From assembly GCF_004010195.1 (NCBI RefSeq), contig NC_057718.1:82789122-82825703 (forward strand): a stretch of DNA of 36,582 nucleotides. Direction: 5' to 3'. The notes beneath the pieces are model-generated. The model searched no databases. It was given only the letters and a program-made list of their open reading frames with translations, and was not told where the DNA came from. The stretch comes from Chiloscyllium plagiosum (lineage: Eukaryota). Shown here one piece after another: positions 1 through 36,582 of this stretch; within the stretch, counting starts at the first letter, position 1; every line of letters starts with the position of its first letter. Made by a program: the position numbers and the translations under genes.

Positions 1-1430
1 TGTTGTTCCCCTGTACAAGAAGGGTAGTAGGGATATTCCGGGTAACTACAGACCAGTGAGCCTGACATTGGTGGTGGGGAAGTTGCTGGAGAAGGTACTG
101 AGGGATAGGATCTATTTATATTTAGAAAAGAATGAGCTTATCAGAGATAGGCAACATGGTTTTGTGCGGGGGAGATCGTGCCTTACCAACTTGATAGAGT
201 TCTTCAAGGAAGTGACCAAGTTGTTAGGTGAAGGGCAGGCTGTTGATGTCATATACATGAACTTTAGTAAGGCATTTGACAAGGTTCCCCATGGTAGACT
301 AATGGAGAAAGTGAAGTTACATGGTGTGCAGGGTGTTCTAGCTAGGTGGATAAAGAACTCATTGAGCAACAGGAAACAGAGAGTAGTGGTTGAAGGGAGT
401 TTCTCGAAATGGAGAAAGGTGACCAGTGGTGTTTCACAGGGGTCAGTATTTAGGCCACTGTTGTTGGTAATATACGTAAATGATCTAGAAGAGGGCACTG
501 TTGGTATGATCAGCAAGTTTGCAGATGACACAAAGATTGGTGGAGTAGCAGAAAGCATAAGGGACTGTCAGAGAATACAGGAGGATATAGATAGACTGGA
601 GAGTTGGGCGGAAAAGTGGCAGATGGCTTTCAATCCAGACAAATGTGAGGTGATGCATTTAGGCAAGACTAATTCTAGAGCGAATTATACAATGAGTGGA
701 AGAGCCTTGGGAAAAGTTGATGGGCAGAGAGATCTGGGAGTGCAGGTCCATTGTACCCTGAAGGTTGCTGCACAGGTGGATAGAGTGGTCAAGAAGGCAT
801 ATAGTATGCTTGTCTTCATTGGACGGGGTATTGAGTATAAGAACTGGCAAGTCATGTTAAAATTGTACAAGGCATTGGTTCGGCCACATTTAGAATACTG
901 TGTACAGTTCTGGTCGCCACATTACCAAAAGGATGTGGACGCTTTGGAGAGGGTGCAGAGAAGGTTTACGAGGATGTTGCCTGGTATGGAAGGTGCTAGC
1001 TATGAAGAGAGGTTGAGTAGGTTAGGTTTATTTTCACTAGAAAAAAGGAGATTGAGGCGGAGATCTGATCGAGGTTTACAAAATCATGAAGGGTATAGAC
1101 AGGGTGGATAGAAACAAGCTGTTTTCCAGGGTGAAGGATTCAATGAGAGGTCACGCTTTCAAGGTGAGAGGTGGAAAGTTTAAGGGGGATACACGCGGCA
1201 AGTACTTCACACAGAGGCTGGTGGGCGTTTGGAACCTGTAGCCAGCAGAGGTGGTAGAGGCAGGCATGATAGATTCATTTAAGATGCGTCTGGACAGATA
1301 TATGAGTAGGTGGGGAGCAGAGGGATACAAATGCTTAGGAATTGGCCGAAAGATTTAGACAGTACATTTGGATTGGTTCAGGCTTGAAGGGCCGAAGGAC
1401 CTGTTTCTGGGCTGTAAATTTTCTTTGTTC
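1..1430 (+). mobile_element. CR1-clade LINE, 3' part of ORF2 (reverse transcriptase) and 3' UTR
   Basis: QHGF..GRSCLTNL, FSKAFDKVPH, VTSGVSQGS, KFADD, RPHLEYCVQFWSP motifs; +1 frameshift near 1058 (RRLR/GDLIEVYKIM); CR1-type 3' tail. Confidence 0.95.
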
Positions 1431-1790
1431 TTAACCTGCGGTCGCAGGGGACGGCTCATACCAGATGCCTGAATGAAACGGGGAGGACTCCCACGTAGAG
1501 AGCCCTCCACTGGGGATCCCTACTGCCCGGTCGCAAGACGTGTCCGGGCGGTGGATGAGGGAGAAGAGGTGGACGGTGTGCAGCAGCAGTGTGTACAGGG
1601 CCCGACTTTTTACGGGCAAAAAAGGGACAAAACTAAAATTCCGGAGGCGGCTCAGGTTGTGGGGCACAGGTTCCCGGGGGAAGTACGGGACCTTGGGGCC
1701 AATGTGAAATTCCGTCCGGGCTGGGGTGAGCGCGGACGGGATCCCACCGCACACCTGAGTGTCCTCCAACTGGTCCGAGCACTGCGGTTT
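1431..1790 (-). mobile_element. Tx1-like (L1 clade) non-LTR ORF2 fragment A, post-RT region
   Basis: Minus translation LYTLLLHTVHLFSLIHRPDT, then after a frameshift PQWRALYVGVLP...AVPCDRRLR, resembling the region preceding the C-terminal zinc knuckle. Confidence 0.65.
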
Positions 1791-2697
1791 TATTTTTGTT
1801 TCTTTTAAACAAGGGGGGAAAGACAAAGAAACTCTCCTCCTCTTTAACAGCAGGAGCACACTGACTGTAGCACCAGTCAGCACAGAGTCAGTCCCCTGAA
1901 CTGAGGAGATTCTAAATCTCCTGGTTATTTTTTTACCCCCACACTGTCGCCTAACAGCATTAGTGTTTTATCTTCCCCAGCATCCACATTGTTTTTTCTC
2001 CCTCTTGTTCCTGTTTATTTTTATTTTTCTAACAGAATCTCTGACATGCCTTTTTTTTATTACCCCCACACGGCCACCTAACTGCGTTAGTGCATATATT
2101 CTCCCCAGCACCCAGGATGTGTGTGTGCAGGTGTGGGACACAGTGAAAGACACAAGATGTACAAATCTTTATTCAATTTCCACCACCAGGAAGAAAGGAA
2201 ACATATGAGTGGCCAGTGACAAGCAGAGCCCTTCACATCAAAGGGCAATGCTGCGTGATCAAAAAAAGTGAAGGGGAAGGCAGCGATCAAATCAAAATAG
2301 AGTTGGAGGGGGAAATAACTCACTCCACTCCCTGTGGTGCCCACCTCTCCCTGAACAGCTTGAGGGTATTGGTGGACACCGCGTGCTCCTTCTTCAGAGA
2401 TACCTGGGCTCTGACATACCCCCGGAAGAGGGCCAGGCAATCAGCCATAACGACCCCCTGCACGGCCCACTGCCTGGATCTGTGGCCAGTTTGGCCAGGC
2501 CCAGGAGCAGAACCACGAAGAGATCCTCTGACCTACCCTCCCCCTCCATACTGGGTGCCTAAAGATCAGGAGCGTGGGACTGAAGGGCAGCCAAAAGCAG
2601 AGGAGGAGGTTCTAAAAAGGGAGTGCAAACGCCCAGACCCCATATATACATGGTCCACCGACTCCGCAGCACCACAGAACAAGCAGTTGGGCTGAGA
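1791..2697 (-). mobile_element. Tx1-like non-LTR fragment B: zinc knuckle, ORF2 C-terminus and 3' UTR
   Basis: Minus translation SQPNCLFCGAAESVDHVY (Cx2C..E..H), LFRGYVRAQVSLKKEHAVSTNTLKLFRERWAPQGVE, stop near 2290; 3' UTR with repeated A-rich units and A-rich end near 1790-1810. Confidence 0.7.
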
Positions 2698-2742
2698 AAA
2701 GGAAACACCACAAACTGCCTATTGTACTTCGTTCAAGATTCT

Positions 2743-2822
2743 TGGTAGTGGTGGGACTTGAGCCCATGAATCACTAGAGACTCACTTAAAGCCAGTGCCT
2801 TAGACCGCTCAGCCACATTTCC
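2743..2822 (-). pseudogene. tRNA-Leu-derived pseudogene
   Basis: Reverse complement GGAAATGTGGCTGAGCGGTCTAAGGCACTGG...TGGGCTCAAGTCCCACCACTACCA aligns with the vertebrate tRNA-Leu(AAG/TAG) pattern; acceptor and anticodon stems and B box are damaged. Confidence 0.7.
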
Positions 2823-2834
2823 ACTGCAAGTATC

Positions 2835-3040
2835 ATACCCAGACCCCTACATTTATCCTTAACTATTGCATCCAACGTACACATTCCTGAACACTATGGG
2901 GAAATTTAGCACAGCCAATTCACCTAACCTGCACATCTTTAGATTGTGGGAGGACACTCACGCAGGCACAGGGGAATGTGCAAACTCCACAAAGACAGTC
3001 GCCCCCCAGGCTAGAACCAAACCCAAGTACCTGGCATCGT
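2835..3040 (-). mobile_element. HE1-type tRNA-derived SINE (runs into gap)
   Basis: Reverse complement of the same consensus as 4052-4360 (gtggagtttgcacattc, aaagatgtgcaggttagg). Confidence 0.8.
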
Positions 3041-3540
3041 NNNNNNNNNNNNNNNNNNNNNNNNNNNNNNNNNNNNNNNNNNNNNNNNNNNNNNNNNNNN
3101 NNNNNNNNNNNNNNNNNNNNNNNNNNNNNNNNNNNNNNNNNNNNNNNNNNNNNNNNNNNNNNNNNNNNNNNNNNNNNNNNNNNNNNNNNNNNNNNNNNNN
3201 NNNNNNNNNNNNNNNNNNNNNNNNNNNNNNNNNNNNNNNNNNNNNNNNNNNNNNNNNNNNNNNNNNNNNNNNNNNNNNNNNNNNNNNNNNNNNNNNNNNN
3301 NNNNNNNNNNNNNNNNNNNNNNNNNNNNNNNNNNNNNNNNNNNNNNNNNNNNNNNNNNNNNNNNNNNNNNNNNNNNNNNNNNNNNNNNNNNNNNNNNNNN
3401 NNNNNNNNNNNNNNNNNNNNNNNNNNNNNNNNNNNNNNNNNNNNNNNNNNNNNNNNNNNNNNNNNNNNNNNNNNNNNNNNNNNNNNNNNNNNNNNNNNNN
3501 NNNNNNNNNNNNNNNNNNNNNNNNNNNNNNNNNNNNNNNN
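3041..3540. other. Assembly gap (500 N)
   Basis: N run. Confidence 1.
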
Positions 3541-4051
3541 CAGGCCAAATATAATGGATTGACGTCCTGCTGTGGCACTTTTATGTTGAATCCTACTGCC
3601 CTGTTCTCGCTGGGACCTGCCTCCTAGTAATGCCCCTGACACATAGAGGCAATGGGAAACCTCACTGAGAAGAATTGCCAAAATGTCTCAGGGTGAAATA
3701 ACAGGCCGAGGAGCCACCTTTAGCTAGAGCACACATGTAATTTAAAATGTTAGGCAGATTACCCAACTTGGGCTCTGTTAGGATTTTGTGGGAATTGAAT
3801 GAACGTATGAGTTAAAAATGCAGTTTGAATTTCTTGTGATAAGTACAGTATTGCTTGAGATAGTAAAGGCCCTGATAAAATGGGTCAGTTGTTGTCACCC
3901 GACAGCCACTTTCAGCCTGGGGTTTACATCCAACTCCTGCAGAAAGAAAAACATCCTGAATTGCTGGTTATTGCCTCTGTAAGGTGGTGAATTTCTGAAA
4001 AAGGCACAAATATTTAGAGATATGGTAAAACCTCTAAAAGCTCGGGGGCGG

Positions 4052-4360
4052 GGCAGTGGCACGGTGGCTCAGTGGTTAGCACTGCTACCTCACAGCACCA
4101 GGAACCTGGGTTTGATTCCAGCCTCAGATGATTGTCTTTGTGGAGTTTACACATTCTCCCTGTGTCTGTGTGGGTTTCCTCCTCCAATCCAAAGATGTGC
4201 AGGTTAGGCGAATTGACAATGCTAAATTGCCCGTAGTGTTCAGGGATGTGTAGGTTAGGGGTAAATGTAGGGGAATAGGTTTGGGTGGGATGTTCTTTAG
4301 TAGGTCAGTGTGGACTTGTTGAACCAAAGGGCCTGTTTCCACACGGTAGGGGTTGTATTC
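4052..4360 (+). mobile_element. HE1-type SINE, near full length
   Basis: Pol III A box (TGGCTCAGTGG), B-box-like GGTTTGATTCC, conserved body, CR1-like 3' tail ggcctgtttccacac. Confidence 0.88.
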
Positions 4361-4769
4361 TGTGTTCATGACGTGATATTTTATGTCCCATTTGCTAGCA
4401 TTTTAGGATCAATTTTTGCTATTCTGTCCATTTTTTTCCACAAAAGCTGGCCCTCCTGGATTCTCAGACCATGTTTGGTGTAAGGATCAGTGCAAGGGTG
4501 AGGAATGGCCCTTTCAGTTTACCATTAAATATCTGATCTTATTCTGTCTCCTGCTGGATCATGCCTGTGGTGTGACATAGCTAACTTTTCTGCGTGTTTT
4601 CTTTCACTGTGCCTGCTACTTTACCTGATTACTTGGCAGTGATATTTGTACAGTAAGTACCAAAGGTAGCATGTAGACAAGTCTCGCTGTCTTTAGGGGG
4701 ATAGTCTGAATGTTAAAATTGTGAGGTGTTTCAGAACAATAGACAATCATCCTGAGTATCTCTTATTTC

Positions 4770-4893
4770 TGATCTGAAAATGTGTTGCTGGAAAAGCGCA
4801 GCAGGTCAGGCAGCATCCATGAAGCAGGAGAATCGACGTTTCGGGATGAGCCCTTCTTCAGGAATGAGGAAAGTGTGTCCAGCAGGCTAAGAA
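4770..4893 (-). mobile_element. Penelope-type terminal repeat with minimal hammerhead motif (4831-4866)
   Basis: Reverse complement attcCTGAAGAagggctcatcccGAAACGTCgatt; the same repeat caps the GIY-YIG fragment at 8525-8650. Confidence 0.75.
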
Positions 4894-4949
4894 GGGAAGC
4901 CATACAGAACTGGGAAACTAATCATCTGTGACTTAAATGACTTGTCTTT

Positions 4950-5693
4950 ATTGCTCAGACCTTTGAGTAAAGGAGTTGGGAGGTTATTGTTGAGGTTGTA
5001 TAGGATGTTGGAGAGGCCTCTTGAGGAGTACTGCATCCAGTTCTGGAGTCCCTGTTACAGGAAGGATATTATTAAGCTGGAGAGAGCTCAGAAAAGATTT
5101 ACCAGGATATTGCAGGGAATGGATAGTTTCAGTTAGAAAATGAGGCTGGATAGGCTGGGACTTTTTTCACTGGAATGTAGGAGGTTGAGAGGTGACCATA
5201 TGAAGGTTTATAAAATCATGGGAGGTATAAATAAGGTGAATGGTAGGTGTCCTTTCCCTAGGATGAGGGATTTCAAGACTATTTTTAAGGTGAGAGAGCA
5301 AGATTTAGAAAAGACATGAGGAGCAATTGTCTTACACAGAGAGTGGTTTGTGTGGGGAATGAATTTCCAGAGGAAGTGGTGGATGCAGGTACAGTGACAA
5401 CATTTAAAAGATGGTTAGGTAAGAACAGAGGAACCCTGATTATCCAGCATTCGATTAACCGACCTTCGGATTTCCCGAACAAGATTGCAAGATCCTGATG
5501 CTTAGCTAACTACGCTTAACCGATCAAAATACACCACGCCCGTGTCCTTCGGATAATTGAGTTTCCAAATAAGAAATGTTTGGAGGGCCATGGGCCAAGC
5601 ATTGGCAGGTGGCACTAATTTAGTTTGGGATGATGGTCAGCATGGACTGGTTGGGCTGAAGGGTCTGTTTCAGAGGTGTATGACTCTATGACT
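4950..5693 (+). mobile_element. CR1 LINE 3' fragment interrupted by a small insertion
   Basis: RPLEEYCIQFWSPCYRKDIIKLERAQKRFTR; TQRVVCVGNEFPEEVV; terminal tatgactc repeats. Confidence 0.9.
5426..5566. mobile_element. Small MITE-like DNA element nested in CR1
   Basis: Imperfect inverted ends ggaaccctgattatcc / ggataattgagtttcc; interrupts otherwise colinear CR1 sequence. Confidence 0.55.
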
Positions 5694-6724
5694 GAGAATA
5701 GAAACTGTCCCTGAGCGGGCATCATGATCTAAATGGCCTGAGTTACATGTTCTGTAAAATGCCTTCAATCTTTCCCAGAAATTAAAATTTATAAGTCACT
5801 TTAAATGCTATCCAAATTGCTGTTTTGATGTGTGTGACATTAAACACAAGGTATTTTAAAAGTTTCAAATAAAGGTCTTTCTAATCTCTTTAACAACCAT
5901 GTGTTTTTAAATAGATAATTACAGCAAATCACCAGTAAGAACCCTCCCATTATCCTTTTCATGCTGGAGGACAAGTACGATTAGTAGCATGAGAACACAA
6001 CAGAGCATTTACAACAAAGCTTAAAGCCTCAATTGTCCCAATTTTGTAAATCAAGGTCGTGGTGATGGGAAAGGCTTCCTCTGATGATCTCTCATCCACG
6101 TGCAGTGAAATTAGTTGCAGATAGAAATAACAAGGTGAAAGAGCAGGGAGAATGGGGTACACAGTGTTGTGTGAGCAGGGAGAGGATGATTGCAAAGAGT
6201 GCGATGGTAGTTGGGGGCAGAATTCTGAGTCCAAGGAGAGTAAAAATACATGACAATTTAGGAGAAGGTACCACACTGTCACACAGGTTGGAAATTGATC
6301 AGAAATGAAACAATGCTTTATCAGAAGTAGTGTATGAAGCAACAGAATAAAAACAAGAGAAGAAACAACACAGTTGTTCCTGCTAATTTATTGGCATATA
6401 ATGGACTGGAATATATACTCCCATATTGAAATGTACTACATTAATAATTTGATCCAGTGAAAACATTAACTCTCAGGCAGAGACATCCCATCAGTTAAAC
6501 TATGTAATTCCATGATCATCAAATTAAAAATGTAAAGTGGATTAGGATTCATGTTAAATTCACAGGACTTGGATATTTCCTCAGCTGATGTCTTATACTA
6601 TATGGTATGTAGCCTTGTTCTGATCTGTCACTCTTTCATTTGTACATTAGCAGCAATTTCAGACAAAACCTTGCCCTTTCCTATAGTATCTTTCCATGCA
6701 AGTGCTGGAGATGCTAAAGTTGTG

Positions 6725-7005
6725 TCATAGTGTCATAGAGGTCGATAGCATGGAAGCAGGCCCTTCGGCCCAACTTGCCTATGCCACCCAGTTTTCACAG
6801 TTTAAACTAATCCCATTTGTCTGTGTTTGATCCGTATCCTGTCAGATCTATCGCTGTCTAAATGATGAAATAGTACTCACTTCCACCACTACCTTTGGCA
6901 GCCTGTTCCAAACACTCACTGCCCTTTGTGTGAAAACAATTACCCCTCTGGGCCTTTGTGTATCTCTCCCCTCTTATCTTAAACCTATGCCCTCTAGTCT
7001 TGGCA
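6725..7005 (-). mobile_element. CR1 LINE 3' end
   Basis: gtcatag terminal repeats, ggcccttcggcccaac; reverse translation TRGHRFKIRGERY. Confidence 0.85.
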
Positions 7006-7689
7006 AAAAGAAAAGGAACAATGTTATCAGGACTATGTTGGATTCTGCATGCAAGCGTCTGGCTGTCTCCATGGAGAAGTTGACTACCACCATTGAGTGC
7101 CAAGTCCAGCACACTCAGCATCTGCTGGATATGCATTTAAGCACTCTAGTCATAGATGCTCAGCATTAATGGTGAGCGACACAAGCTCCATGTGTCGTTT
7201 ACACTAGGCACGGCTGATTGCAGTATATCAGATTATTAAACCCAGCTCATTCATCCTGGAAGTGGGCTTCAATCAGGTTCTCCCTGGCATCTCAAGTTCT
7301 GCAATGCATTGCTCTGTTATGTTGCCTGACCCTCCTGGTCAATGTTCTGATCCTAAGTGTTATGTTCATCCTCAGAAACTTGTGCTGTCATTCCCCCATT
7401 CCATCTACATCAAGGCCGTCTCTACCCCCACCACATAACATTGTCCAATCTCGTTGTGAAGCTCATGGCAAGACACATTGGCATGGGGCCCCCCTGTCCA
7501 GACACTGAAACCTCATAAGGATGTTATGAATGGTGTTTGAAGGGGCTGCCCCATATCTCCCGGCAGATGACCCTATACGGGCTGAGGTCCTTGGAAAGAG
7601 GCAGGAACTTGTGAATTCTCAAGGCAGTGTAATACCCAGTAAGGGGGTTATGCCCTTCATTGCATCTCCTCCACTTCCTGCCTCTCCAC

Positions 7690-8650
7690 CCTCAAACCCC
7701 ACCCCTCCAAGCACAACAAGGATAGAACCCTTACCCACCCTGCCCCCACCCTCACCCCCACCAATCTCCTCCGCCATTTGTGCCACCGACAGTCAGACCC
7801 CACCACCAAAACTATATTGCTCTCCCCACCCCTATCAGCATTCTGCAGAGTTCCTCCGTGACTCCCTCGTTAGGTCCACTCCCCCCTACCAACCCATCCA
7901 CGACACCCACATCCACCGCACGAGGTACAAAACCTGCACCCACACCTCCCCCCTCACCTCCGTCCAAGGCCCTAAAAGATCATTTCACATCTGGCAGAGA
8001 TTTGCCAGCACACTCACCCACCTCATTTACTGCATCTGTTGCTCTGTATGTGGTTTCCTCTACAACGGTGAGACCGTGCCAACTCAGGGACCGGTTCAGG
8101 CAACATTTCTGGCATGTACGCATCACAAAACCCCACTGCCCTGTGGCCAACCCCTTCAACTCCCCCTCCAACTGTCCCAAGGACATGCAAATCCTGTGCC
8201 TCCTCCAGTGCCAAATCAAAACTACCTATCAACTGGAGGAAGGCCGACTCATCTTCCATCTTGGGACCCTACAACCACACGGCATCAACATCAACTTCAC
8301 CAGTTTCCAAATGTCTCCTCCACCCCACTTCGTCCCAGATCCAACTCTCCAACTCGGCACCGCCCTCTTGACTTGTTCCATCTTCTTCCCACCATCTGCT
8401 CTATCCTCCCCACCGACCCATCACCATCACCTCCCACCTGCATCTACCAATTACCTTGCCACCCACCTTCCCTCCCAGTCCCACTCCACACTCCTATTTA
8501 TTTTTCAGCCCCCTTCTCCCTCCACATTCCCGATGAACAACTTATGCGCAAAACATCGATTCTCCTGTATCCTCAGATGTCTGCCTGACCTGCTGTGCTT
8601 TTCCAGCACCACAAATTTTGATTCTCCAGCATCTGCATCCTTCACTTTCT
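7690..8650 (+). mobile_element. Penelope-like element, GIY-YIG endonuclease region plus terminal repeat (decayed)
   Basis: HLIYCICCSVCGFLYNGET, LRDRFRQH, PVANPFNSPS, LEEGRLIFHLGTLQPHGINI across frameshifts; degenerate hammerhead core near 8525-8562. Confidence 0.85.
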
Positions 8651-9082
8651 CCGAGTTACTGTAACAACACCACAACAGAACCTATTACATTTGAAGCCAG
8701 GATGTCCCCAATATTGCCTGGACCGATTGTGTAGAGTTGGCCAAGAGATGAGAGGCATTAACTACAGGCCATTCCACAGGATAGCAATGCGACTTATAAA
8801 TCGAATTCTGTTAGCTGTAAAAAAAGAAGAATAAAGAAACGAGGCTCCTAACCATTTAAGGCAAGAGAGTCTAAAAAGAGAGGCAGGTGTTGGGGTGGCG
8901 GGGTGGAGAGAGAACGAGAGCGAGAGAGAGAGAGAGAAGAGCCAACTCTAATGGAGTCAGACTTCAACAAGGACAACCCTGAGAGAGGGACCAGCACTCC
9001 AGGAGACAGGGCAAAGCTCAGACTTTGAGAGGAGTCCCCATGAACTAGGCCTGATCAACCTGGGGACAGGCAGATCATATCT

Positions 9083-9186
9083 CACACACACACAAACACA
9101 GATAAAAACACATACATGCACTGCTACAAAATGTCCACACACACAGATACACAAAAACACACACATGAAAGTACAAATACACACAT
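9083..9186. repeat. Degenerate (CA)n-rich simple repeat; (GA)n also at about 8905-8938
   Basis: Direct reading. Confidence 0.8.
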
Positions 9187-9574
9187 AGGGTTACATTATT
9201 TTGTATTATTGCTCTATTTTATTAGAAAGTTGCTTTTAGTGTAAAAACACCCTTATAGCATTCAAACAGTAACTTGTATTTCAGGGTTGTTATTCGATAT
9301 CACTGACAAACACAGATAGGTCAACAACAGTACCCAGGATAGCTGACTTAGAGCTCTAGAATTACATGTAATTTTACCGTTCTGGGGTGGAAGGCTTTAT
9401 AGGTGGGCAACAGAGCACTCTCAAAGTAAAATAGGTACAGTCAGTAGCTTCCTGCATCTGGGGTAAGCCAGTGATGGTGGAGAACTGCCCTGTCTGAGCT
9501 GCTGTGAAGAGCTGTGGTCTGGTGCGGTGACAGCAATAACATCCCAGAGGCATTTCTGGGTCAAAGATTGCAAG

Positions 9575-10160
9575 GTTTTTTAATCCATTTGTGAGTAGGC
9601 ATCACTGGCTGGGTCAAATTTATTGTCTGCCCCTAGTTGCCCGTACGAAGGTGAGTTGCCTTCCTGAATCCTTGCAGCCCCTATGCTCTAGTTTGAGCCA
9701 CCATGCTGTTACAGAGGGGGTTCCAGGATATTGACCCAGCGACAAGGAATATTTGGTATATTTCTGGTATATTCAACTCAGGATGTTGAGTGGCTTGGAG
9801 AGCAACTTGTAGGTTGTGGTATTCTCATTTATCAGCTGCTACTGTCCTTCAGGATAGTAGTGAACGTGAGTTTGGATGATGCTGTCTAAAGATCTCTGAT
9901 GAATTTCCGTAGTGCATCTTGAAGATGGCACACTCTGCTACTACTGTCAGTGGTCCCACAGTCGATGCCACACAGTCCCCAGTTGCTCCCAGAAGCCCAA
10001 CTGCTGGAATTCAGGGAGTTTGTGATCCTGATGACATCAGAATGGGATTGCCACCCATTCCCACTGAGCGCAGGTCCTGCTCCAGCAGGTTGCACAGTTC
10101 AGGAAGGACAGCCCTGGGTATCCTTGATTGGTACCGGTTCTGTCTTTTAGACAGTTGAAG
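9575..10160 (-). mobile_element. Old non-LTR retrotransposon 3' remnant (CR1/L2 group)
   Basis: Its reverse-complement end (caataaatttgacccagccagtgatgcc...aaaaa) matches the tail of the SINE at 31409-31760; right boundary uncertain. Confidence 0.5.
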
Positions 10161-11551
10161 AAAATGACAGCAAGATGAGTGGTTTCAACATAAGCTTCTA
10201 CCCCCTTGGTGGGTATTCAGTTGCTACTTTGCCCTGTGGATTCTGTAGGGTGGTGGCTGGAGCATTGCTGGTCTTCGTGGAATTGTCACACCAAAGTCAC
10301 AAGGATCCCAGCGAAAGTGTCCTTTATGTAAGATCCATCAGCAGAAAATCAGCGTGTGGAGTCAAAACAATGACACAATTTTATTGAAGGAATCCCTGAA
10401 CCTTCACATCCTTCCCAATGATGTCTCACGTTGTACCCTCACACAAAGTGATTTGAAAGCTTCCCAAGAAGGTCACTGTTATCCCTTAGTAGGGAGTTTT
10501 GACACATACGACCTTACTTGATTTTATGTTGTAAATCAAAGTTTTAATGCTGCATTGGGGATATAATTGTACCAATAAGCCACCACGGTAGCCACTCCCT
10601 CTCCCCTCAAGGGGAATGCTCCCTTCCACATCACAGCCTATGTTCTTCCATAATTAAAGATCAGTATCTGAATCTGGAAGCGTCTTCCAGAATTTGAGGT
10701 GGAACATGATTGTTAATGGGAAATCCATGTCCTGTTTTTATGTATCTTTATGTAACTTTATATAACCCTTCATGGAAATATTAATGCCCCACTTTAGCCC
10801 AGAACCCAAGACTCTGGAAACTCCCTTGCCTTTATTTACTCTATACCCCTCCCGATATAGAAACCAATGTTGTCATGCATGGAATTGTCTCAAACACTGA
10901 GTAAGGTTGGCATTGGTGGGAAAGTTGGGAAAGTGAGTGAAATTGGCAATAATACATCAAGAGCAAAATGTCCAATTTTCCAACCAAGTGGGAAGCTGCA
11001 AGATTAGAACTCAGTGATGAGTGGTATGGGGCCAATTTTCATGCATTTACATGCTTTAGGATGTCACTATTAATTAATTTTGCCTTATTTGTATGTAATT
11101 TCCAATCCTCCCACTCACCAGAGAGAAACTAGATGCAGACAATTCCCGACATGAAAGTCTAAGTTGTCACCTGTCGATTCCAGTTCACCACTTACTGTTC
11201 TTACACTCCATCTTGGGGCCCGCTCCAGGGGTATTGACCATATGCATATCCCTGTTCATATATGTTGGCATAGACGTGTACCAGCACGTCAGACCTTCAC
11301 GTCATATCTCCAATCCACTTGCAAGGTGGTTCTGCACTTCACCACTGAACGTTGCAGTGCACTGGCACCTTTCATTGCAATTCTACTTCCAGAACTGGTG
11401 CCCAACTCATGGATTCGACCACGGTGCATCTCAGGACCCCTCACTTGCCCCTTTAGCACTCACTAATTTCAGATTTACTTGGATGTTCATAATTTGTCTA
11501 TTCAACCATTTTGTGCTTTGCCCGACAGCCAGAACTAACAGGCGCACAGCA

Positions 11552-12780
11552 TTAAATAAAAGCTGAAAGAATTGCAGATGCTTGAAATCAGAAACAAAGG
11601 CAGAAATTGCTGGAAAAGCTCAACAGGTCTGGCAGCATCTGTGGAGAGAAATCAAAGTTAACATTTCGGGTCCAGTGACTCTTCCTCAGAACTAATGGTC
11701 ACTAGGAAAGTGTTGCTTTATATGCAGAAGTTAGGGCGGGGGAGGGGGATAAGGAGTAAACGATAGGTGGGGGTAGAGCCTAAAGAGAGAGAAGAACAGT
11801 TGGACAGACAAAGGAGTGGACAGTGATCTGGCTGGGTGGGTAAATAACTATAAATGGGGACTGTTAGTGGTGAACAATGGGTAATGTGGGATAAGGACAT
11901 GGGAGGGCTCAAGCCCTGAAATTGTTGAACTCGACATTGAGGCCATAGGGCTGCTGGGTCCCAATGCAGAAAATTAAGTGCTGCTCTTCCAACTTGCGCT
12001 GAGCTTTGCTGGAACACTGCAGCAAACCTGAGACAGAGATGTTGGCCAGGGAACAGGGTGGGCCGTTAAATGACAGGCAACTGGAAGCTCAGGGTCTTTT
12101 GTGCAGACAGAATGTAGGTGCTCTGTGAAGCAGTCACTCAGTTTACACATTTTCCCAATGTAGAGGAGACCACATTGTGAGCAGTGAATACTGTAGACTA
12201 AATTGTGGGAAGTGCAGATGAAATGCTGCTTCACTTGGAAGGTATGTTTGGACCTTTGGATATTGAGGAGGGAGGAAATAAACAAGCAGGCATTACACCT
12301 TCTGTAGTTGCAAGGCAAGGTGTTATGGGCTGTGGGTGGGTGGACGTTGGGAGTGAAGGAAGAGTGGACCAGGGTGTCCTGGAGAGAACGGTCCCTGTGG
12401 AAGGATTGACAAGGAAGGGGAGGGGAATATGTGTCTGGTGGTGGCATTTCACTGAAGGTGGCAAAAATGGCGGTTACTGATCCTGTGGATGTGGATACTG
12501 ATGGGATGGTAGGTAAAGACAAGGGGAACATTACCGCTGTTGCGGTAGGGTAAAGGCCAAAGTGCAGGAGATGTGTCAGATCCAGCTGGGGGCCCTGTTC
12601 ACCTCGGTTGAGGAAGAAGGTGGACATTTCGTAGACTCCCTTATTGAAGCTGGCATCATCAGAACAGATGTGAGGGAGATGGGGGAGCAAGGAAAATGGA
12701 GTAGAGTCTTTACAGGAAGTAGGGTGTGAGAATGTATAGTTAAGGTAACTGTGGGAGTCCCTGGGTTTGTTATGGACATC
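11552..12780 (-). mobile_element. Penelope-like element: RT C-terminus, GIY-YIG and terminal repeat with hammerhead (11656-11693)
   Basis: HNLVYSIHCSQCGLLYIGK, FHRDRSLQDTLVHS, ICSDDASF; agttCTGAGGAagagtcactggacccGAAATGTTaact on the minus strand. Confidence 0.88.
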
Positions 12781-12789
12781 TAAGATCCT

Positions 12790-13120
12790 GAAAAATCTTT
12801 AGGATGAGGCTGTGGAGAGGGCGTTCCCTTGTATGGGTGAATGTAAAACTGCTTAAAATAAGGGGCTACCATTTAAGACAGAGATTAAAGGCATCTTTCA
12901 TTTCTTTCAGAGGGTTGAGTGTTTGGATTTGTCTTCCTCAAAACTGGTGGAGTGGACTCTTTGAATATTTTTAAGGCCAAGATAGATGGACGGTTGATGA
13001 GAAAGGAGGTGAAAGAGTATTGGGAATAAACAGGAACCTGGAATAATCAAATCAGGAATGATGTTATTACATTGTCACCAAGCTAGAAGAGTCAAATAGC
13101 TTACTCCAGCTCCTAATTTA
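12790..13120 (+). mobile_element. Decayed CR1-type 3' fragment
   Basis: ccatttaagacagag, gaatatttttaaggc..gatagat, ttactccagctcctaat, shared with CR1 tails such as 35664-36445. Confidence 0.55.
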
Positions 13121-13139
13121 TATGTTCACTGTTGAAGAC

Positions 13140-13252
13140 ACGCAAACACGGGGAGAATGTGCAAACTCCACACAGACTGAGGCGGGAATTGAACCCGGGT
13201 CTCTGGCGCTGTGAGGAAGCAGTGCTAACCACTGTACCACCGTGCCGCCCAA
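13140..13252 (-). mobile_element. HE1-type SINE 5' part
   Basis: Reverse complement ggcggcacggtggtacagtggttagcactg...gggttcaattcc. Confidence 0.85.
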
Positions 13253-13273
13253 AGCCAAGTACAGTACTGAACA

Positions 13274-13538
13274 GTTCCTGAAGAAGGGCTTATGCCCGAA
13301 ACGTCGATTCTCCTGTTCCCTGGATGCTGCCTGACCTGCTGCGCTTTTCCAGCAACACATTTCCAGCACAGGACTGTACAGGGTCCAGGCTATGCAGTAC
13401 AAAACCACATGGGAAAAGTGACGACTACAGATGCTGGAGATCAGAGCCAAGAGTTTGGCGCTGGAAAAACACAGCAGGTCAGGCAGCACCCGAGGAGCAG
13501 GAGAATTGATATTTCGGGCATAAGCCCTTCATCAGGAG
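13274..13538. mobile_element. Inverted pair of Penelope-type terminal repeats, each with a hammerhead core
   Basis: + strand CTGAAGAaGGGCttatGCCC GAAACGTC at 13278-13305; inverted copy CTGATGAagggcttatgcccGAAATATC at about 13504-13538. Confidence 0.8.
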
Positions 13539-14145
13539 TGACAAAACTACCTGCCTGGCTTCCCTTGCCAGAGGAGGACTATCTAGTGAAACAGTGAAAA
13601 TGACATCACAGACAGGCCAGTCCCTTAAAAAAGCAAAGAGGCAAGGAGTGAAGAAAATACATTGGAGTGTCTGGTGATAGAAATGGTCAATGATGATCCT
13701 GTAGTAATGGGGACTGGAGAAGTTCACACAAACAGAATTCCAAACTGGATTTAACTAGGTTTCCTGCCAACATCCACAAAACAAAAATGTAATGGGAAAG
13801 AATGAGAATTATTTCAAAGTTTCTATGTTGAAAATGGGGTCATCAAGGTCAACCTCATAGAGATGGAAAGTCATCATGTTTCTGATGGCCCCTAATTGTA
13901 GTTATCTTCCAGTGTGAAAAGGATAATGGGAGGTGCCTCAAAGAGGATTTGCTAATTGGCTTATTTCAAATCCTTGATTGTTCAAAAAAGTCACAACGAG
14001 GTTAGGTTTAATACTATAATATTGGGATAGTTAACTTAGTTATTTAATATGCTTTTGTTCTTAACTAACTTATCAATTTGTAGGAATGGCTGGGGCAATT
14101 ATTGAGCTTATCGTATTACATAATTTTGTCCTTCACAAGGATTTG

Positions 14146-14180
14146 AATAAAAAGCTGGTTGTCAATGTATCTCTTCAGTC
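14146..14180 (+). promoter_or_regulatory. Candidate core promoter of the cystatin gene
   Basis: TATA-like AATAAAAA at 14146-14153 and initiator-like TCAGTC (A at 14177) about 30 nt downstream, 27 nt before the ATG. Confidence 0.55.
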
Positions 14181-14203
14181 ACTTGCTGTAGAGTGAGGGA
14201 AAG

Positions 14204-14410
14204 ATGGCAGCTATCTGGATCGGTGTGTGTGCCCTACTTTCTGCTGCTTTCTTCACCTCAACTTCAGCAATAAATGATGAAGAGGGTCTTCTTGGTCAGC
14301 GTTTCGAGGTAGATGTGACCAACAAATATGTTCAAAAAGCTGCTGCGTTCATAAAAGAAGAGTCACTTTCCGATCATCAAAAAATCACAGTGGAGAAAGC
14401 TCAACAGCAG
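14204..14410 (+). CDS. Type-2 (secreted) cystatin-like gene, coding exon 1 (aa 1-69)
   Basis: ATG in good context (aagATGG); hydrophobic signal peptide MAAIWIGVCALLSAAFFTSTSA; N-terminal LLG; helix-like VQKAAAF; ends KAQQQ followed by CAG|gtaaca donor in phase 0, the intron position after the Q of QxVxG seen in type-2 cystatins. Confidence 0.9.
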
Positions 14411-14581
14411 GTAACAATGTAGTGGGCCTTGCCTACATTGATTATTTATCTGTGTCCCTTTGTATATAATCACTACTACTGTGCAACAATGTTAAATTCC
14501 AGGGACTTTCCTTACCCTCCTTAATAAGGATAAGCAGGAGCCAAATTTGAATTTTCAGCGTTGTCCTGTTGTGGTAAATGC

Positions 14582-14941
14582 CATAGAGTCATAGAGTCAT
14601 AGAGGTGTACAGCATGGAAACAGACCCTTCGGTCCAACCCGTCCATGCCGACCAGATATCCCAACCCAATCTAGTCCCACCTCCAGCACCCGGCCCATAT
14701 CCCTCCAAACCCTTCCTATTCATATACCCATCCAAATGCCTCTTAAATGTTGCAATTGTACCAGCCTCCACCACATCCTCTGGCAGCTCATTCCATACAC
14801 GTACCACCCTCTGCGTGAAAAAGTTGCCCCTTAGGTCTCCTTTATATCTTTCCCCTCTCACCCTAAACCTATGCCCTCTAGTTCTGGAACTCCTTGACCC
14901 CAGGAAAAAGACTTTGTCTATTTATCCTATCCATGCCCCTC
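14582..14941 (-). mobile_element. Young CR1 3' end in cystatin intron 1
   Basis: RGNFFTQRVVRVWNELPEDVVEAGTIATFKRHLDGYM; (catagagt)n tail. Confidence 0.92.
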
Positions 14942-15079
14942 TTTAACAATTTACCAACAGTTTTCTGAGGTTTATGAAAATGCTTTGCAGAGACTTATGA
15001 CAACTCTGGTCACTGCCAGCTCGGTGCAAGATTTTCACTGAGACCAGAATTCTCAAGCACTGAGAAGATCAGCAACTTT

Positions 15080-15340
15080 ACAGAAGATTTGTAGCTCAGG
15101 TCGAAGTTCTGGTTGTAAGTTTGCTCGCTGTTGTGGTAGGGAAGAGAGGCTGTAAGGGCCGAAGTGCAGGAGGTTTGACGGGGGCCCTGTTCACCACAGG
15201 GCTGGGGCGTCCTCAGTTGAGGAAGAAGGTGGACATTTCATAGGCTCCCTTGTTGAAGCTGGCATCATGGGAACAGATGCAACAGAGATGGAGGAAAAAG
15301 GAGTCCCTTCCAGCTCAGCGAGCAAACTTATATCCAGAAC
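15080..15340 (-). mobile_element. Penelope fragment flanked by a 25-bp inverted repeat
   Basis: 15131-15305 resembles 12535-12700; inverted repeat 15106-15130 / 15316-15340 (2 mismatches). Confidence 0.65.
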
Positions 15341-16489
15341 TGAAAAGATCAATTGGATGCCAGAAAAAGTCTGAAGTCTGGTAGGCTCAGGGTAATAATG
15401 TGCTAATTCAGATATGCTACATTGGTGTATCATGATAAAGCACAGAATCAGCATGAATTCATTCCTCCTAATCGTCCATTTTTGATTAGCAGGGCCACTA
15501 ATTTCTATCTTCACAGCAAAAGAACAGAATAGACACTTGTAAAATCCAGAAATAATATCTGTTGACTTAATTTACTTATATTTGACTCAATCGTTATGCA
15601 TTAGTCTTAAGTTGTTTCATTGCTTGAAGATGATACATAACTATAGCCGAATGGAAATTTTTCCTTGCCCTAAATCCAGATATAATATGGTGAGGTTAAA
15701 GTAGTTGATACATAAATAAATTTACGTTTGCTCAGTGATAGCACTCTCAACCCTGAATTAGGCCGCTTTCAAACTGACTATTAAAGCAGTGCTACAATTT
15801 TGAATAAGGCATTAAACCAATTGGCTCTGCCTGATTATTTTGGGGAGTAGAAGTGATCAGGAGATATCCTTTAAAGGAATTGTTCAAGAGTCCTGACTAA
15901 CAATTATCTGTCAACATCATTACAGAGTAGCTGGTCATTTATCTCATAGCTGTTTTCTGATGTGCACAAAATAGCTATTACACCTAACAGTACTAACCAC
16001 ATTTGAAGTTGTGAAAGTGTAATCACACCATTTGTTTATATTTACCTGTTTTATTGGTGTCTCTTTTAATTTAGTTATTCACTAGATATTCTTCTTGATT
16101 CTTATCCTCAAGTCCTGAAGACACCTAGCTTGGCTGCACAATTTAAAAAAAAATTCATTTCAAATCCCACTATGTTCTGCTCTTCTCTATCCTTGTAACT
16201 TCCAGCTCTCTAAGAAACATTTTTCTAATTCTGGCTTGTTGCACATTCCCAACTTTGCTAACATGCCTTCAGCCGCTAAGTTCTGAAACACTGGCGCTCC
16301 CTTCCCAGAACCCTTTGCCCTGCCAACTTTAAGATGATGCTTAAAATTAAAATCTCTTCGAAGCTTTTGAGCTTTTAACTGAATAGCTCGGTCTTGCATC
16401 TGCGTCAATATCTTACCAAAGATGTTCCTCTGACGAACATTGGAATAATTTACTATGTTAAAAGCAATACATAAATACAAATTGTTGTC

Positions 16490-17620
16490 GTTAGTGAAGG
16501 CCAGGTGGACCTTATTGGTGTTGTAGGAGGGAAGAGAAGAGGTGAGGGCTGAAGGGTGGGAAATAAGTTGGACATGGCTGAGGGTCCTGTTTACCACAGT
16601 GGTGGAGAATCCCTGGTAGAGGTAAAAAATGGGCATTTCTGAAACACCCTAATCTCTTAAAGATGGCATCGTTAGGGCAGGTGCAATGGTGATGGAGAAA
16701 CTCAGAGAAAAGGATAGAGTCTTTACAGGGAGCAGTATGAGAGAATGTATAGTCCAGGTAACCTTGGGAGTCAATGGGTTTGTAATGAATATTGGTATCC
16801 AACCGATTGCCAGAAATGGATACAGGGACGTTGCGGAAGGGAAAGGAGGAGTCAGAGATGGACCAGGTGAAGGTGAGGGTGGGGTGGAAATTGGAAGCGA
16901 AATGGATAAACTTCTCCAATTCCAGAAGAGAGAGGGAAGCAGTAGCAAAGATGTCACCAAAGGAAGACTTGTGGGTGGAGCTCGAGTTGGACTGGAACAA
17001 CGACTGTTCCACGCACCCAAAAAAAGTGACAGGCATAAGTGGGGCCCATGCAGGGACCCGTGGCCAACTCTTTGGCCTGAAGAAAGTGAGAGGAGTTAAA
17101 GGACAAGTTGTTCGAAGTGAGGGTGAGCTTGGCCAGGCGGAGGAGGGTGGTGATGAATGGGGACAGTTCAGGCCTTTCTTCCAGGACGAAGTGGAGAGCC
17201 CTGAGACCATCCTGATGGGGGATGGACGTGGAAAGGGATTGCACATCCATGAAGAAGGAGATTCAGCTGGTGCCTGCAAACTGGGAATTTTGAAAATGAT
17301 GTAAAGTGTCAGCAGAATCGTGGATGTAAGTAGGAAGGGACTGGGCAAAGGGAGAAAAAAATTGAGGTAGGAAACAATAAGCTCCGTAGGACAGATACAA
17401 CGGGTCTGCCCGAGTGACCTTGTTTGTGGATTTTGGGAAGGAGGTCGAAATGATATGGGGTTGGGGGGAAAGCCATGAGGTGAGAGGCTGTGGAGGGGAG
17501 ATCCGTACATGATCTGAGGTGAACACAATGGTCTGATGCTCGATGGTGGGCTGATGGAGGGTGGGGGGGGGAATAGGATGAGGTGTCCAAGAGCTGGTGC
17601 TGACCTTCTCCAAGGGTCAC
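16490..17620 (-). mobile_element. Penelope-like reverse transcriptase remnant in cystatin intron 1
   Basis: LLPKIHK, MDVQSLSTSIPHQDGL, NNLSFNSSHFLQAKELATGPCMGPTYAC, FASNFHPTLTFTWSIS, TNIHYKPIDSQGYLDY in shifting frames. Confidence 0.9.
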
Positions 17621-17768
17621 CAAACAATAACAGCAATATCCTTGTCAGCAGCTCCTGGCCTACTAGGAGCTTGTTAAAAATCTGAATGTCACAAAATGTC
17701 ATTGATTATTGACTTTCAGCAATTGATTTTGTAACATTGGCTAATGTTCAACATGTTATTGTTATCAG

Positions 17769-17834
17769 GCTGTTGGCGGATTGATGCTGTATCTAACCAT
17801 TACCATTGAATCGGAAATGCAGACCAGTGTGACA
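17769..17834 (+). CDS. Cystatin-like gene, coding exon 2 (AVGGLMLYLTITIESEMQTSVT)
   Basis: CTAAT branch-like site 17741-17745, ttatcag acceptor, ACA|gtaaga donor; 66 nt, phase 0-0; splicing to exon 1 creates Q-A-V-G-G (QxVxG) followed by a YLTITI beta strand. Confidence 0.88.
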
Positions 17835-18044
17835 GTAAGAAATGCTTTGTATTGTTACTAATTACAGCGAAAACAGTGAATTAGCTTTCTTCTTTAGCGT
17901 GCAGACAACTTGGACATGCTGGTATTTACACCCTGACCAAAGTGCATACTTGACACCAGCCATTCCGCTCCCTCAGAGTCATTTTACTGTTATTTTGGAA
18001 GTTACTTTGCTTGTGCTCGGGAGTACAATTATAATAGACCAAGC

Positions 18045-18430
18045 CCAAAGAACTGCGAATACTATAAATCAGAAACGAAAGCAGAATTGCTGGAAAAGCT
18101 CAGCAATCTGGCAGGGTATGCGGAGAGAAATCAGAGTTAACATTTCAAGTCCAGTGACCCTTCCTCAGAAATGGAAGCTCAGGGACTTTTTTTTTTTGCA
18201 GTCACACAGTCTACACTTCACTTCCCCAACATAGAGGAGACCACATTGTGAGCAGTGAATGCAATAGATGGTAGCTAGGAGAAAGCTGTATTTTATGTAG
18301 AGGACTTTTAAAGGGCTTTTGCCTGAAACGTCGATTCTCCTGCTCCACCAATGTTGCCTGAACTACTGTGCTTTTCCAGCACCATACTCTCAACCCTAAT
18401 CTCCAGCATCTGCAGTCCTCACTTTCACCA
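18045..18430. mobile_element. Penelope-type terminal repeats and small GIY-YIG scrap
   Basis: 18045-18172 matches 11565-11693 (minus hammerhead); 18225-18262 matches 12150-12190; 18310-18428 matches 13285-13360 and 21805-21907. Confidence 0.75.
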
Positions 18431-18834
18431 TTTTGGCTAATATACAGAGTGGAAAGTATTTAGGGTCATTGTACTCTGTCTCGAGCAGTTCATATTTAAT
18501 AGGACCACATCTCCCAATATACATTGCCTGGTGAATGAGAAAGGCATTGGTCAATAGTGAAGCCCATGCTGAAGGATTAATAGATGTGAAGTTAGGGGTT
18601 GAGTGATGTCAGAGGTTCACCCAGCTTTCAATTACATCGAGAATTGTAAGGTTAAATCCTCTGTGAGCTCCAAATGATATAAATCAGCTCAAGTCAATGC
18701 GCAGAGGATTTGAAGCAGAGATATCCACAACTGCGATAAGAATTTTAAATGTGCCTTAGCAAGTCATTATGCTAGCTGGTGTGAATGGGCAGGAAAAACA
18801 TCTAATTGCTGAACACTTCTTGAAAATGAGACAA

Positions 18835-19325
18835 AAAAGACCTGCAGATGCTGGAATCCAAGGTAGACAAGCAAAGGGCTGGGAGAACACAGCAAGCCAG
18901 GCAGCATCAACAGCTGGAGTCCTCCAGAAGGGTTACACCCGAAACATTGAATTAGAATTCCTACAGTGTGGAAACAGGCCCTTCGGCCCAACAGGTCCAC
19001 ACTGACCCTCCAAAGAGTATCCCACCCAGACCCATTCCCCTACCCTATTACTCTACATTTACCCTGACTAATGCACCCAACCTACACATCCCTGAACATT
19101 ATGGGCGTGGCCAATTCACCTGACCTGCACATCTTTGGACTGTAGGAGGAAACTGGAGCACCCGGAGGAAACCCACGCAGACACAGGGAGAATGTGCAAA
19201 CTCCACACAGGCAGTTGCCCGAGGCTGGAATCGAACCCAAGTCCCTGGTAGCAGTGCTAACCACTGAGCTTCTTCACTGGCTCATGCTGCCTGGCTTGCT
19301 GTGTTCTTTCAGCCTCCTGCCTGGA
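18835..19325. mobile_element. Fold-back Penelope-type terminal element split by an HE1 SINE (minus, about 18951-19268)
   Basis: Arms agaacacagcaagccaggcagcat / atgctgcctggcttgctgtgttct are inverted; HE1 consensus lies between them. Confidence 0.8.
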
Positions 19326-19642
19326 AATGGCAGCTTGGTAGCTTTGGAAGGAAACACTGCAGTGTCTGGTCATTCAGTATCTGGAAAAGAAGCTGTAGTG
19401 CCCAATAATAAAACCTTTTACTTTGATAAGAGAATAAATTATCAAACAAATGCCAACATTAACATTATTTTCTTTCTGAACTAATAGTCAGAGGTTGATT
19501 ACTGAGAAGCAGCACAAAGTGGATTACTAGATATGTTAAGTCACAGATTGATAGTGCCAAATTAGAACACTAATGGTTTTATTAGCAACAATGCAAGGTG
19601 GCTTTGTTATATTCACATGAAGATGTTTATTTTCCCTTTCAG

Positions 19643-19735
19643 AGATGTGAAGCCGCTGTGTTCAGCCGTCCCTGGCTCGAGCAAATGACTCTTGAAAGTT
19701 TTGACTGCAAAAGTCCTAACCAACTAATGATTTGA
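19643..19735 (+). CDS. Cystatin-like gene, coding exon 3 (RCEAAVFSRPWLEQMTLESFDCKSPNQLMI*)
   Basis: Strong polypyrimidine acceptor ttttccctttcag; PW motif; two Cys 20 residues apart as in the C-terminal cystatin disulfide; TGA at 19733-19735. Confidence 0.9.
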   Translation, partial: RCEAAVFSRPWLEQMTLESFDCKSPNQLMI

Positions 19736-19865
19736 TATCTTCTATACAAATCCTACCAACGTTATATTGTAAAGTTTCACATGTAGTTCTTATTGTAGTC
19801 TTCTCCAGGTTGCATGCAATGTTGGTTATTCATGAGGCATTGGCAACTTGGTTATAGTTATAAAA

Positions 19866-19871
19866 AATAAA
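19866..19871 (+). terminator. Candidate polyadenylation signal of the cystatin gene (alternative at 20014-20019)
   Basis: AATAAA 130 nt after the stop codon, followed by a GT/T-rich tract (tttgttttctt). Confidence 0.55.
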
Positions 19872-20244
19872 TAAGCATTATCCAAGCATTTGTTTTCTTA
19901 TTTGCCCTGAACACTGTCTATATCTTGCAGATCCTTTACACAACTACCCAGTTTTTTCATGAAAGTGACACCAATGTCCCTGTAGGCAATTAAGGAATGT
20001 CACCATTTGACAGAATAAAATTCAAGCTGTAATTCACAGTTACTTACCTTTGAAAGATTTGGTTCCCTGTAGCTGAGTGGCTTTGTTCATCATAAAACCC
20101 TGAAAGCATGTCTTTGTTCAATGGCAGGGATGGACATTGAAAAACATTTCCAAGTGATCCATTGAGCCATGGATATTGTCTCTTGCCCCGACAGGTGAGC
20201 TCTCAACTCTCCCACAGAAATGTCCTTATAAAGCCTGTCTAACT

Positions 20245-21143
20245 TATAGAGTCATACAGCATGGACGCTAACCCTTCAGTCTAGCCAATCCATGCCAACC
20301 ATAATTCCAAACAAAACCAGTCCCATCTGCCTGCTCTTGGCCCACAACCTTCCAAACCTTTCCTACTCATGTACTTATCCAGATGTTTTTTAAACCTTGC
20401 ACCTGTACCCACATCCACCACTTCCTCATGAAGTTCATTCTACACACAAACCACTGTTTGTGTAAAAAAGTTGCCTCTTATATCTTTTTAAAAATCTTTC
20501 TTACCTTAAGAATATGCTCCCTTGTATTGAAATCCCCCATCCTAAGGAAAAGACACCAGTCATATACACCTTATCCATAGCCGTAATAGAGTCATGGAGT
20601 CAGAGTGACATACAGCACGGAAGCAGACCCTTCGGTCCAACTTGTCCATGCTGACCAGATATCCTAAGCTAAATTAGCCCCATTTGCCAGCACTTGGCCC
20701 ATATCCCTCTACATCCTTCCTATTCATAAACCCATCGAAATGCCTTTTAAATGTTGTAACTGTACCAGCCTCCACCGCTTCCTCTGGCAGCTCATTCCAT
20801 ACACGCACCACCCTTTGTGTGAAAAAGTTGCCCCTTAGGTCCCTTTTAAATTTTTCCCACCTCATCCTGAACCTATGCCCTGATTTTATAAACCCCTATA
20901 CCTCAATATTGTACATTCCAGTGAAAAAAAGGCCCAGTCTATCCATCCTCTCTTTAAACCTCAATTTTCCATTCCCAGGAACATCCTGGTAAGTCTTTTC
21001 TGAACCCTCTCCAGTTTAATAATATCCTTCTTATAACAGGGTGACCAGAACTGCACACGTTGTGCCAGAAGAGGCCTCACCAATGTCCTGTACAGCCTCA
21101 ACATGATATCCTAACTCCTATACTCAAAAGTCTGAGCAATGAA
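20245..21143 (-). mobile_element. CR1 3' fragment with a second CR1 3' end nested at about 20586-20880
   Basis: Two atagagtcat tails; RDLRGNFFTQRVVRVWNELPEE; the outer copy resumes after 20880. Confidence 0.85.
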
Positions 21144-21764
21144 GTATTTACTTTTGGTGATTGCCAGGTTTTCAGGTCTTTTGTTATTGTTCATTAGTAT
21201 TTCAGTTGACAAAAGAACTAAAGATTTAGGAACAGGAGTAGGCTAGCATTAAGAATCAAGATTATTTAAACATGATCTAGTTGAATTTTAATCTTACCTG
21301 TTGAATGTGGCTCATTTAAACCAGATACATTTAGAACACTTCAGGCAATCAAAAATGAAAAGAATAAAATTAGAATAATTTTAGAATAAAACTGTAGCGT
21401 TCGCCAAATATGGCTACGAAACTGATACAATGCTCAATTCTGAAACGCAGATATGACATTCGATTCAATTTGATTTTTTTAAAATAACTACAACACCAAA
21501 CTCAGTACGAAAAGCATTTCCCACAGCGTCTAATTTGTTGCAGCCCCTCAAAATCTTAATTGTCTTACTAAGGTCATTTCTCATTTTTGGGAACATTGAT
21601 GAATGATCCCTAACCTGCTCAACCATTCCCCACCTTCACCTCAGGGATCAGTCCAGTGAACACTCTCTGAACTGTTTCTGAAACAGATGTGTCCCATCTT
21701 AGGTAAGGAAGGAAAACCCTTTGCGATTCTCCAGGAATGCTCCAGTCAATACCTTATTTAGTTG

Positions 21765-21907
21765 TGAAAAATGTGTTGCTGGAAAAGCGCAGCAGGTCAG
21801 GTTACGCCTGAAACGTCGATTCTCCTGCTCCTTGGATGCTGCCTGACCTGCTGCGCTTTTCCAGCAACACATTTTTCAGCTCTGATCTCCAGCATCTGCA
21901 GTCCTCA
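21765..21907. mobile_element. Fold-back Penelope-type terminal repeat
   Basis: tgaaaaatgtgttgctggaaaagcgcagcaggtcagg is followed by its exact reverse complement at about 21842-21878; partial hammerhead (GAAACGTC only) in the loop. Confidence 0.8.
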
Positions 21908-23164
21908 TACAGTTGTACCAAGACATCCTGAATTTTATCATTCAATCCCCCTTGAAATAAAGGCAAACAATTTATTTCTCTTCCTAATCACTTGCTGTAT
22001 GATTCATATAAAATAGATGTATAGTTCATGTATGTTGTTCTATCTACGAGATATAACAGGAATGCAGCCTCAGCACTTTAAAGAGGTCAGATGGAATAAC
22101 CTGCTGCATCTCTTTTTATGGACAAATCAATTCTGGAAAAGAAAAATCTGCAGTAAGTGACATCAGTGATGTTTTCCCTTGCCAAAGGTGAAGGTTTATC
22201 TCTGCTGACATCCTGTTCAATAGGCTGGCATTCTGCTTCTGAAACCACATGCCGTGGTGAGATGAGCTCTTGCAGAAAGCAGAGTGTTACTATTTGCATT
22301 GGCTGGCACTTTTCCTAAGGACATCCATGCCTCATTTGACAGGATCTTTGAATAGGAGTGTAAGCAATTTATGGACAAGGAAACCCAGATCTCTCTTTAT
22401 CTTGGTAATATACAGTCTAATTGAAATACATTTTGTCAAAAGTGGACAATCTTACATTTTTCCAAATTATACATAATTTGCAAATGTTTTGCCTATGTGG
22501 TTAATCTCCCTATATCCCTTTGCAGACTCGGAATTCTCTTCACAACTTGATTTCTTACTCTCTTTGTATCACTGCCAATTATCATTTTAATGTATTCTGT
22601 CCCTTTATCCAATACTCATTAATATAAATCCTAAATTGTTGCAGACTCACCATTGATCGTTGTGGCCCTTTACTAGTTAACATTTGTCAACCTGAAAATG
22701 ACTGCATCATCCCAACTGTATCCTGTTTGCTAGCCAATCCTTTATCCTTTCCAATATATGACCTTAACATCAGGAATTCTTAACTTATGCACCAACTTGT
22801 TGCATCTTACTGAATGGCTTTTGGAAATCCAAAAAAGACTTTATCCATTGGTTCTCTTATATCTACATTGCTCATTAAATTCCCAAAAATTCTAATACAT
22901 TTATTAACCAAATGGTTTTCTTTTAAACAATCCACGCCTCATCTACATACTAAATGGCTAATGCACTTAAGAGCAATCTAAGCCACATAACATTAATCGT
23001 AGGGAATTCAGTGATGATAATGCTATTTTTAAAAAAACTATCAACCTCTACTTCTAATCAATCTGTTCAGAAGTACTATTGTACAGCACTGGAGCAGGTG
23101 GGACTTGAACCCACGTCCCTCCCACTACTGCTGCACCACAACAGGGCCAACAATCATGCTAGGA

Positions 23165-23660
23165 GCAAATAGGGACTGCAGATGATGGAGATTAGAATCG
23201 AGAGTGGGGTGCTGGAAAAGCACAGCAGGTCAGGCAGCATCCGGGGAGCAGGAGAATCGACGTTTCAGGCAAAAGCCCTTCATCAGAAATTCCATCAGTA
23301 CCACACTCTCGACTCTGATCTCCAGCATCTGTAGTCCCTACTTCTCCTAGTTGATTTTAACTCTCAATGATAATACTGTTTAATATCAAGAGGGAATGGC
23401 TACATTGCCCATCTTATGATCACAGCTGATGGCAATACTGGACAAGTCTGATCCCAGAGTGAAGCTGGCTTAATAGAACACAAGGTAAAAATAATGACTG
23501 CAGAGGCTGGAAACCAGATTCTGGATCAATGATGCTGGAAGAGCACAGCAGTTCGGGCAGCATCCAAGGTGCAGCGAAATCGACGTTTCGGGCAAAAGCC
23601 CTTCATCAGGAATAAAGACAGTGAGCCTGAAGCGTGGAGAGATAAGCTAGAGGAGGCTAA
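23165..23660 (-). mobile_element. Two Penelope-type terminal repeats with hammerhead cores (23255-23290, 23578-23613)
   Basis: Reverse complements CTGATGAagggcttttgcctGAAACGTC and CTGATGAagggcttttgcccGAAACGTC. Confidence 0.8.
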
Positions 23661-24432
23661 TAGAACGCATATCATATTTTTGAACTTTGTTTATATTTGT
23701 GATCAGACGCATGCTTTTTGTTTACATGAGTTAGCCAATGTACTTTTAATAAAATAATATAAAAGATTTTTAACACAACTGAATTTTAAAGAAAATATGT
23801 AAGAAAATTTAAAAAGATCTTAAACAGAAAAAAAACCTAACTCAGACCTCTGCTTTGACAATAACCTTTACAGATACTCAACTCCAGTGAAGTATCATTC
23901 CTTTCTTAAGTTTTTAATTTCTTACTTAACTCACAAAATTGCATGCTTTACCCTTCGGACTTTGTACACATTCACCAGATATGACTCCCTTTATCTCTCC
24001 TAGAGCTGCAAATGTACAGATACCCACTGATGTCTCTCATAACCTTAGGGGAATCTCAAGGGTTTTCCCAACTGTACTCCTTGAATAGCTAAATAAACTA
24101 AAGATTTCTTTCCAGCCTGAACTACTACCCTCCTGCTGGTATATCATTTTGTTCTGAACTCAACCTGCTAATGGTCCCTAACCATATGTTTCTTTGTACG
24201 TCATAAAATGTTCAATTTTGTAAACATTTTCATCAATTAATTCCCCATATATTTTATCTAGCCATTCAGTTTGAGAAACATCTTTTCTTAGAAATGATGT
24301 TTGGACTCTGTTAAAAAACAACTCTCTGACCTCTTGTTAAAAAAAAGTCCTCTTCACAGAATTAAAACTAAAAACCCATTGCCTCTACTTTAGAATCCAA
24401 ATTCCTGAGCTGGAACAACATATTTTATGCTT

Positions 24433-24760
24433 TACTACACCTGGCAATTGTATAATGCAAATTACCCTTGCCATTGGTCAGTACAAACCTGAAGTGTATC
24501 CAGGTACTGCATATTTGGGCACAGACTGCTTTACTATCTAAGTAAGAGGTAGCTGAACAGTTGCTTCAGAGATTCTTGGTCTAGTAGGCTGACTTAGGTT
24601 GAGAGAGACCCACCCTCCCATCCTGGCACTTTCCCCTGTACTACACCTGGCAATTGTATAATGCAAATTACCCTTGCCATTGGTCAGTACAAACCTGAAG
24701 TGTATCCAGGTACTGCATATTTGGGCATAGACTGCTTTACTATCTAAGTAAGAGGTAGCT
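24433..24760 (+). repeat. 122-bp direct duplication (24433-24554, 24639-24760)
   Basis: Copies differ at one visible position (cacag/catag). Confidence 0.95.
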
Positions 24761-24997
24761 TACGCAGAGAGTGGTGCATGTATGGAATGAGCTGCCAGAG
24801 GAGGTGGTGGAGGCTGGTACAATTGCAACATTTAAAAGGCATTTAGATGGGTACATGAATAGTTAGGTTTTAGAGGGCTATGAGCCAAATGCTGGCAAAT
24901 GGGACTAGATTATTTTAGGATATTTGATCGGCATGGTCAAGTTGGGCCGAAGGCTCTGTTTCCATGCTGTACATCTCTATGACTCTCTGACTCTAAG
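24761..24997 (+). mobile_element. 5'-truncated CR1 3' end
   Basis: acgcagagagtggtg...tggaatgagctgccagagg; tatgactc-type tail. Confidence 0.9.
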
Positions 24998-25469
24998 TTG
25001 TGATTGGTAGTGAACAATATAGAATCACAACCAAACATCTTCACAGCTGATCCTCTAATGGAATGTCGTTGATGAAGCAATTGAAATTGATTAGGCCTTG
25101 GACATTATGCAAAGGAAGCTCTGCAGTGATACTCCAGGTCTGAGGTGATTAGACTCCCATATTCAACCATCTCCCTTTGTGTGAACTATACTATCAAGTT
25201 GGAGCTTCCTCCCTGATTCCTATTAATTTCAATTTTATTAAAGCTTCTGATCCCACAATTAATCAAATGCTGTCTTGATGTTAAAGGTACCTACTCTTAT
25301 CTCACTCTTTGAAAGTCAATACTATTGTCCATTTTTGGACAATGGCTATCGCTTCTATGTACTGTTATGATGATAGATCAGAACCTTCACATATTTATGA
25401 GCATTTATTTCTCTTAATTCCAAATTACATTGTGTTTAAAAGGGAGGTTTTAGATTTAATTTCAGAGAC

Positions 25470-27390
25470 TGCCGAGCAACCTACTAGAGAAGGTGCAAAC
25501 CTTACCCTACTCTTGGGAAATAAGGCAGGGCAGGTGACTGAGGTGTCAGTGGGGGAGCACTTTGGGGCCAGAGACTTCTATTCGATTAGATTTAAAATAA
25601 TGATGGAAAAGGATAGACCAGATCTAAAAGTTGAAGTTCTAAATTGGAGAACGGCAAATATTGACAGTGTTATGCAAGAACTTTCGAAAGCTGATGTTCG
25701 CAGGTAAAGAGACGGCTGGAAAGTGGGAAGCCTTCAGAAGTGAGATAACGAGAATCCAGAGAAAGTATATTCCTGTCAGGGTGAAAGGGAAGGCTGGTAG
25801 TATAGGGAATGCTGGATGACTAAAGAAATTGAGAGTTTGGTTAAGAAAAAGAAGGAAGCATATATAAGGTATAGACAGGATAGATCGAGTGAATCCTTAG
25901 AAGAGTAGAAAGGAAATAGGAGTATACTTAAAAGGGAAATCAGGAGGGCAAAATGGGGACATGAGTATTTTGCCTCAGTATTTACTGTGGAAGATATAGA
26001 CTGTAGGGAAATAGATGGTGACATCTTGCAAAATGTCCAGATTACAGAGGAGGAAGTGCTGGATGTCTTGAAATGGGTAAAGGTGGATAATTCCCCAGGA
26101 CCTGATCAGGTGTACCCCAGAACTCNNNNNNNNNNNNNNNNNNNNNNNNNNNNNNNNNNNNNNNNNNNNNNNNNNNNNNNNNNNNNNNNNNNNNNNNNNN
26201 NNNNNNNNNNNNNNNNNNNNNNNNNNNNNNNNNNNNNNNNNNNNNNNNNNNNNNNNNNNNNNNNNNNNNNNNNNNNNNNNNNNNNNNNNNNNNNNNNNNN
26301 NNNNNNNNNNNNNNNNNNNNNNNNNNNNNNNNNNNNNNNNNNNNNNNNNNNNNNNNNNNNNNNNNNNNNNNNNNNNNNNNNNNNNNNNNNNNNNNNNNNN
26401 NNNNNNNNNNNNNNNNNNNNNNNNNNNNNNNNNNNNNNNNNNNNNNNNNNNNNNNNNNNNNNNNNNNNNNNNNNNNNNNNNNNNNNNNNNNNNNNNNNNN
26501 NNNNNNNNNNNNNNNNNNNNNNNNNNNNNNNNNNNNNNNNNNNNNNNNNNNNNNNNNNNNNNNNNNNNNNNNNNNNNNNNNNNNNNNNNNNNNNNNNNNN
26601 NNNNNNNNNNNNNNNNNNNNNNNNNNNNNNNNNNNNNNNNNNNNNNNNNNNNNNNNNNNNNNNNNNNNNNNNNNNNNNNNNNNNNNNNNNNNNNNNNNNN
26701 NNNNTTTAATTTAGATAAATGCGAGGTGCTGCATTTTGGGAAAGCAAATCTTAGCAGGACTTATACACTTAATGGTAAGGTCCAAGGGAGTGTTGCTGAA
26801 CAAAGAGACCTGGGACTGCAGATTCATAGCTCCTTGAAAGTGGAATCACAGGTCGATAGGATAGTGAAGAAGGCGTTTGGTATGCTTTCCTTTATTGGTC
26901 AGAGTATTGAGTACAGGAGTTGGGAGGTCATGTTGCAGCTGTACAGGACATTGGTTAGGCCACTGTTGGAATATTGCATGCAATTCTAGTTTCCTTCCTA
27001 TCAGAAAGAATTTGTGAAACTTGAAAGGGTTCATAAAAGATTAACAAGGATGTTGCCAGGGTTGGAGTATTTGAGCTATAGGGAGAGGCTGAACAGGCTG
27101 AGTGTTTTCCCTGGAGTGTCAGAGGCTGGGGGGTGACCTTATAGAGGTTTACAAAATTATGAGGGGCATGGATAGGATAAATTGACAAAGTAGGAGAGTC
27201 CAGAACTAGAGGGCATAGGTTTAGGGTGAGAGGGTGGTACATGTTTGGAATGAGCTGCCAGAGCAAGTGGTGAAGGCTGATACAATTGCAACATTTAAAA
27301 GGCATCAGGATGGGTATATGAGTAGGAAGGGTTTGGAGGGATATGGGCTGGGTGCTGGCAGTTGGGACTATATTGGGTTGGGCTATCTGG
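25470..27390 (+). mobile_element. CR1 LINE ORF2 remnant spanning a gap
   Basis: EQPTREGANLTLLLGNKAGQV (end of APE domain), DNSPGPDQVYPR, LHFGKAN, RPLLEYCMQF, VWNELPE; stops and deletions. Confidence 0.92.
26126..26704. other. Assembly gap (579 N)
   Basis: N run. Confidence 1.
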
Positions 27391-28249
27391 TCTCTCAGCT
27401 ACCTTTGTCAATCTGATTCCTCCAATCTATATAATGATTAAAATCATTCATATTTTTTCACAAACCTCTATTATTTGATCCTGTATACCCCACTCTACAG
27501 TATGGTTGCTGTTAGAGGGCCTAGAAACCATTCCTATCTCTACTATTTCTCATTTCTACTCAAACTGACACTACAGCCTGATTCCCAGAACTAAAATCTT
27601 CTCTCTCCATGGGTTCAAAACCATTCTTGATTAACAAAGTTACCCCTCCACCATATCTAACTTCCCACATTTCCCTAATGACATGTATCTTTTAATATTC
27701 TGGTCCCAGACTTGACCATCTTGTAGACATACATATTTCTGTAATGGTTATCAGATTATGTATATTTATTTTTAATTGTGTTTTTGTTTCATGTATTTTG
27801 TTATGAATGTTTTACGTGTTGTACATAGTTTGGTCTTTTTTCTATTTTTGTGATCCCTAACACTCTTTATTGCATTCTGTACCTTCCCATCACGTTCTAA
27901 GTGCTATTTTCGTTATTGCTGCCCTGCTTCCTTAGCTTATCTTTACCATTTAATTTTTAATGTCTTCACCAACTTGGTCCCTTGTTTTAATTTACTGGTA
28001 TTGGTACAAGATGCTGGGTGAAGTTTGTCAATTTTTTATCATTCTATATCAGATATCCCAAACTGTTCAGCTGTTGGTTGGTTGCAACAAAGTTAATTCA
28101 GAAAGGATCCCTTCCTTTCTGATACTTTTCTCCCAGATACAAATTAACTTAGATTTTAAAAGGAGCTAATCTAACCTTTTTTTTTTGAATTGATGAAAAA
28201 AAAGTGAGTTTATTAATTGCTACACACACAAGAAGCCAATGCTGCAACA

Positions 28250-28582
28250 CAGCGCAGCACAATGGATCAGTGATCAGTACTGCTGCCTCACAGTGTCAGG
28301 GGCCTGGGTTCAATCCTGCCTTGGGTGACTGTGCCTGTGGAGTTCATGCATTCGCCCTGTGTTTGCATGGTTTTCCTCTAGGTACTCTGTTTTCCTCCCA
28401 CCTTCCAAAGATGTGCAGATTAGGGGAATGGGCCATGCTAAATTCCCCAAAGTGTTAGGTGCATTAGTCAGGGGTAAATATAGGGTAAGGCAATTGGTCT
28501 AGGTGGGTTACTCTTTGGAGGTTTGGTGTGGACCCGTTGGGCCAAATAGTCTGTTTTCACACTGTAGGTAATCTAATCTAAT
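28250..28582 (+). mobile_element. HE1-type SINE; internally deleted copy at about 28637-28775
   Basis: Same consensus as 4052-4360; (aatct)n tail. Confidence 0.82.
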
Positions 28583-29288
28583 GTGTACAGAGTAGAAATA
28601 ACGTTCAAAAATATAACCAAATTCAAAAAAGCTATGTACGGTGGCTCATTCGTTAGCATGACTACCTCATAGTGCTAAGGACTCAGGTTCAATTCGAGCC
28701 TTGCTTGGGGTTGTGATGCTCTTTGGAGGATCAGTGCAGACTTGATGGATCTCTCCTTATAATGTAGGGATTCGATTGCCGGTCTTTCAATTGTTTATGG
28801 AGAGTGAACACTTGAATAGTTTAACTGTTGTAGTGAAGGTTACTTTAATGTGGCTTTGAGTTTGATAGCTGAACAGTTGCTTCAGAGATTCTTGGTCTAG
28901 TAGGCTGACTTAGGTTGAGAGAGAGTCTTCTGATGCCTTGTTTCCATGTAACTGGTTTGCAGCACTTGGAATCAGAGACTGTTTTTACCTGCAACACAGG
29001 GGTAACTAGGGAACAGCTCTTTAACTGTAATCTTTATATCAAGCTAACACTCAAACCCAAGTTATATTAATGGTTGGGCAGTCCCACTAGTCCACTCCAG
29101 TAAAATTGAAACTAGCTATTTAAATCCAGTCCTTGAGGGTGAAACAACATGCCTGTAAGAGTTGGCTTTCTGTCAAGAGGGGAGAGATTGTCATCTCCCT
29201 TCAGTATCTCTTCTTGTTAAATCTCTCCCTGTTTGAAGTTTCCCTGATAATTTGGATGCAATATTCCAATAGCTTCACACAAGAATTT

Positions 29289-29436
29289 AGAATCATAGAG
29301 TCATAGAGATGTACAGTACGGAAACAGACCCTTCGGTCCAACCTGTCCACGCCGACCAGGTATCCCAACCCAAACTAGTCCCACCTGCCAGCACCCCGCC
29401 CATATCCCTCCAAACCCTTCCTATTCATATACCCAC
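29289..29436 (-). mobile_element. Short young CR1 3' end
   Basis: Near-identical to 14587-14730. Confidence 0.9.
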
Positions 29437-29590
29437 ATATTACAAAACTGGTGATGCACAATGAGATAGAATTAAGTAATTATCTCATAGCAAAGGCACC
29501 CCTAGAGGTAGTGATCATAACTGAATTTCACATTTATTTTAAGAGAAAGAAGAGTGGATCTATCTATATTTATATTTATATTTGAGTTGA

Positions 29591-30108
29591 TGTTGTCATT
29601 TTAAAAGGTTATTTTGGCCTTGGTTTTATTTTGAAGAGAGGTTGTAAAGGTAGAGGTGCAGAAGAGTCTAGGGAACAGCAGTTTAACGATGAAAGGGGAG
29701 TGGACAGTTCTCCCAATTCAGGTCTTTTTCTAGCTTCTTTTTGGCTGTAGCAGTCACAAGATGTGCTAGTACCAGAATGGTTGCAAGTTTCAGTAAAGAA
29801 TTCCTGACCGACTTTTTCTGAAACCTCTCTCTCTCTGTTGTTCCCTTCTGCCGGTAAGAATCTCTGTTCAAATTTACCTTTTTGCCAAGGGATACGTTTA
29901 TGGGATATTACTGTATTGAAACAGTTAATTAGTTAAGTTGTTATACTGGGTGAGTTAAGTTTTCCAATTACTAAGTTATTTCATTTCTTTTTGTTCATGT
30001 TTCAACTATGTTGTTTAAATAAATTGTGTTTCTCTCAAAACTTTTAAAATAAGAAAACGTTAGGGTCTAGGCTACCTTCTTTTGAAGGGGTCTGGCCTGG
30101 TCCATAAT
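29591..30108 (+). mobile_element. Candidate solo LTR inserted in an old CR1-like remnant
   Basis: About 520 bp, begins TGT, internal AATAAA (30018-30023), ends ccataata (CA>TA?); flanks resemble a decayed LINE; no clear TSD. Confidence 0.4.
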
Positions 30109-31408
30109 ATATTTAAACAAAGGCAATTGTGAGACTGTAAAAGCAGAGCTGGCTCGTGTGTATTGGCTTCATTGGGATAATAAGGCTTATGTCAGTACAG
30201 AGGTGGATATTTCAGGCGATAGTTTGGAATGGTCAGATAATATACATTCAATTGGAAAATAAACATTTTTCCAGGAAAGACACACTATCTTTAGCTACCT
30301 GAGGAAGAGAAAGACATTGTCAAACTGAAAGTAAAAGTTAATACCTCTGCAAAGAAGAGTGTTTGGTCAAAAAATTAGACAGAATATAAAGAACAGCAAA
30401 GAATGAGGAAAAGATTTATCAAATTAAAGTATGAGAGAAAGCTAGCTAGATATATAGAAAGACATATGAGGGACACAATCTCAAAAGACCTTGCACAATA
30501 TGGATCATGGTGAGATGGCTAGGTGAGAAGTCAAGCATGGTTTATATTGACATCGAGAGCAATTAGTTGCATTTTCCAACAGATTTCCAAATATCAAAAG
30601 GAGACTTTTGCTAGGGAGCAGTAACAGAGGCAATAACAAGAGTTATTGCTGGTTATCACCCTCATTAACTGAAAATTCCACCTCATTAATACAAAACTTC
30701 CTCTTGTGCCACAGGATGGTTAGAAACTAGATGCCAAGGACTCTTAACATTGAAGTATGAATACGTACCTGGCAACTCAGCATTTGCTCCTCCAGGTCAC
30801 CATCTTAGGCACTCTGCACAAACATCTTAGCTGCGTGCACCGTGTGTTTACAGACACTGGTATCTGACACACACCAGTCTTACTGCATCATCATGGCACA
30901 TCTCTGCTCCACTTACAGTATGAATTCCACTCTGTAATGCTGCACTGTAGGGTGCACTGGCATCTCTCACTGGAATATTGCTACAATGGCACTGTCCACT
31001 CAGGGACAAGCTCACAGAATGTACCAGGCTGCATTTCAGGGCTCCTTGTTGCACACTCATCTAGTGCCTATCCAGATGCTCACAATATCCCAGCCTAGCC
31101 TTGCCTTTTTGCATTTGGCTTCTCAGCCACAGTGAAAAGCTTCACACTTCTGCTACCTTGCCTTGCTGCTCGTTGCAGACACAAAGCTAGGCAGCTGGTC
31201 ATGCTAGTCTACAGTCATCAACCAAGGGGGTCGGCATCTTGCTGCATGGCACATAGCTGCCTCAATTCCACCAGGTGCCAGCAGCATGCCCAGTAACCAA
31301 CGCTGCATGTGTTTCAAGCAAATGACCATGTCTCAAAGTCTAAAGGGTTGGTTCTTAGTAATGTCAGTGAGACACCCATTAGTCAGGGGACCCTGGTACA
31401 CCAGGAGG

Positions 31409-31760
31409 GGAGGTGATGGCTTAGTGATATTATTGGCAGACTATTAATCCAGAGAGGCTGATAATGTTCTGGAGACACAGGTTCTAACCCTGCCATGACA
31501 AATGGTAGAGCTTGAATGCAATGAATTTTTTTAAAATTGGAATGAAGAGTCTAATGATGACATGGGGAAAGCATTAGCAATTGTTGAGAAAACTCTCTCT
31601 AATGCCCTATAGGGAAGGAAACTGCTGTCCTTACCTGGTCTGGCCTGACCCACAGCAATATGCTTGATTCTTGATTACCATCTGTGTAATTAGGGCGAGC
31701 AATAAATGCTGACCTAGCCAGCGCTGCCCATATTCTGTGAATGTATACGTTTAAAAAAAA
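31409..31760 (+). mobile_element. tRNA-derived SINE of a second family
   Basis: A box TGGCTTAGTGA, B-box-like GGTTCTAACCC, 3' tail shared with the LINE remnant at 9575-9640, A-rich end. Confidence 0.65.
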
Positions 31761-32200
31761 CAGGAGCAGCTTTTGACATCAGCCCAGGAACATGGACACA
31801 GTCATTTGGCTGCTCTGGGCATTCGGTGTTTGATCCTCCCCGCAAATTGGGCGAAAAGCTGAAGGTTGAGCAGCCCACCATCATTAATTGTTCTGACGTC
31901 GTTGTTATCTCGTGCACACAAAGAATGGTAAAGGTGAAGTGAGATGAAAAGAGGATGGCACAGCTGTTGGTGCTAGTACATGTGGGGGGAAAGGTGGCAT
32001 GCTGTCCTGAATGAATGAGTGGGCAGCGCGGAGGGCATCCTGGGTTAATGGTAATGGGGAATTGGCAGGTGAGAGCAAGTGGAAGAAGTTGTCGCATGCA
32101 ACAATGAGTGTGGCAGAGCGTGAGCCATGGCATAAGCGGCAGTTGCAGTGGCAGAGACTGAGCTCAGGTGAGGTAGCAGGAAGAAGATGGTGGCACTTAC

Positions 32201-32390
32201 CTTGACAGAGTGGAGGAGGATGTTGACCTTCTTCCTGTATTGCTGGGCATTCTTCAAGATGCTTGAAATTGCACTGACCCAATGGCAACCCCAGACCAGG
32301 CTGCCAGGGCAGAGTGCTGTAACCTCCTTTTGCCAGTCCTGCGGGAACAGGATATCCTTTCTCTGCACCGCCCATCCACCAGGAGCATTC
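32201..32390 (-). pseudogene. Myb/SANT-like DNA-binding exon of a PIF/Harbinger transposon (frameshifted)
   Basis: Joined frames give LLVDG/AVQRKDILFPQD/GKRRLQHSALAAWSGVA/WVSAISSILKNAQQYRKKVNILLHSVK, then an AAG|gtaagt donor. Confidence 0.7.
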
Positions 32391-33859
32391 TCCCCACCCC
32401 ACCCCACCCTACCACATTCCTGTCTGTACTAATTATCCCAAATGTCTTCCATGTCAAGGGCAAGTGTCATAAACAATGCATGTCTCAGCTTTGGGCTGGC
32501 AGCACTCATCCAGATGCACCAATAGTCTATTAAAAAAGATACAGGCAGCAGAAAAACCCGAAAACCCCCTGAAGTTGCAAATACCTCCAGCTATGACCAA
32601 TGGGACTAGCATTAATAACACTAGCACCAAAGGGGCAGGGTTGTTGTTAAAGAAACAGGTTTGGGATCATAGTGCAAGTAAGTTCACTAAGGCCTCCCAG
32701 AGAGAGACAGAGAACCCTTCCTTGACATTTTAAACCTGACTGAAACAACTGAAAGTTCTTGTTCCTAACTGCTCCACAAAAGAAACTCAAAGATCTGTCT
32801 CAATATCATTTTCTTCAGCTGTGCTTGAGCTATAAAGTTTGAACTGATGAAGAGCCGACTGAAATCTTGAAGCACAGAATCTTATCGGGGTTTGATCAAC
32901 ATGGTGTCTGGTGACAGAACCAGACAAGAAATCTGCTGAGGCCTATCTCAACATCGTGAGTAGCTCATCACATCTGATAGGCTTTTGGCGAGATGACTTT
33001 CTTGCTAGGTGGTGGAGAGTTGCCAATTTAAGTGAGATTAATGCCTGTTAAACACCTTCTTAATGCCACAAATCCCCTCATTAATGTTCACCTTCCGATG
33101 TTTTACCAAATGGGCAGAATAAGCGCAGGCACAATTATTGTTTTAACTAAAACAAAATAGATGGCAGTCATTTACTGGCTCATTTCTCAGAGCAAGGCCC
33201 TAACCAATCACAGTCAATCTGCCTGGTTTAAAATTGATCAAAGTCTGGCTGTTAACTGTCAATCACCATGAATGGGTACATTCTCCATGGCAACACTTCC
33301 ATCAATCAGAGTTGACTTGCCAACCATTCAACATTTTCCCCTGACGCAGTATAAATGTTGGTTCTCACTTTGAATATTTGTTCTTACAAAATATCCTACA
33401 AGATAAAAACTTTGACAAAACGTGTCTTTTTCAGGAATTCTCAAGTTTTGCACTACCAAAGGAATATTTAAAAGGTATTAAGGAAAATCACAGTGGAACA
33501 TAATACATAGAGAAAACTTCATTGATCTTCTATTCTCTGCAGTTTTCAAATTTAACTGTTTTGCCCATGAGCTATATACTTGATGTGGAATATATGTTGT
33601 AAGTATTAAAGTTATTACAATCATATTGATGCATATAAGAGAGGAACATGCTGTAATGGAGACAAGTTCAATTTTATTGCAAATTTTGGAAAATTCAAGT
33701 CACACTAAGCAGATGGACACTTCCATTATGAACAAAGTATATAAAGAAAGAAAGAAAAAAAGAAAAAAATTGATTGAAGCCATCCTCTACTGTTTGAGAG
33801 TCCCAATTACAGTGGGCATTTGTGGCACCCGTAAATGTTATTCCATTCTATGCACTGCA

Positions 33860-34113
33860 TTTGACCCAGATTCAATTCTACCCTCAGGCAACTGTCTGTG
33901 TAGAATTTGCATATGCTCTCCTTACCTCTGTGCGTTTCCTCTGGGTGCTCCACTTTCCTCCCACAGTCCAAAGATGTGCAGGTTGGGTGGATTGGCCATG
34001 GGGAATGCGGGGTTACAGAGATAGGGTAAGTGGTGAGTCTGGGTGGAATGCTCTTTGGTGGGTTGGTATGGACTGAATTGGCCTGCTCCCACACTGTAGG
34101 GATTCTATGATTC
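33860..34113 (+). mobile_element. HE1-type SINE, 5' truncated
   Basis: ccacagtccaaagatgtgcaggtt; gattctat tail. Confidence 0.82.
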
Positions 34114-34119
34114 TTTGAT

Positions 34120-34860
34120 TGACAGGGAAACAAGAAGAGGAGAGGATCAACAGAGATCTCACAGAAAGGAACAAGCTGCTGAAGGAGGGAGGGGAAGAGA
34201 AGGGCAAAGCTAACAGTTCTCCCCAGTCCCCCGTTGTCAACAGGAACCAATATCCTTTCCTCAACCTCAGCTGAGACAATTATAGTAGTCTCACTAAACA
34301 GATGCACAATTCCATGAACTATCTGCTGCAATCTGAACTTTTGCCTCTGAAGGGGGTAAAAATAACATTTGCCAGTGATTGTGAAGGGAATTGTGGTGAT
34401 GCAAATTATGCGTCTGACTCTTTCGGTGCTTGAGCAGATGAGATTAACTACATCGTCCTCTTGGCAGAGAGAGGCAGGTGAAGTGAGAGTATGGCTTCCT
34501 GAGGACTGCTGATTTTCTGATGGTGCAGGGTGAATTCAAGGCCTCACAGGTCGATTCTGTGTGGGTGGAACTGGAAGCACAAAGGTTTCTATTCTCTCAG
34601 TGTCCAAATGGTGGGTGACCTGACACAACACATCATCGCAGGTCAACGCAGCAGTCAAGATGCCCTCCTTCTGTGGCAGTCTACTGCTGTACCATCTGCA
34701 CTGGACCTTCCATGACAAGTACTGAAGAATGGCTGGTGGGTGACTGGGTGACCTTCTGGCTGACGCCTCTGAGGCCCAGGCCACACACAAATGGGCAACT
34801 TACACATAATGAGCACCCAACTTCCACATGAACAACGAATGAGCAGAGCAATGAGCTGTT
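34120..34860 (+). pseudogene. Harbinger (HARBI1-like DDE) transposase remnant
   Basis: HKGFYSLSVQMVGD, SSQDALLLWQS, WLVGD..WLTPLRP..HNEHPTST*TTNEQ at 34578-34852; weaker N-terminal similarity (QYPFLNLS, YLLQSELLP) at 34240-34350. Confidence 0.75.
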
Positions 34861-34984
34861 CAAGCAATAGATCCTCTGCCAGGACAGTATGGAGCTAACC
34901 TGAAGAATCCAGCAAGCTCTGTGTCAAACTTTGTCCTTGCCTAGTCATCATCAGGGGAAAATGTGGCTGCTCTGCTCACTTTGA

Positions 34985-35495
34985 GTGCAGGAGGTTGAGA
35001 GGTGACTTGATAGAGGTTTTATAAAATCGTGGGGGCCATAGATAAGGTAAGTGGCTGGTGTCTTTTCCCTCGGATGGGGGATTTCAAGACAGCAGGGCAT
35101 ATTTTTAAGGTGAGAGGAGGAAGATTTAAAAAAGACACAAGGGGCAACCTTTTTTACAGAGTGGTTTGTGTGTGGAATGAAGTTCCAGAGGAAGTGGTGG
35201 ATGTGGGTATACATACATAGAACATTACAGCGCAGTACAGGCCCTTCGGCCCTCAATGTTGCGCCGACCTGTCATACCAATCTGAAGCCCATCTAACCTA
35301 ACTATTCCATGTATGTCCATATGCTTGTCCAAAGTTACAACATTTGAAAGACATTTAGATAAATATATGAGAATAAGAAATGTTTGGAGGGATATGGGCC
35401 AAGTGCAGGTAGGTGGGTCTGGTTTAGCTTGGTATAATAGCTTGCATGGACTGATTGGGCCGAAAGGTCTGTTTCCATGCCGTATGATTCAATGA
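34985..35495 (+). mobile_element. CR1 3' fragment with an opposite-strand CR1 tail nested at about 35216-35332
   Basis: TAGHIFKVRGGRFKKDTRGN, VWNEVPEEVV, TTFERHLDKYM; insertion begins catagaacattacagcgcagtacaggcccttcggccc. Confidence 0.85.
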
Positions 35496-35663
35496 GACCT
35501 ACTTGCTCCATTGCCTTCTCAGTGTCTGCTTGGTGGACCTAGTAGATAGACAGACATCTCTCCTCACCCTCACCTCCACCATCGAGGTTCCTGGTACAGC
35601 TTTTGAGAATCTTAGAGTGCATGCACCTTTCCTGACACCATTAGTCAATCTGTTTTGTGGGTG

Positions 35664-36445
35664 AAACATAGAAACTAGGTGCAGGAGTAGGCCATTCAGC
35701 CCTTCGAGCCTGCACCACCATCAATGAGATCATGGCTGATGTCAGTATCCTATTGTTGCTTTCCCTCCATAGCCTTTGATTCCTTTGGCTGCAAAGGCCA
35801 CATCCAGCTCTGTCTTGAATATATCTCATGCCAACAGCTTCCTCTGGGAGAGAATTCCCCAGGTTCACAACTCTCTCAGTGAAGAAATGTTTCCTCATCT
35901 CAGTCCTGAATGGCTTACCGTTATTCTTAGACAGTGAGCCCTAGTTCTGGATTTCACCAACATCGGGAACATTCTTCCTGCATCTAGCCTGTCCCGTCCC
36001 ATCAGGATTTTATGTGTTTCTATGAGATCCCTCTCATTCTTCTAAATTCCAGTCAGTACAAGCCCAGTTGATCCAGTCTTTCCTCATATATCAGTCCTCC
36101 CACCCCAAGAATCAATCTGATGAACCTTCACTGGACGCCCTCAATAGTAAGACTGTTCTTCCTCAGACTAGGAGACCAACACTGCACACAATACTCAAGG
36201 GGTGGCCTCACCAAGGCCCTGTATAACTGCAGCGAGACATCCTTACTCAGATACTCAAATCCTCTCATTATGAAGGTCAGCATGCCATTAGCTTTTCTCA
36301 CTGCCTACCTCACCTGTATGCCAACCTTCAGCGACTGATCCACCATGACACCTGAGTCTCGTTGTACCTCACCTTTTCCAAAACTGTTACCATTCAGATA
36401 AAAATCTATCTTCCTGTTTTTGCCACCAAAGTGGATAACCTCACA
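35664..36445 (-). mobile_element. CR1 LINE 3' fragment, different subfamily
   Basis: CEVIHFGGKN, VQRDSGVMVDQSLKV, MRKHFFTERVVNLGNSLP; catagaaac tail. Confidence 0.9.
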
Positions 36446-36458
36446 AAGTGAAAAACAT

Positions 36459-36582
36459 ATCTCTGCATACCTCGACACGGTCCTGTCCCCCTTAGTCCAA
36501 GAACTCCCCACCTACGTTCGGGACACCACCCATGCCCTCCACCTCCTCCATGATTTTCGCTTCCCCGGTCCCCAACGCCTTA
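36459..36582 (+). mobile_element. Penelope-like RT fragment running off the window
   Basis: ISAYLDTVLSPLVQELPTYVRDTTHALHLLHDFRFPGPQRL, homologous to FFSPFAQSLPTYIHDSADTLHHFQNSQF near 17300 (minus). Confidence 0.8.

Follow-up and report, generated by a model that had tools for sequence, protein, structure and literature searches.

A shark family of short type 2-derived cystatins predicted to keep the papain-binding site and to have lost the legumain site

Introduction

Vertebrate type 2 cystatins are two-headed inhibitors, with one site for papain-type cathepsins and another for legumain. A gene at 14204..19735 on the forward strand of a 36,582-nucleotide stretch of Chiloscyllium plagiosum DNA (hereafter the window) was predicted to encode a compact secreted cystatin lacking the first disulfide loop, which raises the question of whether such a short vertebrate cystatin is real and which of the two heads it would have kept. 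With one head kept and the other deleted, it would be a natural experiment on the part played by the appended loop and the first disulfide in specificity, stability and domain swapping.

No short shark cystatin was described in the literature searched, whose coverage stopped short of subscription journals and bioRxiv supplements. The 2009 survey of vertebrate cystatins (PMC2784779, Table 2) gives no such family for cartilaginous fishes in its accessible part, and papers on stingray venom and dogfish, as far as their available sections go, mention cystatins with no structural detail. The accessible portion of a shark skin mucus proteomics study (PMC10707392, including one supplementary file) held no match for the UniProt accessions of two of the relatives described below. 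Catshark cstl1 was also considered, and no tie to the short shark family could be made from the available part of its description (PMC13188829). One-disulfide secreted cystatins are already known in invertebrates, and the shark relatives are already public as 'cystatin-like' gene models.

Results

The gene consists of three open coding exons, all in phase 0, which join to give 121 amino acids and a TGA stop. Coding exon 1 (14204..14410, + strand, 207 nt, aa 1-69) runs from the signal peptide to Q69 of the QxVxG motif and includes the N-terminal trunk with G31, strand 1, a shortened helix and strand 2. It is followed by intron 1 (14411..17768, + strand, 3358 nt), which contains many repeats, and by coding exon 2 (17769..17834, + strand, 66 nt, aa 70-91), which supplies the AVGG remainder of loop L1, strand 3 and a short turn; this exon is Cys-free and the appended loop is missing. 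Intron 2 (17835..19642, + strand, 1808 nt) leads to coding exon 3 (19643..19735, + strand, 93 nt, aa 92-121 plus stop), encoding C93, strand 4, P101-W102 in loop L2, strand 5 and C113. Both introns are phase 0 and GT-AG, with the donors CAG/gtaaca (exon 1) and ACA/gtaaga (exon 2) and with acceptor AGs behind pyrimidine-rich runs. An in-frame TAG lies 5 codons 5' of the ATG, and an AATAAA at 19866..19871 (+ strand; second copy at 20014) is a likely, putative polyadenylation signal.

The exons were chosen before any shark relative had been seen, and the choice was confirmed by tblastn of P0001, a Chiloscyllium punctatum gene model, against the window: it matched exactly the three exon segments, collinearly, with E values of 3e-34, 4e-5 and 5e-11, and its sole other match in the window was a signal-peptide-like chance hit at E 0.73. 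There is no assembly gap within the gene; neither motif scan nor tblastn revealed a second cystatin gene in the window, and no neighbouring gene was identified there. Single window exons gave no match in a Pfam search (0 of 4 queries), none of 59 candidates passed when longer proteins were searched by words with exon 1, and an atlas search with exon 1 returned cystatin as a lead only (score 0.75). Exon 1 alone as query retrieved five shark relatives.

The protein carries Cys at positions 9, 93 and 113, the first of which falls in the signal peptide; the mature protein thus has only C93 and C113, and its motifs are G31, Q69-A-V-G-G and P101-W102, with 32 residues from Q to P. These figures, recomputed from the spliced sequence, are those of the original prediction. 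The predicted signal peptide (14204..14269, + strand, aa 1-22, its cleavage site judged by eye to follow Ala22) reaches a maximum 11-mer hydropathy of 2.49. G31 (14294..14296, + strand), the N-terminal Gly of the papain-binding wedge, is invariant and aligns to the Gly that starts chicken cystatin chains.

Six shark relatives were collected, from Chiloscyllium punctatum (GCC20796.1, 78% identical to the window protein), Rhincodon (XP_048457385.1, 59%), Stegostoma (XP_048392476.1, 52%), Pristiophorus (UPI00398E8B74, 51%), Cetorhinus (XP_078413717.1, 44%) and Scyliorhinus torazame (GCB79151.1, 42%). They are computational gene models from more than one annotation source, mostly auto-named 'cystatin-like', and they resemble the window protein in the signal peptide, the short Q-to-P distance and the single Cys pair, while their mature domains diverge widely from one another and from it. 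The Q-to-P distance is 30-35 in all seven short-family rows (the six named genera and the window) versus 46-56 in 18 of 19 canonical two-disulfide cystatins, the 19th being without PW; nine of these 19 are close poeciliid sequences, and the canonical counts given here and below are therefore non-independent. In unrooted trees, which took in no stefins and no reference cystatin C, E/M or F sets, the shark group stood apart from the 19 canonical rows with support of 95/92, and the six relatives grouped with the window protein, in line with the lineage-specific subfamily originally suspected. A Heterodontus model (P0010) clusters with the shark family, yet its Q-to-P stretch is 75 residues. Judged from these sequences, the short form is shared by six shark genera and is not an artefact of one genome.

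The papain-binding wedge, as defined in PMC8070812, is constant within the family. Its Gly, the Q, V and G of QxVxG and the P and W of loop L2 are invariant in six of six rows, most other positions being variable, and the five relatives found with exon 1 all retain V71, G73, P101 and W102, which are encoded by exons 2-3; 40 columns are ungapped and 9 of them invariant, and all four of these wedge positions are among the 9 (hypergeometric p 0.0014). Residues 9-17 of the signal peptide are also identical in all six rows, and over 21 pairs the mean identity is 85% in the signal peptide versus 41% in the mature domain, a conservation that is partly built in because the query for five relatives contained the signal peptide.

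Two deletions set the family apart from canonical cystatins. Alignments place a gap of about 17-18 residues over the appended loop between strands 3 and 4, and the Cys expected at Q+18 occurs in none of eight family rows versus 19 of 19 canonical rows; the C-terminal Cys pair at P-8 and P+12 is present in all eight family rows and in 18 of 19 canonical ones. The other deletion shortens the helix end by about 6 residues and takes away the conserved Asn39-type residue. Asn at Q-16, an approximate equivalent of that position because of the helix-end deletion itself, is found in 0 of 8 family rows versus 18 of 19 canonical rows, and the window protein has no Asn within Q-24..Q-7. Correspondingly, Gly-to-Q is 38 in the window and 38-42 in the family, versus 43-44 in 18 of 19 canonical rows. 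D58 of the window protein sits in the shortened helix-end loop, and an Asn occurs at some point of this segment in P0004, P0005 and P0010; the family as a whole conserves neither Asn nor Asp here. In PMC4506564 the reactive centre for legumain is Asn39 and the exosite loop is Cys73-Cys83, and this loop is also defined in PMC6109925. As read from the alignments, the two deletions coincide with these two published legumain-binding elements and spare the papain-binding wedge. The original prediction had overlooked the helix-end deletion and had not connected the two deletions with the legumain site.

An AlphaFold model was obtained for mature P0001, the 78% identical relative and not the window protein itself (pLDDT 84, pTM 0.73). 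It shows a cystatin fold with a 12-residue helix, where type 2 cystatins have five turns, and a 4-residue turn joining strands 3 and 4 in place of the appended loop. The model superimposes on human cystatin C with Z 11.5 and rmsd 1.8 over 80 aligned residues; the tarocystatin-papain complex was among the top matches of the same comparison, in which proteins that are not inhibitors fitted nearly equally (CRES Z 11.6, monellin 10.6, latexin 10.5). A wide fold search also put cystatins on top. The family profile searched against the PDB found chicken cystatin (E 4e-11) and cystatin C best, and stefins A and B at E 0.15-0.96. The curated cutoff of Pfam Cystatin was reached by two of five relatives, and SQAPI, an aspartic-protease inhibitor, was a secondary match in both Pfam and the fold search. 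By the fold of its relative and by sequence match, the window protein belongs to the cystatin superfamily (I25). It departs from stefins (I25A) in its predicted signal peptide, Cys pair and PW, and it lacks the conserved Asn39 and the exosite loop that mark legumain inhibitors. Since its mature form has no Cys beyond C93 and C113, it is type 2-derived and not a canonical I25B member. That it derives from type 2 by loss of the appended subdomain, with the C-terminal Cys pair kept, had been anticipated and agrees with the relatives, the trees and the P0001 model.

Discussion

We consider it reasonably probable that the gene represents a shark-lineage offshoot of type 2 cystatins, predicted to inhibit papain-family proteases only. 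It would be a functional, expressed single-domain gene descending from a secreted type 2 cystatin within sharks. Removal of the signal peptide would leave an 11-kDa acidic protein, predicted to be secreted, with a five-stranded sheet round the shortened helix and one putative disulfide, C93-C113, clamping strands 4-5. It is proposed that papain-family (C1A) cysteine proteases are bound reversibly through the trunk with G31, L1 (QAVGG) and L2 (PW); plant cystatins and stefins inhibit papain without the appended loop. According to PMC9814716, chicken cystatin becomes less stable when 9 residues of the appended region are deleted. The second head would have been lost through the deletion of the strand 3-4 loop with its first disulfide and that of the Asn39 reactive-centre loop; since both take out the legumain site, an extracellular inhibitor restricted to cathepsin/papain-type targets would be expected. 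The weakest step is a use in defence, which is plausible because the mature domain changes fast behind a near-constant signal peptide.

Several other explanations must be weighed against this offshoot. A modelling artefact, in which the short form conceals a first disulfide encoded by a longer or additional exon, a frameshift in exon 2 or an unexpressed remnant, could draw on the long Heterodontus model, on a weak 42-nt Cys candidate exon in intron 2 (18489-18530) and on a Cys-Arg near the expected loop position in a shifted frame of exon 2. However, that Cys-Arg is followed by a stop three codons later, both shifted frames hold stops, and the relatives agree with frame 0, so that an assembly frameshift was rejected; read-through past the exon 2 donor ends after 8 codons. 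The intron 2 candidate is matched by no relative, intron 1 holds no Cys-bearing candidate exon, and a loop profile run against 131 open stretches from both introns gave a best match of E 0.12 (its positive control belonged to the profile itself and proves only that the search ran). Tblastn of the relatives and the loop profile thus yielded no credible hidden Cys-loop exon in either intron, the gene is gap-free with its three exons intact, and the short form recurs in gene models of six genera drawn from more than one annotation source; an artefact is very improbable. A stefin (type 1) that acquired a signal peptide, PW and a disulfide is scarcely credible: intron 1 lies directly behind the Q of QxVxG, as in human CST3, PW and the Cys at P-8/P+12 have the exact type 2 spacing, and the profile prefers chicken cystatin to stefins A and B. 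In its favour are the stefin-like size and the secreted atypical stefins of flukes and myxozoans reported in the available part of PMC7913475.

The papain-only inhibition may be questioned from two sides. The secreted cystatin-fold protein may have drifted towards a different function (antimicrobial activity, mineral binding or another protease class) and be a weak papain inhibitor at best, for which CRES, Spp24, cathelicidin and latexin are precedents. The low mean identity of the mature domain, the weak Pfam scores, the two structural deletions and the SQAPI match would all suit such a drift, and inhibition has commonly been lost in vertebrate families, in most of the cystatin-derived ones according to the accessible part of Kordis and Turk (PMC2784779). 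The same source, to the extent available, describes the families that lost inhibition as mutated in structurally important regions, whereas the shark wedge is invariant amid mostly variable positions, and we regard a changed function as rather unlikely. Conversely, legumain might still be inhibited as well as papain-family enzymes, through an Asp or Asn of the shortened helix-end loop and with no help from an exosite loop. D58 and the Asn of three family rows lie in this segment, and an Asn39Asp mutant of cystatin E still inhibited legumain (PMC4506564, accessible part), but no Asn or Asp is family-wide, the exosite loop that contributes to legumain contact is missing, and stefins, without both elements, are degraded by legumain according to the same partly available paper. 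Dual inhibition is accordingly quite improbable.

The offshoot reading can be extended to an undescribed, shark-wide orthologous family of one-disulfide 'mini-cystatins' that lost both legumain elements together and act outside the cell as a fast-diversifying defence against cysteine proteases of parasites or microbes, a proposal that we hold to be possible though doubtful. If true, the view of vertebrate type 2 cystatins as proteins that conserve both disulfides would have an exception in this family, and the Heterodontus and Pristiophorus forms would be stages in loop loss. The shark group, in which the first head appears to be kept and both parts of the second deleted, would in any case enlarge the inventory of vertebrate cystatins by one lineage-specific group.

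Among the closest known systems are the vertebrate type 2 cystatins (I25B; chicken egg-white cystatin, cystatin C, E/M and F), which share with the family the signal peptide (predicted here), Gly, QxVxG, PW, C-terminal disulfide spacing, three coding exons and, by the P0001 model, the fold; the family differs in lacking the first disulfide, the appended loop and the conserved Asn39. The mechanism itself is known, and comparable compact cystatins occur in plants and invertebrates. One-disulfide secreted single-domain cystatins include ctenophore type 2 cystatins, Dirofilaria Di-CPI and Opisthorchis OvCys6 (PMC7913475, PMC6523577, PMC10386146, each available in part); they are separate lineages, likened to the shark family by description, and Di-CPI retains the SND legumain motif. 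Phytocystatins and stefins share the compact domain without the appended loop, and potato multicystatin and tarocystatin equal cystatin C in the fold comparison with the P0001 model and lead the feature search; in contrast to the shark family, they have no disulfides and match far more weakly in sequence, and the likeness is most simply convergence by deletion. In 1994 Auerswald and colleagues reportedly engineered a chicken cystatin, 'del-helix II', by removing Cys71-Met89, which left a stefin-sized protein with one disulfide that is said to retain wild-type papain-family inhibition. Its reported cut is nearly that of the shark protein; it is a laboratory construct with the helix-end loop kept. 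The shark mini-cystatin might serve as a small secreted scaffold.

Structure of the short cystatin gene

The short cystatin locus is a genuine gene, a true shark-lineage version of a familiar family of inhibitors. The three coding exons of the original prediction (14204-14410, 17769-17834 and 19643-19735, forward strand) are borne out by the window sequence: all are open, both junctions are in phase 0 and the GT/AG flanks are present, and the product has the claimed length of 121 residues, Cys at positions 9, 93 and 113, Q69-A-V-G-G, P101-W102 and 32 residues from the Q of QxVxG to the P of PW (Q-to-P). An in-frame stop lies five codons 5' of the ATG and AATAAA 130 bases 3' of the stop codon; the predicted exon junctions rest on conservation. 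Both assembly gaps (3041-3540, 500 N; 26126-26704, 579 N) fall outside the gene, and a search of the window for a further cystatin-like gene found none. About 50 bases 5' of the start codon, AATAAAAA (14146-14153) is a possible TATA-like element.

For an extra Cys-bearing exon between 17834 and 19643, which would contradict the predicted product, a scan for in-frame candidates gave one weak case in intron 2 (17835-19642) and none in intron 1 (14411-17768), and a canonical-loop profile run against 131 open intron stretches reached only E 0.12 at best. Meaningful tblastn matches to the relatives are confined to the three exons, and reading through the exon 2 donor meets a stop after 8 codons. 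Stops in the shifted frames of exon 2 argue against a frameshift there; the +1 frame reads Cys-Arg near the expected place of the lost Cys, then a stop, a reading that probably just follows from the Met-Gln codons.

Relatives in sharks

A search of 1.84 billion cluster representatives with exon 1 as the only query retrieved five proteins at E up to 0.001, all of them shark gene models, and a profile built from these added Rhincodon as a sixth. Identities to the window protein are 78% (Chiloscyllium punctatum), 59% (Rhincodon), 52% (Stegostoma), 51% (Pristiophorus), 44% (Cetorhinus) and 42% (Scyliorhinus torazame). A mature-domain profile search, word-based and shallow and therefore not implying absence of the short form from bony vertebrates, yielded 26 proteins out of 539 candidates: the six relatives, a Heterodontus model (P0010, XP_067901774.1) and 19 canonical two-disulfide cystatins from bony fish, squamates, one rodent, one ray and two further sources, nine of the 19 being poeciliid sequences close to one another. 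Two short members, P0005 (Cys101) and P0006 (Cys78), each have one additional unpaired Cys in the mature domain, through which disulfide-linked dimers could conceivably form.

The relatives are already deposited publicly as automatic 'cystatin-like' models; searches of an open-access collection, which does not extend to subscription journals, turned up no account of a short shark cystatin group. Kordis and Turk describe disulfide conservation as apparent in vertebrates, and the cartilaginous-fish entries of their Table 2 include no such short family (PMC2784779). One-disulfide secreted cystatins have been reported from ctenophores, a filarial worm and a fluke (PMC7913475, PMC6523577, PMC10386146). 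A catshark 'cystatin-like' transcript, XM_038787500.1 (cstl1), is highly expressed; its forward primer, translated by eye in one frame, reads E-L-E-L-R-S, like the two-disulfide ray cystatin P0024, so cstl1 probably lies outside the short family (PMC13188829).

Loss of the appended loop and the first disulfide

The loss of the appended loop, the strand 3-4 segment that holds the first disulfide in canonical type 2 cystatins, is real at the level of sequence. Q-to-P is 30-35 residues in all seven short proteins (the window protein and its six relatives) versus 46-56 in 18 canonical ones, the 19th lacking PW. The loop's first Cys, 18 residues after Q, is present in 19/19 canonical proteins and in none of the eight family members (the seven plus P0010). 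The Cys pair 8 residues before and 12 after the P of PW is found in 8/8 family members and 18/19 canonical proteins, and this common spacing identifies the retained pair as the C-terminal one. In an alignment to chicken cystatin (E 4e-11) the gap sits on the strand 3-4 loop.

The departing member is P0010, with a Q-to-P of 75 residues, one Cys in that stretch and an N-terminus that looks truncated. It was recovered by the mature-domain profile, yet bears the signal-peptide end of the short family, and the last part of its long stretch resembles the end of the cystatin C loop. It may be a faulty gene model or a form that retains a loop but not the disulfide, possibly an intermediate.

A second deletion and the predicted fold

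A second shortening precedes Q: from the conserved Gly to Q there are 38 residues in the window protein and 38-42 in the family, versus 43-44 in 18/19 canonical proteins, and the absent residues lie at the helix end. Asn 16 residues before Q, the position of cystatin C Asn39, occurs in 18/19 canonical proteins and 0/8 family members; the helix-end segment of the window protein contains no Asn.

Structure prediction, proposed with the original prediction, was carried out on the mature C. punctatum protein (P0001) with a six-row alignment, this protein standing in for its 78% identical counterpart. The AlphaFold model (pLDDT 84, pTM 0.73) has a predicted cystatin fold in which the helix is 12 residues long and a turn of 4 residues takes the place of the appended loop between strands 3 and 4. 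In cystatin E/M, by comparison, the helix runs for five turns and the appended structure is clamped by a disulfide (PMC8070812). Superposition of the model on human cystatin C gave Z 11.5 and rmsd 1.8 for 80 aligned residues, a tie with potato multicystatin, cystatin F, CRES and chicken cystatin; a full-length model left the ranking of folds unchanged.

Proposed mode of inhibition

The part of a cystatin that blocks papain-family enzymes is a wedge formed by the N-terminal segment, QxVxG and PW (PMC8070812). Across the window protein and the five relatives that the exon 1 search retrieved, G31 and Q69 do not vary, and neither do V71, G73, P101 and W102, which lie outside the exon 1 query; these last four wedge positions are all among the 9 columns, out of 40 without gaps, that are invariant (p 0.0014). 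Invariance beyond the query therefore indicates that selection keeps the wedge. In cystatins C, E/M and F legumain is bound at a second site, formed by the Asn39 loop and the exosite loop Cys73-Cys83 (PMC4506564, PMC6109925), and the two shark deletions coincide with these two elements. We consider it rather probable that the short shark cystatin is secreted and inhibits papain-type cathepsins alone: the wedge would block these enzymes, and the helix-end and strand 3-4 deletions would remove the legumain site. The protein would thus share the papain-site mode of type 2 cystatins but lack two features that define them, namely the first disulfide and a legumain site, which gives a clear testable prediction of papain-type inhibition retained and legumain inhibition gone. 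An engineered chicken cystatin without Cys71-Met89 reportedly keeps full inhibition.

Several points weigh against a cathepsin-only inhibitor. The Pfam cutoff is reached by only 2/5 relatives, and non-inhibitory folds score about equally with the P0001 model. Partial deletion of the appended region is described as destabilising chicken cystatin (PMC9814716), and most vertebrate cystatin offshoots have lost inhibition (PMC2784779). Alternatively, an Asp in the shortened helix-end loop could stand in for Asn39 and preserve legumain inhibition, as legumain is still inhibited by an Asn39Asp mutant (PMC4506564); this would leave the exosite loop deleted. 

Mean identity over 21 pairs is 85% in the signal peptide and 41% in the mature domain (100% versus 73% in the closest pair); this pattern would suit a defence protein, although the query accounts for part of it.

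Origin of the short group

When six near-copies from Poecilia are left out of the 27 proteins, the tree of the remaining 21 separates the seven short proteins and Heterodontus from 13 canonical ones at 96/97, and with the loop removed all 27 give the same split at 95/92, the seven short proteins by themselves reaching only 86/76. Both trees are unrooted and long-branched and were built without reference sequences for cystatins C, E/M and F or for stefins; within that frame they favour the lineage-specific subfamily that had been suggested. A stefin origin is unlikely, with stefin matches at E 0.15-0.96 and a Cys spacing of type 2. Because a ray has the canonical two-disulfide P0024, the short group is probably an additional paralogue in cartilaginous fishes beside the canonical cystatin, not a replacement.

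Other features of the window

Two open stretches on the reverse strand, of 397 codons (16512-17705) and 274 codons (11974-12798), are partly alike (12606-12774 versus 16615-16787, 73%) and look like decayed Penelope-type retroelement sequence; none of the eight long frames tested in the window matched Pfam. A 125-bp stretch is repeated at 98% in copies about 200 bp apart (24430-24760), and a 59-bp exact copy recurs 4.3 kb away (24550-24608 and 28866-28924), either recent duplication or an assembly artefact. Short interspersed repeats form inverted pairs at 13276-13537 and 21765-21878 (self-reverse matches of 69% and 76%) and belong to a repeat family that occurs many times in the window.
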